Positions 1 to 64,000 of a stretch of 64,000 bases of DNA are shown here, in pieces. The notes under the pieces were generated by a model that was given only the letters and a program-made list of their open reading frames with translations, made no database searches and was not told the origin of the DNA. Position 1 is the first letter of the stretch, and every line of letters starts with the position of its first letter. The position numbers were made by a program, and so were the translations under genes. Source of the stretch: an uncultured Candidatus Saccharibacteria bacterium (lineage in GTDB: Bacteria > Patescibacteriota > Saccharimonadia > Saccharimonadales > EFPC-124); NCBI GenBank assembly GCA_964550035.1, contig CAZJVU010000003.1:1383-65382 (forward strand), given 5' to 3'.

Positions 1-1468
1 TCTGATCGGTCACGACCATTTGCTCGATGATCGTCATGCGGCCGACGTAGCCAAATGGTACGGCCTCGGACTTGCCAGGCTTATAGAGCGTGATGGTGTC
101 GAGGTCAGGCATTGGGACGCTGGCAGGTAATCCTTCGAGCTGTTTGCGGATGTAGTTCTTGGTGGCTTCGTCGGGCGTATAAGGCACTTTAGTCGCGTCA
201 TCGAGCCGACGCACAAGGCGCTGGCCCACAACCAAACGGATAGCCGTGCTGAAGATCGGGTTCTGACCAATCATGTCAATCATACGGCTAAACGCTGTCG
301 AGGCCGTGCTGGCGTGGAATGTGCTGAGCACCAGGTGACCCGTGATCGACGCCTGAATCGCCGTCTTGGCTGTGTCGACGTCACGAATTTCTCCCACCAT
401 CACCACGTCAGGGTCAAGTCGGAGGACGGCGCGAAGCTTTTCGGCAAAACTATCACCAGCCTGCGTGTTCACCGGTATCTGACTGACGCCAGGAATGCTA
501 AACTCAACTGGATCTTCTAGAGTCAAAATCTTTCGGCCAGGGTCGTTCAGCGCGTTGAGAATGCTATACAGTGTGGTCGACTTGCCGGAACCAGTCGGGC
601 CAACCATCAGCACCATGCCGTGCGGGTGATCGATGATTTGCTGGAAATTACCAACTTGTGCATCAGTCATGCCGAGATTGTCCAGCCGTAACAGGTTTGC
701 ATCGAAGTTAAACAACCGGATAACCGCATCTTGTCCGTAGACAGTCGGCACGGTTTCGATACGCATGTTCAGTAAACGTGTCTTACCGTCGGCCTCTTGG
801 ATATCTTGTTGCATGTGGCCGGTCTGGGCATCGCTGGCGGCAGTCGAGATGTTGGCGCGTGAGGCGATCGACGCGAAGAGCACGCGGTATTTATCTTTGC
901 TCAGGTTTGCCACTGGGTGCAATGCGCCATCGACGCGCATACGCACGCGTACGTCGTCGCGCTGAGACTCGAGGTGAATGTCTGAGGCATTCAGTTTGTC
1001 AGCTTGCTTAATAAGATAGTTCAGAACATCGTCAGAACGCACTGATTCCAGCGTCTTGCTGACTTCACTGATCGTGGCACTGTCACCTTCGGTGGCGATT
1101 TTGACGTCGTTATACACGACTTTCTTTGGCGGGTCGTAACGAAGCATGAGCGCGCGGTAACCAGCGTTACTCATCACGACAAACTGCACGAGCCGACCTT
1201 CGAATCGCTCGCGGATCTGCCGCAAAAGCTGCTGCGGCGTATTGATGGTGATACCGAATACGAGCGGCGCGTTCTCGCCATTATCAGAGATCGGCACAAT
1301 GTGGCCCTGGTACATTTCGGGGATGCTCAGCAAGCCCTGGTACAGGGGGCTATCGGGCGCAAGCTCACGCGAATCAAAATACTGCAGCCCCAACATGTTC
1401 GCGCGCTGAAGTGTGTGTGCCTCTTCTTGATCGCGGAATTTTGCCGCGTCATCATCATGCATAGCCAT
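1..1468 (-). CDS. pilB: Type IV pilus / type II secretion assembly ATPase (PilB/GspE family); C-terminus lies beyond the window start
   Basis: Absent from the ORF track because it is cut by the window edge. Manual translation from ATG at 1468 gives MAMHDDDAAKFRDQEEAHTLQRANMLGLQYFDSR... It contains Walker A GPTGSGKSTT plus LTLEDPVEF and VMVGEIRD motifs typical of GspE/PilB ATPases. Confidence 0.85.
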   Translation of the reverse strand, partial: MAMHDDDAAKFRDQEEAHTLQRANMLGLQYFDSRELAPDSPLYQGLLSIPEMYQGHIVPISDNGENAPLVFGITINTPQQLLRQIRERFEGRLVQFVVMSNAGYRALMLRYDPPKKVVYNDVKIATEGDSATISEVSKTLESVRSDDVLNYLIKQADKLNASDIHLESQRDDVRVRMRVDGALHPVANLSKDKYRVLFASIASRANISTAASDAQTGHMQQDIQEADGKTRLLNMRIETVPTVYGQDAVIRLFNFDANLLRLDNLGMTDAQVGNFQQIIDHPHGMVLMVGPTGSGKSTTLYSILNALNDPGRKILTLEDPVEFSIPGVSQIPVNTQAGDSFAEKLRAVLRLDPDVVMVGEIRDVDTAKTAIQASITGHLVLSTFHASTASTAFSRMIDMIGQNPIFSTAIRLVVGQRLVRRLDDATKVPYTPDEATKNYIRKQLEGLPASVPMPDLDTITLYKPGKSEAVPFGYVGRMTIIEQMVVTDQ

Positions 1469-1575
1469 ATACCAATACTATAGCAAATCACAAGCGGTAT
1501 GACGCTACTATTTTCGGCGCGTATTCGTCGTTTACGACTCATCAGCACGGCTGGGTTCATCCGTGGTACGCAGAA

Positions 1576-1612
1576 GGGGGCGCGGGCTGCATGTGCCACC
1601 GCGCGCCTCCCC
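1576..1612 (-). terminator. GC-rich imperfect hairpin downstream of cassette ORF A
   Basis: Inverted repeat gggggcgcggg...ccgcgcgcctcccc about 20 nt after the ORF A stop. It has bulges and no U-tract. Confidence 0.4.
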
Positions 1613-1632
1613 GTGTTTCGTCTTTGGTCTTG

Positions 1633-2520
1633 TCAGTCCGATGACTCGGCCATCCGAGGCACCATGACGGCCTCGGTGATTCGAGCCGTGTAGAGCTCCA
1701 TCATGTCCGTCTCGAGCGACTTGAGCTTGTCCACGAACTCGGCCACGCTCCAGTGAGCGGCACCGCCAAGTCTCGTGCGGGTCTGGACGATGATTTTTGC
1801 AGTGATTCGATCCTGCATCCCGATGTTGTTGTCCATCGAGAAGCCAATCTCCCACTCGATCGTGACGTTCGCGGCCGCAGGGGCCAAAAATCGCACGACT
1901 GTACAGGCAGATCGGTCGATGGCCCCAACCCGAAGCATCGCCAGGGTCGCGTGGCTGTTGACGCTGTCCGGATAGATGGCGACCGCGATACCATGCGGCG
2001 TGACGGCAGCATTCGGCTCGGCCAGCGCCAGGCCATCACTGGCCGGACTTTGACGCCCGAAAACTTTGTATGTCTTCTCGCCGCTGTCCAGGACGATGAC
2101 CTCGAATGCGTGCGGGTGGATGGCGTATGTGCCAGGAGGCAGAACCGCTTCCTGTACGCCTTGTCGGCCACCGGCGGCGAGAAAGGTCTCGACGTCGGTG
2201 AAGTACCCGAAACGCGCATCGTACGGTGCAGTCAGAAGCTCCGACTGCGCGCCGATGTGCGATGTCACGACGCCCACGCAGCCGTCAGGGATGACGACCA
2301 TGTCGTAGACGTCGATGGTTCGCCGCACCGCGATGTGTCGCTTGCTGGGCAAAAGTCGAGGCTGCACGCCCCGCTCGTCTTGCTTAACGATGTTGCTGTT
2401 GCGACCGAGCCGCTCCACGCCAACCTTACCGTCTGGAACGGTAACATACGGCCAGCACAACAATCCCACCGCAGCGAGTGCGATAACGCCACCGATGCCA
2501 ATCCAAAAAACGGTGTCCAT
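1633..2520 (-). CDS. Cassette ORF A: membrane-anchored hypothetical protein (295 aa), possibly SPFH/band-7-like
   Basis: Long GC3-rich ORF with dense antisense shadow ORFs. ATG at 2520 is preceded by GAGGAG; the track start at 2532 is an upstream GTG. N-terminal TM helix VFWIGIGGVIALAAVGLLCW. The SPFH resemblance (GRQGVQEAVLPPGTYAIHP) is from memory only. Confidence 0.7.
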   Translation of the reverse strand: MDTVFWIGIGGVIALAAVGLLCWPYVTVPDGKVGVERLGRNSNIVKQDERGVQPRLLPSKRHIAVRRTIDVYDMVVIPDGCVGVVTSHIGAQSELLTAPYDARFGYFTDVETFLAAGGRQGVQEAVLPPGTYAIHPHAFEVIVLDSGEKTYKVFGRQSPASDGLALAEPNAAVTPHGIAVAIYPDSVNSHATLAMLRVGAIDRSACTVVRFLAPAAANVTIEWEIGFSMDNNIGMQDRITAKIIVQTRTRLGGAAHWSVAEFVDKLKSLETDMMELYTARITEAVMVPRMAESSD

Positions 2521-2565
2521 ACCTCTCCTCACCTTCGTGTCTCCTGAGTTGGACTACAGACGCAG

Positions 2566-2593
2566 ATTATACAATAATTATATGGAATGTAAA
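2566..2593 (-). promoter_or_regulatory. Sigma70-type promoter for ORF A (TTTACA-N16-TATAAT)
   Basis: On the minus strand, tttaca lies at 2588-2593 and tataat at 2566-2571. The stretch is AT-rich and sits ~45 nt upstream of the ATG at 2520. Confidence 0.55.
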
Positions 2594-2700
2594 TATGTGC
2601 ATACTCAAACGCCACCCGCCAAACTCCCCCTTGACGCCGACGCGAACGATATGCGATGATGACTTCGCTCATCACGAGCCCGAGCAGAGGGAGTACTTGC

Positions 2701-3147
2701 ATGACTGCCTATCGGCTTACCGCCACACATTCGATCACCCGTGACCGCGCCCGAGTCAACGGTAGTACCGGCATCATCCATCTCAGGTGTACGATCACCG
2801 TATACCTTCTCGCCCTTCAACCCGTCGTCGACACGCTGCTGCACACGTTCAACCCGCGTCACAGCGGCATCAGCATTCACGACGTCACCAGCCACCCCAC
2901 GCCTTACGGATTCGGAGCCAAGACCTGGAATTTCACCATGACTCTCCACACCACCACGAAGAAGGTGCGGACGCGTACATGGTGGGGTCGCCAGCTTCCG
3001 ACCATACAACTAGAAGTGCTTCCGTCCCAGCTCTTGGGACGATTCGAAGCGTTGCTCAGCCGTACCTGGAGTCGACTGAGTAGGAGCCAGCCAGCTTTCG
3101 CGGCCGACTCCGTGCAGTTCATTGGCGAGCTGCAGATGGTGGCCTGA
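2701..3147 (+). CDS. Cassette ORF B: hypothetical protein (148 aa), divergent from ORF A
   Basis: Third positions of the frame starting at ATG 2701 are about 70% G/C by hand count. AGGGAG lies 7 nt upstream. The competing minus ORF 2605-3009 puts its third positions on this frame's first positions. No family recognised. Confidence 0.55.
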   Translation: MTAYRLTATHSITRDRARVNGSTGIIHLRCTITVYLLALQPVVDTLLHTFNPRHSGISIHDVTSHPTPYGFGAKTWNFTMTLHTTTKKVRTRTWWGRQLPTIQLEVLPSQLLGRFEALLSRTWSRLSRSQPAFAADSVQFIGELQMVA

Positions 3148-3159
3148 ACGTCGACGCGC

Positions 3160-3200
3160 GGTGGCTCCGCATGGAGCCACCGCAGAGGGTGAGCCTCTGC
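3160..3200 (+). terminator. Two tandem hairpins after ORF B
   Basis: GGTGGCTCC-gcat-GGAGCCACC (3160-3181) is immediately followed by GCAGAGG-gtgag-CCTCTGC (3182-3200). Confidence 0.65.
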
Positions 3201-3222
3201 CGCTATTTACCTCTGTTATACT

Positions 3223-3720
3223 ATGTCTATGGCATTAATTGTTATCGCTCATAATATCCGTAGTACATATAATGTCGGCGCCATACTCCGCTCCTGTGAC
3301 GGATTTGGCGTGGGCACATTCTATGCGAGCGGCTATACACCCTACCCTGTCGTCCCCGGTGATATACGCCTACCTCATGAACGCGAAAAACTCACTCGCC
3401 AGATCGCTAAAACATCACTGGGGGCTGAGCGAACGGTATCAATTGACCACGTCGCAGAGCCGTCGGAGATTATCCAATCATACAAGGCACAAGGCTACAT
3501 TATTGCGGCGCTCGAGCAGTCCGATCAGTCCGTAAACCTTGCCGAATACCGCCCGCCTGAGAACCTCGTCCTTGTCCTCGGCGAAGAAGTCCATGGCGTA
3601 CCACATGCACTACTCGAACTCTGTAGCGTAACACTAGAAATCCCTATGGTCGGCCGCAAAGAATCGTTCAACGTGAGCGTTGCTACCGGTATTGCACTCT
3701 ATGCACTTTCAGTTGCATAA
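3223..3720 (+). CDS. SpoU/TrmH-family RNA 2'-O-methyltransferase
   Basis: 165 aa. NIRSTYNVGAILRSCDGFG and C-terminal LEIPMVGRKESFNVSVATGIALY match the SpoU methylase motifs. Confidence 0.8.
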   Translation: MSMALIVIAHNIRSTYNVGAILRSCDGFGVGTFYASGYTPYPVVPGDIRLPHEREKLTRQIAKTSLGAERTVSIDHVAEPSEIIQSYKAQGYIIAALEQSDQSVNLAEYRPPENLVLVLGEEVHGVPHALLELCSVTLEIPMVGRKESFNVSVATGIALYALSVA

Positions 3721-3755
3721 AAACCTAGTCAAAATTCGCTTGCTCCGGCATACTA

Positions 3756-4649
3756 GTGATGAACATTATGGCAAAACAAAAACCCACCGCCAAAAAGAGG
3801 GCCACGCTTCATTCTGTCGAGCATCGGCAAGCTGCGCGTGATTTGCACCGCCGCCGAGCTTGGTGGTTTACCGCACTGACCGCGGGGCTTGTGTTGATTC
3901 AGATCGCCTACAACTTCCATAGTGACGGACAGCCGCGTGTGCTTGGTTACGCCACAAGCATGAGTAGCGACACGCTGCTCAAAGACACGAATGATTATCG
4001 CCAGCAGTCCAACCTGCCGACCCTCAAAATGAACGATGCCCTCTCGCGTGCCGCACAGGCAAAGGCTGATCAAATGATCGCCCAAAACTATTGGAGTCAT
4101 GAATCGCCAAACGGCACGACGCCATGGTATTTCTTCCACAAAGTAGGCTACGACTATAGCGTTGCAGGCGAAAACCTCGCTTATGGCTTTGCCACGTCCG
4201 ACCAAGTCGTGACCGCCTGGATGAACAGCGTAGAACACCGCGATAACGTCTTAGGCAATTACCAAGATGTCGGGTTCGGTTTTGCAAGTAGCCAAGATTA
4301 TCAGCACGGAAAAAACACCGTTGTCGTTGCGATGTATGGCCTGCCCAGCGGGCAGAAACCAACCGTTGCAACCAGCTCGCCCGCAGCCACCACCAAGGCG
4401 CCTGTCAGTCCGCAGCACGTCAATGGCGCGACGAGCATCATGAGCGGCAATGCACCGTGGGCAACCTATGCCAGCCTCGCGCTTATTGGCGCAACAGTGC
4501 TTGGGTTTCTCGTCACCCATCTCGAGACGCTGAGGCTCGGATGGAACAACGCGCGTAAATACGCCATGCTCCACCCAGCCGTCGACGCGGCAGTGCTGCT
4601 CAGCCTAGCGCTTGTTGTCGTGCAATCAGCTGGTGGGTTTATTCGATAA
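3756..4649 (+). CDS. CAP/SCP (YkwD-like) domain protein with C-terminal membrane anchor
   Basis: Contains LNDALSRAAQAKADQMIAQNYWSHESP...ENLAYGF...VVTAWMNSVEHRDNVL, typical of the CAP domain. Hydrophobic C-terminal helices. Confidence 0.75.
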   Translation: MMNIMAKQKPTAKKRATLHSVEHRQAARDLHRRRAWWFTALTAGLVLIQIAYNFHSDGQPRVLGYATSMSSDTLLKDTNDYRQQSNLPTLKMNDALSRAAQAKADQMIAQNYWSHESPNGTTPWYFFHKVGYDYSVAGENLAYGFATSDQVVTAWMNSVEHRDNVLGNYQDVGFGFASSQDYQHGKNTVVVAMYGLPSGQKPTVATSSPAATTKAPVSPQHVNGATSIMSGNAPWATYASLALIGATVLGFLVTHLETLRLGWNNARKYAMLHPAVDAAVLLSLALVVVQSAGGFIR

Positions 4650-4668
4650 GATTAATACTAGTGTCGTG

Positions 4669-4700
4669 ATTGAGGGGCCGAGATGGTACGGCCCCTCAAT
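4669..4700. terminator. Perfect 12-bp hairpin between the CAP gene and cassette ORF C
   Basis: ATTGAGGGGCCG-agatggta-CGGCCCCTCAAT, located between two convergent stops (4649 and 4719). Confidence 0.7.
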
Positions 4701-4718
4701 CAACGTCCGGTGCTGGCG

Positions 4719-5297
4719 CTACTCCCTCCGCTGCGCACGCAGCCTTTCGACACGCTTGGTGCCCGCCGCGAACAGCTGCAGAATGTGCTTGATCGTGGGA
4801 GGAATGTCGACGTCGTCGACGCCCAGGTAAGGCAGCATCGTCTGGAGGAGCTGCTCCAGTTCGTGAGGCTCCATCAGTCGAACGAGCTCGAACGGGTGCG
4901 CGCTGCGTTGGGTCAAATGCATGCGGACGTCCGCTTCGCCGGAGACGAACACTGGCGTCTTGGAGCCGGCGAGTCGGATTGTGCTGTACGGCAGCTCACG
5001 CTGTGCGTTCGCGTACGACGCGTCGGACTTGCCTCGCGGAAGGACTCTCAGATGAACAGAGCACCCCTGCTCGTACTGAATGATCGCCCCACCCTGGAAG
5101 ACGTCGTTCTGCCTCGCCCCTTCCACCCGCAGCCCCATGAGGCCGAGAGTGATCCCCACTTCACCTGCACGCTCGTTGTGCGGCACACGATGAATGGGAG
5201 CTCGACGGCTGTTGGCGTCCAGAGGCGCGCGGTAGTTCCAATACACGACCATCATCGGTTTGGTGACCACGCACACTTCACGCTGAGGGCTTGTCAC
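4719..5297 (-). CDS. Cassette ORF C: hypothetical protein (192 aa), paralog of ORF D
   Basis: GC3-rich with a GTG start. Aligns over its full length with ORF D, e.g. RVPHNERAGE vs RVPVHERSGE and LRVLPRGKS vs VEVYPRGRS. Confidence 0.7.
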   Translation of the reverse strand: MTSPQREVCVVTKPMMVVYWNYRAPLDANSRRAPIHRVPHNERAGEVGITLGLMGLRVEGARQNDVFQGGAIIQYEQGCSVHLRVLPRGKSDASYANAQRELPYSTIRLAGSKTPVFVSGEADVRMHLTQRSAHPFELVRLMEPHELEQLLQTMLPYLGVDDVDIPPTIKHILQLFAAGTKRVERLRAQRRE

Positions 5298-5342
5298 GTT
5301 ATGGCCTCGATTCTTAAGTCAGAACACTTACGGACGTGCAAA

Positions 5343-5371
5343 AGTATAGAACGTTCCTAGCTTGCTGTCAA
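5343..5371 (-). promoter_or_regulatory. Sigma70-type promoter for ORF C (TTGACA-N17-TATACT)
   Basis: On the minus strand, ttgaca lies at 5366-5371 and tatact at 5343-5348, with a 17-nt spacer. It sits in an AT-rich gap between ORFs D and C. Confidence 0.65.
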
Positions 5372-5392
5372 AATATAAGTTCATTTCTCGTC

Positions 5393-5424
5393 GAGGAGTG
5401 GGCAGCGCAAACCGCCCACCCCTC
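5393..5424 (-). terminator. Hairpin after ORF D
   Basis: gaGGAGTGGGC-agcgcaaacc-GCCCACCCCtc with one mismatch, ~20 nt after the ORF D stop at 5442. Confidence 0.6.
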
Positions 5425-5441
5425 GACCATGTCCGCGGCGA

Positions 5442-6020
5442 CTACCGCCGGGTCAGCTCGTCGATCCGCCGCTTGCCCTGCTGCAAGAGCGCGCGAACGC
5501 GCTGGGTGGCAGGGTCAACATCCGTGGCGTCGACACCGAGGCGCGGCAGCACCCCGGCCAGGTACTGCACCAGCTGCGATGGCTGCAGCAGCCGCATGTG
5601 GTAGAGGCTGCTGCCAGAACGGTGCGAGCTGCCCATGCGCACGCTGGGCCGTTCGGAGATCACGGTGTAGCCACGCGCTGCTGACAGCGGGACCACGCGC
5701 ACCTGCGAGTCGTTCCGCCACCGTTCGTACTCCGCCTTCGACCTCCCTCTCGGGTAGACTTCGACGAAGGCCTCGCAGCCACTGTTGTACTCGAAGGTGG
5801 CGCTCTGCGGGTAAACGTTGCCGGTCTCCGATCCGTCGATAACGAGCCCGGCCAACGCGTAGATGATCGTCAGCTCACCACTGCGTTCGTGCACCGGCAC
5901 GCGATCGACGGGGATCGGCCGGTGGCTGCTGTCGTAGACGTGGTGGTACTGCCGGAGGGCGATCACCACCGGCTGACTGAACCGGCGCGCCGGTGGTACG
6001 TACTTCTGGGTTCTACCCAT
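5442..6020 (-). CDS. Cassette ORF D: hypothetical protein (192 aa), paralog of ORF C
   Basis: Trimmed from track ORF 5442-6119 to the ATG at 6020 (MGRTQKYVPP...). This removes the overlap with ORF E and gives the same length as ORF C. Confidence 0.7.
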   Translation of the reverse strand: MGRTQKYVPPARRFSQPVVIALRQYHHVYDSSHRPIPVDRVPVHERSGELTIIYALAGLVIDGSETGNVYPQSATFEYNSGCEAFVEVYPRGRSKAEYERWRNDSQVRVVPLSAARGYTVISERPSVRMGSSHRSGSSLYHMRLLQPSQLVQYLAGVLPRLGVDATDVDPATQRVRALLQQGKRRIDELTRR

Positions 6021-6052
6021 GACTTGTCTCGCTTTCTGTGCGTTGGAAAAAG

Positions 6053-6526
6053 TCAGGCGCTCTGCGTCTGCGCCACGTAGATCTTGGCCAGGTGCTCCTG
6101 CGACAGCTGCAGACCGCACTCGCGGACCATCGAGCCGTCAGTGTTGAGCAGTTGGATCGAATCGTGCATGGGGCGCCCGACGTAACGGACGCCGTCGATC
6201 TTGACCATGCAGGCCAAACTCGTGACCGCGCGCTGCCGCTCCGGGACACCGTCCCAGATGATGCGCAACGGCTTCTGGTTCACGCGAGGGTTCAGCACGT
6301 AGACCGTCGAAGGCCGGTAAAAGAAGGTCTCTCGGCGGCCGCGACGTACGAAGCGCCCCTCCTTCTTGACCGTGATCCACCAGCACTTCGAGCACAGCTC
6401 ATCGGCGAAGAGACACTCGCCGGCACCGCGCGCACTGGCGCCGCAGGCGCAACATCGATCGGGCGAATTCTCCACATGGATCTTGAACGTGGCCAAATCG
6501 ACCAAGTTCACGCTTGCCAAAGACAC
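6053..6526 (-). CDS. Cassette ORF E: hypothetical Cys-cluster (zinc-ribbon-like) protein (157 aa)
   Basis: GTG start 8 nt after AAGGAG. Contains DRCCACGASARGAGECLFADELCSKCWW, which gives two CxxC-like pairs. Its stop is 32 nt upstream of the ORF D start, so co-transcription is likely. Confidence 0.7.
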   Translation of the reverse strand: MSLASVNLVDLATFKIHVENSPDRCCACGASARGAGECLFADELCSKCWWITVKKEGRFVRRGRRETFFYRPSTVYVLNPRVNQKPLRIIWDGVPERQRAVTSLACMVKIDGVRYVGRPMHDSIQLLNTDGSMVRECGLQLSQEHLAKIYVAQTQSA

Positions 6527-6566
6527 GGAATTGCTCCTTAAACCTAGACGTCTTACGGACTAAAGG

Positions 6567-6595
6567 ATTATAAAACTTCCCTCTACTCCTGTCAA
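6567..6595 (-). promoter_or_regulatory. Perfect-consensus sigma70 promoter for ORFs E-D (TTGACA-N17-TATAAT)
   Basis: On the minus strand, ttgaca lies at 6590-6595 and tataat at 6567-6572, with a 17-nt spacer. The stretch 6561-6600 has 13 G+C out of 40 by hand count. Confidence 0.7.
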
Positions 6596-6602
6596 AAAGA
6601 AT

Positions 6603-6622
6603 ATCGCTCTCGATAGAGCGAT
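6603..6622. promoter_or_regulatory. Palindrome just upstream of the E-D promoter
   Basis: ATCGCTCT-cgat-AGAGCGAT, with 8-bp arms, lying 8 nt beyond the -35 box. It could be an operator or an insulating hairpin. Confidence 0.35.
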
Positions 6623-6770
6623 TACATACAGGTGCGTATCTAGAATTAACTACAGATTTTATACTACCATATCCCGCTCGTCTATCCAAAATTGCTTAAT
6701 GTGTGAAATTTCTCATAGCTTCTTCTAAGATTTATGCTATATAGTATGGACAGGAAAGGAGGTGTGAGGA

Positions 6771-7004
6771 ATGGACACAGGATACTACATATCAAACAAC
6801 TACATATACGGGCCCTCGCGTGGCGGGGAGTTCTACATCCAAGGCAATCGAATACATGGACCGCGTTACGACGGTCTTTTTTGGCTCGACGGATCAGGCT
6901 ATATCTACGGCCCCGTAGACTCTGGAAAGTTCTATATCCAGGGGAATCAAATATTCAAATCGTCGTCATTTGCGACGTCGCCAAACTTGCCTTGGTTCGC
7001 ATAA
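6771..7004 (+). CDS. Small four-repeat protein (77 aa)
   Basis: GGAAAGGAGGTG RBS. Four copies of a G-x-(F/Y)-(Y/W)-I-x-G-N-x-I-(Y/H)-G-P-like unit: GYYISNNYIYGP, GEFYIQGNRIHGP, GLFWLDGSGYIYGP, GKFYIQGNQIF. Composition matches the core genome. Confidence 0.55.
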   Translation: MDTGYYISNNYIYGPSRGGEFYIQGNRIHGPRYDGLFWLDGSGYIYGPVDSGKFYIQGNQIFKSSSFATSPNLPWFA

Positions 7005-7018
7005 AAACAAAAACTCAT

Positions 7019-10000
7019 CTACTTCAGGGCAACACACTCGCTGCCCAGAAGTGACGCAATCGTCTGCTGTAGATCAATCGTAGGATTGACCGTAAAAGGC
7101 ATACGAACAGCCGACTTTTTAGCTGCTCCCAGAACCAGAATGACTTCGTTATCACCAGGAAACTCATTGAAGTGCTGCTTTAGCCGCATGAGGTGTTTCT
7201 CGTTGGTCGGGTCTTTGACGTGGACGTAGAGCTTTGGTGGGCCGATTTGCTTCGGCTTACTCGGAGCTTCTTCAAGGGGTCGATAGATAACTTTTGCATT
7301 CGCCGCATTGGTGGCAACGATGTTTGACTTGCCCTTCGGTGCCTTGGCTAGTTTGCCTGTGGCTTTGTAGGTGTTGAGCTCTTCTTCGGTGACAAGTATA
7401 ACTTCATCGGCGATGATTTTGACGTCATCGGTTATCTTGCCGTCTCGATCTTTGGCGCTGATCTTGCCTTTTACTTTCACGACCGCGTCTTGCGTGAGCT
7501 GTTCGCCGACCTCTTCGAAGAGGTTCGGAAAGACAATAATTTCCATTTCTCCGCTCTTGTCTTCGAGCCCCACGAAGGCCATCTTCGAACCGTTTTTAGT
7601 GTTGATGACACGATTGGTTGTGATGACGCCGCCGATAATCACTTGCTTGCCGTCCATTTCTTTCTTGATGTTAACAGTGGCAACGGTTTGTTCGCGAAAG
7701 TAGACGTCGTAGCGGTCCAGCGGGTGTGCGCTGAGATACAGGCCCAGCAAGTCGCGCTCCCACTGCAACTGCTCACGCTCGGTAAACTTGGTCGGTGCAG
7801 GGTCCATTTTCATGACCGGCGCCATGCTCTGGGCAACTTCCCCGCCGAACAGGTCGGTCTGACCACTAGCGGCGTCTTTCTGAAGCTTGGCGGCAAATGC
7901 CAAAATATTGTCGAGGTTAAAGAGCAAATTAGAGCGATCACCAAACTGATCAAACGCACCAGCTTTGATCAACGCTTCCCAACCCTTTCGGTTCACGACA
8001 CGCGTACTGACGCGCTTGGCGAAATCTTCTATGGAGGCAAACTTACCATCAGCCTCACGCACGCGGACGATTTCCTCGACAGCGCCGGCGCCCAAACCTT
8101 TGACCGCCACCAAACCAAAACGAATTTCGTTACTATCTGGCACAACACTGAACTCTTCGAACGACAAGTTAACGTCCGGCGACAAAACTTTCAGGCCCAT
8201 GCGTCGTGTTTCGGTGATCTCAATCGCCAAGCGGTCGGTGTCATCCTGGTCGCTGGTCATCAGCGCAGCCATGAACGCCGCGGGATAGTATGCCTTAAGG
8301 TACGCCGTCCAATAGGCGATCAGACCATAACACGCCGCGTGCGACTTGTTGAAACAGTAGGCCGCGAAATCTTCCAGCTGTTTCCAGAACTTCTCCATCT
8401 GGTCTTCGCGCGCACCATTCTTGACCGCGCCGGCGATGAACTCGACTTTCATCTTCTGCATCACGTCGATCTTCTTCTTACCGATCGCCTTACGAAGCGT
8501 GTCAGCCTGACCGCCAGTGAAGCCACAGAGCGTCTTGCTGATCTCCATCACCTGCTCCTGGTAAACCAAGATGCCGTAGGTGTTCTGCAACGCGTCTTTC
8601 ATGAGCGGGTGCATGTAGGTGATTTCTTCACGGCCGTGTTTGCGGTTAATGAAGCCGTCGATGAACTGCATCGGGCCCGGGCGGTACAGTGCGACCATGG
8701 CAATGATGTCGTCGAAAACCGTTGGCTTGAGCTCGCGCAGATAGCGCTTCATGCCGGCCGATTCCAACTGGAACACGCCGGTGGTGTCACCGCGCTGGAA
8801 CAGTTCGTATGTCTTGGTGTCGTCGAGCGGAATTTCACCGAGGTCGATATCGGCACCGTACACTTTCTTGACAATACGCAAGGTGTTTTTCAGGATGGTC
8901 AAGTTGGAGAGGCCCAAAAAGTCCATCTTGAGCAAACCAAGCGCCTCGATCTCGCCCATCGGATACTGGGTCGCGACAACGCCTTTCTGCGCCATTTCGA
9001 GTGGCACAAACTTCACAATATCATCAGGCGCAATCACCACACCACAGGCATGCACGCCGTGGCTACGGATGGTACCTTCCAGAATCATAGCGAAGTCGAT
9101 GACCTGCTTGCTCTGCGGGTTTGTCTCGTACTCTTTCTTGAGGTCTTGGTCCTCGACGATACTGACCTTCAGCGGAATGTGTCGACCCTGTACTGGCGCT
9201 GGCACAAGTTTGGCCAGACGGTCGGCATCGGCGTATGGAACCTGCATCACACGAGCCACATCGCGAATAGCGTTGCGAGCAGCCATCTTACCAAACGTCA
9301 CGATATTGGCTACGCGCTCGTCGCCGTATTTGCGCACACAATACTGCACCACCTCGTCGCGGCGCGTGTCCTGAATGTCGACGTCGACATCCGGCATGGA
9401 GATACGGTCCGGGTTAAGGAAACGCTCGAACAGCAGGCCATACTTCAACGGGTCAAGCTCGGTAATCTTGAGCGTATAGGCGATGATGGAACCCGCAGCC
9501 GAGCCACGCCCAGGCCCAAACACAATACCTTGGTCCTTGCCCCACTTAATAAAGTCCGACACGATCAGCATGTACCCGTTGAACCCCATGCCGTCGATGA
9601 CACCCAGCTCGTATTCGATGCGCTTCAGCACATCCTCCGAAAGTTGAGGCTTGATGTCTTCGATACTTGTCGCCCAGGCCTCTTCCTCAGACACGCCGTT
9701 ATAGCGCCAGAGCGCACCGGAATAGACGTTCTTGTCCAGGAATGACTTTTCTGTTTCACCCTCTGGCACGGGAAATTTCGGGATCAAGATCTTGCCGAAC
9801 TCAAGCTCGACATTACAGCGGTCAGCGATGGCCTTGGTATTGGTAATGACTTCGGGATGTTCCTCACCCCACCGGCTGATGAGATCTTTCGGATTCGTCA
9901 CGAACAAGTCCGTGTCCTTCAGGCTCATGCGATCCTGGTCGCTCAGGTATGCGCCAGTACCCACACACAGGAGAATTTCGTGTGCGTCTTGATCTTCGTG

Positions 10001-10681
10001 CTTGAGGTAGTGTGCATCGCACGTAACGACGGCAGGGATGTCGAGCTCTTTGCCGAGCTTGAAGAGCTTTTCGTTGACTTTTTTCTGCTGGTCCCAGTGC
10101 GTATGATCTTGGACTTCGATGTAATAACGGTCGCCAAAGACAGACTTGTACCATTTGGCGGCTTCGTAAGCTTTCTCGTCATTGTCGTAGCGGAAGTTCT
10201 CACCGAGCTCGCCACCGATACAACCAGAGAGGATGATCAGCCCTTCGTTGTATTTCTCGAGCAACTCGTGGTCGATGCGTGGCTTGTAATAGTACCCGTG
10301 CAGGTTGGCCTCGGTGCTGAGGCTCATGAGGTTCTGATAGCCCTGCATGTTCATCGCGAGGATGATGAGGTGGAAGCGCGACTTGTCCTTCTGTGGGTCT
10401 TTGTCGGTGTGCTTGCGAGGGGCGACGTATGTTTCCATACCAATGATCGGCTTGACGCCCTCCGCTTTGCAGGCGTTGTAGAACTCAATCGTCCCGCTAA
10501 GCGTTCCGTGGTCGGTCATAGCAATGGCTTCCATGCCCATTTCCTTGACATGACGAACCATGTCCGGCGCTTTCTGCAAACCGTCCAGAACGCTGTGATG
10601 CGTGTGATTGTGCAAGTGCACGTAGTCAGATGGCTTGAGATCAGCCGCTGCCACTTGGTTACTACCCCCTTTACCCGCCAA
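7019..10681 (-). CDS. dnaE: DNA polymerase III alpha subunit
   Basis: 1220 aa. N-terminal PHP domain (YVHLHNHTHHSVLDG), a polymerase core and a C-terminal OB fold. Apparent TTG start. Confidence 0.95.
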   Translation of the reverse strand: MAGKGGSNQVAAADLKPSDYVHLHNHTHHSVLDGLQKAPDMVRHVKEMGMEAIAMTDHGTLSGTIEFYNACKAEGVKPIIGMETYVAPRKHTDKDPQKDKSRFHLIILAMNMQGYQNLMSLSTEANLHGYYYKPRIDHELLEKYNEGLIILSGCIGGELGENFRYDNDEKAYEAAKWYKSVFGDRYYIEVQDHTHWDQQKKVNEKLFKLGKELDIPAVVTCDAHYLKHEDQDAHEILLCVGTGAYLSDQDRMSLKDTDLFVTNPKDLISRWGEEHPEVITNTKAIADRCNVELEFGKILIPKFPVPEGETEKSFLDKNVYSGALWRYNGVSEEEAWATSIEDIKPQLSEDVLKRIEYELGVIDGMGFNGYMLIVSDFIKWGKDQGIVFGPGRGSAAGSIIAYTLKITELDPLKYGLLFERFLNPDRISMPDVDVDIQDTRRDEVVQYCVRKYGDERVANIVTFGKMAARNAIRDVARVMQVPYADADRLAKLVPAPVQGRHIPLKVSIVEDQDLKKEYETNPQSKQVIDFAMILEGTIRSHGVHACGVVIAPDDIVKFVPLEMAQKGVVATQYPMGEIEALGLLKMDFLGLSNLTILKNTLRIVKKVYGADIDLGEIPLDDTKTYELFQRGDTTGVFQLESAGMKRYLRELKPTVFDDIIAMVALYRPGPMQFIDGFINRKHGREEITYMHPLMKDALQNTYGILVYQEQVMEISKTLCGFTGGQADTLRKAIGKKKIDVMQKMKVEFIAGAVKNGAREDQMEKFWKQLEDFAAYCFNKSHAACYGLIAYWTAYLKAYYPAAFMAALMTSDQDDTDRLAIEITETRRMGLKVLSPDVNLSFEEFSVVPDSNEIRFGLVAVKGLGAGAVEEIVRVREADGKFASIEDFAKRVSTRVVNRKGWEALIKAGAFDQFGDRSNLLFNLDNILAFAAKLQKDAASGQTDLFGGEVAQSMAPVMKMDPAPTKFTEREQLQWERDLLGLYLSAHPLDRYDVYFREQTVATVNIKKEMDGKQVIIGGVITTNRVINTKNGSKMAFVGLEDKSGEMEIIVFPNLFEEVGEQLTQDAVVKVKGKISAKDRDGKITDDVKIIADEVILVTEEELNTYKATGKLAKAPKGKSNIVATNAANAKVIYRPLEEAPSKPKQIGPPKLYVHVKDPTNEKHLMRLKQHFNEFPGDNEVILVLGAAKKSAVRMPFTVNPTIDLQQTIASLLGSECVALK

Positions 10682-10784
10682 AAAAGACAGGCCTTATGTA
10701 TATAAGTATAGCGCGCTTTAGGCGCATAAGCGTGTTGTGAAAATTATGGCTGCGGCCCTATCTCCTATCTGTTGAAATAGAGAC

Positions 10785-11345
10785 ATGAGGAGCCTTCGGA
10801 AAGCTTTTCGAACTATCAAAAGAGAAAACTTCCTCCTGCCGGCATACGCGAACGACGCCGCACTGGATGCACCACTCCCTATCGGCTTTGGTCAGACAAA
10901 CAATCAACCAACAACCGTGAGGGCAATGCTCGAATGGCTGGATGTCGGCCCAGGAGATAAGGCACTCGATGTGGGTGCGGGCTCTGGTTGGACATCGGCA
11001 TTACTCGCCTATATGGTTGAGCCTGAGAATGTCTACGCTGTCGAAACAACTCCTGAGCTAGTCGATACAACGCGCAAGAATTGCTCGGCGGTCGGCGCAC
11101 GGAATGTAAAAGTCTTCAGAGCAACCAGCACCACGACCGGCCTCCCATCCCACGCGCCGTACGATCGCATACTCGTCAGCACGAGTGTCGAGTCCATCCC
11201 CGAAGAACTTATCGACCAGCTCAAAGTCGGCGGCAAGATGGTCATTCCCGTCCACGATACCGTCCTCGAAATTATCAAGATCACCCAGAAGCGCCTCGAT
11301 ATCATCCCGCACCGCGGGTTCGCCTTTGTCCCAATCGCGGGCTAG
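10785..11345 (+). CDS. pcm: Protein-L-isoaspartate O-methyltransferase
   Basis: SAM-binding motif LDVGAGSGWTSALLA plus PYDRILVSTSVESIPEELIDQLKVGGKMVIPV. Confidence 0.8.
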   Translation: MRSLRKAFRTIKRENFLLPAYANDAALDAPLPIGFGQTNNQPTTVRAMLEWLDVGPGDKALDVGAGSGWTSALLAYMVEPENVYAVETTPELVDTTRKNCSAVGARNVKVFRATSTTTGLPSHAPYDRILVSTSVESIPEELIDQLKVGGKMVIPVHDTVLEIIKITQKRLDIIPHRGFAFVPIAG

Positions 11346-11356
11346 CTCTCGCGCAT

Positions 11357-11395
11357 AACAATACGCCCAGCCACAAAAGGCGAAGGCGTATTGTT
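11357..11395. terminator. Core-genome bidirectional terminator
   Basis: AACAATACGCC...GGCGTATTGTT, an 11-bp stem with A/T-containing arms between convergent genes. Confidence 0.6.
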
Positions 11396-11412
11396 TGCCA
11401 GACAAGCTCTTA

Positions 11413-11694
11413 CTATCGAGGCTTCGTCGTCTGGATAGAGTGCTGAATAGTCTGCGTGAAGTGTCCGATGAATGGGATTTCATTGAGGAACGAGAGCGCC
11501 CATAGCAGGATCGCGATCATCAGTGTTCCGCCAATGACGCTGCCAAACCCAAAGACGATGCCGCGCACAAAGTTCATCTTGTAGACTTTGTAACGGTTCT
11601 TGTAGTAATCGTCAAATAGATCCTCAAGAAAGCCACGTGTTGCGCCTTGGGCTTGGTCGTCCTTGAACTTCTGTACTGCTTTCTTCGCGCTCAT
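11413..11694 (-). CDS. Small membrane protein (93 aa)
   Basis: C-terminal hydrophobic helices (GIVFGFGSVIGGTLMIAILLWALSFL). Possibly DUF5665-like, from memory. Confidence 0.55.
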   Translation of the reverse strand: MSAKKAVQKFKDDQAQGATRGFLEDLFDDYYKNRYKVYKMNFVRGIVFGFGSVIGGTLMIAILLWALSFLNEIPFIGHFTQTIQHSIQTTKPR

Positions 11695-11697
11695 AGG

Positions 11698-12042
11698 CTA
11701 CTTCTTGCGAGCAGACTTTTTCTCATCGTCTTCTTCCCAAGCATCTTGCGCGCTCTCGGCCGCACGAGTTGCTCGAGCCTTCAGATCTTCGGCGCGTGCT
11801 TTTGCTTCGTCGGCAGCTTCGCGGGCTCGGCCTTTAACTTCCTCGGCTACCTCTTCAGCCTTTGCTGCGGCCTTTGTCTTGACCTCAGCTGCTTTGACGC
11901 TAGCCTTCTCTTCTACTTCAGTTTTCTTGCGCTTGATGTCGCTACGAGTTTCTTTACCGCTCTTTGGTGCGGTGAGCAAACCAGTGACAACACCAGCTAC
12001 TGCGCCCAGAATGAGCCCTAGACCAAACTTTGCCTTCTTCAT
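11698..12042 (-). CDS. YtxH-domain general stress protein
   Basis: N-terminal GLILGAVAGVVTGLLTAPKSGKETR motif followed by a Lys/Glu/Ala-rich helical tail. Confidence 0.75.
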   Translation of the reverse strand: MKKAKFGLGLILGAVAGVVTGLLTAPKSGKETRSDIKRKKTEVEEKASVKAAEVKTKAAAKAEEVAEEVKGRAREAADEAKARAEDLKARATRAAESAQDAWEEDDEKKSARKK

Positions 12043-12060
12043 AGTACTTTGCTCCTTATA

Positions 12061-12327
12061 TTAGTCTTTTTTATCACGCTTGCCCTGCCGGTCGGTAAAC
12101 CGTTGAATCTGGTCCATGACAAATCGTGATACAACTGCGGGAGCAACGGCCTTCTGTATATTGCCGGCGATAGTCTCAAACGTCGCCGTAACACGCTCAG
12201 CCGTCGTTGTTACTCGCTGAATCTGGCGAGCCACCTTGATAAGGATGATCACCAAGACGATCGCCAATATCAGAAAGATTGCCAGCGTAGTTGCGAGAAT
12301 TGCCACGAGAACTTGTGATGCGTCCAT
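12061..12327 (-). CDS. Small membrane protein, DUF948-like
   Basis: One N-terminal TM helix followed by a helical tail. Commonly found next to YtxH genes. Confidence 0.5.
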   Translation of the reverse strand: MDASQVLVAILATTLAIFLILAIVLVIILIKVARQIQRVTTTAERVTATFETIAGNIQKAVAPAVVSRFVMDQIQRFTDRQGKRDKKD

Positions 12328-12368
12328 TCGATATCCTTTTCGTTAGTTGCTTTTAGTATATATCAGCG

Positions 12369-12632
12369 CTAGGCCTTGGCGCCACCACCGCGAACAGCTT
12401 TGACGATAGCCAGCAGAATAACGGAGCCGAGTACAGCGACGAGTAAGCTCCACACGTTGAACCCTGTCATGCCAGCGCCACCGAAGAGCGACACAACAAA
12501 TCCACCGATCAAACCACCGATGATACCGACAATGATGTTCGCCATCAAGCCCATAGACTTATCGGTGTCCATAACCATGGATGCGATCCAACCGGCTAGA
12601 CCACCGATGACAATCCAACTTATAAGTCCCAT
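12369..12632 (-). CDS. GlsB/YeaQ/YmgE-family stress membrane protein
   Basis: MGLISWIVIGGLAGWIASMV...IIVGIIGGLIGGFV is the family signature. Confidence 0.8.
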   Translation of the reverse strand: MGLISWIVIGGLAGWIASMVMDTDKSMGLMANIIVGIIGGLIGGFVVSLFGGAGMTGFNVWSLLVAVLGSVILLAIVKAVRGGGAKA

Positions 12633-12789
12633 ATCTCCTCCTTACTTTATGTTACTGATTTTATAGTAATTTACACAGCAATAGGGGTGCTGCGAAAGAT
12701 TTCGCTTCGCACTTGAATAACACTATGAAACGTTATATGGTTAACAATTTATCGTACCTGCACGAACGGGAACGGAAGAATAACACCGT

Positions 12790-12809
12790 GAGCCTCCTCG
12801 CCAGGAGGC
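12790..12809. terminator. Hairpin at the left edge of the F/G cassette
   Basis: AGCCTCCT-cgcc-AGGAGGCT followed by ttgtc. The motif aggaggctt recurs after ORF F (13489-13497) and after ORF G (14201-14209). Confidence 0.45.
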
Positions 12810-12828
12810 TTTGTCATGCGTAGCTATA

Positions 12829-12857
12829 CTTGCCACGTCTTCATATCAATGACATAC
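12829..12857 (+). promoter_or_regulatory. Promoter for ORF F (TTGCCA-N17-CATACT)
   Basis: The spacer ends in aatgacata, which is shared with the ORF G promoter. An 8-bp inverted repeat AATGACAT/ATGTCATT overlaps the -10 box. Confidence 0.5.
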
Positions 12858-12914
12858 TATGCATGTCATTCGCTAACACGGATCTAGCGAGTACTGCGAA
12901 CAGAGAGTGAGACG

Positions 12915-13433
12915 ATGCCCACCGAGGACGAGGTCAACGAGCGTGTGTTCAAACTCATGATGATCGGCCTGAACTGGGTCCAGGAGAAAAGCTCCGCGAA
13001 TGTCGCGAACACCCTTGCGGGATGGACAGGCAACGGCATCCTGCTGACCCTGGGCGCCACCGGCGCACTTCCCCGATCGGCTTGTCGTCTGATCACGAGC
13101 AATCCATCCACGGAGTTGCGCAACTTCACCTACCAGCGGGCCCACCTGGTGTCCAAGCGGGCGGGCGCGCGCGTCTACGCCAACAGTCCGCTGATCACGA
13201 ACAACAGGAAACTGCTTGTGGTGTTGGTCTCGACGCCGATGTACTTCGGCGACATGCTCTTCAGGCCGAGAGGCTACAAGCTCCTGGTCAGCGATCGCGG
13301 CAAGTTGTTCGCGCAAACAGCCGCCGCCGAGTTCGAGGCCACACTGACCCGGCAGAAGTTCATGGACGCCTGGGACCAGCACGTCGACAAGATGAAGAAC
13401 ATGTACGGCTCGCTGAACGGCCCGCGGCAGTAA
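12915..13433 (+). CDS. Cassette ORF F: hypothetical protein (172 aa), paralog of ORF G
   Basis: GC3-rich. Compare MPTEDEVNERVFKLMMIGLNWVQE and YFGDMLFRPRGYKLLVSDRG with the ORF G motifs. Confidence 0.7.
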   Translation: MPTEDEVNERVFKLMMIGLNWVQEKSSANVANTLAGWTGNGILLTLGATGALPRSACRLITSNPSTELRNFTYQRAHLVSKRAGARVYANSPLITNNRKLLVVLVSTPMYFGDMLFRPRGYKLLVSDRGKLFAQTAAAEFEATLTRQKFMDAWDQHVDKMKNMYGSLNGPRQ

Positions 13434-13445
13434 CACATCCGCACC

Positions 13446-13494
13446 GCCTCCGTGGCGGGGCCCGCATGCAAAATGCTGGGTCCCGCCAGGAGGC
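13446..13494 (+). terminator. Compound GC hairpin after ORF F
   Basis: Outer stem GCCTCC/GGAGGC encloses an inner stem GGCGGGgCCC/GGGtCCCGCC. Confidence 0.6.
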
Positions 13495-13511
13495 TTTGTT
13501 CTATAGAATAC

Positions 13512-13540
13512 TTGCACGAACAATACAAAAATGACATAAT
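13512..13540 (+). promoter_or_regulatory. Promoter for ORF G (TTGCAC-N17-CATAAT)
   Basis: Same layout as the ORF F promoter, with the shared aatgacata element. Confidence 0.5.
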
Positions 13541-13606
13541 ATCTAAGTCCCTCGCTGGTCAATGGACCATACTGCCAGCGTGAGTATACGATTTCGGAGG
13601 ATGAGA

Positions 13607-14155
13607 ATGCCAACCGAAGAAGAAACGGCCGAGCAGGTACTCGACCTGCTGGTGCTGGGCTTAGCCTGGGTCCAGGAACAAGCCTTGACGCGGTCATCCA
13701 GAGGACTCCTGGGATGGCTGGGCGTCGGTGTGCTCCGCACCATGGGCGAGCTCGACGTCCTCGACACGCAAACCTGTCGACAGGTCACTAACGACCCGCC
13801 CAGGTACGTGCGCGACTATGCATACAGCAGAATCCACCTGGAGCAGCTGTCTGGTCGGCGCAACGCGCATGGGCGGGTGACTCTTCCTGGGAGGCCGGCA
13901 CTCCGAGTGTTGATGCGCGAAAGCGACCGACTGGTCCTGGTGATGGTTCACTCCAGCGCGTACTTCGGCGACATGATCTTCAAGCCGAAGGGCTACAAGC
14001 TCATAGTCAGCGACCGGGGCCAGGAACACGCGCGCGGCGTCGCCGAGCGCTACAGCTCGCTGGACCGACAGGCGTTCCTGGATGGATGGGGGGACCAGGT
14101 GCGCATCATGCGAAATGCCTACAGCACGTTTGTCCCGAGCCGCAGGCGCCGATGA
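13607..14155 (+). CDS. Cassette ORF G: hypothetical protein (182 aa), paralog of ORF F
   Basis: Start moved to the ATG at 13607, which lies 6 nt after GGAGG and aligns MPTEEETAEQVLDLLVLGLAWVQE with the ORF F N-terminus. YFGDMIFKPKGYKLIVSDRG is conserved. Confidence 0.7.
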   Translation: MPTEEETAEQVLDLLVLGLAWVQEQALTRSSRGLLGWLGVGVLRTMGELDVLDTQTCRQVTNDPPRYVRDYAYSRIHLEQLSGRRNAHGRVTLPGRPALRVLMRESDRLVLVMVHSSAYFGDMIFKPKGYKLIVSDRGQEHARGVAERYSSLDRQAFLDGWGDQVRIMRNAYSTFVPSRRRR

Positions 14156-14160
14156 AACCC

Positions 14161-14208
14161 GCCTCCTCGGTGAGGCCCGCCACGACGGCCGGGCTTCGCC
14201 GAGGAGGC
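14161..14208 (+). terminator. Long GC hairpin after ORF G
   Basis: GCCTCCTCGG...CCGAGGAGGC outer stem with an inner GGCCCG/CGGGCt stem. Confidence 0.7.
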
Positions 14209-14274
14209 TTCTTCAATTCTAGAAATTTTTCTCAGGTAAACTCTGGACAAAAGCGGTATCATAGTACATGAGGC

Positions 14275-15048
14275 ATGAGAGACAAGACAGCACCAGACTA
14301 TTATCGGATATTGGGCCTCGCGCCAACCGCGACCGATCTTGAAATTAAAGCAAGCTACCGCGCGCTGTCCAAGAAACACCACCCGGACATGGGCGGTAGC
14401 CATGCCGACATGGCAACTATAAATGCCGCATACCGCGTGCTTTCTGATAAGTTCAAGCGTAACATTTACGACGCCGAGCGAAAGCGCGCTATCCACGTGC
14501 CGCCACGGACCACTCCAACCACCGCGCAACAGGCCGCCAACGCTCGCCGACCAGCTCCTCGCGCTCACGCACAAACCCAGTTCACGGCTCACCCACGACG
14601 CCGTGCGAATTGGTGGGTACGACTGGCTTGGGGTTTTGCCGGGCTGGTGGTCGCCATTGGTCTTATCACACACCTACCCATCGCCGAAGCGTTGAGCGCG
14701 AATACACCGGATGCGCCCACGACGCAGCCGCTCAACGTAACCTACGAACCCGCCACAACCGCTTCGACGCCGACCGCTTCATCGACAACACCGAGCACAG
14801 CCATCGCTGCTCCTCAAACGTCTGAAGGAACACCCGCGCCAACCGTCACGACACCTTCGCCAGAGCAGCAGAAGACAGAATCTTGCGATACAGCGAACGA
14901 TGAACCATGCCAGCAGACAGCAACCAAGAAAAACTGCGTCACCAAATCAATCGGTTTCTACAAACACACTGTCTGCGCTAACCCTGGTGGTACCACAACG
15001 TGCGAGACCACGCTCGGCACCACCTATCGCAACACAAGCTGCCGCTAG
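14275..15048 (+). CDS. J-domain (DnaJ-like) membrane protein
   Basis: DYYRILGLAPTATDLEIKASYRALSKKHHPDMGG with the HPD motif, then a TM helix and a Thr/Pro-rich, Cys-containing tail. Confidence 0.8.
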   Translation: MRDKTAPDYYRILGLAPTATDLEIKASYRALSKKHHPDMGGSHADMATINAAYRVLSDKFKRNIYDAERKRAIHVPPRTTPTTAQQAANARRPAPRAHAQTQFTAHPRRRANWWVRLAWGFAGLVVAIGLITHLPIAEALSANTPDAPTTQPLNVTYEPATTASTPTASSTTPSTAIAAPQTSEGTPAPTVTTPSPEQQKTESCDTANDEPCQQTATKKNCVTKSIGFYKHTVCANPGGTTTCETTLGTTYRNTSCR

Positions 15049-15929
15049 TCGGCTTGCTTGAGGCGCTCTTCGAGGTACGTACGAAATGCCGGACCGAGCT
15101 TTGGGTCAACCAACGCATGGTCGACGATGGCCTGCAGGTAGCGCGACTTGTCGCCGGCGTCGTGCCACACACCCTCGATAACCTGGCCGTAAACCGCTGA
15201 CTTCTGAGCCAACTCACCGATTGAATCGCCAAGCACTAGTTCGCCACCATGGCCAACCGTCTCGCGCTCCAGAATCTCCCATATGTCAGGCGTCAGGAGG
15301 AAGCTACCCACAGACGCATAGAGCGACGGCGTATTCTCAGGGCCTGGTTTCTCGACGAATCCGCTCAGTTTGACCGTGCCACTGTCTTCTTCGCCATCGG
15401 GAATGGCAATACCTAGACGCTTGGTGTCTTCTGGCTGGACATTGACGAGTGATATGACGCTGCTCTGTGTTTTCTTGTAAGCTTCGAGCAGCTGCAGCGG
15501 ATACGGCACTTCGCTGCGGAAAAAGTCATCCGCAAAGATAACAAAGAATGGCTCATCGTCGTCGATAAGATGGCGGGCGTTAAGGACCGGGCGGGCATTC
15601 CCCTTCGGCGTGCCTTTCTGGCGGACGTATACGAAATTGGCCAAGTTGCCAATCTTCTCTACCTGTTCAGCCAGTTCATCTTTGCCCTTGGCGCGGAGCT
15701 CGTTCTCCAGCTCTTCAGAACGGTCGAAGTGATCTTCCAGCGCGCGCTTGGTGTAGCCGGTCACGATAATGACCGTCTCCACGCCAGCGGCAACCAAGTG
15801 CTCCACGATGATCTGAATCACCGGCTTGTCGACAATCGGCAGCATCTCTTTCGGCATGGCCTTGGTCTGCGGCAAAAACCGAGTGCCGAGTCCGGCAGCG
15901 GCGATGATGGCTTTGGTTGGCATTTTCAT
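15045..15929 (-). CDS. galU: UTP--glucose-1-phosphate uridylyltransferase
   Basis: Trimmed to MKMPTKAIIAAAGLGTRFLPQTKAMPKEMLPIVDKPVIQ, the GalU signature. The longer track ORF overlaps the upstream gene. Confidence 0.85.
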   Translation of the reverse strand: MKMPTKAIIAAAGLGTRFLPQTKAMPKEMLPIVDKPVIQIIVEHLVAAGVETVIIVTGYTKRALEDHFDRSEELENELRAKGKDELAEQVEKIGNLANFVYVRQKGTPKGNARPVLNARHLIDDDEPFFVIFADDFFRSEVPYPLQLLEAYKKTQSSVISLVNVQPEDTKRLGIAIPDGEEDSGTVKLSGFVEKPGPENTPSLYASVGSFLLTPDIWEILERETVGHGGELVLGDSIGELAQKSAVYGQVIEGVWHDAGDKSRYLQAIVDHALVDPKLGPAFRTYLEERLKQAD

Positions 15930-15939
15930 ATTTTGTGGA

Positions 15940-16512
15940 CTACCCTTCCTTTTTATCATCAATAAATGCCGCGACACGGCGCAGCAACACCTTGTATTCT
16001 GGCTCGCCAAAGTGCGTTGTGTCAATCGGCCAGACCTCACCGACATCGAGCGGCGCGTATCTCACGCTGTCTGCTTCGTCGTCGCTGGCATTGTAATTGA
16101 GCGCGTCGACGTGGCCAGGGTGACGCTCGCCATTCTCATTGCGAGCGATGAATCGCCGGCGACGCTCTTCAGGGTCAAGGTCGCAGTAAATTTGAATACA
16201 ACGAGCCTCGTACGTCGAAACGATCGCGCTTAACCGCTCGTCTGTAAGTGATTTATAGAAAGCACTCTCAAGTATAAAATCCCGGCCACTTGCCAACATA
16301 GCCTCGGTTAACGGATACAACATCTCGCTTGCCGCTCTCCCAAGTGTTGTTGACCATTCACGGTCCTTTACGCCCATTTTATCGAACATAAAGTCTTTGA
16401 GATCGTCTTTACGCATACTGTGCATACCGAGGTCTTCGGCGAGATGCTTTGCGAGTGTCGATTTTCCCGCGCCCGGCTTACCGTGCACGATGATCAAAAT
16501 AGGTTTTTTCAT
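15940..16512 (-). CDS. P-loop kinase / AAA-family ATPase
   Basis: Walker A motif GKPGAGKSTLAKHL in a 190-aa protein. Confidence 0.6.
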   Translation of the reverse strand: MKKPILIIVHGKPGAGKSTLAKHLAEDLGMHSMRKDDLKDFMFDKMGVKDREWSTTLGRAASEMLYPLTEAMLASGRDFILESAFYKSLTDERLSAIVSTYEARCIQIYCDLDPEERRRRFIARNENGERHPGHVDALNYNASDDEADSVRYAPLDVGEVWPIDTTHFGEPEYKVLLRRVAAFIDDKKEG

Positions 16513-16521
16513 CAGCCTAGC

Positions 16522-18021
16522 CTACGATAGGCGGCTTTTAATAAGCTGAGAAACAAGCGCCGGGTTTGCCTTGCCCTGCGATTTCTTCATAACCTGCCCT
16601 ACGAGGAATCCGATGACGCGGTCGTTGCCCGCCTTCACATCAGCGACAGCTTTGGCGCTGGCTGGGTCGCCAAGGACTTCGTCGACGATGGCTTCGAGGG
16701 CGGCGGAGTCGTTTTCCTGGAGTAAACCGTTCTTTTCCGCAAAGGCTTCGATCTCGTTTTCAGAAACGAGGGTGGTGCGTAGCTTGAATAGTAACTCGTC
16801 AGCAGTGTTAGAGCTCAACCGATTCTCTTTAAGTAGTTCATGAACTTTTAAAAAAGCTGGGGCTGTAGGAATCGTAAGGTCATCGTCGCCTGTACTCTCG
16901 GGCTTACGAGAGGCGAGGTCACGGTTAACTAAAAAGTTTACGGCAAATCGAGCGGCATCCTTACTTCTTTCTGCAACGGCGAGCACTGTACGCACATACC
17001 TTCTGCCTCCCGACAATTCGCCCATGACGTCAGCTAGCAGAAGCGTCTCGACGTCGTCCTGGCGCACACCGGCATCGGCGAGTTTGACACGGAGCGTAGT
17101 CGGCAAGAGCGGTTCGACTTCGGCGCGAATCGTGGCAATGCGCTCATCAGTCAGTTCGATCGGCGGCAGGTCGGCATCCGGGAAGTAGCGATAATCCATC
17201 GCTTCTTCTTTGCTGCGCTGAGAGAATGTCTTTTGCTTGGCGTCGTGCCAGCCACGAGTCTCCTGCGCGATCTTTTCGCCCTTCTCGAGGAGTTCGACTT
17301 GGCGAGCGTATTCGTATTCGGCGGCGCGTTCGACGCTGCGGAACGAGTTGAGGTTCTTGACCTCGGCGCGCGTGCCGAGCTTGTCGCTCCCCTTCGGCGC
17401 AACAGAAATATTGACGTCGAAACGCATATTACCGTGATACAAATCGCCGAGCGTGACACCGGCCGACTTCATGAGTAGATACAGCTCTTGCACGTACGCC
17501 TTTGCTTCTGCGGCGCTGTGCATGTCGGCTTCGGAAACGATTTCGATCAATGGCGTGCCTGCGCGGTTGAGATCCACGAGGCTGTAGTCTGCACTAGCGG
17601 GATGCGTCAGCTTACCGGCGTCTTCCTCGATGTGAGCGCGGGTGATACGAACTTTGAACGTGCTGCCATTCAGCGGCACGTCGATAGCACCAGTGCCGAC
17701 GGTCGGACGCTCCAGCTGCGTGATCTGATAGCCCTTCGGAAGATCAGGGTAGAAATAATGCTTGCGGTCAAAGCTGCTGACATGCGCAATCTCTGCATTC
17801 AGCGCCACGCCAGCACGGATCGCTAAGTTTACCGCCTCACGGTTGAGGACCGGCAACGTACCTGGCAAGCCGAAACAGATTGGACTAACCGTCGTGTTCG
17901 GCGCCTTATCGCGGGCGTCGTTGTCAGCACCGCTGAATAGCTTGGTCTTTGTCTTCAGCTGGACATGGCATTCGATGCCGATAGTTGGTTCGTACTTGTC
18001 GAGAATTTCTTTGGTAATCAT
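16522..18021 (-). CDS. gatB: Asp/Glu-tRNA amidotransferase subunit B
   Basis: 499 aa. N-terminal YEPTIGIECHVQLKTKTKLF and a C-terminal GatB/YqeY domain. Confidence 0.95.
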   Translation of the reverse strand: MITKEILDKYEPTIGIECHVQLKTKTKLFSGADNDARDKAPNTTVSPICFGLPGTLPVLNREAVNLAIRAGVALNAEIAHVSSFDRKHYFYPDLPKGYQITQLERPTVGTGAIDVPLNGSTFKVRITRAHIEEDAGKLTHPASADYSLVDLNRAGTPLIEIVSEADMHSAAEAKAYVQELYLLMKSAGVTLGDLYHGNMRFDVNISVAPKGSDKLGTRAEVKNLNSFRSVERAAEYEYARQVELLEKGEKIAQETRGWHDAKQKTFSQRSKEEAMDYRYFPDADLPPIELTDERIATIRAEVEPLLPTTLRVKLADAGVRQDDVETLLLADVMGELSGGRRYVRTVLAVAERSKDAARFAVNFLVNRDLASRKPESTGDDDLTIPTAPAFLKVHELLKENRLSSNTADELLFKLRTTLVSENEIEAFAEKNGLLQENDSAALEAIVDEVLGDPASAKAVADVKAGNDRVIGFLVGQVMKKSQGKANPALVSQLIKSRLS

Positions 18022-18429
18022 CTAGAGCGCTCCCACATTCTTGAGGCCTTGCTTGAATCCACGCAGAGCCTGGCTAACCATGACTGCGTTGAGCTTCACG
18101 TCGGTCTCGTGGGCGATACGGTTGCGAATCTTGTGCGCTGCCCATACTTTGTCGCCAGCATGCGAACTCTTCAGGCGATCACCCATTGTGTCGCCCGAGA
18201 AGCCACGTTGCTTGAGCGCTTGGTCGAGAAGCTTGTCAGCCTGTATGATCGCAACTTGCCAGCCGGCTTCGCCCATTTTCTGGACTTGCTCGATCTTTTC
18301 CCATTTCTCACGGTAATATTTGCTATCGAGACCGCTGCGGCGTCGGCCAAACTGACCAAGCCCAGCCAAAAGCACGAGCCCAGCTACCACAACGATAGCG
18401 AGAAAAATCATGAGGAGCGGTGAATCCAT
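18022..18429 (-). CDS. Membrane-anchored hypothetical protein inside the gat operon; possible HEPN-like Rx4H motif
   Basis: 135 aa with an N-terminal TM helix. Contains WAAHKIRNRIAHETD. Its stop abuts the gatB start and its start overlaps the gatA stop (TAATG). Confidence 0.6.
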   Translation of the reverse strand: MDSPLLMIFLAIVVVAGLVLLAGLGQFGRRRSGLDSKYYREKWEKIEQVQKMGEAGWQVAIIQADKLLDQALKQRGFSGDTMGDRLKSSHAGDKVWAAHKIRNRIAHETDVKLNAVMVSQALRGFKQGLKNVGAL

Positions 18430-19853
18430 TATGCGACCTCCTTTTCGAGTTGGCTGGCAACTGCAAAGAGCAGGCCGTCATCTTTTTGTTTGCCAATCAG
18501 CTGGAGACCAATTGGCAGGCCCTTAGCGTCCTCACCAGACGGCACGCTGAGCGCCGGCAGACCGGCAAGGCTTGCGGCGACGGTCATGATGTCAGCCAGG
18601 TACATTTTGAGCGGATCATCGGTGTTCTCGCCGAGCTTGAACGCGGTCGTTGGCGAAACAGGACCGATCAGCATGTCGTACTGCTCGAATGTTTTGTTGA
18701 ACTCGTTGATAAGCATCGTGCGTGCCGTCTGCGCCTTGCGGTAATATGCGTCGTAGTACCCGCTGCTGAGCACGTACGTGCCGATGAGAATACGGCGCTT
18801 GTTCTCTGCCATAAAACCTTGGTCGCGGGTGAGTCCATAGACTTCATCAAGGGTCTGGGCCTGCTCGGCGCTCAGGCCGTACTTGATCCCGTCGTAACGA
18901 CTGAGGTTTGAGCTGACTTCGGCAGGCACAACGATGTAGTAAATCGCCAACGCCAGGTTGACTGATGGCAGACTGACTTCTTCGACATCGTGGCCGAGCG
19001 CGCGAAGCTCTTCGACCCGCTGCGCGACTGCCTTCTTGACTTCGGGCTGGACGGCGTCGGTCATGTATTCTTTGACAAGGCCAATCTTGAGCTTGGCTGG
19101 CTTGTTATCGCTCAGAAGAAGGCTCTTCGGGAGGTTGGGAAGCGTTGTGCTGTCGCGCTCATCTTTACCAGCCATGATGTCCATCACAAGGGCGAGATCC
19201 TCGGCGGTGTGCGTAAATGCACCGATAGTGTCGGTCGAACTCGCCATCGCAACCACGCCATAACGCGAGACAAGGCCGTAGGTGGGTTTCATGCCGTACA
19301 CACCAGACAAACTTGCTGGCTGACGGATAGAACCACCAGTGTCGCTGCCGAGCGCAAATGGTACGATATCGAGTGCGACGGCCGTGGCCGAGCCACCCGA
19401 GCTTCCACCCGGCACGCGTGTTGGGTCAACGGCGTTTTTGGTTGGGCCAAAGTAGCTGTTCTCCGTGCTCGAGCCATGTGCAAAGGCGTCAAGGTTGGCC
19501 TTGGCGATCATGATAGCGCCTTCTGCTTCAAGGCGTTCGATAGCAGTTGACTGATATGGCGCCTCGAACCCTTCGAGGATTTTGGCAGCAGCGGTCGTGG
19601 TAGTGCCAAAAGTCAAAAAGTTATCTTTGGCAATAAACGGAATCCCGGCCAGCCGACCAAGTGGCGTGCCTGCGCCGCGAGCTTCATCAATCGCCTTGGC
19701 TCGCTCAAGCGCTCGCTCACGGGCAGTGCTGAGCGCCACGTTATAGGTTGCTTGTTTTTCCTCAAGACGGCTCAAAGCTTCTTCGGCCAGCTGAACCGCT
19801 GTGACACGACCTGCGGCGAGGTCGTCCAGTAATGCTAGGATGGACTTACTCAT
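18429..19853 (-). CDS. gatA: Glutamyl-tRNA(Gln) amidotransferase subunit A
   Basis: 474 aa with the amidase signature GGSSGGSATAVA. Confidence 0.95.
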   Translation of the reverse strand: MSKSILALLDDLAAGRVTAVQLAEEALSRLEEKQATYNVALSTARERALERAKAIDEARGAGTPLGRLAGIPFIAKDNFLTFGTTTTAAAKILEGFEAPYQSTAIERLEAEGAIMIAKANLDAFAHGSSTENSYFGPTKNAVDPTRVPGGSSGGSATAVALDIVPFALGSDTGGSIRQPASLSGVYGMKPTYGLVSRYGVVAMASSTDTIGAFTHTAEDLALVMDIMAGKDERDSTTLPNLPKSLLLSDNKPAKLKIGLVKEYMTDAVQPEVKKAVAQRVEELRALGHDVEEVSLPSVNLALAIYYIVVPAEVSSNLSRYDGIKYGLSAEQAQTLDEVYGLTRDQGFMAENKRRILIGTYVLSSGYYDAYYRKAQTARTMLINEFNKTFEQYDMLIGPVSPTTAFKLGENTDDPLKMYLADIMTVAASLAGLPALSVPSGEDAKGLPIGLQLIGKQKDDGLLFAVASQLEKEVA

Positions 19854-20143
19854 AATACTTTCGGTACTTTAATCTGACTGTCTTTAGACTGCGGCGCGTT
19901 CTTGAGCAATGCCTCTTGGCTGATGCCGTAATCGATGATGGCATCATCACGGTCCACATTCTTGAGGCCGGTTACCTGATATGTTGGCTCTACGCCAGTC
20001 GTATCCAGCTCGTTGAGCTGCTGAACGTAGCCAAGAATTGTATCGAGCTCTTTGCTGAGCTGTGTTGCTTCTTCGTCGCTGACGGCAATTTTCGCCAAGC
20101 CAGCAACATACCGCACATCGTCAATTGAAATAGTGTCTGCCAT
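19850..20143 (-). CDS. gatC: Asp/Glu-tRNA amidotransferase subunit C
   Basis: 97 aa. Overlaps gatA by 4 nt. Contains VRYVAGLAKIAVSDEE...VEPTYQV. Confidence 0.9.
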   Translation of the reverse strand: MADTISIDDVRYVAGLAKIAVSDEEATQLSKELDTILGYVQQLNELDTTGVEPTYQVTGLKNVDRDDAIIDYGISQEALLKNAPQSKDSQIKVPKVL

Positions 20144-20218
20144 AACTTAATCCATAGTATAACAGAGGGAACTGGGTGTGCCCACTGATTTTTGCTTGCC
20201 CGGCCACCGCTCGGTGTG

Positions 20219-20968
20219 TTAGTAGCGAGGCGTATCGTCGGGAAGCGAGTAAGGGTCAGTCTGGAGTGGCGTCGCCTTTTTAGTGTCGTGGTTCATAGTG
20301 AGCGTCGTCACAAACAGCGCAACCGCCATGATCGCAGCGAGCCCAATGACGACGCTTACAAATGCCTTGCTGACGTCACGGCCTTTTGCAAACCACATTG
20401 TGTACCAGCACGCCATACCAAAGACGACAAACGCCAGAAGCGCCGGCAGGAACTGCTCGGTATACATCGCCCCAATATTCGCACCGCTGACACCGATGTT
20501 GAGAAGAGAGTTCAGGAAAACGCTCAGCATGCTGATGAACGCGCCAGTGGCCAGCGCTGCGAGCACACCAAATGCGGTATAAACCGGCAGCTTATAACCG
20601 ACACGATTCGTATAGCCGGGGCGCTTGACGTATTCCGCGGCGGTACGACGGCGCAAAATATACATGAACGGCGCCAGCACGACAAATGCAGCTATCAGCG
20701 AGACAGCCATATTTGTATCAACGGCTCTCATGATTGGCTCGACGCTATAGAACATCGGCATGATCGTACTACTGCCATTACTAGAGCCGCTCTGCCACAA
20801 CTGAAGCGCCGTCGAAGCACCGAGCATGAGTAGTATCGGCATAAATACTACGAGGAAAAAGTAGCCCACATGCTCCAACGTCAAGAAACTCGTACCGCTC
20901 AGCTGTCGCATGACGGTTTGCTTTTTATCTTCGGTTGATACCGTTGTTGTTTGTGATTCTTCTGCCAT
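20219..20968 (-). CDS. Multi-pass membrane protein (249 aa)
   Basis: Trimmed to MAEESQTTTV... at 20968. The upstream part of the track ORF overlaps ORF H out of frame. Five or more hydrophobic helices. Confidence 0.6.
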   Translation of the reverse strand: MAEESQTTTVSTEDKKQTVMRQLSGTSFLTLEHVGYFFLVVFMPILLMLGASTALQLWQSGSSNGSSTIMPMFYSVEPIMRAVDTNMAVSLIAAFVVLAPFMYILRRRTAAEYVKRPGYTNRVGYKLPVYTAFGVLAALATGAFISMLSVFLNSLLNIGVSGANIGAMYTEQFLPALLAFVVFGMACWYTMWFAKGRDVSKAFVSVVIGLAAIMAVALFVTTLTMNHDTKKATPLQTDPYSLPDDTPRY

Positions 20969-21018
20969 ACGCGGAGCCCCTATTAATAAGTTCAGTATAG
21001 CACTTTGTGGTTGAGTCG

Positions 21019-21054
21019 CTACCGGGGCACGTGTTGTCACGTTTGCCCCGGTAG
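21019..21054. terminator. Perfect 11-bp hairpin
   Basis: CTACCGGGGCA...TGCCCCGGTAG. This is the second hairpin downstream of ORF H. Confidence 0.55.
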
Positions 21055-21073
21055 GACTATAAGAAAGCTCTGG

Positions 21074-21100
21074 GCCGGGCGAATCCCCAGCTCGCCCGGC
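21074..21100 (-). terminator. Perfect 9-bp GC hairpin after ORF H
   Basis: GCCGGGCGA-atccccagc-TCGCCCGGC, 8 nt from the ORF H stop. Confidence 0.6.
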
Positions 21101-21107
21101 ACCAGGT

Positions 21108-21365
21108 TCATTCATCCGCGTCAACGTCAACGCATACCTCGACTTCTGCTTCCGTACGGACGGAGACGATGAAAGCGTCCCGCATCGTTGTGTTCGTTTC
21201 GCTGAACTCATCGATGACGGCCTGGGCCTCGTCGCGGTCGTCGAATAGCTTACGCTCCCCCAGGTCTGTGGTCCATAAGGGCGAACGCCTAGCAAGAGCG
21301 CCACCGAAATTCTCTTCCTTCACTTCCACGAGATGGAAGTAGGCAGTCTGTACTGCGAACTTCAT
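21108..21365 (-). CDS. Cassette ORF H: small acidic hypothetical protein (85 aa)
   Basis: AGGAG RBS, GC3-rich, acidic C-terminus VDVDADE. Confidence 0.6.
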   Translation of the reverse strand: MKFAVQTAYFHLVEVKEENFGGALARRSPLWTTDLGERKLFDDRDEAQAVIDEFSETNTTMRDAFIVSVRTEAEVEVCVDVDADE

Positions 21366-21421
21366 GGGATGACTCCTATCACTCCTCGGCTATCTACGCA
21401 TCAGCGAACTTGGCCTCAGTG

Positions 21422-21471
21422 ACTATACCACCATGAGCCCTTCTTGACAATTCTGTATTTGAACTTATAAT
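21422..21471. promoter_or_regulatory. Back-to-back divergent promoters for ORFs H and I with overlapping -35 boxes
   Basis: Plus strand: TTGACA (21444-21449)-N16-TATAAT (21466-21471). Minus strand: TTGTCA (21445-21450)-N17-TATAGT (21422-21427). Confidence 0.6.
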
Positions 21472-21505
21472 ATCCACGTCGCACACCGATTTTGAGGAGA
21501 CGCCA

Positions 21506-21937
21506 ATGGATAAGCTCCCTTGGCAGGGACGAATGACCATCATGGGCACGCTGGCCGCCGCCTACAGGGTTGGCGGCCCGCCACGGCTCATCCGCTACGT
21601 GACCCTCGAGGACGCGCAAAGGCTGCAGGTGGCCATTCGTACCACCGCCGAGAAGGAAGCGCAGATCGCCCAGGTCCGAACGCGCATCAAACGACTGCGC
21701 GAAGCGGGTTACACCGACGAACGGATTGACGGGGTGATGAGTGAACTGGGTGGATCCCTGAAAGAATTCGAGCGCCAGGCAACCACTTGGCCCGAGCTCC
21801 AGATCAGGAGCTACCGCCTGGACGAAGACCCCTTGTTCGACACATACCGTGCGGTCTTCGAGCGTCTTCACTCGTTCCAGCCGCGCGACTTCGCAGCTGT
21901 CGAGCTCGCAAAGCGCGGCACAGTGCAGGCTCTGTAG
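21506..21937 (+). CDS. Cassette ORF I: hypothetical protein (143 aa)
   Basis: GAGGAG lies 6 nt before the ATG. GC3-rich. No family recognised. Confidence 0.65.
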   Translation: MDKLPWQGRMTIMGTLAAAYRVGGPPRLIRYVTLEDAQRLQVAIRTTAEKEAQIAQVRTRIKRLREAGYTDERIDGVMSELGGSLKEFERQATTWPELQIRSYRLDEDPLFDTYRAVFERLHSFQPRDFAAVELAKRGTVQAL

Positions 21938-21982
21938 CGAGTCGCCCACCCTTCTCCACAACGAGATAGGTGGGCGACTCGC
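21937..21982. terminator. Perfect 14-bp hairpin between ORF I and uvrB (convergent)
   Basis: GCGAGTCGCCCACC...GGTGGGCGACTCGC. Confidence 0.7.
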
Positions 21983-21986
21983 GCCA

Positions 21987-23951
21987 CTACACCTTTGATT
22001 TCAAATCTGCAATTATATCGCGCAGTTCGGCGGCCTCCTCAAACTGCAAATTAGCCGAAGCCAGATCCATCTGCGACGCGAGGTCACGGATAACGCCTGG
22101 GATTTCATCCTTCGGAATTTTCTTGAGATCGCGCTTAGCATCTTTGGCTTCCTGCGGGATAACGGCTCGCAGGCCTTCGTCGATCTTCTTGTTGACACCT
22201 TGTGGCGTAATACCGTGCTCGGTATTGTACGCTTCCTGGATGCCACGACGACGGGTTGTTTCTTCCAAGGTACGACGCATGCTGTCGGTGATAACATCGC
22301 CATACATAATGACATGGCCCTCAACGTGTCGAGCGGCGCGGCCGACGGTTTGGATGAGCGCCTGGCTCGAACGAAGGAACCCTTCTTTGTCGGCATCGAG
22401 AATTGCCACAAGACTTACCTCGGGGAGGTCCAATCCTTCGCGTAGCAAGTTAATACCGACCAGCACATCATATATACCAGTGCGCAAATCGCGCAAGATA
22501 TCGCTGCGCTCAAGCGTATCGATGTCGGAGTGCAAATACGCGGTCTTGATCTGGAGCTCGCTGAGGTATTCGCTCAGGTCCTCGGCCATACGCTTGGTCA
22601 ACGTCGTCACGAGTACGCGCTGGCCTTTAGCAATCGTGTCACGAATCTCGGCGATAAGGTCATCAACCTGACCGGTCGTCGGACGAATTTCGATCGGTGG
22701 ATCAAGCAGCCCGGTTGGGCGAATAATTTGCTGCACCGGCTCGCCACCGTGGCTGAGCTCGTACTCGCCCGGCGTGGCGCTGACATACACAACTTGGTTG
22801 ATGTGGCGTTCGAACTCGGTAAATGTCAGCGGTCGGTTATCGAGCGCACTTGGCAGTCGGAAGCCATACTCGACAAGGATTTCTTTGCGCGCCCGGTCAC
22901 CGTTGTACATCCCGCGCACCTGCGGGAGTGTCTGGTGTGACTCGTCGACGAACAGCAAAAAGTCATCGGGGAAATAATCCATCAGCGTTGCTGGCTGTTC
23001 GCCCGGTGCGCGATTAGTCAGGTAGCGACTGTAGTTCTCGATGCCTTTCACGAAGCCTGTTTCTTCGAGCATCTCGAGGTCGAACTTTAGACGTTGGTTG
23101 AGGCGCTGAGCTTCGAGCAGTTTGCCGTGGTCTTCGAACCACTTAGTACGTTCTTGGCCTTCCTTGCGGATCTTTTCGATGGCGATGAGCGTTTTTTCGC
23201 GTGGCGTGACGTAGTGGCTTCCTGGGAAGATACCGACTTCGGTCATCTCTTTGGTGATCTCACCGGTGAGTGGATCGACTTCGGTCAGGCGATCGACTTC
23301 ATCGCCGAAAAACTCCACACGAACCGCTCGCTCGCCACCAGCCGGAAAAACATCGACAACATCGCCGTGAACACGGAATGTGCTGCGATGGAAATCAATA
23401 TCGTTGCGCTGGTACTGGATGTCGGTCAGATGGCGGAGGAACTTGTCTTGCTTGCGCTGCTCGCCCTTCTTCAGGTGCACAGCCATACTGCCGTAGTCTT
23501 CGACCGAGCCGATACCGTAGATACAGCTCACGCTAGCTACGATGATCACATCGCGACGGGTTAATAGTGAGCTGGTTGCAGCGTGACGCAGACGGTCAAT
23601 CTCTTCGTTGATGTCGCTGTCTTTTTCGATGTAGGTGTCGCTGCTGGCGATGTAGGCTTCCGGCTGGTAGTAGTCGAAGTAGCTAACAAAGTAATGCACT
23701 TCAGCCTCTGGGAAGAACTGCTTGAACTCACTATAGAGCTGCGCCGCGAGCGTTTTGTTATGCACCAGTACCAGCGTCGGGACTTGGCGCGCTTGGATAA
23801 TATTGGCCATCGTAAACGTCTTGCCGGAGCCAGTGACGCCGAGCAGGGTCTGCTCTTTCGCCCCTTTTTCCAGCCCATCAACAAGTTTCGCGATTGCGCG
23901 CGGTTGGTCGCCGGTTGGCTGGTATTCACTGGCAAGTTTAAATGCGGCCAT
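21987..23951 (-). CDS. uvrB: Excinuclease ABC subunit B
   Basis: 654 aa. Contains [11 protein letters not shown], Walker A GVTGSGKT, helicase motifs and a C-terminal UVR domain. Confidence 0.95.
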
Positions 23952-23979
23952 ACAGCTCTTATTGTAGCATAGCTAAGCG

Positions 23980-24008
23980 TTGCGATGCGCGGTAGATTAT
24001 TATATTAT
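23980..24008 (+). promoter_or_regulatory. Promoter for ORF J (TTGCGA-N17-TATTAT)
   Basis: AT-rich stretch directly after the divergent uvrB start. Confidence 0.45.
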
Positions 24009-24043
24009 ACGCTTTGTCATCTACTCAATGTTTTGGAGGACTC

Positions 24044-24526
24044 ATGTCCGAAAACGATCCGGAACGACGCGGCCGGCGTCTGCGCGGCCTGGTACTCAGC
24101 CTGGCTGGACTCATCTGCGTCATCGCTCTCGGCTGGGCGGTCTACTACGTGATCAGCACGGCAGTCAGAGAGAGCAACGCCCGCGACCACTTCGTCAGCG
24201 TGCGCCAGGAAGAAGCCAAGCAGCTCAGCAGTGATCTCGTCGAAGTGACCAAGAGGGAATCATTCGACGGCGACCGCCAGGACGTGAAGATCAAGATCGG
24301 CAGCTGCGGCGACTTCGACGGCTACTTCAACCTGCCGAAGGAGCCCACGACGCTCGGTGATGTCTCGCCGCTGCACGTACTCGTCCCGCTCACACCGGCG
24401 TCCGACAGCACGTGGCGTCAGCCAGCCGACATCGCCGTCGACGACCCGACGCTGAGCGCCAAGCTGCACGCCAGCACCGTTCTGGGGCCGTGCATCGCGG
24501 GCACCGGAACTCAGGGTCAGCAGTAG
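24044..24526 (+). CDS. Cassette ORF J: N-terminally membrane-anchored hypothetical protein (160 aa)
   Basis: ATG lies 4 nt after GGAGGA. Arg-rich N-terminus, then TM helix LVLSLAGLICVIALGWAVYYVI. GC3-rich. Confidence 0.65.
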   Translation: MSENDPERRGRRLRGLVLSLAGLICVIALGWAVYYVISTAVRESNARDHFVSVRQEEAKQLSSDLVEVTKRESFDGDRQDVKIKIGSCGDFDGYFNLPKEPTTLGDVSPLHVLVPLTPASDSTWRQPADIAVDDPTLSAKLHASTVLGPCIAGTGTQGQQ

Positions 24527-24555
24527 GTGACGGCGGGCTCCGGGCCCGCCATCAC
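24527..24555 (+). terminator. GC hairpin after ORF J
   Basis: GTGACGGCGGGC-tccgg-GCCCGCCATCAC, with one mismatch. Confidence 0.6.
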
Positions 24556-24566
24556 TGTAAACTTAT

Positions 24567-25172
24567 TTAGCCAGCGTGACGGGCAGCTTTGCCCGGACGC
24601 GGTGCGTTCTCGATATCTTGTTTAAAGTCAGCATATCGTTCGTCCAGTTCGGCTATCACACGCTCAACAATTCGCTCAGGGTCAACATCAAAGATAATGC
24701 CTTCTTTTCCTGGGCTCTCGATACGTTCGATGAGCGTCGGGATAAAATCAGCCAGACCGCCGCTCCCAGTCAATACAGCGATAACCTTGTGACTTTCCAT
24801 TGCCGTACTAAATTCGTGGAGACTTCCCATGCGCCCACCAACGGTAATAACCGCATCGCTGCTCCGTACCAAGTGGATATCCCGGCCGACATAGTCCATG
24901 CCAGTAAAGTTAATATAATCGAACTCTTGAAACGGCAATCGATAGCTATGGATATGCGCACGATACGAGCTGGCCGGCGAAAACCCAATACTAATGCCGC
25001 CATGCTCGTGTGCCCCGTCCGCCGCATACTGCGGCAACCCAGAGGTGGCACCCGTCAAGAGCACGTGACCACGCTTCGCAATTTCTGATCCTAAATGATA
25101 CGCAAGCTTATGTGCGTACTCAACCGTCTCGCCCTGTGCGGCCCCTGAAACACAAATCTGATATTTACTCAT
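24567..25172 (-). CDS. LOG/TIGR00725-type Rossmann-fold protein
   Basis: Trimmed to MSKYQICVSGAAQG... Contains LLTGATSGLPQYAADGA and VITVGGRMGSLHEF, which resemble the TIGR00725/LOG family. Confidence 0.6.
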   Translation of the reverse strand: MSKYQICVSGAAQGETVEYAHKLAYHLGSEIAKRGHVLLTGATSGLPQYAADGAHEHGGISIGFSPASSYRAHIHSYRLPFQEFDYINFTGMDYVGRDIHLVRSSDAVITVGGRMGSLHEFSTAMESHKVIAVLTGSGGLADFIPTLIERIESPGKEGIIFDVDPERIVERVIAELDERYADFKQDIENAPRPGKAARHAG

Positions 25173-25231
25173 AATGCTTATAGTTACTATAAGACAGATA
25201 GGACCCACTGGCAATGACGAGGTCCGCTTGA

Positions 25232-25260
25232 CCCCTTGGCCGCATACGTAGGCCAAGGGG
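25232..25260 (-). terminator. Perfect 10-bp hairpin after ORF K
   Basis: CCCCTTGGCC-gcatacgta-GGCCAAGGGG. Confidence 0.65.
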
Positions 25261-25294
25261 CAGAGCGGTTAGGGCCACGCTTCTCTGCGTTGAT

Positions 25295-25792
25295 CTAGCG
25301 GGGTTGCACCTGCGCCAGAAGCTGCGGATCCTGGTACTGCGGCAGGACGTCGAAGCCCATCAGGAGTTTGCTGACCAGTTGGCGGTTAGCTTGCGGATTC
25401 TCCCATCGCAGTGTTTGCGCGAAAGCGAAGGTCTGGCTCCTTTGGGGAGCGATTCGATGCAGCCTGGTCTGGACCTCCTTGAGCGACTCTTGCAGTTCTT
25501 CGCCCAACTCGTCACGAACGGGCCTGATCAGCTTGCGGTAAGCGGTGAGCTTCAGTGATGGCGCAGTTTCGAAGAACTGCATCTGTCGCCGAGCTTCCAG
25601 GCTGTCGCCACCGGTGAACTGTGCCAGGACTTTGCACCACACCGCGATGGAATCGAGGATGAAGATGCCGGTCCTTTGGTCGGGGTTCGCGGCACGGTCG
25701 CGATACCCGCTTTCGTGCCAGAGCCTCCGACTGGTCATCCAGACACCAACCCAGAGGTATGCCGGGCTTTTGACGTATTGCTTTGCACTCAT
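25295..25792 (-). CDS. Cassette ORF K: hypothetical protein (165 aa)
   Basis: ATG at 25792 lies 5 nt after GAGGAG; the track start is the adjacent TTG. GC3-rich. No family recognised. Confidence 0.65.
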   Translation of the reverse strand: MSAKQYVKSPAYLWVGVWMTSRRLWHESGYRDRAANPDQRTGIFILDSIAVWCKVLAQFTGGDSLEARRQMQFFETAPSLKLTAYRKLIRPVRDELGEELQESLKEVQTRLHRIAPQRSQTFAFAQTLRWENPQANRQLVSKLLMGFDVLPQYQDPQLLAQVQPR

Positions 25793-25838
25793 CAAAACTC
25801 CTCACTGCCATATGAAGTGCGGGCCCTAACCCCCGTAA

Positions 25839-25847
25839 GTAATACCA
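25839..25847 (-). promoter_or_regulatory. Extended -10 element (TGgTATTAC) for ORF K
   Basis: On the minus strand, tggtattac lies ~45 nt upstream of the ATG. The -35 box is weak (tagacg). Confidence 0.35.
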
Positions 25848-25864
25848 CGACGACTAAGCATCGT

Positions 25865-26683
25865 CTAGGTGTGGTGTGGTTTGGCCTGGGACTCGCTCAG
25901 CTCTGTCCCTTGCCTCCAAAGCATTTCGAAGAATTGCCGCTGCGCATCTGCCATGTTTTGATTATAAATTTCGATACCAAAGATCTCCCCAGCCTCCCAG
26001 TTGTAATAGCTCACGACGTCGTTATAGACAACCATGGAATGGGTTATATTAAAGATTTTAGGCGACACGTAGCGGCCGTTCCAACGTTCAAGGCGTTCAT
26101 TTTGGTGTGTAGAATACCATGTTTTGAGCGATTCAAGAAAGTGATCACTTACGATACTACGAGACTTAATGTGGCGTTCGTTGCACTTACGAACCCAGCG
26201 CTCAAAGAACGCTGCGCGAGTATGCATCTGCATGCTCTCATAGAGAATCCCGATGTTTTCGGTCTGCGAACGCGTCTCGTTCCAAAACATCTGTTTTAGC
26301 CCGGCGTCACCTTTGTAAAACTGCACACGAGTAGACGGTGAAGGTATCGCCTTTTTGCTATTGATGATCTTCTCGACAGCGCCAAACTCAGCGCGTAAGT
26401 CGTGTAGCTCTTGCTCGCGACGAGCAATGAGGAGTTGGAGGTTATCTGCCGGCGCCGGCTTGATAACACTGCGTTTGTATCGAACTTCTGTCTCACAAAG
26501 GTGCAGGTCCGCCATGATGTCGAGGAGACGATAAATTCTCGTCCGTTCTACCCCTGAGTTTCGCGCGAGCTCAGAAATCGTCTGTGCCCCATACGCGTGC
26601 AATGTTAGGTACAAATCAGCTATTTCGGGTTCGAGCTTAAGCTCCGCAAAGTATTTGCGAATGACATCAGTATCTTTTGGCAT
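25865..26683 (-). CDS. TrmB-family transcriptional regulator
   Basis: N-terminal winged HTH: LYLTLHAYGAQTISELARNSGVERTRIYRLLDIM. ATG at 26683 is preferred over the TTG at 26704. Confidence 0.7.
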   Translation of the reverse strand: MPKDTDVIRKYFAELKLEPEIADLYLTLHAYGAQTISELARNSGVERTRIYRLLDIMADLHLCETEVRYKRSVIKPAPADNLQLLIARREQELHDLRAEFGAVEKIINSKKAIPSPSTRVQFYKGDAGLKQMFWNETRSQTENIGILYESMQMHTRAAFFERWVRKCNERHIKSRSIVSDHFLESLKTWYSTHQNERLERWNGRYVSPKIFNITHSMVVYNDVVSYYNWEAGEIFGIEIYNQNMADAQRQFFEMLWRQGTELSESQAKPHHT

Positions 26684-26704
26684 ATCTATACTCTTTTGTA
26701 CCAA

Positions 26705-26733
26705 TTGTGCAGCATTTGCACAACAGATATTAT
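26705..26733 (+). promoter_or_regulatory. Promoter for ORF L (TTGTGC-N17-TATTAT)
   Basis: Overlaps a 7-bp inverted repeat TTGTGCA/TGCACAA. Divergent from the TrmB-like gene. Confidence 0.45.
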
Positions 26734-26817
26734 TTTTGTGTCTCTGTTAGTAAGCTGATCGTGGTATCTGTGTTACAAGCCACGTGGCAGCGGGACCGCA
26801 GATTGAGGAGACGAAAA

Positions 26818-27747
26818 ATGGCCAAGCTGGGACTCTGGAATCCATTCATCGAGCGAGAAATGTTGAGCTGGTACCACCTGTCACCCGAAATGGCGGAGGA
26901 GGCTCGGCACTATCGTGCGGACGGAAAAGAGCTGGATCCCTTCAGTCCGCCAGGCTACAAAGCGTTCCGCAAACGCACCATCGCATTCGTGCGTCAGTCG
27001 GTCGCACCCTTCAGTCCACCGTATCACAACGACAAGGTGCACTTCGAAGTGACTGAGAGACTGGCGCTGACTGCGTCCGACGTACAAGCAGAGATCACCG
27101 GTCGTAAAACACCGCCTTTGGTTCGGCAAACGTTCGGCGACGCCGTCCGGAAGCACGACGCATTCCACTGTGCCAGCACACTCCGTGTTGACGCACCGCG
27201 TGGGATGCACCTTCCGAAGCTCGGGACAAACGTCACGACCGAGTGGGTGACAGCGCGGGAGGTCAACGCCTTCTCGAGGCGACAAGGGCTTCCCTTCCCT
27301 GCGCGACTGTTTCAAACAGGCGTCATCTGGGCATCGACATCGGGTGGAAACTCGGAGAAAGGACGAGAGCTCGGATTTCCCGTCCCGAGACCAACAACAA
27401 TCTGGGGCGCCATCATGCGAGCTGCAGACGTGTGCCCCGCCGAGACCGTCGAGGAGCAATTCGCCCGGAGCATGTCGCTACTCTTCGGAGAAGTTCCGGC
27501 ATTTCGTCCGCCGAGAGCGCTTCAAGAGTTCATCGCGGGCGAACGGTACTTCATGTCGGTGGTCCGAGAGGAATTTGATCTGCTCGATGAGGTGAGCGGC
27601 ACAAACCTCACCTACCACCCTGCGCTCGGATGGCGCAAGCGCATCACAAACGTGCTTCGCGCACTCGACAAGCTGGCGGCCGGAGACCGCAAGCTCATGG
27701 CACTGGTCCACCGCGAAGCCCAACGCTACGGCGTTCGATTCGAGTGA
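26818..27747 (+). CDS. Cassette ORF L: hypothetical protein (309 aa)
   Basis: GAGGAG RBS before the ATG at 26818. GC3-rich with many shadow ORFs. No family recognised. Confidence 0.7.
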   Translation: MAKLGLWNPFIEREMLSWYHLSPEMAEEARHYRADGKELDPFSPPGYKAFRKRTIAFVRQSVAPFSPPYHNDKVHFEVTERLALTASDVQAEITGRKTPPLVRQTFGDAVRKHDAFHCASTLRVDAPRGMHLPKLGTNVTTEWVTAREVNAFSRRQGLPFPARLFQTGVIWASTSGGNSEKGRELGFPVPRPTTIWGAIMRAADVCPAETVEEQFARSMSLLFGEVPAFRPPRALQEFIAGERYFMSVVREEFDLLDEVSGTNLTYHPALGWRKRITNVLRALDKLAAGDRKLMALVHREAQRYGVRFE

Positions 27748-27755
27748 CCACGCGT

Positions 27756-27786
27756 GGCCGCCCGGGAGTCATACCCCTGGGCGGCC
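27756..27786 (+). terminator. GC hairpin after ORF L
   Basis: GGCCGCCCGGG...CCTGGGCGGCC, with one mismatch. Confidence 0.6.
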
Positions 27787-27818
27787 CGCAAAACAATTTG
27801 TACAACCCCGAAAAGTAC

Positions 27819-29051
27819 CTACAACGTCTCCGGCGCAATCATGTCGTTATCAAGCTGCCGCAACACCTGTTGCTCCAGCGTCTTCTCGCCCATATAGCGC
27901 ATGAAAATTTCGTTCCACAAGCTCTCACGGAAGTGATAAATCACGCGGTGCTCGTACGGCGTGTCCGTACAATACCCCACCGATACATCCATGAGGTTAA
28001 AGGGAATCGGCCGGCCATCTTCATAACGCGCCACGTAGTCCATACCCTTCCAGAATTTCAACTCAGGATCGATCTGGTACAACGCTTCCTCGGCCTTGCG
28101 CCAATGTAAATCTTCAGGCTGGACGTGCGGCTCGAAAATCTCGGGGTGGTATTCTTTCTCGAGCTTGCCAAAGTACCGCTGGATAACACGCCAATGCACG
28201 TGGCTTCCGGCCATTACCGCAGCTTTGCCTGGGTCGGCTATAAGCGTTGTGACAAAAATCTTGCCGAAATCTTTCTTGACCTGTTGCAACTTGAAATACG
28301 CACTGTAAAGACGAATCTCGTTGATGTAGTGAAAGAGGAGCGGCATGGCCGTAATAGTGATACCGGGCAGTTTTTGGAGCTTGATCGGCAACATCAGGAT
28401 GACGCCAAGTTCCTTCAGGTGCGTGATGTTGTGGCGTTTCTTAGCTACAAAGTGCTCGGCTATATCTCCCCAGCGTTCGCGTGGCATGACCACAAACTCG
28501 ATCTCGCGAGTCTCGAAATCACTTGGATGCAGACTTTTGTACTGCTCGTTGAACGTATTGAGCCACTCAGGACTCTCCGCAAACCGCAGCGCGCCATATA
28601 CTTCCGCCAGATTCTCGTGCTTGAGCATGGACTCGACCGAGCGATAGCCTAGGAGCTTCATGATCGTCGGCGGCGGTGTTTTGCGGAGCATTTCTTTGGC
28701 AACGCTCTTTTTCAGTACCCAGCAGGTTTTAGGCACGTCGGCTTTCTCGACGGCGGCCTTGATAAGCGGCAAAAGTTCCTGCACGTTCTCGGCGTCATGC
28801 CCACCGATGGCCCGGGCAAGATGTTCATCATGCTCTTTGATCTTGGCGAGCAGCGCGTGGTACAGCTCTTTTCCGGTTGTGTCCTTGTGGTCAAGACCAA
28901 GCTCACGAGTCGCCTCGTGCGTTTTCTCGAGGATATCACCAACTAGCTTGGCGTCGATGCCCTTCTTGCCTGTTGCATCTTCGAGCTGTTTCAGACTCAG
29001 GCTAAAAAGCGGTTCCTTTGCATCTAATAAATCGCGCAGTACATTTGCCAT
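27819..29051 (-). CDS. Hypothetical protein (410 aa), core-genome composition
   Basis: Long uninterrupted ORF with no motif I can assign. Confidence 0.7.
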   Translation of the reverse strand: MANVLRDLLDAKEPLFSLSLKQLEDATGKKGIDAKLVGDILEKTHEATRELGLDHKDTTGKELYHALLAKIKEHDEHLARAIGGHDAENVQELLPLIKAAVEKADVPKTCWVLKKSVAKEMLRKTPPPTIMKLLGYRSVESMLKHENLAEVYGALRFAESPEWLNTFNEQYKSLHPSDFETREIEFVVMPRERWGDIAEHFVAKKRHNITHLKELGVILMLPIKLQKLPGITITAMPLLFHYINEIRLYSAYFKLQQVKKDFGKIFVTTLIADPGKAAVMAGSHVHWRVIQRYFGKLEKEYHPEIFEPHVQPEDLHWRKAEEALYQIDPELKFWKGMDYVARYEDGRPIPFNLMDVSVGYCTDTPYEHRVIYHFRESLWNEIFMRYMGEKTLEQQVLRQLDNDMIAPETL

Positions 29052-29080
29052 ATGTTTCTACTTTAGCATATCCGTTTTGC

Positions 29081-30052
29081 CTAAAACGCAGTAACTTTGA
29101 GCGGCATGTCGTGTACATGCGCGTGTGAGTGCAAAATGCCGGCAGTGGCGCCAACCTTTGTGACCACAGAGGTCGCATTGGCGCTGGCAAATGTAATGGC
29201 ATCTTCGAGTGTTTTGCCCTGCGCATGCCAGGCCACAAACCCAGATCCAAACGCATCGCCCGCGCCAAGCCTATCGATGACCTTTACGTCTTCATACGTA
29301 CCAGCTTTCACGACCTTCTCGCCGTCGGTCGCCATAACGCCACGAGGCCCGTCAGATACGACGACCGTTTTGACAAGATTTGCGCCATGTCGCACGAGTT
29401 CTTCCAGCGAGCTACCTTCAACAAGGATTTTCATCTCTTCCTTATTGACGAGCAGTACCGAAACGTCCTCGAGCAGCGTACGAATCTTGTGTGGCTCCCG
29501 GAGCTCCATGGTTGCCGGATTCAACGCGACCTGCACACCATTTTTGGCTGCAATACTAACGATCTTCTCGAGAAGTGGCATCGAACCGACCGACGAAAGG
29601 TACAGCCAGTCAGCGTGCTCGATCGCATTCAGGTCGAGCGGCGTACCGTCATCGTGAAGGGTTTTGCCATGGTGACGCAGAATCGTGCGTTCGCCCGTTG
29701 GCGCAAGTAGAATAGTCGAATAGCCAGTCTCGAATGCTTCACTCTGCACTAAGTGCCTCGTCGAGATACCTTCCTCGTCGAAAGCCGCTAGGATTGCACC
29801 GGCCGTCGGCTCGGTACCGACGACGCCCATAAACGAGCTGTCCAGTCCCTGCCGGGCAAATGTTATCGAGGCGTTCATGGCGTTGCCGCCTGTCGCGAAC
29901 ACTACTTCTTCGATATCGAGCTTGGCGCCAAGCGGGATTTCTTCGTACAGCTTGCCGTCTTCGCGGTGAGGTTTGAAGATTTTGCTCCGCAGAAATACGT
30001 CTTGTGTTGCTGTGCCAATGGCCAGCATCTTTGGTTTGTGCGTCTGCGCCAC
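29081..30052 (-). CDS. PfkB-family carbohydrate kinase
   Basis: N-terminal LAIGTATQDVF and C-terminal DRLGAGDAFGSGF ATP-binding motif. The start is either GTG at 30052 or ATG at 30028. Confidence 0.85.
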   Translation of the reverse strand: MAQTHKPKMLAIGTATQDVFLRSKIFKPHREDGKLYEEIPLGAKLDIEEVVFATGGNAMNASITFARQGLDSSFMGVVGTEPTAGAILAAFDEEGISTRHLVQSEAFETGYSTILLAPTGERTILRHHGKTLHDDGTPLDLNAIEHADWLYLSSVGSMPLLEKIVSIAAKNGVQVALNPATMELREPHKIRTLLEDVSVLLVNKEEMKILVEGSSLEELVRHGANLVKTVVVSDGPRGVMATDGEKVVKAGTYEDVKVIDRLGAGDAFGSGFVAWHAQGKTLEDAITFASANATSVVTKVGATAGILHSHAHVHDMPLKVTAF

Positions 30053-30963
30053 TACACGACCGCCTTACCAGCCGAACCAAATGTGTCAATTTTGTCTTCT
30101 ATCACCTTTTGGACGGCGCCGTAGACTTCCGGCATGAGCTTGACGACGGCGTATTCGTCGGGGTGTTCCTCGAGCACCTTCTCGAGCGTTTTACGGAAGG
30201 CGAAGCGCATGTCGCTGTTGATGTTAACCTTGCTGACGCCGATCTTGGCCGCCTCTTCGAAGTAATGTCCCGGCGTGCCACTGCCACCGTGCAGACTAAT
30301 GTTGCAATCGATAGCGTCGCGAACTTTCTGGAGCAGCTCGAGGTCGAGCTCTTTTGGTACCGGGTATTTGCCGTGCAAGTTGCCAATCGCAGCGGCGAAC
30401 GTGTCGATACCCGTTGCTTCTACGAAATGCTTTGCGCCTTCGGGCGTACTGAATGTCTTCTTGATTTCTTCGTAATCGATCGCCTCTGTGTGGAGGTTGG
30501 AGCTGCCACCAAAGTAATGTGGCTCGGCTTCGACAAGCGCACCCGTGAACTTGGCATACTCGACAACCTCTTTTGTTTGGTCGATAATCTGCTCGTCGGT
30601 GGCGTCGTGATTCGCCTGAGAAATATCGATGTGAATGAATTCAAAACCCGCGTCGATACCGCGCTTGGCCGCCTCCACGCTGGGGCTGTGGTCGAGGTTG
30701 ATAAACATCTCAACGCCGTATTCGTAGCGGTAGTTGTCGACCATGTCGCGAATGTTATCGAGACCGATCGCCTTGACCTCACCGTCGCTCACCTCGACAA
30801 GCACCGGCGCTTGCTTGGCATGTGCCGCGCGAGCAACAGCGATCAGCGTCTCTTGGTTGTCGATATTAAAAGCACCAACGGCAAAATGCTGCTGGCGAGC
30901 GCGCTGCATAAGGTGTCGAGCGCGGACACAGTTATCACGAATCTGTTGAATGGTGAGTGCCAT
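30052..30963 (-). CDS. fba: Class II fructose-bisphosphate aldolase
   Basis: Trimmed to MALTIQQIRD... Contains FAVGAFNIDN, LDHS and LHGGSGTP motifs. Confidence 0.9.
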   Translation of the reverse strand: MALTIQQIRDNCVRARHLMQRARQQHFAVGAFNIDNQETLIAVARAAHAKQAPVLVEVSDGEVKAIGLDNIRDMVDNYRYEYGVEMFINLDHSPSVEAAKRGIDAGFEFIHIDISQANHDATDEQIIDQTKEVVEYAKFTGALVEAEPHYFGGSSNLHTEAIDYEEIKKTFSTPEGAKHFVEATGIDTFAAAIGNLHGKYPVPKELDLELLQKVRDAIDCNISLHGGSGTPGHYFEEAAKIGVSKVNINSDMRFAFRKTLEKVLEEHPDEYAVVKLMPEVYGAVQKVIEDKIDTFGSAGKAVV

Positions 30964-31023
30964 AAACTGGGGGTTCCTATTTGCCACCAGTATAGCACTT
31001 ATGCTTCGACCGAGTGAATGGCT

Positions 31024-31062
31024 CAACGCCAGGGCGGGCCGTCTGGCCACGCCCTGGCGTTG
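31024..31062 (-). terminator. Perfect 13-bp hairpin after ORF M
   Basis: CAACGCCAGGGCG...CGCCCTGGCGTTG. Confidence 0.65.
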
Positions 31063-31091
31063 GAGTGTCGGTGCCCCCACCGGTAATGTGA

Positions 31092-31403
31092 TCAGCCGCG
31101 AAGCTTGATCGCACGCAGAAAAGCCTGCGCGAAGTTGAGACTCTCGTCGTCGGTGAGCACGCTGGGGTAATGCACCATGAGCTGCGCGGGCGCCCCCTCC
31201 TGCGCAGGACGGAAGTGCACGCGGGCGTTGGGACGAGGAGTGAGACGCACGGTGTCCCTGACAGCGCCCAGGGCGTTCTCCAGCTTGAGAGTGCCCGCGC
31301 TGAAGAAGATGAGGGATCCGAAACCCTTCTCCTGCCTGTAATAGGCCTCAATCTGCGCGGCCTCATCGCGTTCCACCAAGATCAGCTCGTTGTCGGAGCT
31401 CAT
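31092..31403 (-). CDS. Cassette ORF M: hypothetical protein (103 aa)
   Basis: ATG at 31403 lies after AAAGGTGGA. GC3-rich. Inserted between fba and the transketolase genes. Confidence 0.6.
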   Translation of the reverse strand: MSSDNELILVERDEAAQIEAYYRQEKGFGSLIFFSAGTLKLENALGAVRDTVRLTPRPNARVHFRPAQEGAPAQLMVHYPSVLTDDESLNFAQAFLRAIKLRG

Positions 31404-31463
31404 GGTTCCACCTTTCATCGGCCTCATGCAAAAGACTCCCCATTTTGTGTGGGAGCCCAGTAC

Positions 31464-31492
31464 ACTCTACTGCTTCTTGCAGGCCTTTACAA
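31464..31492 (-). promoter_or_regulatory. Promoter for ORF M (TTGTAA-N17-TAGAGT)
   Basis: Lies just beyond the stop of the transketolase C-terminal gene at 31501. Confidence 0.45.
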
Positions 31493-31500
31493 GGGAGAAA

Positions 31501-32490
31501 TCATGCGCGATGTTTGTCGAGCAGCTCATGCGCGTGCATCGCGATATGCGTACCCGTGAGGCCAAACGCCTTGAACAGCTCGTCAGGCGTACCTGATTCG
31601 CCAAATCGGTCTTGCATACCGACACGCTTGAGCGGCGTTGGCAGCTGCTCGCTCAAGAGCTCAGCAACTGCACCACCGAGACCGCCAGCCGCTTGGGCTT
31701 CTTCGGCGGTCAGCACCAGCCGTGTCTTTTTAGCGCTGGCGAGAATAGTCTTGGCGTCGAGCGGCTTGATAGTCGGCACGTGCACAACCTCGGCACTCAC
31801 ACCGTCGCCGTGAAGCATCTTGGCGGCAATGAGGCATTGGTACGCCATCGTGCCCGTTCCCACAAGTGTTATACCGGTGCCTTCGCGCAGGACGTATGCC
31901 TTACCGAGCTCGAACGGCGTGTTTTTGGTCGTAAAGATAGGCGTACCTTCGCGTGCAAGACGGAGGTAACTCGGCTTGCCATTTGTCGCGAGCGCCAATG
32001 TTGCCTTCTCGGCCTCCACACTGTCACCCGGCGCTACAACAACCATATTCGGTAGGACGCGCATGAGCGCAATGTCCTCAAGCATCTGGTGCGTCGCACC
32101 ATCAGGTCCGACCGAAACGCCGGCATGCGAACCAACGATCTTGACCGCGCGGTCGTTGAGGCAGATTGTCGTGCGGATTTGCTCCCAGTTCCTGCCCGGG
32201 CTAAACGCCGCGTAGCTACTCACGAACGGTACCTTGCCCATCGCCGCCATACCAGCGCCGACCGTCACTAAGTTCTGTTCGCTAATGCCGATCTCGGTGT
32301 AGCGCTCGGGGAAGGCTTTGGCAAATAAATTCATCTTCGTCGAGTCGGTCAGGTCCGCACACAGTGCGACGATATTTTCGTCGCGGCGGCCGGCTTCCTC
32401 AAGTCCACGCCCGAATCCAGCACGGATCGGCTCCTCTTTAATATCTTTGTGGCCGATGTTGTCGACCAAATGCATATCACTCATGTTCAC
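31501..32490 (-). CDS. Transketolase, C-terminal (pyrimidine-binding) subunit
   Basis: 329 aa. Split-transketolase arrangement that overlaps the N-terminal subunit gene. Confidence 0.9.
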   Translation of the reverse strand: MNMSDMHLVDNIGHKDIKEEPIRAGFGRGLEEAGRRDENIVALCADLTDSTKMNLFAKAFPERYTEIGISEQNLVTVGAGMAAMGKVPFVSSYAAFSPGRNWEQIRTTICLNDRAVKIVGSHAGVSVGPDGATHQMLEDIALMRVLPNMVVVAPGDSVEAEKATLALATNGKPSYLRLAREGTPIFTTKNTPFELGKAYVLREGTGITLVGTGTMAYQCLIAAKMLHGDGVSAEVVHVPTIKPLDAKTILASAKKTRLVLTAEEAQAAGGLGGAVAELLSEQLPTPLKRVGMQDRFGESGTPDELFKAFGLTGTHIAMHAHELLDKHRA

Positions 32491-33328
32491 CTCGAATCTT
32501 GCCGTCCAATGTGCGTAATTTGTTCAGTGCTTCACGCGCCTGCTCGGAGTTTGGCGGTGCGCCATGCCAATGGTAGTCGTATTCCATAAACGGTACGCCC
32601 TTACCCGGAATAGTGTGCGCAATGATGACCGTCGGTTTCTCTACGATCGCCCGCGCCATGCTGCAGGCGTCGATAACCGACTCGATGTTATGTCCGTCGA
32701 TTTCCAGCACATGCCAGCCAAAGGCTTCCCACTTGGCACGCAGATCTTCCAGCGGCATGACCGTTTCGGTGTTGCCATCGATCTGGATGTTGTTGCGGTC
32801 GACGATACCGATGAGGTTGTGGAGCTTGTATTTGCTGGCAAACATCGCCGCTTCCCAGATGTTGCCTTCATCGAGCTCGCCGTCGCCCATGACGCAGTAG
32901 ACCCAGCGGGTGTGCTCTTGGTCTATAAGCAAGCTTCGTGCCATACCAGCAGCCTGGCTGAGACCCGAGCCGAGCGGCCCGCTTGTCGTCTCGAGGCCGG
33001 GCAAACGCATACGTTCAGGATGTCCCTGCAGGCGGGAGCCATATTTGCGGAGCGTCATAAGTTCTTTCTTGTCAAAGTATCCAACTTCGGCCATCGCGGC
33101 GTAACGGACCGGGACGGTGTGACCGTTGCTAAGAATCAAGATGTCGCGCCCTTCCCAATCAGGATTCTTGGGGTCGTGTTTCATGACCGCAAAATACAGC
33201 GCGGTAAAGATGTCCGTCAGATCGAGCGGGCCTGCAGAGTGTCCACTGCCAGCGTGCTCGAGCATTTTAATAATATCTTGACGGATCGTATTGGCCTTTT
33301 GCTCCAACTGCTGAATAGTGTAGCTCAT
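32477..33328 (-). CDS. Transketolase, N-terminal (TPP-binding) subunit
   Basis: 283 aa. Contains GSGHSAGPL, SNGH and GDGELDEG motifs. Confidence 0.9.
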   Translation of the reverse strand: MSYTIQQLEQKANTIRQDIIKMLEHAGSGHSAGPLDLTDIFTALYFAVMKHDPKNPDWEGRDILILSNGHTVPVRYAAMAEVGYFDKKELMTLRKYGSRLQGHPERMRLPGLETTSGPLGSGLSQAAGMARSLLIDQEHTRWVYCVMGDGELDEGNIWEAAMFASKYKLHNLIGIVDRNNIQIDGNTETVMPLEDLRAKWEAFGWHVLEIDGHNIESVIDACSMARAIVEKPTVIIAHTIPGKGVPFMEYDYHWHGAPPNSEQAREALNKLRTLDGKIRGEHE

Positions 33329-33395
33329 ATTGATTATGATTATACAGCGTACGACCAGCTCCTGAAATACCGACTTCCACGGTAGTTGCTTTTTT

Positions 33396-33429
33396 GTTGC
33401 CCGGCGTAGCGGCTGCTACGCCGGGCAAC
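33396..33429 (-). terminator. Perfect 15-bp hairpin after ORF N
   Basis: GTTGCCCGGCGTAGC-ggct-GCTACGCCGGGCAAC. Confidence 0.65.
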
Positions 33430-33433
33430 TGGT

Positions 33434-33946
33434 TCAGTCCACGGCCCTCGGGCAGAGCGGGCCGAACAGCTTCGTGTCGAAGGGCTGCGCGCACAGCCAC
33501 CTGCCCCATCCCGGGCCCCAGGTGAGACCGGGCCTGAAGATGCGCCAGTCGGACCAGATCCTGAGCCTGCCACCAGCCAGGATCACCCGAGAGGTGTACA
33601 CGTAGACCTCGAGGTCCCCCACCTGCCACCGAGTCTCGCGTTCGCCCTTGCCGATTCCCGACGGCGGCGTGCCACCGTCCAGACAGACACGACCTCGTGC
33701 CGCGATGGCTGGCGAGGCTACGGGGAAGACGGTGAATGTAGACGCGCTGTTGTCGAACACGCAGCGCACCCCCTGCGCGCGGGAGTCGTAACCACACTCC
33801 ATCTTCGCGGCGAAACTCAGGTCGCTGCCGCGCGCCTCGAACGAGAGCACACCCTTTTCCCCTTGCGCGTCTCGTTTGAGAGAACTCAGGTCTCGCACGA
33901 ACTGTCCCGCCGTTTGCGGCGTCAGCAGTGTGTATCGGTTGGGCAT
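33434..33946 (-). CDS. Cassette ORF N: hypothetical protein (170 aa)
   Basis: AAGGAG lies 6 nt before the ATG. A TATAAT box lies at 34002-34007 on the minus strand. GC3-rich. The product is Trp/Gly-rich at its C-terminus. Confidence 0.65.
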   Translation of the reverse strand: MPNRYTLLTPQTAGQFVRDLSSLKRDAQGEKGVLSFEARGSDLSFAAKMECGYDSRAQGVRCVFDNSASTFTVFPVASPAIAARGRVCLDGGTPPSGIGKGERETRWQVGDLEVYVYTSRVILAGGRLRIWSDWRIFRPGLTWGPGWGRWLCAQPFDTKLFGPLCPRAVD

Positions 33947-34051
33947 TGCCCGCTCCTTATCCAGAGGTAGATTGACCGAACAAAATATATCGTATCATAT
34001 AATTATACTTTAACAAGATTGCTTCACGCTAAATGGATCACCGCAATGGCT

Positions 34052-34690
34052 CTATATTCCGCTGGTACCAAGAGTATTGGCGAGCGATTCGTAAGCCGCC
34101 TTAGGGTCGTCAGCATGCTGGATAAATCCACCCACGTTCAGTACTTCGATGCCGCCCTCGACGAGTAACGGCGCGTTCTCGGCGGTAATACCACCATCCC
34201 AACCGAGTTCGATCGTCGGATTGATGGCACGGACCTCGGCTACTTTCTTCAGGACAGACATATCGGCTGTACTTCCCTGATGGCCCAGATCGCCTGCGAA
34301 GAGTAGTACGTGGTCGGCGTGCGAGATAACGTCAGCGTGGTCTTCGGGTTTTGTATCTTTCAAAAGCGCGACGCCAGCCTTGATACCCACGGCCTGGAGT
34401 TCAAGCACCATCGCCAAAATGTCGTCCTCGGCCTCTGCATGTACAATAACCATATTCGGCTTGAGGCCGACGATCGTCTCCATGTGCTGATACGGATGCT
34501 TATACATGACATGAAAATCCGCGATCATGTCTTCTGGCCAATAGGCCTGCGCGATACTCACCATTCGCTCGGTAAACTCGCCATCGCCAAAGTCAATATG
34601 CACGCGCGTGGCGAACGGTTCGATACGAGCCATCTGCTCGCGGTACGTGTGTGGGTCGGTGGCGGTGACGGTTGGGCAGATAGCTGGCAT
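34052..34690 (-). CDS. Ribulose-phosphate 3-epimerase family protein
   Basis: VHIDFGDGEF, DFHVMYKHP, VIVHAEA and ELGWDGGI match the Rpe TIM-barrel pattern but are divergent. Confidence 0.7.
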   Translation of the reverse strand: MPAICPTVTATDPHTYREQMARIEPFATRVHIDFGDGEFTERMVSIAQAYWPEDMIADFHVMYKHPYQHMETIVGLKPNMVIVHAEAEDDILAMVLELQAVGIKAGVALLKDTKPEDHADVISHADHVLLFAGDLGHQGSTADMSVLKKVAEVRAINPTIELGWDGGITAENAPLLVEGGIEVLNVGGFIQHADDPKAAYESLANTLGTSGI

Positions 34691-34757
34691 GCGAGTTCCT
34701 TGTTTAGACCATAACTATTTCTTTTATGATACCAATAGTGCAGCACAAAATGAAACA

Positions 34758-34801
34758 GCCGCCAGCCAGACCATCCGTTCTAGGGAGGTCTGGCTGGCGG
34801 C
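34758..34801 (-). terminator. Perfect 15-bp hairpin with U-rich tail after ORF O
   Basis: GCCGCCAGCCAGACC...GGTCTGGCTGGCGGC. The minus-strand tail is tgtttcattttg. Confidence 0.75.
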
Positions 34802-34808
34802 TCCTGTC

Positions 34809-35192
34809 TCAGGCGCCCAAGCTGGCCCAGGCAGCAACCCTGGTGTAGGCGATGCAGGTGATCTTGCCCGGGACTTCATCGGTGCACCAGTCGGGCTTGC
34901 CGTCCGTGGTGGACACCTCGCTTACCGTTGCCTCGTGTCGGGTGAGCTCTTCGCCATCCCACACGATGATCTGGAACCTGATCGATACCGGTGTCTTGGA
35001 ACCGGCAGGAACGCGGAACAGGATGTTGGGATAGCCCTGGTTGCAGGGGCCCGTGATCTTACCGCGACAGTTCTTCCACCTGCCCCAGTCGGGGCTTCTC
35101 TCGAGCGTGCGGCGAAGCCGACGCCGTGGCGAATCACTCAGCCGAAGTCGCTTCCGAGAATCCCTCCGGCGATTGAGCGGGATTTTGGGCAT
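34809..35192 (-). CDS. Cassette ORF O: hypothetical protein with Arg-rich N-terminus (127 aa), paralog of ORF P
   Basis: The start at 35192 was chosen by homology of the upstream agatgggag element with ORF P. The C-terminal block FQIIVWDGEE...DGKPDW...YTRVAAWASL is shared with P. Confidence 0.65.
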   Translation of the reverse strand: MPKIPLNRRRDSRKRLRLSDSPRRRLRRTLERSPDWGRWKNCRGKITGPCNQGYPNILFRVPAGSKTPVSIRFQIIVWDGEELTRHEATVSEVSTTDGKPDWCTDEVPGKITCIAYTRVAAWASLGA

Positions 35193-35237
35193 ACCCAGTG
35201 CTCCCATCTACTTGCTTGTTCGTGGACAGGTATATAC

Positions 35238-35266
35238 TTAATACAATAATTTCAATAGTAAAGCAA
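35238..35266 (-). promoter_or_regulatory. Promoter for ORF O (TTGCTT-N17-TATTAA)
   Basis: AT-rich. The leader shares acctgtcc and agatgggag with the ORF P leader, and both leaders are ~39 nt long. Confidence 0.5.
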
Positions 35267-35314
35267 CGCTATGCGTACGCTATCTCAAGCTACGAAGGTC
35301 CGAAAATGAAACGA

Positions 35315-35356
35315 CCGCCGGCCACGCGCTCCCACTGAAGGGGGCGTGGCCGGCGG
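35315..35356 (-). terminator. Perfect 13-bp hairpin with U-rich tail after ORF P
   Basis: CCGCCGGCCACGC...GCGTGGCCGGCGG. The minus-strand tail tcgtttcattttcgg is homologous to the ORF O terminator tail. Confidence 0.75.
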
Positions 35357-35364
35357 CGGATGCC

Positions 35365-35745
35365 TCAGCTTAGACTGGCCCACGCCACCACCCTGGTGTA
35401 GGGGATGTACTCGAGGTCGTCTTCCGTTTCTACGACCCAGTCGGGCCTGCCGTCGGTCTTGGACCGCACGCTGACCCAGGCTCGGAGCTTGCGCAGGCGC
35501 TCGCCTTCACCGTCCGTAACGATGATCTGGAAGACGATGGGCATCACGCTGTCGCCCACCTTGTGGTGCGTCTCCTTGGGGTACCCCTCGTTCCCCTTTT
35601 GGGGGATGATGTCGCGGCAACGACTGCGCGCGGCCCAGCTGGGGCTCATCTCGGACGGCAGCGCTCGCTGACGACCACGAGCTCGCCCTGCCAGCGGATT
35701 TCTCCGCCGACCTTGACGCCAAGAAGAATGCGTTCTCCTGTGCAT
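35365..35745 (-). CDS. Cassette ORF P: hypothetical protein with Arg-rich N-terminus (126 aa), paralog of ORF O
   Basis: ATG at 35745 lies 7 nt after GGGAG. Contains FQIIVTDGEG...DGRPDW...YTRVVAWASL. Confidence 0.65.
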   Translation of the reverse strand: MHRRTHSSWRQGRRRNPLAGRARGRQRALPSEMSPSWAARSRCRDIIPQKGNEGYPKETHHKVGDSVMPIVFQIIVTDGEGERLRKLRAWVSVRSKTDGRPDWVVETEDDLEYIPYTRVVAWASLS

Positions 35746-35790
35746 CACAACACTCCCATCTCATCGGTGAATAAGGACAGGTGTGTATCT

Positions 35791-35819
35791 TTTATATAAT
35801 AACGCGGCGCTTTATGCAA
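35791..35819 (-). promoter_or_regulatory. Promoter for ORF P (TTGCAT-N17-TATAAA)
   Basis: Abuts the rpiB stop codon at 35820. Confidence 0.5.
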
Positions 35820-36269
35820 CTAGCCGTAGAGTTCTTCGATCTCGTGAATACGCCTCACATGCCGAGCAGCGCCGCTGAATGGCGTGTCGAGCCATACGTC
35901 AATGATCTTCAGCGCTTCTTCTTCGCTGAGTGTTCGAGCCGGAATGCATAATACGTTGCTATCATTATCGTTTCGGGTCTCACGCGCACTATCTTCGTTC
36001 CAGCATAATGACGCACGGATACCACGCACACGGTTAGCAGCGATACACATACCCTGCCCACTCCCGCACAGCAAGATACCGCGCGGGTCGTCGTCTTCGC
36101 TGCCAAGGACTTTCGTGGTTACCATATAGGCAAACTGCGGATAGTCGTCGTCTGGGTTTAGCTCGCGGTCGCCGTCGTCCTCGACGTCGATATTACGCTT
36201 GCTGAGATGTGCCATGACGGCGCTCTTCAGGTTAAACCCGGCGTGGTCGGCTCCGACAAAAACTTTCAT
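35820..36269 (-). CDS. rpiB: Ribose-5-phosphate isomerase B
   Basis: 149 aa. Contains MKVFVGADHAGF...GILLCGSGQGMCIAANR. Confidence 0.9.
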   Translation of the reverse strand: MKVFVGADHAGFNLKSAVMAHLSKRNIDVEDDGDRELNPDDDYPQFAYMVTTKVLGSEDDDPRGILLCGSGQGMCIAANRVRGIRASLCWNEDSARETRNDNDSNVLCIPARTLSEEEALKIIDVWLDTPFSGAARHVRRIHEIEELYG

Positions 36270-37285
36270 TTGCTGTGCAGCTGCTTACCAACGTCAGCGA
36301 CCAGCTCGACAAGGCGATTACTGTAGCCCCATTCGTTGTCATACCAGGCGACGACCTTCAGCATATTGCCCCCAACAACTGCGGTGAGCGGCAAGTCGAC
36401 GATGGCCGAATGGCTGTTGCCCTTGTAGTCGCTGCTTACGAGAGGTTCTTCCGAGACAGCCAAGATGCCTTGGTAGTAAGGTTCTTTTGCGGCTTTCTTG
36501 AAGACATCGTTTACTTCGTCGACCGTCACGTCGCGCTTGGTGATGATCACAAAGTCACTCATGCTGACCACCGGGGTGGGGACACGGACGCTTAATCCAC
36601 CGAAGATACCTTCGAGCGCAGGTAGTGCCTTGGCGGCGGCAATCGAAGCGCCAGTCGTCGTCGGGACAATATTCTCGGCGGCGGCGCGTGCCTCGCGCAA
36701 ATCCTTCGCAGGGGCGTCCTGAAGACGCTGGCTCGCCGTGTAGCTGTGCACGGTGGTCATCATAGCCTTCTCGATACCAAAGGCGTTCTCGATGACGGCA
36801 GCAACTGGCGTAATACAGTTCGTCGTGCAGCTCGCGTTGCTAATGACGTCACCAGAGTCCTTGATGAGATCCTCGTTCACGCCCAACACGATCGTGTTGG
36901 CGCCTTCACCTTTCGCCGGCGCGCTCAGCACGACCTTCTTGGCGCCGGCCTGCTCGACGTGTGCCTTGGCCAGCTCTGGTTTTACAAAAAATCCGGTCGA
37001 TTCGATAACGACATCGATACCGTGCGCACCCCAGGGTAAATTCGCCGGATCTTTTTCGGCGAGTACCTTGATATGCTGACCGTCGACAATAATACCCGTA
37101 TCGTCGTAACTGATCTCGTGATCATACGTGCCATAGCTCGAATCGTGTCTGAGCAAATGTGCCAGCGTCTTTGTGTCGGTCAGGTCATTCACCGCTACAA
37201 CTTCTATATCACTGCGCTCGAAGGCGATCTTGAACGCCGTTCGCCCAATACGCCCAAATCCATTGATGGCAATCTTCGTTTTCAT
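36266..37285 (-). CDS. gap: Glyceraldehyde-3-phosphate dehydrogenase
   Basis: MKTKIAINGFGRIGR and the SNASCTTN active site. The start could instead be 37294 (MVGMKTK). Confidence 0.93.
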   Translation of the reverse strand: MKTKIAINGFGRIGRTAFKIAFERSDIEVVAVNDLTDTKTLAHLLRHDSSYGTYDHEISYDDTGIIVDGQHIKVLAEKDPANLPWGAHGIDVVIESTGFFVKPELAKAHVEQAGAKKVVLSAPAKGEGANTIVLGVNEDLIKDSGDVISNASCTTNCITPVAAVIENAFGIEKAMMTTVHSYTASQRLQDAPAKDLREARAAAENIVPTTTGASIAAAKALPALEGIFGGLSVRVPTPVVSMSDFVIITKRDVTVDEVNDVFKKAAKEPYYQGILAVSEEPLVSSDYKGNSHSAIVDLPLTAVVGGNMLKVVAWYDNEWGYSNRLVELVADVGKQLHSK

Positions 37286-37457
37286 ACCCACCATTTCCTT
37301 GCTTACATTTGAATTGCTTCTTACGCATATTGTAGTACATAGTAAGCACAAGCAGCAATAACTCCTGGTGATAGCAGGCAGAATGGTATATAAGTTAAGT
37401 AGGTCTACGACTTACGGGGTGGTAGACAGGTGCCGCTTACGCGGGTGGAGGTGGAGG

Positions 37458-37613
37458 ATGCTTCAAGGATTAGGAGCTGTCTTTCTGTTGCTCATCTTGG
37501 CGGGGCTCGCGTTTCAGCCCGACGCCCCAGTGTGGGTGGCGATCACGTTCTTCGTCAGTTGTGGTGCCATCGTGGTCGGCCTTGTTGCCCTCCTGATTCA
37601 CCGCTACTACTGA
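37458..37613 (+). CDS. Cassette ORF Q: small two-helix membrane protein (51 aa)
   Basis: GGAGGTGGAGG lies directly before the ATG. The sequence is MLQGLGAVFLLLILAGLAF...WVAITFFVSCGAIVVGLVALLI. An extended -10 element TGgTATATA lies at 37384-37392. Confidence 0.5.
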   Translation: MLQGLGAVFLLLILAGLAFQPDAPVWVAITFFVSCGAIVVGLVALLIHRYY

Positions 37614-37633
37614 CAGCGAACCGCGCCACCCCG

Positions 37634-37669
37634 CGCCCTCCTCGGGCCTTGACCGGCTCGGGGAGGGCG
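37634..37669 (+). terminator. GC hairpin after ORF Q
   Basis: CGCCCTCC...GGAGGGCG, an 8-bp stem. Confidence 0.45.
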
Positions 37670-37686
37670 ATCTTCGTTTCGGTATC

Positions 37687-37717
37687 AAAAACCGTCGCAG
37701 TCGTTGCGACGGTTTTT
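37687..37717. terminator. Core-genome intrinsic terminator (ppa)
   Basis: AAAAACCGTCGCA-gtcgt-TGCGACGGTTTTT, a 13-bp stem with A and T tracts on both sides. Confidence 0.8.
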
Positions 37718-37739
37718 GTCTAGAGAGAAGGACTGTTGC

Positions 37740-38270
37740 CTACTTATTATTGTAGCGCTCGATACATTCACGCACGATTGCTTTGGCGGCTTCTGTGTCG
37801 CCCCAGCCCAATACCTTGGTACTGCCGGGCTTCTTGAGATCTTTGTAGTGCGTAAAATGGTGTTCAATCTTTTGCTTCCAGCGCTCACCGAGGTCATCGA
37901 GCGAATTGATCGAATCACCGGTGTTGCGGTCGTCGGCAGGCACGACAACGACTTTATGGTCTGCTTCGCCGTCATCGTCGAAGTTGAGGATACCGATGAT
38001 CTTAGCTTCCATCCATACGCCAGTTGGTACGGGCTCGTCGGTCACAATAAGCGTATCGAGCTCGTCGCCGTCCTCGTCGAGTGTCTGTGGGATAAAGCCG
38101 TAGTTGCAAGGCTTCGCAAAGATAGCCGGTTCGACACGGTCCAACATGAACGCTGCGCGCTTGCGGTCCCATTCGATTTTCAGCATTGAACCCTGAGGAA
38201 TCTCGACGACCGTATTAAGCATGCCGTCATCGATGTCACCAGGAGTAAGAACTTGGTTAAAATCAGCCAT
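37740..38270 (-). CDS. ppa: Inorganic pyrophosphatase
   Basis: ATG at 38270 lies after AAGGA; the track start is an upstream GTG. Contains DGDELDTLIV and HKVVVVPADD motifs. Confidence 0.9.
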   Translation of the reverse strand: MADFNQVLTPGDIDDGMLNTVVEIPQGSMLKIEWDRKRAAFMLDRVEPAIFAKPCNYGFIPQTLDEDGDELDTLIVTDEPVPTGVWMEAKIIGILNFDDDGEADHKVVVVPADDRNTGDSINSLDDLGERWKQKIEHHFTHYKDLKKPGSTKVLGWGDTEAAKAIVRECIERYNNK

Positions 38271-38328
38271 AGTTATTTCCTTTTTCACTTATACACGACT
38301 AGTGTAGCACAGGTGTGTAAAAATACTC

Positions 38329-38358
38329 TTGACTACCCTATGCTTGCAAGAGTATAGT
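38329..38358 (+). promoter_or_regulatory. Promoter for ORF R (TTGACT-N18-TATAGT)
   Basis: Embedded in a 7-bp inverted repeat ACTCTTG...CAAGAGT. Confidence 0.5.
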
Positions 38359-38405
38359 TTGATTTCGTCAAGGTACACCGTACACGACTCCTCTGGGAGG
38401 ATGCA

Positions 38406-38794
38406 ATGACCGTTCACGCAACAGTCATCGAGGGTCCGGCCAACACCGCGGAGATCATCCGCGGTTGGCGCTCGCAGTTCCGCACCAGTCTGCTCAACAC
38501 GGCCAGCGAGCCCACGCGGAACAGGTTCATCGGCAAGGTCAACGGCACAACCGCTGGTTCCGTCCGGCAGGCTTCTCGCTCGACGACGTGGTCCTGCTGG
38601 TTCTGGCGAGGGGCGACGCGACGCTCCACGTGGGCTTCTACGACCTGGCGGTCGAGAACTTCCTGCCCGCCATCGCCGTGCTGTCCGTCCAGGAACGCTG
38701 CACGCTCGGCAGCCGTCGCACCCGTGAAGCGTTCCTGCGCGAGCTGATCGCATCCGCGCGCACCGCCCAGTCCCGAGCCGCCGTCGGCGCTTAA
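38406..38794 (+). pseudogene. Cassette ORF R: frameshifted hypothetical gene
   Basis: The frame of ATG 38406 (MTVHATVIEGPANTAEIIRGWRSQFRTSLLNTASEPTRNRFIGKVNG) looks protein-like only up to ~38550. The -1 frame (...RWFRPAGFSLDDVVLLVLARGDATLHVGFYDLAVENFLPAIAVL...AVGA*) looks protein-like and is ~90% GC3 after that point. No slippery heptamer was seen. Confidence 0.6.
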
Positions 38795-38822
38795 CCCGCC
38801 CGGCGCACCTTCGATGTGCCCA

Positions 38823-38857
38823 CCTTCCCGCGGCCCCACTCTTGGGCCGCGGGAAGG
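38823..38857 (+). terminator. Perfect 13-bp hairpin after ORF R
   Basis: CCTTCCCGCGGCC-ccactcttg-GGCCGCGGGAAGG. Confidence 0.7.
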
Positions 38858-38937
38858 GGCACCGCAGTTTGAATTGTCTTTTTTACCCTTGTTAAAACCA
38901 CATCATCGCTATACGCGTAAAATGATACACTGATAGT

Positions 38938-39624
38938 ATGCAGATTATGGGACATCGCGGCGCCGCAGGTTTGGCGCCGGAGAATACTATTGCGGCAATC
39001 GCCGAGGGACTCGCCGCAAAGGCCGATTGGGTTGAGTTTGACGTTCGTCGCACCCAAGACGGCCATATCGTGCTGGTTCACGACCGCACGACGCGTCGTG
39101 TAGCCAAGAAGCGTGTGTCAATCCATAAAGCCGCCATGAAAGAGCTCCAAGCGCTCGAAATGAAGCGTGGCGAAGCCATCCCATCGCTCGAGGAAGCCTT
39201 CGAGATTATCGGCAAAAAAGCCAAGATCAATGTCGAGATCAAAAGCCCTGATTGCGTTCCACAAGTCGTAAAGCTCATCCAGAAGTACATCAAGAATGGC
39301 TACCCCGCATCGCACTTCCTTGTCTCGTCGTTCTCACCAGCCGTTCTGCGCGCTGCATACCAACTCGACAAGAAAATTCCCTACAGCCTGCTCCAGATCT
39401 GGCCCGTTCGCTTCCGCTGGCTCAGTAGCGTCAAGCTCAGTGCCGTTGGGTTTTATCATATCTCAGCCCTCACACCGTTCATCGTTGCACTCGCGAAGCG
39501 CAAAAATCTGTACACTTACGCATACACCGTCAATAGTTTCGAGGAGGCAAAGCAGCTGAAGCGCCTCGGCCTTGATGGCATCGTGACGAACTATCCGAAC
39601 AAGTTCGACGAGCTTCGTAAGTAG
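38938..39624 (+). CDS. Glycerophosphodiester phosphodiesterase family protein
   Basis: MGHRGAAGLAPENTIAAI...VEFDVRRTQDGHIVLVHD is the GDPD signature. Confidence 0.85.
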   Translation: MQIMGHRGAAGLAPENTIAAIAEGLAAKADWVEFDVRRTQDGHIVLVHDRTTRRVAKKRVSIHKAAMKELQALEMKRGEAIPSLEEAFEIIGKKAKINVEIKSPDCVPQVVKLIQKYIKNGYPASHFLVSSFSPAVLRAAYQLDKKIPYSLLQIWPVRFRWLSSVKLSAVGFYHISALTPFIVALAKRKNLYTYAYTVNSFEEAKQLKRLGLDGIVTNYPNKFDELRK

Positions 39625-39626
39625 AT

Positions 39627-39655
39627 TTGAAAAACAACTTATTTTATGATTTAAT
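39627..39655 (+). promoter_or_regulatory. Promoter for ORF S (TTGAAA-N17-TTTAAT)
   Basis: AT-rich stretch immediately after the GDPD gene stop. Confidence 0.5.
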
Positions 39656-39744
39656 ATTCGGGAGCGTTTCTGATCTTGAATCGGTCAACGAAGACCGCGC
39701 TCATTCACGCATCTTCGACTCGCACTAAGGAACGAGGAATCACC

Positions 39745-40314
39745 ATGCGTTTCCGCATCGTCGCCGCCGCTGTCATGGCCGCGCTCGCGCTCACCGCGTG
39801 TGACAAGCCCAAGGACGACAGCGCCCCCGCGCCCAGCACCACACCGACGGCCGCGCCGCTGGCACAGGAAGTCCACATCGCGCTTCCGGACTGGAGCGGG
39901 AAGGCGTACGGCAAGTACGCGGACAGCGTCTCGGAGCCCAAGGACGCCGTGGTCCTGGCCACGTACACCGGCACCAACGCCGGCAAGCCGCTGGACGATC
40001 CCGAGATCTACAAGCCCAACACCGTCGGTAACGGCATGCAGGTGCGCTACGCCTGCAACCCCACGCTGCTCATCGGTGGCCGGGACTACGTCCTGTTCAA
40101 GGTCGGCGTGCTGAACGCGAACGGCAACCCGGACCCGCTGCAGTTCAGCGAGGTGCCGGCGGACCAGCTCTCCGGCTCGTGGTTCTTCAACTACGACTGG
40201 ACGACCACCGCCGGTCTCAAGCCGGGGAGCAAGCCGTACATCAGCGTCATCGGTGACTGCCAGTGGGAAATCCACACCCTGAGCTTCCCGAAGCAGCCGA
40301 TGCCCGGTCAGTGA
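39745..40314 (+). CDS. Cassette ORF S: predicted lipoprotein (189 aa)
   Basis: MRFRIVAAAVMAALALTAC gives a signal peptide plus a lipobox (L-T-A-C). Pro/Thr-rich linker. GC3-rich. Confidence 0.7.
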   Translation: MRFRIVAAAVMAALALTACDKPKDDSAPAPSTTPTAAPLAQEVHIALPDWSGKAYGKYADSVSEPKDAVVLATYTGTNAGKPLDDPEIYKPNTVGNGMQVRYACNPTLLIGGRDYVLFKVGVLNANGNPDPLQFSEVPADQLSGSWFFNYDWTTTAGLKPGSKPYISVIGDCQWEIHTLSFPKQPMPGQ

Positions 40315-40334
40315 CGAAGTCGGACGTGAAGTCT

Positions 40335-40374
40335 GGAGCGCGAACCGCGGCCACATCGGCCCGGTTCGCGCTCC
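40335..40374 (+). terminator. Perfect 13-bp hairpin after ORF S
   Basis: GGAGCGCGAACCG...CGGTTCGCGCTCC. Confidence 0.7.
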
Positions 40375-40406
40375 GGCGCACAACACCAATGAAATTATCG
40401 AGTAGC

Positions 40407-41372
40407 TTAGACTACACCCTGGTTAGCAACGGTCGCATACTCACGCGAATGTTGCTCCAGGCAGTGGCGAATCTTCAGCGCAGCAGTGGCGCCTTCGCCG
40501 ACCGCTGTTGCGATTTGCATGGTTGCACCAGAGCGGACGTCACCCGCTGCGAATACGCCAGGCATGCTTGTCAGCAGATTGTCGTCAGTCATCACAAAAC
40601 CAAACTCGTCCAGCTTGATAGCCGTATTTTTCAGAAAGCCAGTGTTCGGGATTAGCCCGATAAATACAAACACGCCGTCGGTTTCAAAGTCAGTTTTCTT
40701 GCCATCTTTCACGGCGGCAACTTTTACGACTTTTTTGTTCTCGCCAACGATCTCATCGATAGTTGTATTGAGATGCACGGTGATCTTGTCGTTCTTTTCG
40801 AGCTCGTGCTGGAGGACTTCCGAAGCTTTGACCGTACTTCGAACTAACAGATCGATGTGCGTTGCAAAACGCGTCAGGAAGAGAGCTTCTTGCACGCCAG
40901 AGTTACCGCCGCCCACGACGACGAGCCGTTTGTCGCGGTAAAACGCACCGTCGCAGGTAGCACAGTAGTGTACGCCGCGGCCATAGTATTCGGCTTCGCC
41001 AGGGATGCCGAGCTTTTTATAGTCGGTTCCGGTCGCGATAAGGACCGCCTTGGCGCGAAATTCACCATCGTGTGTGGTAATCTTTTTGGTTTCGGTGTCG
41101 TCTTCGATACTCGTCACCTCAGCGTATTCAATCTTTGCGCCAAATCGTTCGGCCTGTGTTTCGAGCTCCTGCGCGAGGTCCATCCCGCTGATGCCTTTGC
41201 TAAAGCCCGGATAGTTGTCGACCCAATCGGTTACCGCCGCCAGGCCACCGATGGCGCCCTTCTCGAGCAGCACTGTATCGATGTCTTCGCGCGTGGTGTA
41301 CACGGCAGCCGATAGCGCCGCTGGACCCGCGCCAATAATTGCCAGGTCGTGGACTTTCTGTTCCTCGGCCAT
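40407..41372 (-). CDS. trxB: Thioredoxin-disulfide reductase
   Basis: Trimmed to MAEEQKVHDLAIIGAGPAALSAAVY. Contains the CATCDG redox site. Confidence 0.92.
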   Translation of the reverse strand: MAEEQKVHDLAIIGAGPAALSAAVYTTREDIDTVLLEKGAIGGLAAVTDWVDNYPGFSKGISGMDLAQELETQAERFGAKIEYAEVTSIEDDTETKKITTHDGEFRAKAVLIATGTDYKKLGIPGEAEYYGRGVHYCATCDGAFYRDKRLVVVGGGNSGVQEALFLTRFATHIDLLVRSTVKASEVLQHELEKNDKITVHLNTTIDEIVGENKKVVKVAAVKDGKKTDFETDGVFVFIGLIPNTGFLKNTAIKLDEFGFVMTDDNLLTSMPGVFAAGDVRSGATMQIATAVGEGATAALKIRHCLEQHSREYATVANQGVV

Positions 41373-41376
41373 AACT

Positions 41377-41658
41377 TTACGCAGCCTTCGAGGCAAGCAT
41401 TGGAGCGATAGCAGTAGTCAACTTGGCCGGGTTCCAACCAACAGTGACGTCTTTTGGCGCTTCTGGATCGTCTTCTTCGGCAACAACGGTGACCGGAACT
41501 GCCAGCTGGCCAGTCAACTCGAGGAGTTCGTTGGTACGCTCAGGATTATCATCGAGATTGATAAGCGAGTAGGTCAGACCTTTGCTTTCTAAGAACTTTT
41601 TGACCTGAGCGCAGTAGACGCAGGTATTTGTTGTATAAATGCTGATTGTTTTTGCCAT
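41377..41658 (-). CDS. Glutaredoxin/NrdH-like thioredoxin-fold protein
   Basis: ISIYTTNTCVYCAQVKKFLESKG with a CxxC motif. Confidence 0.8.
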   Translation of the reverse strand: MAKTISIYTTNTCVYCAQVKKFLESKGLTYSLINLDDNPERTNELLELTGQLAVPVTVVAEEDDPEAPKDVTVGWNPAKLTTAIAPMLASKAA

Positions 41659-41739
41659 GAGATAACACCCTTTCTTTGCTTACTTTAGTATATATAGTGT
41701 CTCAACCATTTACAAGACACTACATGTTGTATTTATGTA

Positions 41740-42294
41740 CTACTTTGGATTGACCGCTACGAGCTCGATCTCGAACACAATATCTGTGTTTGGCGGGATG
41801 CTTCCGTCCGATGAGCCAGTTGCGCCGTAGGCAAGATTGGCCGGAATAACCAACCGTCGCTTGCCCCCGACCTTCATGCCTGGGACGCCGTCCACCCAAC
41901 CTTTGATCACGCCGTTGCCTTGCGAATCTGGATCTGAAAGTTTAAGTGTGACGGGCTCACCGCGGTCATAGCTGCTATCGAATTTCTGCTGCGTCTGCGC
42001 CAGCGTGCCCTTGTAGTGGACCTTGATACTGTCGCCAACCTTTGCTTCGTCGCCCGTGCCAACCGTGAGATCGGTTTTCTGAAGTTCGGTTACAGCACCG
42101 TCAACTTTATAAGCAGTGCTGTCGACTGGTAGCTCTTTCTTTTGTTGTTGCTGTTGCTGCTGTTGAGCTTGCTGATCTGTCGAGTCTTTATTCTGCAAAA
42201 TAATAATAAAGTACGCGCCCAAAGTGCCCACGGTCATTGTCAATGCGATAATACCGATGACGATACGCTGCACAGTTGTTTTACTGACTGCCAT
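41740..42294 (-). CDS. FKBP-type peptidyl-prolyl cis-trans isomerase, membrane-anchored
   Basis: VHYKGTL...FDSSYDRGEP...GVIKGWVDGVPGMKVGGKRRLVIPANLAYG. N-terminal TM helix and a poly-Gln linker. Confidence 0.9.
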   Translation of the reverse strand: MAVSKTTVQRIVIGIIALTMTVGTLGAYFIIILQNKDSTDQQAQQQQQQQQKKELPVDSTAYKVDGAVTELQKTDLTVGTGDEAKVGDSIKVHYKGTLAQTQQKFDSSYDRGEPVTLKLSDPDSQGNGVIKGWVDGVPGMKVGGKRRLVIPANLAYGATGSSDGSIPPNTDIVFEIELVAVNPK

Positions 42295-42326
42295 TCTGTT
42301 ACTCCCTCTCGTTTACAGTTCGACTA

Positions 42327-42437
42327 GGGGCGGATAGTAGGTACGCCGCCCTCGGCACTTGCGGGTCACGATTTGTGTTTGGATAACACAAATCGCGCTT
42401 CCGAGGTGCCTTGGTCGTCATACCTACCATCCGCCCC
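42327..42437 (-). ncRNA. Candidate structured RNA or processing element (111-nt rod-like fold) between the NUDIX and FKBP genes
   Basis: A 17-bp closing stem pairs 42327-42343 with 42421-42437. Its single non-Watson-Crick position is G-U on the minus strand but A-C on the plus strand. There is a middle 6-bp stem CCTCGG/CCGAGG and an apical perfect 10-bp stem at 42369-42395. A TATAAT sits just upstream on the minus strand, overlapping the NUDIX stop. Confidence 0.4.
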
Positions 42438-42451
42438 ACAATTATCTTTTA

Positions 42452-42913
42452 TTATACGCGGCGCTCAATAATTTTATAAGGGTTATGATGATATCCATTC
42501 ACCTTATCTTCTTCGAGATACTTCAACAGCCCGATCGGAAACACCGTCTTGCCCTGAAGCTCACCAAAGCTAAACCACCCTGGTACCCACTGCTGCGGCT
42601 CGCCCTGCTCCATTGCAAGCGCTTCGCCGCTATCAGACTGGAGCACTGGCTCGCCGCCCAAATAGTCACAGAGATAGATCCGCTGGTCGTTATGAAACTT
42701 ATCTGTTGTGGAAGTATAGAGAAGCTGTTTGATCGTAACCGTAAGGCCAGTTTCCTCCATAACCTCACGCACAGCTGCGCGCTCCGGCACTTCGCCCTCG
42801 TCGACGTGTCCACCAGGCAGCACAAAATAATGCTCGCCGTCTTTGTGGCGTTCGATCATCAAGATCTTGCCTTCGTCGTTAAAAATAATTGCCCGTGCAG
42901 TCTGCCTACCCAT
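42452..42913 (-). CDS. NUDIX hydrolase
   Basis: Nudix box GGHVDEGEVPERAAVREVMEETG. Confidence 0.9.
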   Translation of the reverse strand: MGRQTARAIIFNDEGKILMIERHKDGEHYFVLPGGHVDEGEVPERAAVREVMEETGLTVTIKQLLYTSTTDKFHNDQRIYLCDYLGGEPVLQSDSGEALAMEQGEPQQWVPGWFSFGELQGKTVFPIGLLKYLEEDKVNGYHHNPYKIIERRV

Positions 42914-42915
42914 TG

Positions 42916-44697
42916 CTAAGACACCATATCGAATTCCTTGAGTTTCTCGCGCGCCGATTCAGTCACGCCCAGCTGGAGTTCAAGCAGCTCAGCATAGATG
43001 CCTTTGGTCTTGGCTAGCTGCGTCGGTGTGCCAATCTCGTCTACTTTGCCGTTCTTGATCGTCACGATGCGGTCAACGTGGGCGATCGTGCTCAAACGGT
43101 GCGCGATAATCAGCGTAGTGCGATCTTGCATGAGAAGCTCCAGTGCGTCCTGAACCTGTGCTTCGGCGCGGCTATCAAGCGAACTGGTGGCTTCATCGAG
43201 AATCAAGATCGGCGCGTCCTTGAGAAGTGCGCGAGCGATAGCCAAACGTTGCTTCTGGCCGCCACTGAGCTTCACGCCACGCTCGCCGATTTCAGTCTGA
43301 TAGCCGTCGGGCAATTTACTAATAAAGTCGTGGGCATTGGCAGCTTTAGCCGCAGCGGTAATTGCTTTCTCGCTCGCGTCGGGTCGAGCATACGCGATAT
43401 TCTCGGCCACGGTCCCGCTGAACGGCGCTGGCTCCTGGAACACCACGGCGATATTTTCGCGCAAACTCTTCTGGGTCACCTGCGAGATATCAGTGCCATC
43501 GATCGTAATCTTCCCGCCTTCCGGCTCATACAGCCGCATGAGCAAGCTGGCAATTGTTGATTTCCCCTCGCCGCTCTCGCCTACAAGTGCGACTTTGCTT
43601 CCGGCCGGCACATCGAAACTAACTTTCTTGAGCACTTGCCCGTCGTCGTTATAGCTGAAAACCACGTTCTTGTACTCAATGCGGCCCTTAGTAATGCGAA
43701 GTTCTTTCGCGTTTGGCTTGTCGGTAATTGCCGGCTTCAGCTCCATGACGTCAAAGTAGTCGCGGCTACCAGCGACAGCCCGCTGCGTTTGGTCAACAAT
43801 GAAACTCATGCTGAACAATGGGATACGCATGAGACTTGCGAACTGAATCAGCAGGAACATCTCACCGACCGTAAAGCGCCCACTGAGCGTCTGCCAAAAG
43901 ATAAATCCCATGATGAAAAAGAAGATGAGGTTCAGTGTCAGACGGCGCACAATATCCATACGGTGCCACTGGCGCGACTGATCATGCGTGATGTCGATCG
44001 TTTTCTGATAGTGGTGACGCAAGTGGCGAAGCTCGCGCGGCTCTTGGTTGAATGATTTGACGACGCGAATTTGCGAAACAGCTTCGGCAAACCGACCACT
44101 GGCAATGTCGGTGTGGAGGTTCTTTTCCTTCTGCTGTGCCTGCCACTGCTTGCTCGTGATGCCCGTGAGCCACAAGAAAAGCGGATAGATAAGGAACAGC
44201 AGAACCGCAACTTCCCAGCTGTAGAATGCTACGACAACGAGCGTGAAGATCATCGTCAAGATCATCTGGAAGAAGTTGTTGCTGAAGAAGTTCATGAAGT
44301 TCGTCAGCTCGGCGATGGTGCGGTTGAGGCGATTGATGATCTTGCCCGACAGCTCAGCGTCATAGTAGCTCTGTGGCAGCGTGAGCAAATGCTGGTAGTA
44401 ACGCTCGCTGAGCTGTTTCTTAAGCTTGGCAGCCATAATGTCGCCGTAGTAGCCGCCCCAGTTACTCAGCAGCGTACCGGCAACATCTGCGCCAAAGAGC
44501 GCGATCGCAAGCCAGAGCGCCTGCGTGTAATCAGGCTGGCCACCTTGCACGACATACGTCACCAGGTCGGCAACGCCCTTTACGACGAACGGCACAACCT
44601 GGTTGCTGAGCGCCAGCAACACAGATGTGACAGTGATGACCAAATAGTATGGCCACAGGTTTTTGGCAAATAGCAGGATCTTCAGTAAGTCTTTCAC
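42916..44697 (-). CDS. ABC transporter, fused permease/ATPase (MsbA-like exporter)
   Basis: 593 aa. Six-helix TMD followed by Walker A GESGEGKST, the signature LSGGQKQR, and Walker B ILILDEATS. Confidence 0.9.
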   Translation of the reverse strand: MKDLLKILLFAKNLWPYYLVITVTSVLLALSNQVVPFVVKGVADLVTYVVQGGQPDYTQALWLAIALFGADVAGTLLSNWGGYYGDIMAAKLKKQLSERYYQHLLTLPQSYYDAELSGKIINRLNRTIAELTNFMNFFSNNFFQMILTMIFTLVVVAFYSWEVAVLLFLIYPLFLWLTGITSKQWQAQQKEKNLHTDIASGRFAEAVSQIRVVKSFNQEPRELRHLRHHYQKTIDITHDQSRQWHRMDIVRRLTLNLIFFFIMGFIFWQTLSGRFTVGEMFLLIQFASLMRIPLFSMSFIVDQTQRAVAGSRDYFDVMELKPAITDKPNAKELRITKGRIEYKNVVFSYNDDGQVLKKVSFDVPAGSKVALVGESGEGKSTIASLLMRLYEPEGGKITIDGTDISQVTQKSLRENIAVVFQEPAPFSGTVAENIAYARPDASEKAITAAAKAANAHDFISKLPDGYQTEIGERGVKLSGGQKQRLAIARALLKDAPILILDEATSSLDSRAEAQVQDALELLMQDRTTLIIAHRLSTIAHVDRIVTIKNGKVDEIGTPTQLAKTKGIYAELLELQLGVTESAREKLKEFDMVS

Positions 44698-45519
44698 TTA
44701 CTTGATTGTAACCTCTTCTGCCGACACTGGCGAGCCAAAAAACTCCTCGGCTAAACCGCTAAAGACAGATGCATTGCTCGTAAAGAAGAACTTACGCTCA
44801 CTACCCTGCACGAGTTTGTGGCTGAGCTCTGCGTGGCGGAACAGATAATCCTGCGTACGCTCGGCGACGGTCTGACCTTCGTGAATCAGCGTCATCTCCG
44901 GGCCAACTACGTCAGCGATCTGGGGCGCGATACGCTCGTAATGCGTGCAACCAAGCACAAGCGTGTCGATGCCGACGCCAATGAGCGGCTTGAGGTAGTG
45001 ACGAAGCATCATGGTCATTTCTTGGCCGTGCGTCAGGCCTGATTCGATGAGCGACACGAGCTCGGGTGCGGCCTGTTGGTAGACGGTCGCTTCGGGTCGG
45101 AGCTTCTGGATTTCTTCGCCGAACGAGCGCGCGTCGACCGTTCCCTGCGTGGCGAGTACGCCAATGCGATTGTTCTTTGTCTGCATCACCGCGGCTTCGG
45201 CTGCCGGCACAATTATGCCCAGCACCACACGATGCGGCGCATAAGCTGGCAAGAATTGTCGCTGGATAAAGCTCAGCGCCTGCGCCGTCGCCGTGTCACA
45301 GGCGATGATAACCAACTCGCATCCTTGATCGAACAGGAACGACATACCACCCTGCACGTAGCCGCGGATTTCGGCAGCAGGCTTGGGTCCATACGGTTTG
45401 TGCGCCGTGTCGCCGACGTACATGTAATTGTACTGTGGGAGTTGTGTGGCCACGGCCCGTACGATATCCAGACCGCCGAGTCCTGAGTCGAAGAAGCCAA
45501 TCTTGCCACCCGGTTTCAT
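44698..45519 (-). CDS. murI: Glutamate racemase
   Basis: Trimmed to MKPGGKIGFFDSGLGGL. Contains VIACDTA and LGCTHY motifs. Confidence 0.9.
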   Translation of the reverse strand: MKPGGKIGFFDSGLGGLDIVRAVATQLPQYNYMYVGDTAHKPYGPKPAAEIRGYVQGGMSFLFDQGCELVIIACDTATAQALSFIQRQFLPAYAPHRVVLGIIVPAAEAAVMQTKNNRIGVLATQGTVDARSFGEEIQKLRPEATVYQQAAPELVSLIESGLTHGQEMTMMLRHYLKPLIGVGIDTLVLGCTHYERIAPQIADVVGPEMTLIHEGQTVAERTQDYLFRHAELSHKLVQGSERKFFFTSNASVFSGLAEEFFGSPVSAEEVTIK

Positions 45520-45523
45520 GTGG

Positions 45524-48064
45524 TTAGATTCTTTCTGCGCCGAAACGCTCGTTGGCTTTATGGGCAATGGCGTCGAGAAGGCTGTTTACTTCTTCTGCTT
45601 TGAGTGTGCGCTCGAAACTGGCAATCGTCAGGCGGAATGTCATGTGTTTGTGGGACGCATCGTCTGGTCGCTGGTAGATATCGACTGGGTCGAGCGACAC
45701 GCGCGTCTGTTCCGGGACAAGCTGTTGCAGTGCTTGGTCTACAAATCCTGCGAGGTCGCCGTAAGTCACGTCGGCCGAAACTTTGAGCGAGATGTCTTGT
45801 GTGATCGCCGGGAAACGCGGCAGCTGAGCGTAGGGCTTGAGACCACCCTTCTGGAGGGCTGAGCCAAAGATCTCGAACCCAGCAGTGAATGCAGGGAGTT
45901 TCAGCGCGCGTGCGACGCCGGCTTTGTATTCGCCAACGACGCCAACCAGGAATTTACCATTGAACACGACCGCCGAACGCTTTGGCTCGAAGGGTTTGAG
46001 CAGCTGCATGAAGAGCTGATGCTCGCTGAAATCGACATCGCTAACCGGCTTGTATGTCAGACTAGTGATGGCAAACTCATCGAGCGCTGACTCGAGGTAG
46101 TAACGCGCCTGGTAATACGGTGCGCCAGCGTATGATTTGCTTACTGCTTTCTGGTCTGCTGCGACAACGAGCGCGAGGCGAGCAAATTCTTGCGGTAGCC
46201 CGTCGTCGTCGATCTCGCTCTTACCATACACGGCATTGAGCTCGAAGAGCGCAAGCTCGTCATAGCCAGCCTTTACATTGGGATGCACGAGGTCGAGCAA
46301 GCTCGGCGTGAGGCTCAGGCGGAAATACTGCAGGTCAGGACTGAGGGCATTACTCAGCTGGAAGGCAAGCTCGCGGTCTTGGCCGGTTTTCTCGAGCAGG
46401 TTGCCGTGCACGAAGGTGTACGTCAGTACTTCGTTGGCGCCGGCGCGAGCGAGCGCATTCCTCGCACGACTCTTGAGTGTGAGCATTTCGTTTTTTGCGG
46501 CTGGCGTGAGGTCGCGCTTGGGAAGCTCGAGCGGCAGATGATCGTACCCGTACAGGCGACCAACTTCTTCGACGACATCTTCGGCAATCTCAATGTCAGT
46601 TCGCCAGAATGGTGCCTGTACGGTCAGCGCATCGCCATCGACGTCCACGCTGAACTCCACATTCTGAAGGAGTGTTTTCATTTCGTCGGCCGTCAGGTGC
46701 AGGCCCAGCCGAACGTTAATAAAATCGCGCTGAGTAACGACGGGCGCGTATAAGCTCCCGCGCTCGGTCGCTTCCTGCACATGGTTCAGGTCGACCACTT
46801 CGCCTGCGACTTTGCCCTGCGCAAGCGTGCGAATTTCGTGGACTGCCTTGGCAGCGATGCGGAGGTTCTGGAGCGGCGACTGGCCTTTGTTGAACCGCGT
46901 AACTGCATCCGTAAACAATCCATGCGCCATGCTCGTGCGGCGGACAGAGTACATGTCGAAGGTGGCGCATTCCAGGATGATATTCTTGGTTGTCTCGTCG
47001 ACCTCGGTTTCGCTACCGCCCATAATGCCGCCGACACCAATGAGGTGATCTCCAGAGGTGATCATGATCGCTTCGGCGCGCGGTTCGATCTCTTTACCAT
47101 TGAGCAACTTAACCTTCTCACCTTCGCGCGGGTAGCGGACGGTGATGTTTGCGGTGGCGCCGCTGGTGAGAGCTTTAACTTTATCGTAATCGTAGGCGTG
47201 CAACGGCTGACCGGTGAGATACATCAGGTAGTTCGTGATATCCACGATGTTGTTGATCGGGCGAATACCGGCGCGCATGAGATGTGCTTGTAGCCAAATC
47301 GGGCTTGGGCCAACCTGCACACCGCTCATTGGGATCATCACAAAGCGCGGCACCACCTCGGGCAGCTCGTTGCTCACTTCGAGTGGTAACGCTGGCGCTT
47401 CAGCGTCAAGCGCATACTTGTCGCCAGTGTACCACTCCGGGCTCTGGAACTGCTGATGATAGATGCCGGCGACCTCGCGGTATACCCCTAGCACACCGAA
47501 ACAATCGGGCCGGTGCGTGAACATCTTGTTCTCGATGTCGATAATATGATCATTCAGGTGATACGCCTCGGCAAATGTCGTGCCCGGAGCGACGTCTTCG
47601 TCAACTTCCAGAATTCCTTCGTGATCATCGCTAATGGCGAGCTCTTTAGCGCTGGCGAGCATGCCGTTGCTGACGACGCCACGGAGTTTGCGGGCCTCAA
47701 GCACAAATGGATCGTCGGCATAGCTGCTTGGCACGGTTGAGCCTGGAGGCAGCCACGCGACAAGCAATCCCTCGCGGACATTTGGCGCACCACAGACCAC
47801 GCGCACGTGACCGTTTTCGTCACGCTCCACACCTTCGGCTTTGCCGCCGTCGTCGATCATACAGATATGGAGGTGATCAGAATCTGGATGATCAACACAA
47901 CTCACGACGCGCGCGATCAACACACCAGCGTACTGTTCGCGCAAGCTGATGACTTCTTCGACGGCGCCAAGCTGCGACCCGATGCGGTCGACAAGCTCGT
48001 CAATCGGCTTTTTGGTTAGGTCGATGTTGCTGTAAAACTTGGATAGGGATAGTGCGACTCTCAT
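45524..48064 (-). CDS. pheT: Phenylalanine--tRNA ligase beta subunit
   Basis: Trimmed to MRVALSLSKFYSNIDL... at 48064 (846 aa). The track N-terminal extension is antisense read-through of the MazG-like gene. Confidence 0.93.
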   Translation of the reverse strand: MRVALSLSKFYSNIDLTKKPIDELVDRIGSQLGAVEEVISLREQYAGVLIARVVSCVDHPDSDHLHICMIDDGGKAEGVERDENGHVRVVCGAPNVREGLLVAWLPPGSTVPSSYADDPFVLEARKLRGVVSNGMLASAKELAISDDHEGILEVDEDVAPGTTFAEAYHLNDHIIDIENKMFTHRPDCFGVLGVYREVAGIYHQQFQSPEWYTGDKYALDAEAPALPLEVSNELPEVVPRFVMIPMSGVQVGPSPIWLQAHLMRAGIRPINNIVDITNYLMYLTGQPLHAYDYDKVKALTSGATANITVRYPREGEKVKLLNGKEIEPRAEAIMITSGDHLIGVGGIMGGSETEVDETTKNIILECATFDMYSVRRTSMAHGLFTDAVTRFNKGQSPLQNLRIAAKAVHEIRTLAQGKVAGEVVDLNHVQEATERGSLYAPVVTQRDFINVRLGLHLTADEMKTLLQNVEFSVDVDGDALTVQAPFWRTDIEIAEDVVEEVGRLYGYDHLPLELPKRDLTPAAKNEMLTLKSRARNALARAGANEVLTYTFVHGNLLEKTGQDRELAFQLSNALSPDLQYFRLSLTPSLLDLVHPNVKAGYDELALFELNAVYGKSEIDDDGLPQEFARLALVVAADQKAVSKSYAGAPYYQARYYLESALDEFAITSLTYKPVSDVDFSEHQLFMQLLKPFEPKRSAVVFNGKFLVGVVGEYKAGVARALKLPAFTAGFEIFGSALQKGGLKPYAQLPRFPAITQDISLKVSADVTYGDLAGFVDQALQQLVPEQTRVSLDPVDIYQRPDDASHKHMTFRLTIASFERTLKAEEVNSLLDAIAHKANERFGAERI

Positions 48065-48402
48065 GATTGGTTCTCGCTTGATTGGTTCTCGCTGATTCGG
48101 GTTTCTAGCTGATTCATTGTGGTGGTAAATTCTTTCTCGATCTGCACGCCGTAGTGGTCGGCCAGCACGAGCACGCTCCAGAGACAATCCGCGAGTTCGT
48201 GCGCCAGCTTGGCGTCGACACCTTCGACTGGGCGGAGCTTTTCTTTGGCCATGACTAGCTTGAGCAGATCGCCGACATCGCCTACAAAGCCCATGGCATA
48301 TTCCTTGGCGCCCCACGTTTCTCGGCCTTCTTTGACGTTGAGCTCGGCATACCGCTGCTTGATCTCAAGCGCTCGCTTCTGCAGATCAGCGATATCACTC
48401 AT
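48061..48402 (-). CDS. MazG-like nucleotide pyrophosphohydrolase
   Basis: Trimmed to MSDIADLQKRALEIKQRY... Contains an EYAMGFVGDVGDL and LAHELADCLWSVLVLA helical pair. The stop overlaps the pheT ATG (ATGA). Confidence 0.7.
   Translation of the reverse strand: MSDIADLQKRALEIKQRYAELNVKEGRETWGAKEYAMGFVGDVGDLLKLVMAKEKLRPVEGVDAKLAHELADCLWSVLVLADHYGVQIEKEFTTTMNQLETRISENQSSENQS
48065..48094. repeat. 15-bp tandem duplication at the MazG-like 3' end / pheT start junction
   Basis: gattggttctcgctt followed by gattggttctcgctg, then a partial gatt. It encodes the duplicated tail SENQS-SENQS of the MazG-like protein. Confidence 0.8.
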
Positions 48403-49451
48403 GAGAATTGCCTCAAGAATTCTAATTTGCCCGACTCGAAATGGCGAACGTCTTCGATGTCGTACTTCATCATAACGAGTCGCTCGATACCGCTGCCCCA
48501 CGCAAAACCGGTGTAGACATTGGGGTCAATGCCGGCTTCTTTCAAAACATTTGGGTGGATGAGGCCCATACCGAGCAGCTCAATCCAGCCGGTGTAGCTA
48601 CAAATGTTACAGCCTTCCTTCTTGCAGAACGGACAGCTCAGCGCCAGCTCGAAGCTTGGTTCGGTGAATGGGAAGTAGAACGGCTGGCTCTTGATCTCGA
48701 TGTCCTGCTGGTAATAGTTACTCAGGAACGTCTTGAATGTGGCGAGCAGATTGCCGGCGTGGATACCCTTGTCGACGTAGATACCTTCGAGCTGGTAGAA
48801 GGTGTGCTCGTGGCGGGCGTCAAGATCTTCGTTGCGGAATACACGGCCAGGGATGACTGCAGCGATTGGCTTGCCTTGTTCGAGCTTGTCTTTGTGTTCG
48901 CGCAGGACGCGGTTTTGCATGGTGCTGGTATGCGCCGGGGCGATAAACTGCTTGCCGTTTTTATCTTTCTCGACGGTCATGAACGTGTCGTAGTCATCGC
49001 GCGCGGGGTGGCCTTCGGGAAAGTTGAGCGCGCCAAACATGTGATAGTCATCATCGAGCTGACGACTCTCGACCGCCATAAAACCCATGCGGTAAAAGAT
49101 ATCGAGTACCACATCGAGCTCACGCATCAGCGGATGAACGCTCCCCGTTGCGGCCGGGAGGGCGTGTGGTCGCTTGTCGGCCGGCACGCTCACATCATAG
49201 GGCGCGGTCACATCGATAGGCGTGACGTTCGCGGAAGCTTCGGCCTCCTCTGCCTCGGTGATTTTCTGCTCTAATTCCTGACGAAGTGCATTGATAGCCT
49301 GGCCGTACGCCGGACGCTCTTCGGCCGACAGGTCCTTCATGGCGCCGTAGAGTTGACGCAGCTCTGGAGCCTTCAAAATATCTCGCTTTATTTCGAGCGT
49401 TTCGAAACGCTTGAGGAGCTCTTGCCGAGCGGTATCGATGGAATCATTCAT
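48399..49451 (-). CDS. pheS: Phenylalanine--tRNA ligase alpha subunit
   Basis: Trimmed to MNDSIDTARQELLKRF... (350 aa). Class II motifs FRNEDLDARHEHTFYQLEG and GFAWGSGIERL. Confidence 0.93.
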   Translation of the reverse strand: MNDSIDTARQELLKRFETLEIKRDILKAPELRQLYGAMKDLSAEERPAYGQAINALRQELEQKITEAEEAEASANVTPIDVTAPYDVSVPADKRPHALPAATGSVHPLMRELDVVLDIFYRMGFMAVESRQLDDDYHMFGALNFPEGHPARDDYDTFMTVEKDKNGKQFIAPAHTSTMQNRVLREHKDKLEQGKPIAAVIPGRVFRNEDLDARHEHTFYQLEGIYVDKGIHAGNLLATFKTFLSNYYQQDIEIKSQPFYFPFTEPSFELALSCPFCKKEGCNICSYTGWIELLGMGLIHPNVLKEAGIDPNVYTGFAWGSGIERLVMMKYDIEDVRHFESGKLEFLRQFS

Positions 49452-49477
49452 AATCTGGTATAAGTATACCGCCTCCC

Positions 49478-49507
49478 TTGAAAAAACTGTAGGTACTATC
49501 GTAAAAT
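49478..49507 (+). promoter_or_regulatory. Promoter for ORF T (TTGAAA-N18-TAAAAT)
   Basis: Located directly beyond the divergent pheS start. Confidence 0.45.
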
Positions 49508-49542
49508 GCGACGGTTCACAACCGGAACAGACGAGGAGCATC

Positions 49543-49827
49543 ATGGTCGGCAAACACGCCAAATTCCTGCTGGGCCACGTGCACAAAGCCATCGCGGCAG
49601 CACGGGAAAACGACGAGTACACCGCCGAGGCCGATTCTTGGGCGGTCGCAATACGTGTGATGGGCCCAGAAATGGGCAAGGTCGCCGTGGCTACCGGTGA
49701 CGTCGATGCGTTGCGCGAACTGATGACGGTACTGAGGGCCGACGCCTCCGTCACCGCCGTGGAGTACGAACGAGACGTGAAAGGCAAGCCCATGCCTGAC
49801 GTCCTGCTCATCACTCCCAGGTACTGA
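49543..49827 (+). CDS. Cassette ORF T: hypothetical protein (94 aa)
   Basis: GAGGAG lies 4 nt before the ATG. GC3-rich. No family recognised. Confidence 0.6.
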   Translation: MVGKHAKFLLGHVHKAIAAARENDEYTAEADSWAVAIRVMGPEMGKVAVATGDVDALRELMTVLRADASVTAVEYERDVKGKPMPDVLLITPRY

Positions 49828-49831
49828 ACAC

Positions 49832-49872
49832 GCGATGTCGCGCCCGGGCCCACCGCCTGGGCGCGACATCGC
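49832..49872 (+). terminator. Perfect 14-bp hairpin after ORF T
   Basis: GCGATGTCGCGCCC...GGGCGCGACATCGC. Confidence 0.7.
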
Positions 49873-49897
49873 AGCTACACCTGATATACTTATACAC

Positions 49898-50398
49898 ATG
49901 GCTTCAACTTATTCATTTGATATTGTTTCTGATTACAACCTCGCTGAGGTAATTAACGCCGTCGACCAAACCAAGCGCGAAGTGCAAAACCGCTATGACC
50001 TGAAGGGCACGAATGCATCCGTCGACTTTCGCGACGGCGACAAAACCGGCCTGACCGTCGTAGGCGATAACGAGTTCCACCTCGATGCGATTCTCGATAT
50101 TCTTCGCAAGAAGCTTGCCACGCGCGGCGTCAGCCAAAAGATCCTCGACACTTCTAAGGCACCGATCACAAGCAACATGAAGGTCAGTCAAGACGTCGCA
50201 TTCCGTAAAGGCCTCGACCAAGACAAAGCCAAGAAGATAACCGCGCTGCTTCGCCAAGAGCTGCCGAAGGTCAAAACCCAAATCCAAGGCGCCGAGATCC
50301 GCGCGACGAGCCCAAAGAAAGACGAGCTCCAAGCAGCTGTGCGACTTCTGGAGCAACAGGACTTCGACTTCCCTGTTAGCTTTACTAATTATCGTTGA
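49898..50398 (+). CDS. yajQ: YajQ-family nucleotide-binding protein
   Basis: Trimmed to MASTYSFDIVSDYNLAEVINAVDQTKREVQNRYDLKG, the UPF0234/YajQ signature. Confidence 0.85.
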   Translation: MASTYSFDIVSDYNLAEVINAVDQTKREVQNRYDLKGTNASVDFRDGDKTGLTVVGDNEFHLDAILDILRKKLATRGVSQKILDTSKAPITSNMKVSQDVAFRKGLDQDKAKKITALLRQELPKVKTQIQGAEIRATSPKKDELQAAVRLLEQQDFDFPVSFTNYR

Positions 50399-50472
50399 GA
50401 TATACGCCAAATTATTGTATTATAAATCTTTGTACGGCAGTTTATCTACTAGAGACAAAGGCAGGATAACGC

Positions 50473-51384
50473 ATGCGCGTTCCCAGATTCACATCCCGCG
50501 GTTTAGCCACAGCGGCTGCGATCATCGCGGTCGGTGGGCTCGTGGCTTCCTGTACATCGGGCGGTTCGCAAAACGCCCAGCAGGCGAAGGAGCAGACGAC
50601 AGCGGTCGCACCAACTACGACGTCGGCCTCCCTCAGCCCGTTGCCTTCCTCACCAAAAGTGACGGCAGCAACACCGGAGGTAGCAGCGAAGTTCGCCTCC
50701 ATCAAGACGATGGTGGCGCACACCGTCACCCCCACGCCGGTCAGCAGAGACCTCAACGGCACCGTCAACATCGAGGGTTACCTCCAGGCGGTGATGTACA
50801 GCAACAAGATGGTCTGGTTCCCGATCTTTCAGAGTGTCGGCCTGTCGACGCCGCGGTTCGCCTTCGACGTCACCAGCCGATCGGACCGCTACATCAGCGC
50901 TTGCCAGCACGGCAGCGAGAAGATCGTGGTGACGGCGAGCTACGGCAAGTTCTTCTACTGCTCGGCCGACAGCCAGCCCTACGGCGCCATCGCGCTCCCG
51001 AGTGACGTGGTGGCCCCGCTCTGGAAGAAGGCCGCCCGCCCGGTGGCGGACCTGGCTGCCGCCATCAGCACCAGTCGCCAGGCCGCGTTGATCCTCGTGG
51101 ATTCGCTCCAGTGGCAGCTCAAGCTGCCGCAACCGCACGACACCAGTCGGCAGTACATGGCAGCGTGTCTGGCTGGCGTGTGGGCGCACGCGGTCTACCC
51201 GCAGGACGTTCTCGATCTACGAGGGCTGTCCTCGGCGATCTCGTGGTCGTTCACCATCCCGAGCGAAGTCGACGGCGTCGTCACATCGCCTCAACCGAAG
51301 GACGACGACCAGGCTGGTCGCGCCTGGGCCGACGGACTCCGATCCGGCGATCTCAGCGAGTGCGGCCAGCGCTTCTGGAACTGA
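50473..51384 (+). CDS. Cassette ORF U: predicted lipoprotein (303 aa)
   Basis: MRVPRFTSRGLATAAAIIAVGGLVASC gives a signal peptide plus lipobox L-V-A-S-C. GC3-rich. The CLAGVWAHAVY region is faintly reminiscent of YpfJ-type metallopeptidases, but no HExxH motif is present. Confidence 0.7.
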   Translation: MRVPRFTSRGLATAAAIIAVGGLVASCTSGGSQNAQQAKEQTTAVAPTTTSASLSPLPSSPKVTAATPEVAAKFASIKTMVAHTVTPTPVSRDLNGTVNIEGYLQAVMYSNKMVWFPIFQSVGLSTPRFAFDVTSRSDRYISACQHGSEKIVVTASYGKFFYCSADSQPYGAIALPSDVVAPLWKKAARPVADLAAAISTSRQAALILVDSLQWQLKLPQPHDTSRQYMAACLAGVWAHAVYPQDVLDLRGLSSAISWSFTIPSEVDGVVTSPQPKDDDQAGRAWADGLRSGDLSECGQRFWN

Positions 51385-51393
51385 CACGCCGAA

Positions 51394-51424
51394 CGGGGCC
51401 GGGAGCGCAAAGCTCCTGGCCCCG
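51394..51424 (+). terminator. GC hairpin after ORF U
   Basis: CGGGGCCGGGAGC-gcaaa-GCTCCTGGCCCCG, with one G-U pair. Confidence 0.65.
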
Positions 51425-51447
51425 ACGGCGGTAAACTGCCGTACAAT

Positions 51448-51669
51448 TTACCGAGCTAATACAAAGATGACGCCAGCTACCGCAATGACGCCGAGTAGGA
51501 GCCACACCCATGCAAGCGGACTTGTCTGGCGTTGATTATCCAGAAACGCTGGCTGCGGTGTGACATTATTTGTATCAACTGCGCGCTTGTTCATGCGCTC
51601 AGCCAGATCCGCAGCAACCTTACTTTGGAGCTGCGACCTTGGTTCGTTCTGCTTCAGGAATAGTCCCAT
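51448..51669 (-). CDS. Small C-terminally anchored membrane protein (73 aa)
   Basis: Trimmed to MGLFLKQNEPRS... C-terminal TM helix LAWVWLLLGVIAVAGVIFVL. Confidence 0.45.
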   Translation of the reverse strand: MGLFLKQNEPRSQLQSKVAADLAERMNKRAVDTNNVTPQPAFLDNQRQTSPLAWVWLLLGVIAVAGVIFVLAR

Positions 51670-51690
51670 ATCGCTTACTAGCGTATCACA

Positions 51691-51719
51691 AAAAGAGCCT
51701 CCACATGGAAGGCTCTTTT
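51691..51719. terminator. Core-genome intrinsic terminator (MIP channel gene)
   Basis: AAAAGAGCCT...AGGCTCTTTT with flanking A and T tracts. Confidence 0.75.
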
Positions 51720-51737
51720 GTTTTCGCGTATCGAGAC

Positions 51738-52490
51738 TTAGGCGCTCTTGGCCGAAGCGTCTGCGTCCTGCTTGAGGAGCTTGAACAGCCAAGCACCAAG
51801 TGCACCACCAACGAGTGGAGCAATGGCGTACGCAGCGAATGACCACATACCACCTTGGGCGTAGGCACTCAGTGCTGTTGCGACGGCTGGGTTCAGCACA
51901 GCGTAGCTACCAGCTAGAGCGGCGAACAAACCGAGCATCAGTGAACCACCGATGGTGAAGGCTCGGTCGAAGCCAACCTTCTTGTTCAGCATTGCGCTGG
52001 CAATACCAAAGCTGAAGATCAATGCACCGACGAACTCACCCCAGATAGGCTTCCACTGACCAGGAGCTCGAACTTCCTGACCATACTGTTGCAGCGCAGA
52101 GGCTTGGTTATCAGGAGTAAAGAGCGTAAAGACGCCGTGGTCTTGCATAAACTTAGTCACGATGACATATGCCAGCATAGCGCCAATCACTTGTACGACA
52201 GTGTAGCCAACTGCCTTGATCCACCCGATCTGACGAGTCGCCAGCGCACCAGCTACGACAACAGGGTTAATGAACGCGCCGCTCACCTCAGAAAAGACAA
52301 GCACCAGAACGACGACTGCAACGGCCCCAACGATTGGGTTATTACTTAACATCAGCGCCACGACGGTCAGTGCAGCACTTGCCAGTAGCTCTGCGACAAG
52401 CGCACCGAGCGACAACTCTCGTCGGAGTGACCCACGCCCAGAAGTCGTTGCGGCTGCAGCGGCTGATTTCTTAGTAGTAGTGTTAGCCAT
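51738..52490 (-). CDS. MIP/aquaporin-family channel
   Basis: Trimmed to MANTTTKKSAAAA... (250 aa). Two NPx half-sites (SGAFINPVV and AVLNPAVA). Six hydrophobic helices. Confidence 0.7.
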   Translation of the reverse strand: MANTTTKKSAAAAATTSGRGSLRRELSLGALVAELLASAALTVVALMLSNNPIVGAVAVVVLVLVFSEVSGAFINPVVVAGALATRQIGWIKAVGYTVVQVIGAMLAYVIVTKFMQDHGVFTLFTPDNQASALQQYGQEVRAPGQWKPIWGEFVGALIFSFGIASAMLNKKVGFDRAFTIGGSLMLGLFAALAGSYAVLNPAVATALSAYAQGGMWSFAAYAIAPLVGGALGAWLFKLLKQDADASAKSA

Positions 52491-52592
52491 AATGTGGAAA
52501 TTCCCTCCATAGAAATGGTTAGATGTGATACTCCAGAGTATAGCACGGGTTTCTGAGAGTTTACACTCTCGAGGTTTGCTACAATAAAATGC

Positions 52593-53030
52593 ATGAACCA
52601 ATCGACCGAAACCGCACTCTTTGCTCTTGGCAACTTTTGGGAGCCCGAATACGAATTCACAAAGCTCCGCGGAGTTGTCCACGTCGAGTCTGGCTACACT
52701 GGCGGCACAACAGCAAACCCGACATATCACGACATCGGCGACCACTCCGAGGCCGTGCAGATCGAATTTAATCCCCACACCATCAGCTACGAGCAGTTGC
52801 TTGATAAGTTCTGGAACCTGCATGATCCGACTGCAGAGTATGAGAACCGCTTCCGCTCGGTTATCTTCTACCTCGACGAGCAGCAGCGCGAGCTGGCCGA
52901 GGAGAGCAAAAAGGCCGAGCAAGAAAGGTACGATGACCCGATCGCGACCGAAATATTGCCAGCCACTAAGTTCTTTGCGGCGGAAGCATACAATCAAGAC
53001 TACCTCGCACGGCTTCGCGGAGAAATTTAA
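52593..53030 (+). CDS. MsrA-like protein lacking the canonical catalytic cysteine
   Basis: ALFALGNFWEPE occupies the position of the canonical GCFW motif. Also contains GYTGGTTANPTYHDI, HSEAVQIEFNP and FWNLHDPT. Confidence 0.7.
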   Translation: MNQSTETALFALGNFWEPEYEFTKLRGVVHVESGYTGGTTANPTYHDIGDHSEAVQIEFNPHTISYEQLLDKFWNLHDPTAEYENRFRSVIFYLDEQQRELAEESKKAEQERYDDPIATEILPATKFFAAEAYNQDYLARLRGEI

Positions 53031-53067
53031 GGCAAAGGTACCCCAGCGTGCGCCGAGGTATCTTATA

Positions 53068-53096
53068 TTGACAATACCTGCATATTATGTTAGGAT
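53068..53096 (+). promoter_or_regulatory. Candidate promoter for ORF V (TTGACA-N17-TAGGAT)
   Basis: The -35 box sits in the loop of the 6-bp inverted repeat AGGTAT/ATACCT. A second TTGACA at 53144-53149 sits inside the inverted repeat CACTTT/AAAGTG. Confidence 0.4.
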
Positions 53097-53270
53097 ATTA
53101 TAGTTCATTTGAATGTTGAGGTAACTCCATTCAAGAGAGCACTTTGACAAAAGAAAGTGTGTCTACCTCATAGTCGTACCCTGCTCCATTGAGATTGGAT
53201 GCCTGAGCTTTACTTGGAAGCCAGACACCCGATCTCAAGCCGGAGTACGGGAACAACCAGAGGAGAAATC

Positions 53271-53705
53271 ATGGCCGACAAGACCCCCGCCGAGATCATC
53301 GAGTCCGCCGTCAAGATGGACAAGAGGGTCACCGACATGGAGCGCCAGCTCGCCGCGACGCGCGAGGTCTTCCCGTGGGAGCTCATCGCCGCCGTCAACA
53401 CCGGCGAGCTGGACCCGAAGAACGAGGACCACGCCGCGCTGATGCACAAGTTCGTGCACGCCATCACCACCCCCGAGTCCGACTACTACAAGCTCTACCG
53501 CAAGGACAGCAAGTCGGGCTTCGAGATGAGCATGAAGTTGGCCGCCGAGGCCATCCTCAAGTTCTACGGCCTGCACAACGACCAGAAGCCCAAGCAGGCC
53601 GCCTACAAGTTCTTCCTGCAGGTGAGCACCACGGAGGTCTACCGCGTCATCGTCACGATGAGCGAGGACATCCCGGTGATCAAGAAGGAGGAGCTGACGC
53701 TGTGA
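53271..53705 (+). CDS. Cassette ORF V: hypothetical protein (144 aa)
   Basis: GAGGAG lies 5 nt before the ATG at 53271. GC3-rich. The leader is long (~170 nt). Confidence 0.65.
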   Translation: MADKTPAEIIESAVKMDKRVTDMERQLAATREVFPWELIAAVNTGELDPKNEDHAALMHKFVHAITTPESDYYKLYRKDSKSGFEMSMKLAAEAILKFYGLHNDQKPKQAAYKFFLQVSTTEVYRVIVTMSEDIPVIKKEELTL

Positions 53706-53858
53706 TTGCAGCGCGCTGCGGCGGTTGGACGATGCCTGGCCTTCGGGTCAACATCGGTGAACTCAACGGAGTTCTTTACCAGCCGCCACCGTTGCTTCGG
53801 TGCTCGGCTTCTACCCCACAGACCACTTTCTTTTGTCGCCCCCCAAGATTTACCGTTG

Positions 53859-53875
53859 ATTTGTAAGTTACAAAT
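53859..53875. promoter_or_regulatory. 17-bp perfect palindrome
   Basis: ATTTGTAA-g-TTACAAAT, located in the 270-nt non-coding tail between ORF V and rmuC. Confidence 0.3.
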
Positions 53876-53974
53876 TATTGGCAAGTTTTGGACACGGCGA
53901 GGCGAACGGAATGAGCTGTTTGCGAATGAAGAGTTTTCTGGACAGATGTGTGCCGATTCGGCGACTACATGAAG

Positions 53975-55066
53975 CTACTCGTCGGCGAGTGGTCGCTCCA
54001 GTGGCGTTACTTCCTCGATAACTGGCTGCGAACGGGCGATCTTCACGACATCTTTGTCGACTTTCTTGAGCTCTCTGCTCGCGTTATTGAAATGTCCAAC
54101 CGTCGTGCCGAGGCTCGCACCGAGCTTCATCATAAACGTATTGTACGTCTCCAGATGCCGGCCCAGCTGGCCCACTCGCACCTGGATATCCTTGGCCTGC
54201 TCCTCGATCTGCAAACTACGCAAACCCTGGAGCACGGTCTGTAGATACGCCATAAACGACGTCGGCGACACGATAATCACGTGCTTGTCGCGGAAGGCGT
54301 ATTCGATGAGATCGCGCGTGCTGCCGGTGATACCACCCACTTTACCCGTTAGCAGGTCATAATAAATCGCTTCACTCGGGATAAACATAAAGGCAAAGTC
54401 CATCGTGTCTTCGTGCGGACGGATATATTTGCTGGTCTCATCGATGCGATTCTTTAGATCGGTGCGGATGAGCTTGGCGAGCGCCTCCCGCTTAAGCTTG
54501 TCAGGCTCTTCGACAAAACGATTATAGTTCTCGAGGCTAAACTTCGAGTCGATCGGCAAGACCTTGCCTTTCTCCAGAAAAATCACCGCATCCACAATCT
54601 CGCCATCGCTGAACTTGTACTGCGCCTGAAAACGGTCTGGCGGCAGCACGTTCTGAAGCACGGTCTGCAGATAATATTCGCCCAGCACGCCGCGCTGCTT
54701 TGGATTTTGCAGTACGTTCTGGAGGAGTTTTAGCTCATCGGCAACGTCAACGACGCGTTTGTTTGTCTCGTCGAGCTTTGTCAGGCGCTGCGTGACTTCG
54801 GTGATCAGCTTGGAGCTTTCGCTAAACTGTTTCATGATAGAGTCGCGCATCATGGTCTGGTTCTTGTCGAGGCGGTCGCTGAGGTGCGTCTTAAGCCCGT
54901 CTTGCAGCTGCGTGATACCATCGGTCAGACTCATCATGTCTTGCTTGAGCATCGCTGCACCGGCATTATCTTTGAGCTCCTTCATTCGTTGGTCGAGGAT
55001 ATACACGACAAAGCCAAACCCCACTACAACCAGCACCAACAGTACAATCAAGATAGTCGTTATCAT
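53975..55066 (-). CDS. rmuC: DNA recombination protein RmuC
   Basis: 363 aa. N-terminal TM helix, a coiled coil and a C-terminal RmuC nuclease-like domain (FAFMFIPSEAIYYD). Confidence 0.85.
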   Translation of the reverse strand: MITTILIVLLVLVVVGFGFVVYILDQRMKELKDNAGAAMLKQDMMSLTDGITQLQDGLKTHLSDRLDKNQTMMRDSIMKQFSESSKLITEVTQRLTKLDETNKRVVDVADELKLLQNVLQNPKQRGVLGEYYLQTVLQNVLPPDRFQAQYKFSDGEIVDAVIFLEKGKVLPIDSKFSLENYNRFVEEPDKLKREALAKLIRTDLKNRIDETSKYIRPHEDTMDFAFMFIPSEAIYYDLLTGKVGGITGSTRDLIEYAFRDKHVIIVSPTSFMAYLQTVLQGLRSLQIEEQAKDIQVRVGQLGRHLETYNTFMMKLGASLGTTVGHFNNASRELKKVDKDVVKIARSQPVIEEVTPLERPLADE

Positions 55067-55093
55067 ATGCCCACCATTATACCTGTTTACGGC

Positions 55094-55621
55094 CTACGCC
55101 AGTAGCGCCCACCTAATAAGCGCAACCGCAAGCACAGCGAGCACGACGCTAAGCGCAAAGTTCTTGAGCCGCATAACCCAGTAGAACAGCAGATACGCCA
55201 GCGCAAAGATCACCCCGGAGCTCAGATAATACTCGATCCCTGAATGCGTAACCGTACTCCCGAGATATCGCTGCAGCCCCCACAGCGCCGCCGCACCAGC
55301 AATAGCCACCAAAAGCGGACGAAAGACCTGCCAGTTTGCCAGCAGCGCAACCCCAACAACCGACAATACAACCGTGGAGATGTAATACGTCGTAAGGTCA
55401 GTACCGCTACAGACAGCAAGCGCGGCTCCTTCACGACAAAAGACCGGCACGATGAGGAACTTCTGAAGCACCCAGCTCAGCGCCGGTATGAACAGCCCGA
55501 CGGCCAACCCCAACAATCCTACGCGCAGAAGATCAATCCACTCTGGCGCAATCAGCAGGTTCGAGTCATCTTCTACGGTTGGAATCTCCGGAACGTTTTC
55601 AGCCATCTCACTAAACCTCAC
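55094..55621 (-). CDS. Multi-pass membrane protein (175 aa)
   Basis: Four or five hydrophobic helices. No family recognised. Confidence 0.55.
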   Translation of the reverse strand: MRFSEMAENVPEIPTVEDDSNLLIAPEWIDLLRVGLLGLAVGLFIPALSWVLQKFLIVPVFCREGAALAVCSGTDLTTYYISTVVLSVVGVALLANWQVFRPLLVAIAGAAALWGLQRYLGSTVTHSGIEYYLSSGVIFALAYLLFYWVMRLKNFALSVVLAVLAVALIRWALLA

Positions 55622-55656
55622 TTACCATATTCTTGCTTATTGTACTAGAAACAAGC

Positions 55657-56154
55657 CTAGCGAGGCAACCGCTCAGTAAACAAGTCGCGCCCATAGACAA
55701 TCGCTGCGGCAACAAGCGCAGCGATAATACCGCCCGCCACATCGATCGGCGTATGCACCAACGCGACCACGCGACCGACTGCAACCAGAATGCTTAAAAC
55801 GAGAAGCGCCGCACTCCACGGCTTGTTCTTTGTGCTCGCCCAGATCACAAGCGTGATACAGAACACGAAAAGCACATGATCAGACGGAAAGCCGGGGTTG
55901 TTCAGATACGCCGCTTTCGGGTGCACGCCCAGAATCATAAACGGCCGCTCCCCTTCCTGATAAAACAAACTCATGATTTTAGCCAGCCACAGCGCGATCA
56001 GTCCCGTAAGTATTCCCTTACTGAGTCTGTCCCACCACACCGTACGTGGCAGTCGCAGCCCCACCCAAGCCGCTATCAGCACAATGGGCACAACCAGCCC
56101 GTCTGCCATGATTCGAATAATAATATCACCGATGTGTTGCATCATACTTAGCAT
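55657..56154 (-). CDS. PAP2-family phosphatase
   Basis: PSDH motif plus GRVVALVHTPIDV (R...H...D). Confidence 0.7.
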   Translation of the reverse strand: MLSMMQHIGDIIIRIMADGLVVPIVLIAAWVGLRLPRTVWWDRLSKGILTGLIALWLAKIMSLFYQEGERPFMILGVHPKAAYLNNPGFPSDHVLFVFCITLVIWASTKNKPWSAALLVLSILVAVGRVVALVHTPIDVAGGIIAALVAAAIVYGRDLFTERLPR

Positions 56155-56227
56155 AGCTCGCGGCCGCGCGATTGCAAGTAAAAAGGCTTGGGTTGCCCGC
56201 CGACATTCTCAGGTATAATAAAGCATT

Positions 56228-57157
56228 ATGGTTCCGTTTTTCGTACTGGCGCTTCGCCGCCTTGGGATTCTGGTCGCCGTTGTAGCGCTAGCATACTTCA
56301 CTGCTTTCGAGCTATTTCCCTTCTTTGATCGACGAGTCCCAGCGCTGTGGGCGGCGCTGATTACCTATAGCTTGATGGCGTACGTTGGCATCCCCGCGGC
56401 GATTCGCATCTTACGGTTTGTGTACAAGCCAAACCACGTGCCGCTCTACACGGCCACCGGTGACGGTTGGGCATCGGACCCAGTCAACATCGCGGTGCTC
56501 GCGCATTCCGAGAAGGATTTTATCTGGGCCATGCAGAAAGCCGGCTGGCACGTCGCAGACAAACCTAGCTGGAAGAACTGCCTCCGTGAAGGCTGGGCAT
56601 TACTGCTGAACCGGCCGTATGTCACTGCGCCATTTAGCAGGCTGTATCTGTTCGGCCGCAGCCAAGACCTCGGGTTCCAGATCCCAGTTGGCAACAGTCC
56701 TCGCCATCGACACCACGTGCGGTTCTGGCGCGTCGACGCTCGCAACAACCCCAACGAATCACCCACATGGAACGAGCACCAAGGATTCTGGCGCGCGCTC
56801 TTCAAGCGCTTCCTGCGTCGCAAATACTCACTGTGGGTTGGCGCGGCTATCTACGATTCGGGGCCTGTTGCTATTCGTTGGCGCAATGGGCAGATCACGC
56901 ACCAGATTCACCCTGACGCAAACTTCGAGCGAGATTTCATCATCGAGTCAATGGAACGCGCCGGTGTGCTGCGTTCACTCGGTGATATAAAGGCCGGCGA
57001 ACCATACCGTGGCCGCGGCCAGGCTATCGGGGTCACGGTTATCAGCGATGGCTTCGTAAAGTTATGCGAGCTCAAACGTCAGATTATCGCACCGCGCAAA
57101 CATACCGTAGAGCACACCGACCCCGTACGTCGCCGACGCACTAAGCGTGGTGCTTGA
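56228..57157 (+). CDS. LssY C-terminal domain membrane protein
   Basis: WASDPVNIAVL...YLFGRSQDLGFQ...RHHVRFW resembles the LssY_C family, from memory. Confidence 0.55.
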   Translation: MVPFFVLALRRLGILVAVVALAYFTAFELFPFFDRRVPALWAALITYSLMAYVGIPAAIRILRFVYKPNHVPLYTATGDGWASDPVNIAVLAHSEKDFIWAMQKAGWHVADKPSWKNCLREGWALLLNRPYVTAPFSRLYLFGRSQDLGFQIPVGNSPRHRHHVRFWRVDARNNPNESPTWNEHQGFWRALFKRFLRRKYSLWVGAAIYDSGPVAIRWRNGQITHQIHPDANFERDFIIESMERAGVLRSLGDIKAGEPYRGRGQAIGVTVISDGFVKLCELKRQIIAPRKHTVEHTDPVRRRRTKRGA

Positions 57158-58217
57158 AGCCTTCGACTTTATCAGGCTTATGCGTGAGGTTGTAGCGCCA
57201 TGAGCTAAAGAATGCAAAACCGATAATCAAGATGCCAATCGAGCCGGTAATTGCTTCGTGCACTTCATATCGTATACCGAGCAGGAGCATGACAGCCAGC
57301 GCGCCGATCGCATAATGCGCACCATGGTCAAGGTAGCGGTACCGCAGAAGCGTGTTGTGACGAACAATATGAATTGTCATAGACCGCACCCACATCGCGC
57401 CCACACCCAGACCAGCAGCAATCAGAATAACCATGTTAGTGATAGCGAATGCGCCGATTACACCGTCAAAGCTAAAGCTCGCATCGAGTAGCTCGAGATA
57501 GAGAAAGTTCACAAATCCTGCGCGCATTATCGTGCGGTGATCAAGCACGCGGTGTTTCAGCTGTTGCTCTTGCTTGAGTTCGAACACTTCGGCAAGGCTA
57601 CGAATTGCGAGGTACATAATAATCCCCAACACACCAGCAATCAGCACCGTAAACTTGTGCTCGCCGCCCAAAAACTCAGTAACAAGCACGAGCGTAGTCA
57701 AGCTCAGAAGTGGCGCAACCTGCCGCAAACGACCAATCTTAGTAAGTGGCTTCTCGATAACGCGTAGCCAGTGAACTTTGCGCCCATGATCCAAGATAAA
57801 CTCCAGAAAGATCATCAGCAGGAAGATACCGCCAAAAGACGCGATGATCGGATGCGCTTCGCCCAGATAGTGCGCGTACTCCTCGGGGTGTTCCAGCGCC
57901 AACCGGACGACGTCGCCCATAGATAGTCCAGCCGTGATCGATACCAGCAGAATCGGCAGCACCAACCGCATACCAAACACCGCGATCACAATGCCAACCG
58001 TCAAGAACATCTTCTGCCAGAACTCCGGCATCTTCTGCAATACCTTGGCATTCACGACGGCGTTGTCGAAACTAAAGGTGATTTCCAGCGCGCTCAGCAC
58101 CAACACGGTGAGAAGCGCCGCCGGTCCACTAAAGAATCCGACGCCAAGGAATACCGCCGCTGTTACCAGGAACGAAAAGGCGTAAATACTCGCGACTGAT
58201 TTACCTTCTTTGCCCAC
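57141..58217 (-). CDS. DUF475 / TerC-related integral membrane protein
   Basis: Repeated FSFDN/FSFDG motifs: EITFSFDNAVVNA and DASFSFDGVIGAF. Confidence 0.65.
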   Translation of the reverse strand: MGKEGKSVASIYAFSFLVTAAVFLGVGFFSGPAALLTVLVLSALEITFSFDNAVVNAKVLQKMPEFWQKMFLTVGIVIAVFGMRLVLPILLVSITAGLSMGDVVRLALEHPEEYAHYLGEAHPIIASFGGIFLLMIFLEFILDHGRKVHWLRVIEKPLTKIGRLRQVAPLLSLTTLVLVTEFLGGEHKFTVLIAGVLGIIMYLAIRSLAEVFELKQEQQLKHRVLDHRTIMRAGFVNFLYLELLDASFSFDGVIGAFAITNMVILIAAGLGVGAMWVRSMTIHIVRHNTLLRYRYLDHGAHYAIGALAVMLLLGIRYEVHEAITGSIGILIIGFAFFSSWRYNLTHKPDKVEGFKHHA

Positions 58218-58220
58218 CGC

Positions 58221-58517
58221 CTACGCTACTTCCACGCCATGCCAAAAGGCAATATAGTTAGTAAAATCTTTGCCGACGCGCTTAATGGAACCGTCTTTTG
58301 GCTCTGGATAGTACCAGGCGGCGTCTTCGTTTGTTTCGCCGTTCACTACCACGTTGTAGTAGCTGGCCTCGCCCTTCCATGGACAGGTTGTGTGTAGCTC
58401 GCTTGGTTCGAAGAACTCTTTGTGGACACTCTCCGGTGGAAAGTAATGATTGCCTTCAATACGGATCGTTTGGTCACTCTCGGCCAAAACCTGGTCGTTC
58501 CAGATCGCTTTTGTCAT
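58221..58517 (-). CDS. DUF427-domain protein
   Basis: ATG at 58517 lies after GAAGGG; the track start is a TTG. Contains IRIEGNHYFPPESV...TTCPWKGEASYY. Confidence 0.7.
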   Translation of the reverse strand: MTKAIWNDQVLAESDQTIRIEGNHYFPPESVHKEFFEPSELHTTCPWKGEASYYNVVVNGETNEDAAWYYPEPKDGSIKRVGKDFTNYIAFWHGVEVA

Positions 58518-58581
58518 GATTGAACCCTTCAATTTACTTATTTTATTGTAGCATCTAGGCCAGTCGTATGTCTGCGGTAAA

Positions 58582-58610
58582 TTGCTTTATTTATACTTAT
58601 ATGTTATAAT
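58582..58610 (+). promoter_or_regulatory. Promoter for the ORF W transcription unit (TTGCTT-N17-TATAAT)
   Basis: Consensus -10 box. It predicts a ~190-nt leader before ORF W. Confidence 0.6.
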
Positions 58611-58647
58611 CTACACATTGTCCTCACCACCTAGGGAGGTGCCAGGC

Positions 58648-58701
58648 ATGAAGTGGTCTTACATCGACTACGGCGTGCACGAGAAAGAGCGATTATCCTA
58701 A
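58648..58701 (+). CDS. 17-codon upstream ORF in the ORF W leader (candidate leader peptide)
   Basis: GGGAGG lies 8 nt before the ATG. The product is MKWSYIDYGVHEKERLS. The SD can pair with an upstream CACCT/CCTC. A stem CGGTCGGG/CCCGACCG follows. Confidence 0.3.
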   Translation: MKWSYIDYGVHEKERLS

Positions 58702-58805
58702 TCGCCTTCCCTCACCCGTACTGAGTAAGACGGTCGGGCTGCGACCTGCAGCGTGTCGGTACGGGGATTCCCCGACCGAGACACACGCAAGCAAGGAGCA
58801 CGGCC

Positions 58806-59453
58806 ATGACCGAGCACAACAACACGTTCACCGCGACCGTGACCTACTGGAACGCCGAGAAGAAGTTCGGCTTCGCCGAGAGCGGCAGCCAGCGGGTCTT
58901 CATCCACCTCAGCAGCAACGTCGAGGTGGATGGGACGCCCGAGCAGCCGACGCTGACCGAGCGCGGCAGCACCCGCGAGCCGCGCTGGTGGCGCGGGTGC
59001 CGTCGGCCCGAGAGCATCGTCGTCAAGGCGAAGCAGGGGCCGAAGGGTCTGAAGGCCATCGCCTGGGGATTCGTCCCGGTGCGGACCTGGCTGGAGGACC
59101 TGCAGCACCGCAAGGCGCTGGAGACCTTCGTCGGCGGACACGTCGAGATCGGCTACAGCAAGCGGCACCACGGCAGCTACGTCCGGAGGAGCCTCGGCAA
59201 GCTGACGGCTCCGCCTCGGCTGACGACCGACCCGTGGGTCCTGCACCTGTCGTACGACGCGTACGACAGCCCCATGCAGGCCTACGGCGAGTTGACCGGC
59301 CGGAAGAACCTGCAGCTCTCGCTGGAAGAGACGCTCTCGGAGAAGTCGCTCCCGTACGGTCGCTACGCGCTGAACGTGCACATCCAGGCCGCTGGCGTGG
59401 ACGAGTGGGCACGCATCGTGTTCTACCCGGCCGGCCAGTGGTACGGCCACTGA
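58806..59453 (+). CDS. Cassette ORF W: cold-shock-domain-like N-terminus with a ~140-aa C-terminal extension (215 aa)
   Basis: AAGGAG lies 7 nt before the ATG. ATVTYWNAEKKFGFAESGSQRVFIHLSS resembles the CspA core (GTVKWFNAEKGFGFI...VFVHFSAI). GC3-rich; 59041-59140 has 68 G+C by hand count. Confidence 0.7.
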   Translation: MTEHNNTFTATVTYWNAEKKFGFAESGSQRVFIHLSSNVEVDGTPEQPTLTERGSTREPRWWRGCRRPESIVVKAKQGPKGLKAIAWGFVPVRTWLEDLQHRKALETFVGGHVEIGYSKRHHGSYVRRSLGKLTAPPRLTTDPWVLHLSYDAYDSPMQAYGELTGRKNLQLSLEETLSEKSLPYGRYALNVHIQAAGVDEWARIVFYPAGQWYGH

Positions 59454-59468
59454 GTTCGCTCGGTGGTA

Positions 59469-59519
59469 GGCTGGTCGTCACTCTCTTCGGAGGGTGGCGG
59501 CCAGCCATATTTTATTTTG
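59469..59519 (+). terminator. Intrinsic terminator after ORF W
   Basis: The 13-bp stem GGCTGGTCGTCAC/GTGGCGGCCAGCC has two G-U pairs on the plus strand only, and is followed by atattttattttg. Confidence 0.7.
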
Positions 59520-60996
59520 TGGACTTATTCGATTCGGTAGAGTTATGAACCGGACAGATTCTGAGACGCTGCGACACCCATTCGGCGCCAGCGCCGCGAG
59601 CTAAGTCGTCCGCGGCCTTTGGCCCCCACGAACCTCGCGGATATATCTCGATCCCGTTACTACTCATGCCCCATGTGCGTACGAGGTCATCGACGACTTC
59701 CCACGAGGCGACCACTTCGTCGCTGGTTGCAAAAAGCGTCTTGTCGCCCCGCAGCGCATCAACCAGCACTCGTTCGTAAGCATCGGGGTGTACACCGTCG
59801 CCTTTCTGGGCGTAGCAGAAATCCATCTGGACTTTTTCGGACTCGGAGTCGAAACCGGGCTTCTTGGCTTGTAGCTCGATCGAAATACCCTCATTCGGCT
59901 GGATGCGCAGCGTGAGCGTGTTTTGATGATCAGTCTCGGCGTCTTTAAATGTCAGCGTTATCTCCGTGACCTTCTCAGCTAGTGCTTTGCCGGTACGCAG
60001 AAGAATCGGCACCGCGCGCCAACGCGGCGTGTCGATTTCGAGCCGTATTGCCGCGTACGTTTCGGTCGTCGACGAATGGTTATGTACCTCATCGAGGTAG
60101 CCTTCGTATTGGCCGCGGACGGCTTGCTCGGCAATTTTGTCAGGACGAATAGGCTTAATAGCTTTGAGGAGTTCGAGCTTCTTAGCGTGAATATTCTCAG
60201 CATCGAGCTGCTGAGGTTGCTCCATCGTCACCAGTGACAGCAACTGCAACAGATGGCTCTGAATAATATCACGCAGCGCACCGGTCTGTTCGTAAAACGC
60301 CACACGCCCCTCGATGCCAATACTCTCCGCCGCTGTAATCGTCACCGAACTAATGGCGTCGCTGTCCCACACCGCCTTAAAAAGTGGATTGTGGAAGCGA
60401 AATGTCAGGATATTCTGTGCTGTCTCTTTAGCGAGATAGTGGTCCACGCGGTAGACTTGCTGCTCGCTGAATTCCCGCCCAAGCTGATCGATGAGTTCGT
60501 GTGCCGAGGCAAGGTCGTAGCCAAATGGCTTCTCGATAAGCAACCGGCTCTCACCCACCTTGTGGTCGCATCCAGAGGTCAGTTCAGCTTCACCGAGCAA
60601 CTTGCTAATAGAGCCGAACGTCTGCGATGGCACTGCCAAGTAGAACAGTCTGTTCGTACAGGCGCCGACGCGCGCCTCGTGTTCGTCGAGCACCGTCTTG
60701 AGCTTGGCGTATTCGTCTTTCTTTGACAGGTCCATAGTGAGGATACGCATGGACTTGCCAAAGCGCTCCAGCACCGCATCGTCACATTCTTCGTGGCTGT
60801 CGTTGATGCATTGACGGATGTCGTCCAGAAGCGCCTCGACTGTGGTGCCGCTGCGGGTAACGCCGATGATCTCGAAGCCTTCCGGCAAAAGGTCATCCTC
60901 TGCCAAATGGTACAGCGCCGGCAAAAGCTTGCGATGCGCCAAGTCACCTGTGATACCGAAAATAACGAGAGCCGCAGGGGCCAGAGATGTAGTCAT
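59512..60996 (-). CDS. zwf: Glucose-6-phosphate dehydrogenase
   Basis: 494 aa. Contains VIFGITGDLAHRKL, RVDHYLAKE and EKPFG motifs. Confidence 0.93.
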   Translation of the reverse strand: MTTSLAPAALVIFGITGDLAHRKLLPALYHLAEDDLLPEGFEIIGVTRSGTTVEALLDDIRQCINDSHEECDDAVLERFGKSMRILTMDLSKKDEYAKLKTVLDEHEARVGACTNRLFYLAVPSQTFGSISKLLGEAELTSGCDHKVGESRLLIEKPFGYDLASAHELIDQLGREFSEQQVYRVDHYLAKETAQNILTFRFHNPLFKAVWDSDAISSVTITAAESIGIEGRVAFYEQTGALRDIIQSHLLQLLSLVTMEQPQQLDAENIHAKKLELLKAIKPIRPDKIAEQAVRGQYEGYLDEVHNHSSTTETYAAIRLEIDTPRWRAVPILLRTGKALAEKVTEITLTFKDAETDHQNTLTLRIQPNEGISIELQAKKPGFDSESEKVQMDFCYAQKGDGVHPDAYERVLVDALRGDKTLFATSDEVVASWEVVDDLVRTWGMSSNGIEIYPRGSWGPKAADDLARGAGAEWVSQRLRICPVHNSTESNKSTK

Positions 60997-61032
60997 GGTC
61001 AGATTCCTTGCTATATGTTTTATAGTAGCATA

Positions 61033-61944
61033 TCACGCATCAGGGCGATTGAGTGGATGGCCACCGAACGCATTCCTGAGCGCCGCGAGGAGCTTGGTGC
61101 CAAATGTGATGACGCCCTTTTCGGAGTTTTTGCGCACCTGCACCGCAGCATCAATTGCTGGCGTGTCGACGTCGGCCTCACGTGCAACCTCGAGTGCCCA
61201 TCCTGCTTCGCCCGTCTCGAATACCACGCCGTCGGTGTTCTCGAGGTGTGGGTTCTGCCGCAGTACGTCGCCAGCCATACCGTTCAGACTCGAAGCGATG
61301 ATGCTCCCCCGCTGCCATACCCCAGACACCGCAGCAAGGTCGATATCCTTGAACGGACCTTCGCGGAGCAGTCGATAGCCCTCGGCGTACGATTCCATCA
61401 CACCGTATTCGATTGCGTTGTGCACCATCTTTATGTAGTGGCCGGTGCCAGTCGGACCGAAGTGCCTATAGCCCTGGGTCTGCGCCAGCGCCTTGATGAT
61501 CGGCTCTACGTGATGCACGGCTGCGCTGGTACCGCCGACCATCATCGAGAAACCGTTATTGAGCCCGAGGATGCCGCCAGAGGTCCCGACATCGACAAGT
61601 TCAACGCCTTTTTCTTGGCATCGGCTGTAACGCTGGAGTGTTTTGCGGTAGTCAGAGTTGCCGCCATCGACAATAATGCTACCCTTCGGCAGGAGTTTCA
61701 GAAGTTCGTTGATCTCGTTATCGACAAACGTGGCTGGAATCATCAGCCATACAACCGGCCGAGGTCCGAGCAGGTCGGCCATATGTCCGCGCTCAACCGC
61801 CGGGATAGCGCCCAGCCGTTTCACGCGACGAACTGCCGTCGGGTCGACATCGTGCGCTACAACTTCGTGGTTACTGCTCAGCAAGCGCGCAACCATTTGC
61901 GAGCCCATCTTGCCAAGTCCGACGAAACCTACCCTCATGTCCAC
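61033..61944 (-). CDS. gnd: 6-phosphogluconate dehydrogenase (decarboxylating, short form)
   Basis: VGFVGLGKMGSQM Rossmann motif plus GHYIKMVHNAIEYG. Confidence 0.85.
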   Translation of the reverse strand: MDMRVGFVGLGKMGSQMVARLLSSNHEVVAHDVDPTAVRRVKRLGAIPAVERGHMADLLGPRPVVWLMIPATFVDNEINELLKLLPKGSIIVDGGNSDYRKTLQRYSRCQEKGVELVDVGTSGGILGLNNGFSMMVGGTSAAVHHVEPIIKALAQTQGYRHFGPTGTGHYIKMVHNAIEYGVMESYAEGYRLLREGPFKDIDLAAVSGVWQRGSIIASSLNGMAGDVLRQNPHLENTDGVVFETGEAGWALEVAREADVDTPAIDAAVQVRKNSEKGVITFGTKLLAALRNAFGGHPLNRPDA

Positions 61945-62609
61945 CTCACTTCCTGATCTGTATATACAATAAGTTCTTTCGCTGCGCGCAACAACTGCGC
62001 GGGCTGGTCTTCTGCTGAGACATCGCTCTGCATACGCTCTAGCACGGGTCGCTTCGCCTCGCCCATCGCCACGACCGTCGCAAGGTCGAGCCGCTCGAAG
62101 AGTACCGGCGTGGTTGTCAGACGTTCAAAGTCCGTACCTTTATAGCCGACGACGAGCCGCTCGTCTTCGTGCACGCCTTTGGTGTGGGGCAAGATACCGG
62201 CCGTATGACCATCTGCACCGATGCCGAACTGACCAACAACCGCGTCAACTTCGCCAAGCACTTTCTGCAGTCGTTCGGCCCAGTCTGTGGCGGCGTCGTG
62301 CAGGCTTAGCTCCCAGTTGATGATCGGTGGCTCCAACCGCGCCTTCTCGCCGCTGAGCCCGGCATCGAGCAGTGCATGCCAATTGCTGTTGGGGCTGTCG
62401 ATTGGAACGAAACGCTCGTCGATCATACTAATCGTGAGATTGTGGTGCGTTGCATGTTTGAGCCGCGCTAGGACATCCATCTCGATCGGAATATTGCTCC
62501 CACCCGAGAGGAGCCACAAAACTTTGAGCTTGCTTTGCAGCGCACGATCAAGACCCCGAGCAATTGCTCCAGTTGCGTCCTCCACATTCGTCACAACAAG
62601 TCTGTGCAT
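61935..62609 (-). CDS. pgl: 6-phosphogluconolactonase
   Basis: Contains LSGGSNIP, IDERFVP and GIGADGHTAGILP motifs. Overlaps gnd by 10 nt. Confidence 0.8.
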   Translation of the reverse strand: MHRLVVTNVEDATGAIARGLDRALQSKLKVLWLLSGGSNIPIEMDVLARLKHATHHNLTISMIDERFVPIDSPNSNWHALLDAGLSGEKARLEPPIINWELSLHDAATDWAERLQKVLGEVDAVVGQFGIGADGHTAGILPHTKGVHEDERLVVGYKGTDFERLTTTPVLFERLDLATVVAMGEAKRPVLERMQSDVSAEDQPAQLLRAAKELIVYTDQEVRWT

Positions 62610-62717
62610 TGCCTCTATTTAACCACTGGACGTGAGTGAAACAAAATAGAATTTCCTCAGGCGTCAATCAGTTAGCACTGGTATAACAGAGGTCAAACTA
62701 ACAAGGAGCTTTACGAC

Positions 62718-63413
62718 ATGAGTAAAGACTTAGGCGCACCGGTTATTTCCCTCGCCGGAATTGGCAAAACGTACAAGTCTGGCGAGGAAGATACCACCGC
62801 GCTACACGATATCAACCTTACGATTAGCAAAGGCGAATTTGTCGCAATTATGGGCCCCAGCGGTTCGGGCAAATCCACCATGATGCACATCCTCGGCCTG
62901 CTTGATACGCCGTCTACCGGCACATACTTGCTCGACGGCCAAGACGTCAGCAAGCTCAAAAAGAACACGCAGGCTGATCTACGCAATCGCCACATTGGGT
63001 TTGTGTTCCAGCAGTTCAACCTCATGCCGCGCACAACGGTATTGGAGAACCTCCTACTCCCTACCGTGTACGGTGACCTGCCGGACCGCTACGAGCGCGC
63101 TGAGCAACTGCTCAAGAGCGTCGACCTCGCCGATCGCGCCACGCATACCGGCGCACAACTCTCCGGTGGACAGACCCAACGCGTCGCGGTGGCGCGTGCG
63201 CTCATGATGAGCCCATCGCTCATCCTGGCCGACGAGCCAACCGGCAATCTCGATACGAAACGCAGCGAAGAGATCATGAAGCTCTTTCGATCTATTAATA
63301 AGAAAGGCGCAACTATCGTGCTCATCACACACGAGCCCGAGATCGCCGCGTTTGCCGATCGCATCATCACCCTAAAAGACGGCCAAATAACCGCAGACAA
63401 GAGGAGCAACTAA
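62718..63413 (+). CDS. ABC transporter ATP-binding protein (MacB/LolD-like)
   Basis: Contains GPSGSGKST, LSGGQTQRVAVARAL and ILADEPTGNLD. Confidence 0.92.
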   Translation: MSKDLGAPVISLAGIGKTYKSGEEDTTALHDINLTISKGEFVAIMGPSGSGKSTMMHILGLLDTPSTGTYLLDGQDVSKLKKNTQADLRNRHIGFVFQQFNLMPRTTVLENLLLPTVYGDLPDRYERAEQLLKSVDLADRATHTGAQLSGGQTQRVAVARALMMSPSLILADEPTGNLDTKRSEEIMKLFRSINKKGATIVLITHEPEIAAFADRIITLKDGQITADKRSN

Positions 63414-63414
63414 T

Positions 63415-64000
63415 ATGAAACGATCGCTTCGTATCCTCGGACAAGCCTTTCGCGCTATTGGGCGCAACAAGGGCCGCAGCTTCCTGACGATGCTCGGCAT
63501 CATTATCGGTATCGCGTCGGTTATCGCGCTTGTGGCCGTCGGCAATGGCGCCAGCAACAGCGTAACCGGGCGCATCAGTTCGCTGGGCACCAGCGTCATC
63601 ACTATCCGTTCCGGTGCAGCCCCGCAAGGTGGTAGCCAAGGCGGGGTCCTTGGCGCTGGGCTGGGTGGCGGTGGTCAGCGCATGGTACGTGTCGAAAACG
63701 GCGGACCGAATGCCAAAGGCGTCGAAGCAACGCTCACCACTGCCGACCTCAAAGATGCCAAAGATAACGCCAAAGCCTGGAACCTCACCTCAGTCGCCGC
63801 CTACACCAGCAGCAACAGCGAGATTACTCTCGACAGCAAAGACAGTTCCGGCAACAACCTGACTGTTCGCATGGCCGTCAGCGGCACCGAGCCAAGCTAT
63901 TTCGGCATACAGTCGTTGACGTTCGCCGAGGGTAAGTCCTTTAGCGACAGCGATGTCACAAACGCGAACAAGGTCGTCGTACTCGGCAGCCAAGCTGCGA
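63415..64000 (+). CDS. ABC transporter permease (MacB/FtsX-like), 3' end beyond the window
   Basis: Not in the ORF track because it is truncated. Manual translation gives MKRSLRILGQAFRAIGRNKGRSFLTMLGIIIGIASVIALVAVG..., the typical MacB N-terminus. Confidence 0.8.
   Translation, partial: MKRSLRILGQAFRAIGRNKGRSFLTMLGIIIGIASVIALVAVGNGASNSVTGRISSLGTSVITIRSGAAPQGGSQGGVLGAGLGGGGQRMVRVENGGPNAKGVEATLTTADLKDAKDNAKAWNLTSVAAYTSSNSEITLDSKDSSGNNLTVRMAVSGTEPSYFGIQSLTFAEGKSFSDSDVTNANKVVVLGSQAA

Follow-up and report, generated by a model that had tools for sequence, protein, structure and literature searches.

Bacterial proteins in which a series of beta-repeats leads into an SPFH or Band_7 domain (PF01145) are little studied. 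Examples are WP_024979564.1 on Ralstonia insidiosa pRI-1, P0016, which carries the JGI name 'HflC (stomatin/prohibitin superfamily)', and the giant repeats-Band_7-VWA proteins P0021, P0024 and P0034. Bacterial 'band 7' proteins have been proposed to be like the major vault protein (MVP) (Daly et al. 2013, PMC3762200), and FliL, a stomatin-like protein with a single transmembrane (TM) helix, has been described as an accessory of the flagellar stator (PMC6426602). At the RNA level, a natural hammerhead with a U15.1-A16.1 pair is reported to self-cleave, if less efficiently, and the same study also lists inactive hammerhead-like RNAs (Perreault et al. 2011, PMC3088659).

The locus described here lies in a stretch of 64,000 nucleotides (the window) from an uncultured Candidatus Saccharibacteria bacterium, a group for which two studies present type IV pili as central to the lifestyle (PMC9894109, PMC11623550). 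The new analysis indicates, with a probability of roughly 70% for the joint statement, that two divergent genes at this locus, A and B, are real and vertically inherited, that the beta-repeats of A are homologous to those of SPFH proteins, that the regulatory elements around both genes are conserved, and that a hammerhead-like motif is present downstream of A.

Results

On the chromosome of this Candidatus Saccharimonadales (TM7/CPR) bacterium, two conserved strings of genes meet at positions 1576 to 3200 of the window, one running leftwards from A to pilB and the other rightwards from B to a SpoU-family methyltransferase gene and CAP. Gene A (1633 to 2520, minus strand) encodes 295 amino acids from an ATG (2520 to 1633) with the SD sequence GAGGAGAGG upstream, and an alternative GTG start at 2532 would extend the product to 299 amino acids. 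Gene B (2701 to 3147, plus strand) encodes 148 amino acids with a pI of 11.1. On the left, pilB (2 to 1468, minus strand; PF00437, E = 3e-83) encodes a secretion or pilus ATPase of the PilB/GspE family (T2SSE), which is cut by the window edge to 489 of about 540 amino acids and matches both TIGR02533 and TIGR02538 below their equivalog cut-offs. On the right, the SpoU gene (PF00588, E = 1.6e-30) begins at a conserved ATG at 3229 on the plus strand.

Every sequence feature listed in the original prediction was recovered at its coordinates, beginning with the 180-nt spacer from which A and B diverge (2521 to 2700), a region in which a promoter scan found five promoter-like sites where 1.2 were expected. 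The A promoter, TTTACA-N16-TATAAT (2566 to 2593), lies on the minus strand and matches at 11 of 12 positions, and both hexamers are kept in four orthologous spacers. On the plus strand, the TTGACG noted earlier at 2631 to 2636 is present, and the scan joins to it, across an 18-nt spacer, a GATGAT with the TG extension (TGcGATGAT, 2652 to 2660), which completes a B promoter, TTGACG-N18-GATGAT (2631 to 2660), with both elements conserved in the window and in loci L003, L005, L011 and L028. The non-coding leader of B, CGAGCCCGAGCAGAGGGAG (2675 to 2693, plus strand), which contains the SD sequence, is identical in four loci bar one inserted C; since this insertion shifts the frame and L005 carries an in-frame stop, it is the RNA or DNA of the leader that is conserved, not an extension of the protein. 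A longer B from the ATG at 2656 (163 amino acids) was rejected on the same grounds, as the frame of the upstream block differs between the window and L003, and in L005 a stop closes it. The inverted repeat TGATGA/TCATCA does exist (2657 to 2662 and 2669 to 2674), but it was rejected as an RNA hairpin or operator: it shares bases with the -10 element, part of it precedes the likely start site, and orthologues do not keep it.

Downstream of B, two back-to-back hairpins had been proposed. The first is longer than reported, with perfect 11-nt arms (3158 to 3168 and 3173 to 3183, plus strand), a 4-nt loop and no U-tract; equivalents with differing sequences recur in all ten B-bearing loci, and it is a probable terminator or stabiliser. 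The second (3182 to 3200, plus strand) is specific to the window, is not formed in orthologues and was rejected as part of a tandem terminator for want of conservation; the CCTCTGC box of its 3' arm (3194 to 3200) is kept as sequence in eight of ten loci. A GC-rich hairpin (1576 to 1612, minus strand), likewise without a U-tract, follows the A stop codon by about 20 nt, and RNAfold and alignment give a long stem in all orthologues despite differing sequences. A and B each have a conserved promoter of the sigma-70 type and an SD leader of their own, and both end in a conserved GC hairpin lacking a U-tract. An extended -10 element, TGcTATAGT (1477 to 1485, minus strand), stands 8 nt before the pilB ATG, within a block, GCTTGTGATTTGCTATAGTAT, that is kept in all loci including those without A; its conserved position just before the start codon suggests that pilB probably has its own promoter and a leaderless transcript. 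On the other side, TGtTATACT (3214 to 3222, plus strand) precedes the ATG of the SpoU gene, and a TGnTATAAT element is found 6 to 8 nt before this conserved ATG in all loci.

Between A and pilB lies a type III hammerhead-like motif (1518 to 1572, minus strand; Rfam RF00008, 28.9 bits, E = 0.0016), in which three helices surround a core, with stems I and II capped and stem III open. The core runs CUGAUGA, stem II (GUCG-UAAA-CGAC) and GAA; stem I pairs CACGG with CCGUG around a 10-nt loop, stem III pairs UGCGUA with UACGCG, and the predicted site is C17 (1566). The motif occurs in all 11 distinct A-to-pilB spacer sequences examined and is absent from B-only loci, and each of the 11 retains the core CUGAUGA (CUGACGA in L003), GAA and C17. 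RF00008 is also the sole Rfam match in seven further loci, at 26 to 34 bits. The copies scored (25.9 to 34.1 bits) remain 15 to 20 bits short of the RF00008 gathering score of 48.5 bits, and every copy has U-A in place of A-U as its 15.1-16.1 pair, where Infernal models two 1-nt insertions instead. Across the alignment, 98.8% of pair cells are paired, against 7 to 51% in slid controls; two stem pairs show compensatory change, and 13 of 15 are invariant, so that covariation support is thin. The minimum free energy fold reproduces the three-way junction with a fold z-score of only -1.7. A pattern scan of metagenomes returned 11 loci, namely L024, which is the L005 contig, the further clade copies L015, L016 and L018, and seven chance hits without stems. 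The original prediction did not mention this motif.

The hammerhead-like motif is somewhat more likely than not to have ribozyme activity. The strongest competing explanation, which is less probable and still carries real weight, is that the block is no ribozyme but a conserved regulatory element, acting through protein binding or at the level of DNA, or else the inactive relic of a hammerhead that has decayed. It would account for stems that are almost invariant where the A proteins are as low as 36 to 42% identical between loci, which is more constraint than the fold needs, and it fits the disfavoured U-A pair, the Rfam score below threshold and the inactive hammerhead-like RNAs already on record; yet the core is otherwise intact at every nucleotide, the variable positions are precisely those at which hammerheads tolerate change (N7, loop I and loop II), two pairs are compensatory, and a relic would not remain invariant across the clade. 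If the motif is an active ribozyme, A transcripts that read through the hairpin would self-cleave after C17 (between 1566 and 1565). Such cleavage would leave the A mRNA capped by its 3' hairpin and uncoupled from pilB, which would start from its own promoter.

The AlphaFold2 model of A (pLDDT 85, pTM 0.80) begins with a hydrophobic helix at residues 2 to 21, a predicted membrane anchor that agrees with the N-terminal TM anchor proposed earlier and most of which is missing from two relatives, P0003 and P0004. DSSP then assigns two groups of five strands and an alpha/beta domain, which correspond to beta-repeat 1 (residues 25 to 73), beta-repeat 2 (75 to 144, with an insert at 88 to 120) and a reduced SPFH-like domain (152 to 286). 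The last strand spans residues 278 to 286 and the protein ends at residue 295, with neither a long helix nor a coiled-coil tail, whereas remote relatives extend 150 to 300 amino acids further. The model thus predicts a single-pass membrane protein built from two five-stranded beta-repeats and a cut-down SPFH-like alpha/beta domain.

The 15 close homologues of A are confined to Saccharimonadales and to a single locus. A profile search, by comparison, recovered 791 remote relatives that share the repeat, as a module present 1 to 14 times per protein, and Band_7 follows the repeats in 12 of 15 sampled relatives. The common pattern is V-x-P-x-G-x-x-G-V-V … G-x-Q-G-x-Q … L-x-P-G-x-Y-x-I-x-P, with profile E-values down to 1e-97, and WP_024979564.1, which PGAP annotates as 'SPFH domain-containing protein', also matches. 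The Band_7 protein P0016 matches A at E = 3.5e-5 in 5.8e9 sequences and by BLASTP shows 26% identity over 206 columns, in a homology to bona fide Band_7 proteins that holds for residues of about 5 to 145 only. Within these bounds, the sequence comparisons mark the repeats of A as clearly homologous to those that precede Band_7 in hundreds of bacterial SPFH proteins.

A thus belongs to the wider SPFH world, as the original prediction had suggested with its possible SPFH/band-7-like body, but the link is indirect and runs through the repeats, and the C-terminal domain resembles SPFH only weakly. At E of 1 or below, hmmscan matched A to no Pfam family, including Band_7, Vault and MVP_shoulder; NCBIfam and a PDB sequence profile search gave no match for A, and nothing significant was found for A or B in Pfam, NCBIfam, PHROGs or PADLOC. 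Foldseek ranked major vault protein first in the PDB (E = 2.5e-3), with stomatin, HflK/C and erlin next, all of them weak matches with E-values of at least 2.5e-3 and TM-scores of 0.17 to 0.25. Of the profile-profile comparisons with SPFH made by hhalign, the first (E = 8.7e-10) was set aside, since the end of repeat 2 had remained in its query, and the same cause discounts the match of the A family to an in-house SPFH HMM, which matched 97 of 180 proteins in a set that includes the A and B families. A run limited to residues 146 to 295 gave no better than P = 0.007, and in a later one the C-terminal domain aligned with SPFH at a probability of 87% and P = 4.1e-6 over 87 columns.

An SPFH ancestry of the C-terminal domain is the somewhat better-than-even reading of these results. 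It is distinctly less plausible that the domain is an unrelated beta2-alpha2-beta module, for instance an eS1-like one, that was fused to the repeats: Foldseek does give protein chains of the small ribosomal subunit, from archaea and eukaryotes, a probability of up to 0.97 (rmsd 4.6 over 103 columns), above the 0.82 for stomatin, and A lacks a Band_7 HMM match, but the profile-profile comparison (P = 4e-6) was made against SPFH domains of A's own remote relatives, the domain stands where theirs does, behind the last repeat, and the alignment brings together the IEWE/ILEW strand and the two helices. A might serve as a scaffold tethered to the membrane or as an accessory module, possibly in concert with the adjoining PilB-family ATPase. 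SPFH and vault cages depend on a coiled-coil tail, which A lacks. The functional link between A and PilB is doubtful, and because PilB is kept in three lineages without A, any such partnership is dispensable.

The reading frame of B is supported by its orthologues. Differences are most numerous at the third codon position (50/38/72, 39/42/62 and 43/35/58 at positions 1/2/3) and dN/dS is 0.28 to 0.39, which confirms the plus strand as the coding strand of B. The third-position G/C, which had been estimated at about 70%, was computed as 0.72. The alternative minus-strand ORF (2605 to 3009) fares poorly: most of the variability would fall on the first position of its codons, and orthologues do not conserve its length (134, 220 and 87 amino acids). 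The B family comprises 21 members, is restricted to Saccharimonadales and contains no Pfam domain, NfeD included, in any of the 21. The B model reaches a pLDDT of 74, a PDB sequence profile search gave only E = 1.4, and fold matches are weak (TM 0.35 to 0.48), so that any function of B is a guess. With low confidence, B could be a nucleic-acid- or ribosome-binding accessory protein; that it binds nucleic acid is a tentative proposal that we would not favour over its negation. B adds another conserved and very basic orphan without an informative match to those of Saccharibacteria.

Whether A and B act together can be judged from their distribution. Both genes are present in ten lineages (the window, L003, L005, L009, L010, L011, L015, L027 and two further contigs), A occurs without B in two (L008 and L026), and B without A in three (L013, L028 and the P0180 contig). 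These solitary occurrences contradict the earlier description of a gene pair and argue against an obligate A-B system. It is accordingly very improbable that the two genes make up one functional system, of the kind seen in SPFH-NfeD pairs, toxin-antitoxin pairs or anti-phage defence modules: their adjacent, divergent arrangement around the shared spacer in ten lineages would suit one, but PADLOC gave no matches, and B has no TM segments and neither NfeD nor any other Pfam match. Known SPFH-NfeD pairs are, moreover, co-oriented operons, whereas B diverges from A.

The same loci also document the descent of both genes. The junction order DnaE…CAP-SpoU-B/A-PilB-L19 is the same, in position and orientation, in at least 13 Saccharimonadales lineages, and identity to the window ranks L003 above L005 above the rest alike for PilB, A, B, SpoU and CAP. 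The homologues, a dN/dS of 0.25 to 0.39 over both genes and the variable third codon positions of B bear out the prediction of two real divergent ORFs. Values for A (0.25 to 0.36) and B exceed those of the neighbours (0.035 to 0.09), and PilB orthologues are 86 to 91% identical. A and B evolve 5 to 10 times faster than their neighbours and are gained or lost independently of each other. GC is about 0.60 at A and B and about 0.53 to 0.55 in the flanks, and for GC3 the genes of the window have a median of 0.64 and a range of 0.51 to 0.82, with the 0.72 to 0.74 of A and B in the upper tail. Other lineage-specific genes of the window (4719 to 6526) are also syntenic and have raised GC3 too. An 11-nt inverted repeat (1595 to 1605 and 3155 to 3165) was considered as the ends of an element and rejected, since chance alone would yield about one such pair and the orthologues lack it.

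A and B are real, fast-evolving genes inherited vertically within Saccharimonadales and are not foreign. The original prediction of a recently acquired foreign island, which the raised GC and GC3, the patchy presence among relatives and the fast evolution might have favoured, is largely refuted already and retains the least probability of all, given the shared synteny and congruent identity ranking, the conserved promoters and leaders, searches of phages and plasmids that yielded no match for B and remote repeat-module matches but no close copies for A, a locus in which no tRNA, integrase or bracketing repeats beyond chance were found, and the raised GC3 of other syntenic genes.

Discussion

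The new results are mostly a clean-up, in that the suspected foreign island proves to consist of fast-evolving, core-adjacent genes that are specific to a lineage of CPR bacteria. The hammerhead-like motif reaches further, as a conserved motif with the rare U15.1-A16.1 core in a chromosomal 3'-UTR beside a pilus ATPase gene presents a testable case of ribozyme-mediated mRNA processing outside prophages. In the most far-reaching synthesis, which we regard as improbable as a whole, the A cassette of promoter, gene, hairpin and ribozyme would be a unit, in which the vertically inherited U15.1-A16.1 hammerhead, frozen in sequence, forms the 3' end and insulates the leaderless pilB transcript, while A, a FliL-like accessory of the vault-repeat/SPFH type, would tune the PilB-family motor of the episymbiotic Saccharibacteria. 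If true, a 'disfavoured-core' hammerhead would have a natural role on a chromosome and outside phages, and A would be the first partner of the SPFH type for a type IV pilus ATPase.

Compared with known systems, the motif shares with type III hammerheads of RF00008 the CUGANGA and GAA core, C17, the capped stems I and II with an open stem III, and the sizes of stems and loops. It differs in its universal U-A pair and in its scores of 26 to 34 bits against 48.5, and it sits in a chromosomal 3'-UTR that is inherited vertically among CPR bacteria rather than in a prophage or repeat setting. The B model shows the beta-beta-alpha-beta-beta-alpha order of phage tail terminator or tail completion proteins (DUF3168-like), with BFVD matches at E of about 1e-3 and probabilities of 0.97 to 1.0 (rmsd 4.2 to 4.6 over about 95 residues), and TM-scores of 0.3 to 0.48 overall, with 0.48 for PDB 9lbn_K. 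Sequence, PHROG and phage tblastn searches gave no match for B, which, unlike phage tail terminators, is a fixed chromosomal gene without phage neighbours; the likeness of the model is a lead and not an assignment.

For A, the comparison with FliL is one of concept. Both would combine one TM helix with an SPFH-like domain, lack a coiled coil and be encoded beside a motor component, an analogy only, as no sequence or fold match between them was obtained. The modelled domain order of A, tandem antiparallel beta-repeats and then an SPFH-like 'shoulder', resembles that of eukaryotic MVP, which gives its best PDB Foldseek match (9z4w, E = 2.5e-3, TM 0.24; repeats R1-R7 of 3gnf, rmsd 4.1 over 126 columns). 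MVP differs in having nine repeats against two and a cap-helix that A lacks, in being soluble and cage-forming where A is predicted to be membrane-anchored, and in its sequence, as neither PF01505 (Vault) nor PF11978 (MVP_shoulder) matches A at E of 1 or below. With the beta-repeat Band_7 proteins, A shares an N-terminal TM helix, the same repeat of about 50 to 75 amino acids and an alpha/beta domain after the last repeat. It departs from them in having two repeats only, a C-terminal domain that is shortened and below Pfam detection, and no coiled-coil or other C-terminal region. A appears to be a minimal offshoot, without a coiled coil, of these bacterial 'beta-repeats + Band_7' proteins, whose domain order is also that of MVP. 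Small and well modelled, this minimal form could help to pin down the repeat and the way it relates to the evolution of SPFH proteins and vaults.

The comparative data indicate that the divergent ORFs A and B are both genuine genes, and that their locus is ordinary in kind, made up of accessory genes, specific to their lineage, in a CPR bacterium. The original prediction of a divergent foreign gene pair was accurate in what it observed and half right in its interpretation: the genes are real, divergent and related to SPFH proteins (the stomatin/prohibitin-type domain, Band_7, PF01145), but are not of foreign origin and do not form a functional pair. ORF A runs from 2520 to 1633 on the minus strand (295 aa from its ATG, with GAGGAGAGG in front of it) and ORF B from 2701 to 3147 on the plus strand (148 aa), separated by a spacer of exactly 180 nt, in a region of ~0.58-0.64 G+C (1500-3200) against ~55% for the window overall. 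Left of A lies a PilB/GspE-family ATPase (PF00437, E 3e-83), truncated by the window edge and scoring under the equivalog cut-offs of GspE and of PilB alike; right of B follow a SpoU-family methyltransferase, a CAP-domain protein and DnaE. The order DnaE … CAP - SpoU - (B) / (A) - PilB - … L19 recurs in every related contig, the clade being Candidatus Saccharimonadales / Saccharibacteria. Both genes are present in the window, seven related loci (L003, L005, L009, L010, L011, L015, L027) and probably two further contigs; the two are not an obligate pair, since A occurs alone in L008 and L026, and B alone in L013, L028 and the P0180 contig.

The analysis found 15 close homologues for A, at 39-76% identity, and B belongs to a family of 21, every member 144-162 aa long. 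Comparison of B among the window, L003 and L005 gives differences at codon positions 1/2/3 of 50/38/72, 39/42/62 and 43/35/58, and by the Nei-Gojobori method dN/dS comes to 0.28-0.39 in B and 0.25-0.36 in A. With variation peaking at codon position 3 and dN/dS in this range, the plus strand is, on sequence comparison, the correct one for B, and the third-position bias first claimed for it is borne out by a computed GC3 of 0.72. The antisense ORF 2605-3009 was rejected, as its codon position 1 would vary most and its length is unconserved (134, 220, 87 aa). A start of B at the in-frame upstream ATG 2656 was rejected on reading of the conserved block CGAGCCC(C)GAGCAGAGGGAG: its frames differ between the window and L003 and a stop closes it in L005, which makes the block a non-coding leader with the SD of B.

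The idea of foreign origin does not survive the finding of the same junction in relatives, a congruent identity ranking and negative mobility tests. Identity to the window ranks L003 first, L005 second and the rest behind them in all five genes alike, at 81-91% for PilB, 68-87% for CAP, 64-80% for SpoU, 36-65% for A and 37-61% for B; this shared ranking points to vertical descent of A and B with fast evolution, not transfer. Searches of 50,697 phage and 72,556 plasmid records by tblastn returned zero matches for B and only remote repeat-module matches for A, no tRNA lies within 12 kb, and no bracketing repeats were found above chance expectation. Among the window's long ORFs (GC3 median 0.64, range 0.51-0.82), A at 0.74 and B at 0.72 rank towards the high end. 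Other lineage-specific ORFs (4719-6526), syntenic in relatives too, have GC3 of 0.76-0.84, so raised GC3 marks a gene class, not foreignness. These are basic minus-strand ORFs without family match (4719-5297, 5442-6119 and 6053-6526), and in related loci orthologues of all three fill the same variable slot, from CAP to DnaE. ORFs 4719-5297 and 5442-6119 are paralogous to each other (31% identity, E 6e-33), and the true start of the latter is probably further downstream, since this ORF overlaps the third by 67 nt. A sharp GC trough (6530-6800, GC 0.37-0.40) separates this high-GC ORF block from the end of dnaE.

All promoter elements, repeats and hairpins listed in the original prediction were found in place. 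The A promoter, TTTACA-N16-TATAAT (2593..2566, minus), matches at 11/12 positions, and its -35 and -10 hexamers are conserved in four orthologous spacers. For B, a promoter scan places an 18-nt spacer after TTGACG (2631-2636, plus) and then a TG-extended GATGAT ending at 2660; TTGACG, TGcGATGAT and the leader are conserved in five spacers, and the TGATGA/TCATCA repeat is present in the A/B spacer. The hairpin after B (perfect 11-nt arms, 3158-3168 / 3173-3183) is found in 10/10 B-bearing loci, with differing stem sequences and a U-tract in none. A second hairpin occurs in the window only. CCTCTGC, which forms its 3' arm (3194-3200, +), is a sequence-conserved box in 8/10 loci and the reverse complement of GCAGAGG (2684-2690, +) in B's conserved SD leader. 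A second CCTCTG (3210-3215, +) abuts the SpoU -10. At pilB (1466-1485, -) and SpoU (3214-3231, +), a conserved extended -10, TGnTATAnT, stands 6-8 nt before a conserved ATG and an SD is absent, which suggests that both mRNAs are leaderless; the position of the element also makes the conserved ATG 3229, not 3223, the probable SpoU start.

The spacer from A to pilB holds a GC-rich hairpin with a conserved stem (1576-1612) and, between the 3' hairpin of A and the pilB promoter, a 55-nt block (1518-1572, minus) that fits the layout of a type III hammerhead, with stem III (UGCGUA/UACGCG, C17 being the site), stem I (CACGG/CCGUG), the core CUGAUGA, and stem II (GUCG-UAAA-CGAC) followed by GAA. The block is near-invariant in the 11 distinct spacer sequences examined and missing wherever A is missing. 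RF00008 is the sole Rfam family matched (26-34 bits, eight loci), at scores below its gathering score of 48.5 because the 15.1-16.1 pair is U-A instead of A-U; a natural U15.1-A16.1 hammerhead is reported to self-cleave, below typical efficiency (Perreault et al. 2011, PMC3088659). We put the probability that the motif is an active ribozyme at roughly 0.6, its main rival being a non-catalytic conserved element. The sequence varies at N7 (U->C in L003), in loop I, where nine variants occur, and in loop II. Stem I shows a single compensatory C-G->U-A change (L026), the sixth pair of stem III covaries, and 13 further pairs are invariant; the MFE fold reproduces the three-stem junction (z = -1.7), and a metagenome pattern scan found additional copies from this clade only. 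If active, the ribozyme would cleave read-through transcripts 3' of C1566, so that the mRNA of A would end in A's hairpin. The conserved variant hammerhead-like motif is a modestly interesting feature of the locus.

Protein B is very basic (pI 11.1), and none of the 21 family members matches Pfam. Its model (pLDDT 74) has the order beta-beta-alpha-beta-beta, then a long helix. Foldseek gave no convincing match in PDB and, in BFVD, a weak likeness to phage tail-terminator / tail-completion proteins (E ~1e-3, TM 0.3-0.48); B has no phage context, PHROG match or phage tblastn match, and this model-based likeness may be taken as a lead only. Its charge and location upstream of an RNA methyltransferase prompt the low-confidence guess that B binds nucleic acid or ribosomes.

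Searches of Pfam, NCBIfam, PHROGs and PADLOC gave no match for protein A, nor did a sequence search of PDB. An SPFH-like protein with a TM anchor had been proposed; the helix (residues 2-21) and repeat homology to SPFH proteins stand, but a Band_7 profile match is absent, and A is not a Band_7 family member by that family's own test. With the family alignment as input, AlphaFold2 gave a confident model (pLDDT 85, pTM 0.80), which places after this helix five strands (25-73), another five (75-144, insert 88-120) and an alpha/beta domain (152-286; final order beta-beta-alpha-alpha-beta). Homologues P0003 and P0004 (L003/L004) have lost ~16 residues, most of the N-terminal TM helix, so the anchor is not universal in the family.

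The A-family profile, searched against 1.84 billion representatives (E<=1e-3), retrieved 791 proteins matching query positions ~5-145, save four further full-length A-like proteins. Relatives carry 1-14 A-type repeat copies each, followed by Band_7 in 12 of the 15 sampled against Pfam; an in-house SPFH profile matches 97 of 180 proteins (a set including the A and B families), and PGAP names a Ralstonia plasmid relative 'SPFH domain-containing protein'. Since repeat-sharing relatives carry Band_7, the N-terminal half of A is without ambiguity homologous to the repeats that stand before the SPFH domain in a bacterial subfamily of these proteins. Evidence on the C-terminal half is less strong. 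When residues 146-295 (20-sequence alignment) were compared by hhalign with the 97 SPFH domains, the probability was 87% (P 4.1e-6, 87 columns), two helices of A and the preceding hairpin pairing with the SPFH core. A cruder, earlier run gave P 0.007; a different run, the first, was discounted, as the end of repeat 2 contaminated its query. Foldseek against PDB ranked major vault protein (MVP) top (E 2.5e-3), then stomatin, HflK/C and erlin (E 0.03-0.16), with small-subunit ribosomal protein chains at higher probability.

Taken broadly, the SPFH superfamily would in our view include A as a minimal, membrane-tethered member. It might act as a scaffold or accessory, possibly serving the co-oriented PilB-family ATPase; PilB persists in loci without A. 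As a minimal vault-repeat/SPFH protein, the family is modestly interesting. MVP consists of beta-repeats followed by an SPFH-like shoulder. Giant bacterial relatives of A (P0021, P0024, P0027, P0029, P0034; 1208-1793 aa) have this vault-like domain order, with 6-14 A-type beta-repeats, outside Pfam coverage, then Band_7, and a C-terminal VWA domain added in P0021, P0024 and P0034. That bacterial band 7 proteins can be modelled like MVP has been noted previously (PMC3762200). SPFH and vault assemblies, however, use a coiled-coil tail, whereas A is built without one.

What the first reader, a model, noticed from the sequence alone, without database searches (positions are those of the whole stretch)
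42327..42437. 111-nt rod-shaped RNA structure between the NUDIX and FKBP genes, strand-specific by its wobble pair
A 17-bp closing stem pairs 42327-42343 with 42421-42437. It encloses a 6-bp stem (CCTCGG/CCGAGG) and an apical perfect 10-bp stem (42369-42395, with loop ttggata). The single non-canonical position in the closing stem is G-U when read on the minus strand and A-C on the plus strand. This argues that the functional molecule is the minus-strand RNA, the same strand as both flanking genes. A TATAAT overlapping the NUDIX stop lies ~9 nt upstream of the first G on that strand, so the element could be an independent small RNA. Alternatively it could be an intercistronic processing or stability element, or a 5' leader controlling the FKBP gene, whose SD follows 25 nt later. 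It does not match the SRP RNA, 6S, tmRNA or riboswitch consensus features that I can recall.
Basis: partly seen in the sequence, partly recalled or inferred. Interest (0 to 1): 0.55.

Follow-up and report, generated by a model that had tools for sequence, protein, structure and literature searches.

The report
Conserved foldback hairpin element of CPR bacteria
The 111-base hairpin between the NUDIX and FKBP genes is real and is one copy of an undescribed family of hairpin elements in Saccharimonadales and at least one Woesebacteria genome, with an almost invariant 57-base centre and a closing stem that changes sequence freely but stays paired; its function is unknown.

Summary
Observation confirmed. 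Window 42327-42437 folds into a ~45-bp rod on either strand (RNA z = -9.7 and -8.4) and is the only long inverted repeat in the 64 kb. It matches no Rfam family.

Comparative data change the interpretation. The window comes from a Saccharimonadales (TM7/CPR) genome. Four other lineages carry an element at the same NUDIX-FKBP junction in the same orientation. At least nine other lineages have the same operon with only a 31-36 nt spacer.

A 57-nt core (42354-42410) is 81-100% identical among these orthologues, although four-fold synonymous sites are saturated (36-44% identical). The 17-27 bp outer stem is unrelated in sequence between copies but always paired. Compensatory changes also occur inside the apical stem.

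The same core (54-55/57) lies at unrelated loci: between convergent genes, in either orientation, and in frame inside mnmA of a Woesebacteria MAG.

It is therefore a conserved, structured, multi-locus foldback element. It is closest in behaviour to ERIC, RPE and REPIN elements, but its architecture is reversed: constant centre, free closing stem. The wobble-pair argument for strand specificity is weak (9 versus 5). A dedicated FKBP leader is unlikely.

Most likely role, inferred and not shown: a co-transcribed RNA hairpin acting as an intercistronic stability or processing element.

The parts
42327..42437 (-). Whole foldback element (111 nt). It is sense to the flanking NUDIX and FKBP genes on the minus strand and forms a rod of about 45 bp.
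   Evidence: fold, z about -9 to -10. Orthologous copies in L002, L019, L020 and L028.
42354..42410 (-). 57-nt sequence-conserved core. On the plus strand it reads GGCACTTGCGGGTCACGATTTGTGTT-TGGAT-AACACAAATCGCGCTTCCGAGGTGCC. It is an imperfect hairpin with conserved asymmetric internal loops.
   Evidence: Identity to the window core: 35/35 (L002, truncated), 53/57 (L019), 48/58 (L020), 46/57 (L028), 54/57 (L013), 55/57 (L016), 54/57 (L012). Four-fold sites are only 36-44% identical. Alignments A1 and A2.
42369..42395 (-). Apical stem-loop: perfect 11-bp palindrome CGATTTGTGTT/AACACAAATCG with a 5-nt loop (AUCCA on the minus strand).
   Evidence: It is invariant in most copies. In L028 three pairs are changed on both sides with pairing kept on the sense strand. 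The loop varies: TGGAT, TGAAT, GGGAT, GCAAT.
42411..42437 (-). 5' outer arm on the sense strand, GGGGCGGATGGTAGGTATGACGACCAA. This is one half of the variable closing stem. The last two bases (42411-42412) belong to the conserved 2x2 internal loop next to the core.
   Evidence: Arm sequences are unrelated between copies but are always complementary to their partner arm.
42327..42353 (-). 3' outer arm on the sense strand, GAGGGCGGCGTACCTACTATCCGCCCC. It is the partner of 42411-42437. Bases 42352-42353 are the other half of the 2x2 internal loop.
42438..42451 (-). 14-nt spacer (TAAAAGATAATTGT) between the NUDIX stop codon and the hairpin. It is part of the segment absent from empty sites and contains the -10-like GATAAT (42446-42441).
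   Evidence: The left flanks of occupied sites are alignable with each other, for example L002 and L028.
42295..42326 (-). 32-nt stretch between the hairpin and the FKBP start codon, with Shine-Dalgarno GAGGGAG at 42308-42302. It corresponds to the entire spacer of the empty sites.
42452..42913 (-). Upstream gene: NUDIX hydrolase (153 aa). Its last codons and stop form a TATAAT (42456-42451) that is conserved in every relative, occupied or empty.
41740..42294 (-). Downstream gene: membrane-anchored FKBP-type peptidyl-prolyl isomerase (184 aa). It is followed by glutaredoxin and thioredoxin reductase genes.

Best explanation
Shown:
- The hairpin is one copy of an undescribed family of roughly 75-111 nt foldback elements in CPR bacteria (several Saccharimonadales lineages and one Woesebacteria MAG).
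- Each copy has a 57-nt apical core whose sequence is held nearly constant.
- Each copy is closed by a stem (5 bp in the mnmA copy, 17-27 bp elsewhere) whose sequence is free but whose pairing is maintained.

Inferred from comparison:
- At this locus the element is old. It sits at the same nucleotide position and in the same orientation, with alignable flanks and a shared GCGG motif at or near the stem base (absent in L028), in five lineages that fall in both major branches of the local tree. It has been lost, or was never acquired, in the others.
- Because neutral sites between these lineages are saturated, the core is under purifying selection. Stem pairing is kept either by selection or by arm-to-arm correction.
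- The family has moved between loci and between CPR classes, since it also lies between unrelated convergent genes and in frame inside mnmA.

Mechanism I commit to (inference, not shown): the element is transcribed as part of the ABC-NUDIX-FKBP-Grx-TrxR message and acts as an RNA rod. It would work as an intercistronic stability or processing element, in the way ERIC and REP elements do. The long duplex would block 3'-5' exonucleases for the upstream message and/or be cut by a double-strand-specific RNase. The constant core would be the docking site of a conserved protein. At convergent gene pairs the same rod would cap both transcripts, which would explain why orientation does not matter.
For: Structure.

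Family: identical or near-identical core in L002, L019, L020, L028 (same site) and in L012, L013, L015, L016 (other sites).

Selection: core 81-100% identical while four-fold sites are 36-44% identical. The outer arms are unalignable between orthologues yet paired.

Covariation: 8 pairs changed on both sides, 0 of 500 shuffles as good, slid controls at most 50% paired against 91.5%. This includes G-C to A-U, U-A to A-U and U-A to G.U inside the apical stem of L028.

Age: occupied sites occur in both major branches of the tree. They share orientation and alignable flanks, and four of the five share a GCGG motif at or near the stem base.

Position: copies lie directly after stop codons. Two of them fill nearly the whole space between convergent genes, the classical location of REP/ERIC-type mRNA elements (PMC2229807).

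Co-transcription is plausible: the genes are co-directional, the gaps are 14 nt and 32 nt, and no terminator-like site lies in this spacer.

No mobile-element genes lie within 10 kb on either side, and gene order there is conserved housekeeping.
Against: - There are no expression data, so transcription, processing and any effect on the neighbouring genes are untested.
- The element is dispensable in many relatives with the same operon.
- Sequence conservation of both arms of a palindrome fits a DNA-binding or ssDNA-hairpin-binding enzyme equally well.
- Stem complementarity could be kept without selection, by intrastrand template switching (quasi-palindrome correction).
- The sense-strand wobble excess is not significant (9 versus 5).
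- Trees of the left and right halves of the locus are incongruent. Transfer of the occupied allele by recombination, rather than ancient inheritance with losses, cannot be excluded.
- Cores at unrelated loci resemble the window core more closely (54-55/57) than two of the orthologues do (46-48/57). This hints at homogenisation or recent spread.
Confidence: 0.45

Rival explanations
1. A DNA-level selfish element (non-autonomous, REPIN/MITE-like). The core is the hairpin recognised on single-stranded DNA by a trans-acting transposase, for example a Y1/HUH enzyme of the RAYT or IS200 type, encoded elsewhere in the genome. The copy has no host function here. Arm complementarity is maintained by palindrome-correcting template switching or by the requirements of mobilisation.
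For: - Copies lie at unrelated loci, in both orientations, in two CPR classes with different G+C content (44% versus 55%).
- One copy is an in-frame insertion of about 27 codons in mnmA, as seen for Rickettsia palindromic elements (PMC2229807).
- Occupancy of the NUDIX-FKBP site is patchy.
- The core has opposite orientation at the orthologous L013 and L015 site.
- The ssDNA fold is equally significant.
- REPIN-RAYT systems are reported to persist vertically for very long periods (bioRxiv 10.1101/2021.07.10.451892, abstract).
Against: - There is only one copy in 64 kb, and one each in the 20 kb of L020 and of L028.
- No transposase gene lies within 10 kb.
- The terminal sequences, which are the conserved part of MITEs and REPINs, are the non-conserved part here. 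No target-site duplication is visible.
- An immobile orthologous copy would not be expected to keep its core at 81-100% identity while synonymous sites saturate, unless it is still active or is being homogenised.
Confidence: 0.3
2. An independent small RNA gene. A rod-shaped RNA of about 110 nt would be made from its own promoter, or cut out of the operon transcript, and would act in trans through a protein bound to the conserved core.
For: - The architecture, a constant apical domain with a covarying closing stem, is typical of protein-binding ncRNAs.
- -10-like hexamers lie 3 nt and 13 nt upstream on the sense strand.
- The sense strand folds better in 3 of 4 orthologues.
Against: - The TATAAT is present at empty sites too.
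- The GATAAT is not conserved in L019, L020 or L028.
- No terminator follows the hairpin.
- Copies lie in either orientation between convergent genes with no room for a promoter. The L016 hairpin starts at the base after the trmB-like stop and ends 15 nt before the end of the opposing gene.
- One copy is inside a coding sequence.
Confidence: 0.1
3. A cis-regulatory 5' leader specific to the FKBP-Grx-TrxR genes, for example a thermosensor or a protein-binding attenuator. Transcription would start at the conserved TATAAT that overlaps the NUDIX stop.
For: - The TATAAT is conserved in every relative, even where the last NUDIX codon differs (GTA versus TTA).
- The hairpin would then lie at the extreme 5' end of the FKBP message.
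Against: - The Shine-Dalgarno and the start codon lie outside the hairpin.
- Most relatives express the same genes without the hairpin.
- The same core flanks functionally unrelated genes.
Confidence: 0.06
4. A Rho-independent transcription terminator, bidirectional at convergent gene pairs.
For: The element lies immediately after stop codons and fills nearly the whole space between convergent genes in L013 and L016.
Against: - No T-tract follows the stem on the sense strand in any copy.
- The consensus scan calls no terminator here.
- In the window it lies inside an operon conserved in gene order.
Confidence: 0.06
5. Chance palindrome, adapter contamination or assembly artefact.
For: Three short-read contigs (L001, L002, L015) end at or a few bases beyond the hairpin loop, which shows that assemblers have trouble with this sequence.
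Against: - It is found in independent NCBI, Logan and JGI assemblies from different samples.
- Both flanks are authentic and syntenic, and the flanks, arms and core have diverged in the way real evolution produces.
- It preserves the mnmA reading frame in L012.
- The 11-mer from the core has no relevant literature match.
Confidence: 0.01

Closest known systems
ERIC / IRU elements of enterobacteria (127-bp imperfect palindromes)
   Same: Similar size and rod-like fold. Intergenic, co-transcribed with flanking genes, low to moderate copy number. ERIC elements are reported to change mRNA stability of neighbouring cistrons (PMC2229807, citing De Gregorio 2005). From my own knowledge, ERIC also has a well-conserved central inverted repeat (Hulton 1991).
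   Different: No sequence similarity (no blastn match in 5,426 E. coli genomes). A different phylum. For ERIC, orientation is reported to be crucial for the effect, whereas this family occurs in both orientations. ERIC copies are alignable over their whole length and have short terminal inverted repeats with TA duplications, whereas here the outer arms are unrelated between copies.
Rickettsia palindromic elements (RPE, 105-146 bp)
   Same: Long-stem palindromic elements of a reduced-genome lineage. They are found in intergenic regions and also fused in frame into conserved protein genes (PMC2229807). The L012 copy adds about 27 codons to MnmA without breaking the frame.
   Different: Unrelated sequence and host. 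RPE families are defined by full-length similarity and occur in many copies per genome. Here only the centre is conserved, only one in-frame case was found, and a search with the four open reading frames of the core found no protein candidate.
REP / REPIN elements mobilised by RAYT transposases
   Same: Extragenic palindromes at gene ends and between convergent genes. REPINs form a long hairpin of about 100 nt and can persist vertically for long periods (PMC3116915; bioRxiv 10.1101/2021.07.10.451892).
   Different: In a REPIN the conserved parts are the two terminal REP units and the centre is the variable spacer. Here the layout is the reverse. There is no conserved GTAG or CGTC tag (PMC3733652 defines these tags), no RAYT gene was seen, and density is far lower than the high copy numbers described for REPs (PMC3733652).
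Intercistronic RNase III processing hairpins (phage T7 early mRNA, rRNA and pnp leaders)
   Same: Duplexes of more than 20 bp with internal loops, placed between cistrons of one transcript (my own knowledge).
   Different: Those sites are not families with a constant apical sequence spread over unrelated loci. Cleavage was not tested here.
Integron attC sites
   Same: Imperfect palindromes that function as folded single strands. One part has conserved sequence and the other conserves only pairing (my own knowledge).
   Different: attC is conserved at the base (R and L boxes) and variable at the apex, which is the opposite of this element. There are no integrase genes or cassette arrays here.

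Membership tests
Any Rfam 15 family (including bacterial SRP RNA, 6S, tmRNA, riboswitches, ribozymes) | Score at or above the family's gathering threshold with its covariance model | tested here: not met
   No gathering-level hit in the 64 kb. At E up to 10, only far sub-threshold miRNA, snoRNA and sRNA look-alikes appear, the best at 28.5 bits against a gathering score of 105. No hit at E up to 1 for the copies in L019, L016 and L015.
MITE (miniature inverted-repeat transposable element) | Terminal inverted repeats whose sequence is shared by the copies of the family and by a parent IS | tested here: not met
   The terminal 17-27 nt arms are unrelated between copies, and only the centre is shared. 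No IS or transposase lies within 10 kb.
MITE (miniature inverted-repeat transposable element) | Target-site duplication flanking the insertion | tested here: not met
   No direct repeat flanks the element in the window, L019, L020, L028, L013 or L016 when compared with empty sites.
MITE / repeat family in general | Multiple copies per genome | tested here: inconclusive
   One copy in the 64-kb window and one each in the 20 kb of L020 and L028. Copies at other loci come from other contigs. No complete genome was available. The search pattern spans the hairpin apex, where short-read contigs break, so counts are lower bounds.
REP / REPIN | Two inverted 20-40 nt REP units with a conserved GTAG or CGTC tag at the ends and a variable centre | tested here: not met
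   Conservation is central, not terminal. GTAGG occurs in the window arm only, not in the other copies.
REP / REPIN | Cognate RAYT (Y1 transposase) gene in the genome | not testable with these tools
   Only 64 kb of this genome is available. No such gene is among the 25 window ORFs scanned with Pfam.
RPE-like in-frame palindromic insert | Palindromic element inserted in a conserved protein gene with the reading frame kept | tested here: met
   In L012 MnmA, 31 residues (137-167) stand where 2hma has 4 residues (138-141). The ORF is intact and the core lies inside the insert. This shows shared behaviour only. There is no sequence relationship to Rickettsia RPEs.
Intrinsic (Rho-independent) terminator | G+C-rich stem directly followed by a U-tract on the transcribed strand | tested here: not met
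   The scan finds none at this site. The sense-strand sequence after the stem is TAGTCGAACTG. The same holds for the other copies.
Structured functional RNA (generic criterion) | Base pairs kept through compensatory changes across homologues | tested here: met
   8 of 29 pairs have changes on both sides. 91.5% of cells are paired against 32-50% in slid controls. 0 of 500 shuffles reach the observed value. The alignment was fitted to the model, and a single-stranded DNA hairpin would give the same signal.
Integron attC | Conserved R''/L'' and L'/R' boxes at the base with a variable apical region, next to an integrase and cassettes | tested here: not met
   The layout is the reverse, with a constant apex and a variable base. 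The neighbours are housekeeping genes.

The most novel reading that the evidence does not exclude
The constant 57-nt core may be the recognition module of a still unknown CPR-specific machinery, with the long free-sequence stem as part of its mechanism. One version is a structured RNA, or single-stranded DNA hairpin, that propagates between loci and between CPR classes by a route that does not use terminal repeats or target duplications, for example hairpin-primed (snap-back) synthesis. That route would explain why every copy carries its own private, perfectly complementary arms. The other version is a new protein-binding ncRNA class that is scattered in the genome and selected at each site.
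Probability: 0.2. Interest if true: 0.7.

Novelty: new variant of a known kind. Interest (0 to 1): 0.5.

Why it matters
CPR (Patescibacteria) genomes are tiny and densely packed, and I found no description of repeat or non-coding RNA families of this kind in them in the literature I searched. A 100-nt non-coding element stands out there when it is kept at one site long enough for synonymous sites to saturate, has a nearly frozen centre shared between Saccharimonadales and a Woesebacteria genome, and can also sit in frame inside a housekeeping enzyme gene.

If it acts as an RNA, it offers a handle on post-transcriptional control in organisms that cannot yet be manipulated genetically. If it is a mobile DNA hairpin, its reversed architecture (constant centre, private arms, no terminal repeats, no target duplication) points to a mobilisation mechanism different from MITEs and REPINs.

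There is also a practical consequence. The palindrome breaks short-read assemblies at its apex, so the family is systematically under-represented and fragments CPR MAGs.

Tried and rejected
- **Rfam.** Gathering and permissive scans of the window, plus a permissive scan of three other copies, gave nothing.
- **Second copy in the window or in 27 fetched loci.** Searched with mismatched patterns and with covariance model R1. None was found beyond the listed copies.
- **Phage or plasmid origin.** Three pattern scans of IMG/VR gave 0 hits. blastn against phages, plasmids and E. coli genomes gave no match.
- **In-frame copies in proteins.** A chimeric query made of the four open frames of the core found no candidate in the 5.8-billion-protein index. 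Even the L012 MnmA was not returned, so this negative result is weak.
- **Pre-existing terminator hairpin split by insertion of the core.** Rejected for this locus. Empty sites contain neither a hairpin nor the arm sequences.
- **Arms copied from the local flank.** Not supported in the window. In L002 the left flank resembles the reverse complement of the window's right flank, but the L002 contig ends at the apex, so this could not be tested.
- **DnaA box.** The apex reads TTATCCAAA on the minus strand, 8 of 9 to TTATCCACA. The variable loop positions in L012 and L015 break the match, so I treat it as coincidence.
- **CRP-like or lacO-like resemblances of the apex; K-turn or bulge-helix-bulge motifs in the internal loops.** The defining residues are absent on inspection.
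- **Hits L011, L014 and L017 from the pattern scans.** These are chance matches to the apical palindrome only.
- **Literature.** No paper holds the core sequence in a relevant context or describes such an element in CPR.

Full report
**1. The observation**

Window 42327-42437 is a 111-nt imperfect palindrome. Its arms, 42327-42379 and 42385-42437, are 75% complementary without gaps.
- As RNA, the minus strand folds to -72.7 kcal/mol (z = -9.7) and the plus strand to -66.8 kcal/mol (z = -8.4). No shuffle does as well.
- As single-stranded DNA the fold is the same (z = -9.8).
- It is the only inverted repeat of this size in the 64 kb.
- The 17-nt terminal arm has one mismatch, G.U on the minus strand and A.C on the plus strand.

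The apical stem is 11 bp with a 5-nt loop. The CCTCGG/CCGAGG pairing competes with the pairing used by the MFE and by the comparative consensus. The TATAAT lies 13 nt, not about 9 nt, before the stem.

**2. Setting**

The element lies on the coding strand between a NUDIX hydrolase (42452-42913) and a membrane-anchored FKBP isomerase (41740-42294). These sit inside a co-directional block: PheS, PheT, racemase, ABC exporter, NUDIX, FKBP, glutaredoxin, thioredoxin reductase.
- Homologues of the FKBP that carry a name are from 'Candidatus Saccharimonadales'. The window is therefore a Saccharimonadales (TM7, CPR) genome of about 55% G+C.
- None of the ORFs scanned within about 10 kb on either side matches a transposase, reverse transcriptase or integrase family.
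- Rfam gives nothing at gathering level for the whole window. Around the hairpin it gives only meaningless sub-threshold microRNA-like hits.

**3. Same site in relatives**

Using NUDIX and FKBP homologues, I fetched the locus from other assemblies.

Empty sites. The spacer is only 31-36 nt, with no hairpin, in L003-L010, L018, L023-L027 and the contig of P0006.

Occupied sites. An element of about 103-111 nt lies at exactly the same place and in the same orientation in:
- L002 (contig ends at the apex)
- L019
- L020/L021/L022, from GCA_964525135.1
- L028

The flanks of the occupied sites are alignable with each other. For example, the left flanks are AAGTAACAGTTAGTC in L002 and AAGTGCAGTGTTAGT in L028. 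The stems of the window, L002, L019 and L020 start with or contain GCGG near their base (GGGGCGGAT, GCGGAC, GCGGAT, GGCGGCC), whereas L028 starts GACCTGG.

In distance trees the occupied lineages fall in both major branches, interleaved with empty ones. The simplest reading is one old insertion followed by at least two losses. The caveat is that trees from the left and right halves of the locus disagree, so recombination may have moved alleles.

**4. What is conserved and what is not**

Between the window and these relatives, four-fold degenerate sites of the five flanking genes are only 36-44% identical, which means they are saturated.

The 57-nt centre (42354-42410) is nevertheless 35/35 (L002), 53/57 (L019), 48/58 (L020) and 46/57 (L028) identical.

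The outer arms have no recognisable similarity between orthologues apart from a GCGG motif near the stem base in four of them and a few bases next to the core. Yet in each copy the two arms pair almost perfectly.

On an alignment of eight copies fitted to model R1:
- 91.5% of cells form standard pairs, against 32-50% when partners are slid by 1-3 columns.
- 8 of 29 pairs show changes on both sides.
- No shuffle out of 500 reaches the observed values.

Most of these double changes are in the outer stem. L028 also shows G-C to A-U, U-A to A-U and U-A to G.U inside the otherwise invariant apical stem.

A 2x2 pyrimidine (sense strand: purine) internal loop flanks the core in most copies. L013 has it as 2x1 and L028 lacks it.

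The architecture is therefore a sequence-constrained apex closed by a structure-constrained stem.

**5. Other loci**

A scan for the apical palindrome found further true copies.
- In one genome of 185,579 species representatives: L012, a 'Candidatus Woesebacteria' MAG with 44% G+C.
- In JGI metagenome contigs of about 55% G+C: L013, L015 and L016.

Their cores are 54-55/57 identical to the window's core, and their arms are again private.

Contexts:
- L016: the element fills most of the 119-nt space between a trmB-like gene and a convergent HhH-GPD glycosylase-like gene.
- L013: it fills the space between a membrane protein gene and a convergent ABC exporter gene.
- L015: this is the orthologous ABC locus, but it carries the core in the opposite orientation with different arms.
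- L012: the element lies inside mnmA, and the ORF stays open. Alignment to the solved MnmA 2hma shows 31 residues where the reference has 4, exactly over the element.

The family is therefore not tied to one operon, one orientation or one CPR class. These counts are lower bounds. L001, L002 and L015 all end at or a few bases beyond the hairpin loop, so short-read assemblies break there, and my pattern spans that apex.

No copy was found in IMG/VR, phage, plasmid or E. coli collections.

**6. Strand**

- In the four complete orthologous copies, transition mismatches give G.U on the sense strand 9 times and on the antisense strand 5 times.
- The sense strand folds better by 3-6 kcal/mol in three copies and worse by 3.8 kcal/mol in one.
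- The family's mixed orientation at other loci points the same way. Either both strands work, or the level of action is DNA.

**7. Interpretation**

Shown: this is a conserved, structured, multi-locus element that is new to Rfam and to the literature I could search.

Inferred:
- The core is under purifying selection.
- Stem pairing is maintained either by selection or by arm-to-arm correction.
- The element has been mobile at least occasionally, including across CPR classes.

Best functional guess, confidence about 0.45: the element is co-transcribed and acts as an RNA rod between cistrons and at convergent 3' ends. This would be an ERIC/REP-like stability or processing element whose core docks a conserved protein. 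ERIC elements are documented to be co-transcribed and to alter the stability of neighbouring messages, and RPEs are documented to insert in frame in conserved genes (PMC2229807).

Main rival, about 0.3: a selfish DNA hairpin mobilised in trans, REPIN-like but with the conserved and variable parts swapped (PMC3116915 for the REPIN layout).

An independent sRNA gene, an FKBP-specific leader and an intrinsic terminator are each unlikely, for the reasons given under the rival explanations. An artefact is excluded by independent assemblies with diverged but syntenic flanks.

**8. Novelty and score**

The general kind, an intergenic palindromic repeat element, is known. Three things are unusual:
- the reversed architecture, with a constant centre and private covarying arms, no terminal repeats and no target duplication;
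- persistence at one orthologous site beyond synonymous saturation;
- occurrence in CPR bacteria, including an in-frame copy in mnmA.

I rate it a new variant of a known kind, with interest 0.5.

Noticed in passing
L001 4850 (end), L002 4545 (end), L015 3061 (end): Three short-read contigs (two Logan, one JGI) end at or a few bases beyond the hairpin loop. The palindrome breaks de Bruijn assemblies, so the family is under-counted in contig databases and fragments CPR MAGs.
   Followed up: partly
window 42451-42456 (minus strand), and the same position in L002, L003, L007-L009, L018, L019, L020, L028: The NUDIX C-terminus and stop always spell TATAAT, even where the last codon changes (GTA to TTA in L002). 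It may double as the -10 box of an internal promoter for FKBP-Grx-TrxR. It is present at occupied and empty sites alike.
   Followed up: partly
L012 5876-5968 (Ca. Woesebacteria MAG JASFQB010000009.1): About 27 extra codons are inserted in frame in MnmA, between the ATGHYARV motif and the KDQSYF motif, and they consist of the element. The genome has 44% G+C, whereas the Saccharimonadales loci carrying the same core have about 55%. This suggests transfer between CPR classes.
   Followed up: yes
L013 2290-5890 versus L015 2-2979: Two tandem ABC exporter genes. The first is 97.5% identical in protein between the two contigs and the second only 68%. The hairpin after the second gene is inverted and has different arms. 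This looks like a recombination breakpoint within the pair.
   Followed up: no
L020 8979-9290 and L028 9609-9917: A small ORF of 102-104 aa with no Pfam hit lies between the ABC exporter and the NUDIX gene in the L020 and L028 lineages. It is absent from the window, where the two genes abut (42913/42916).
   Followed up: no
window 42142-42170 (minus-strand FKBP codons about 42-51): The FKBP has a run of nine glutamines plus KK after its N-terminal membrane helix. This linker is the fastest-evolving part of the locus and makes FKBP identities erratic (70-86%) compared with its neighbours.
   Followed up: no
L020 14649-14742: A second, unrelated 94-nt inverted repeat (70% complementary) lies upstream of the GAPDH gene in the relative GCA_964525135.1. 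I did not examine whether the window has a counterpart near 37352-37739.
   Followed up: no
window 40407-41396 and 41377-41658: The longest-ORF calls for thioredoxin reductase and glutaredoxin overlap by 20 nt. In relatives the TrxR gene starts 3-4 nt after the Grx stop, so the real TrxR start in the window is probably downstream of the listed TTG.
   Followed up: no
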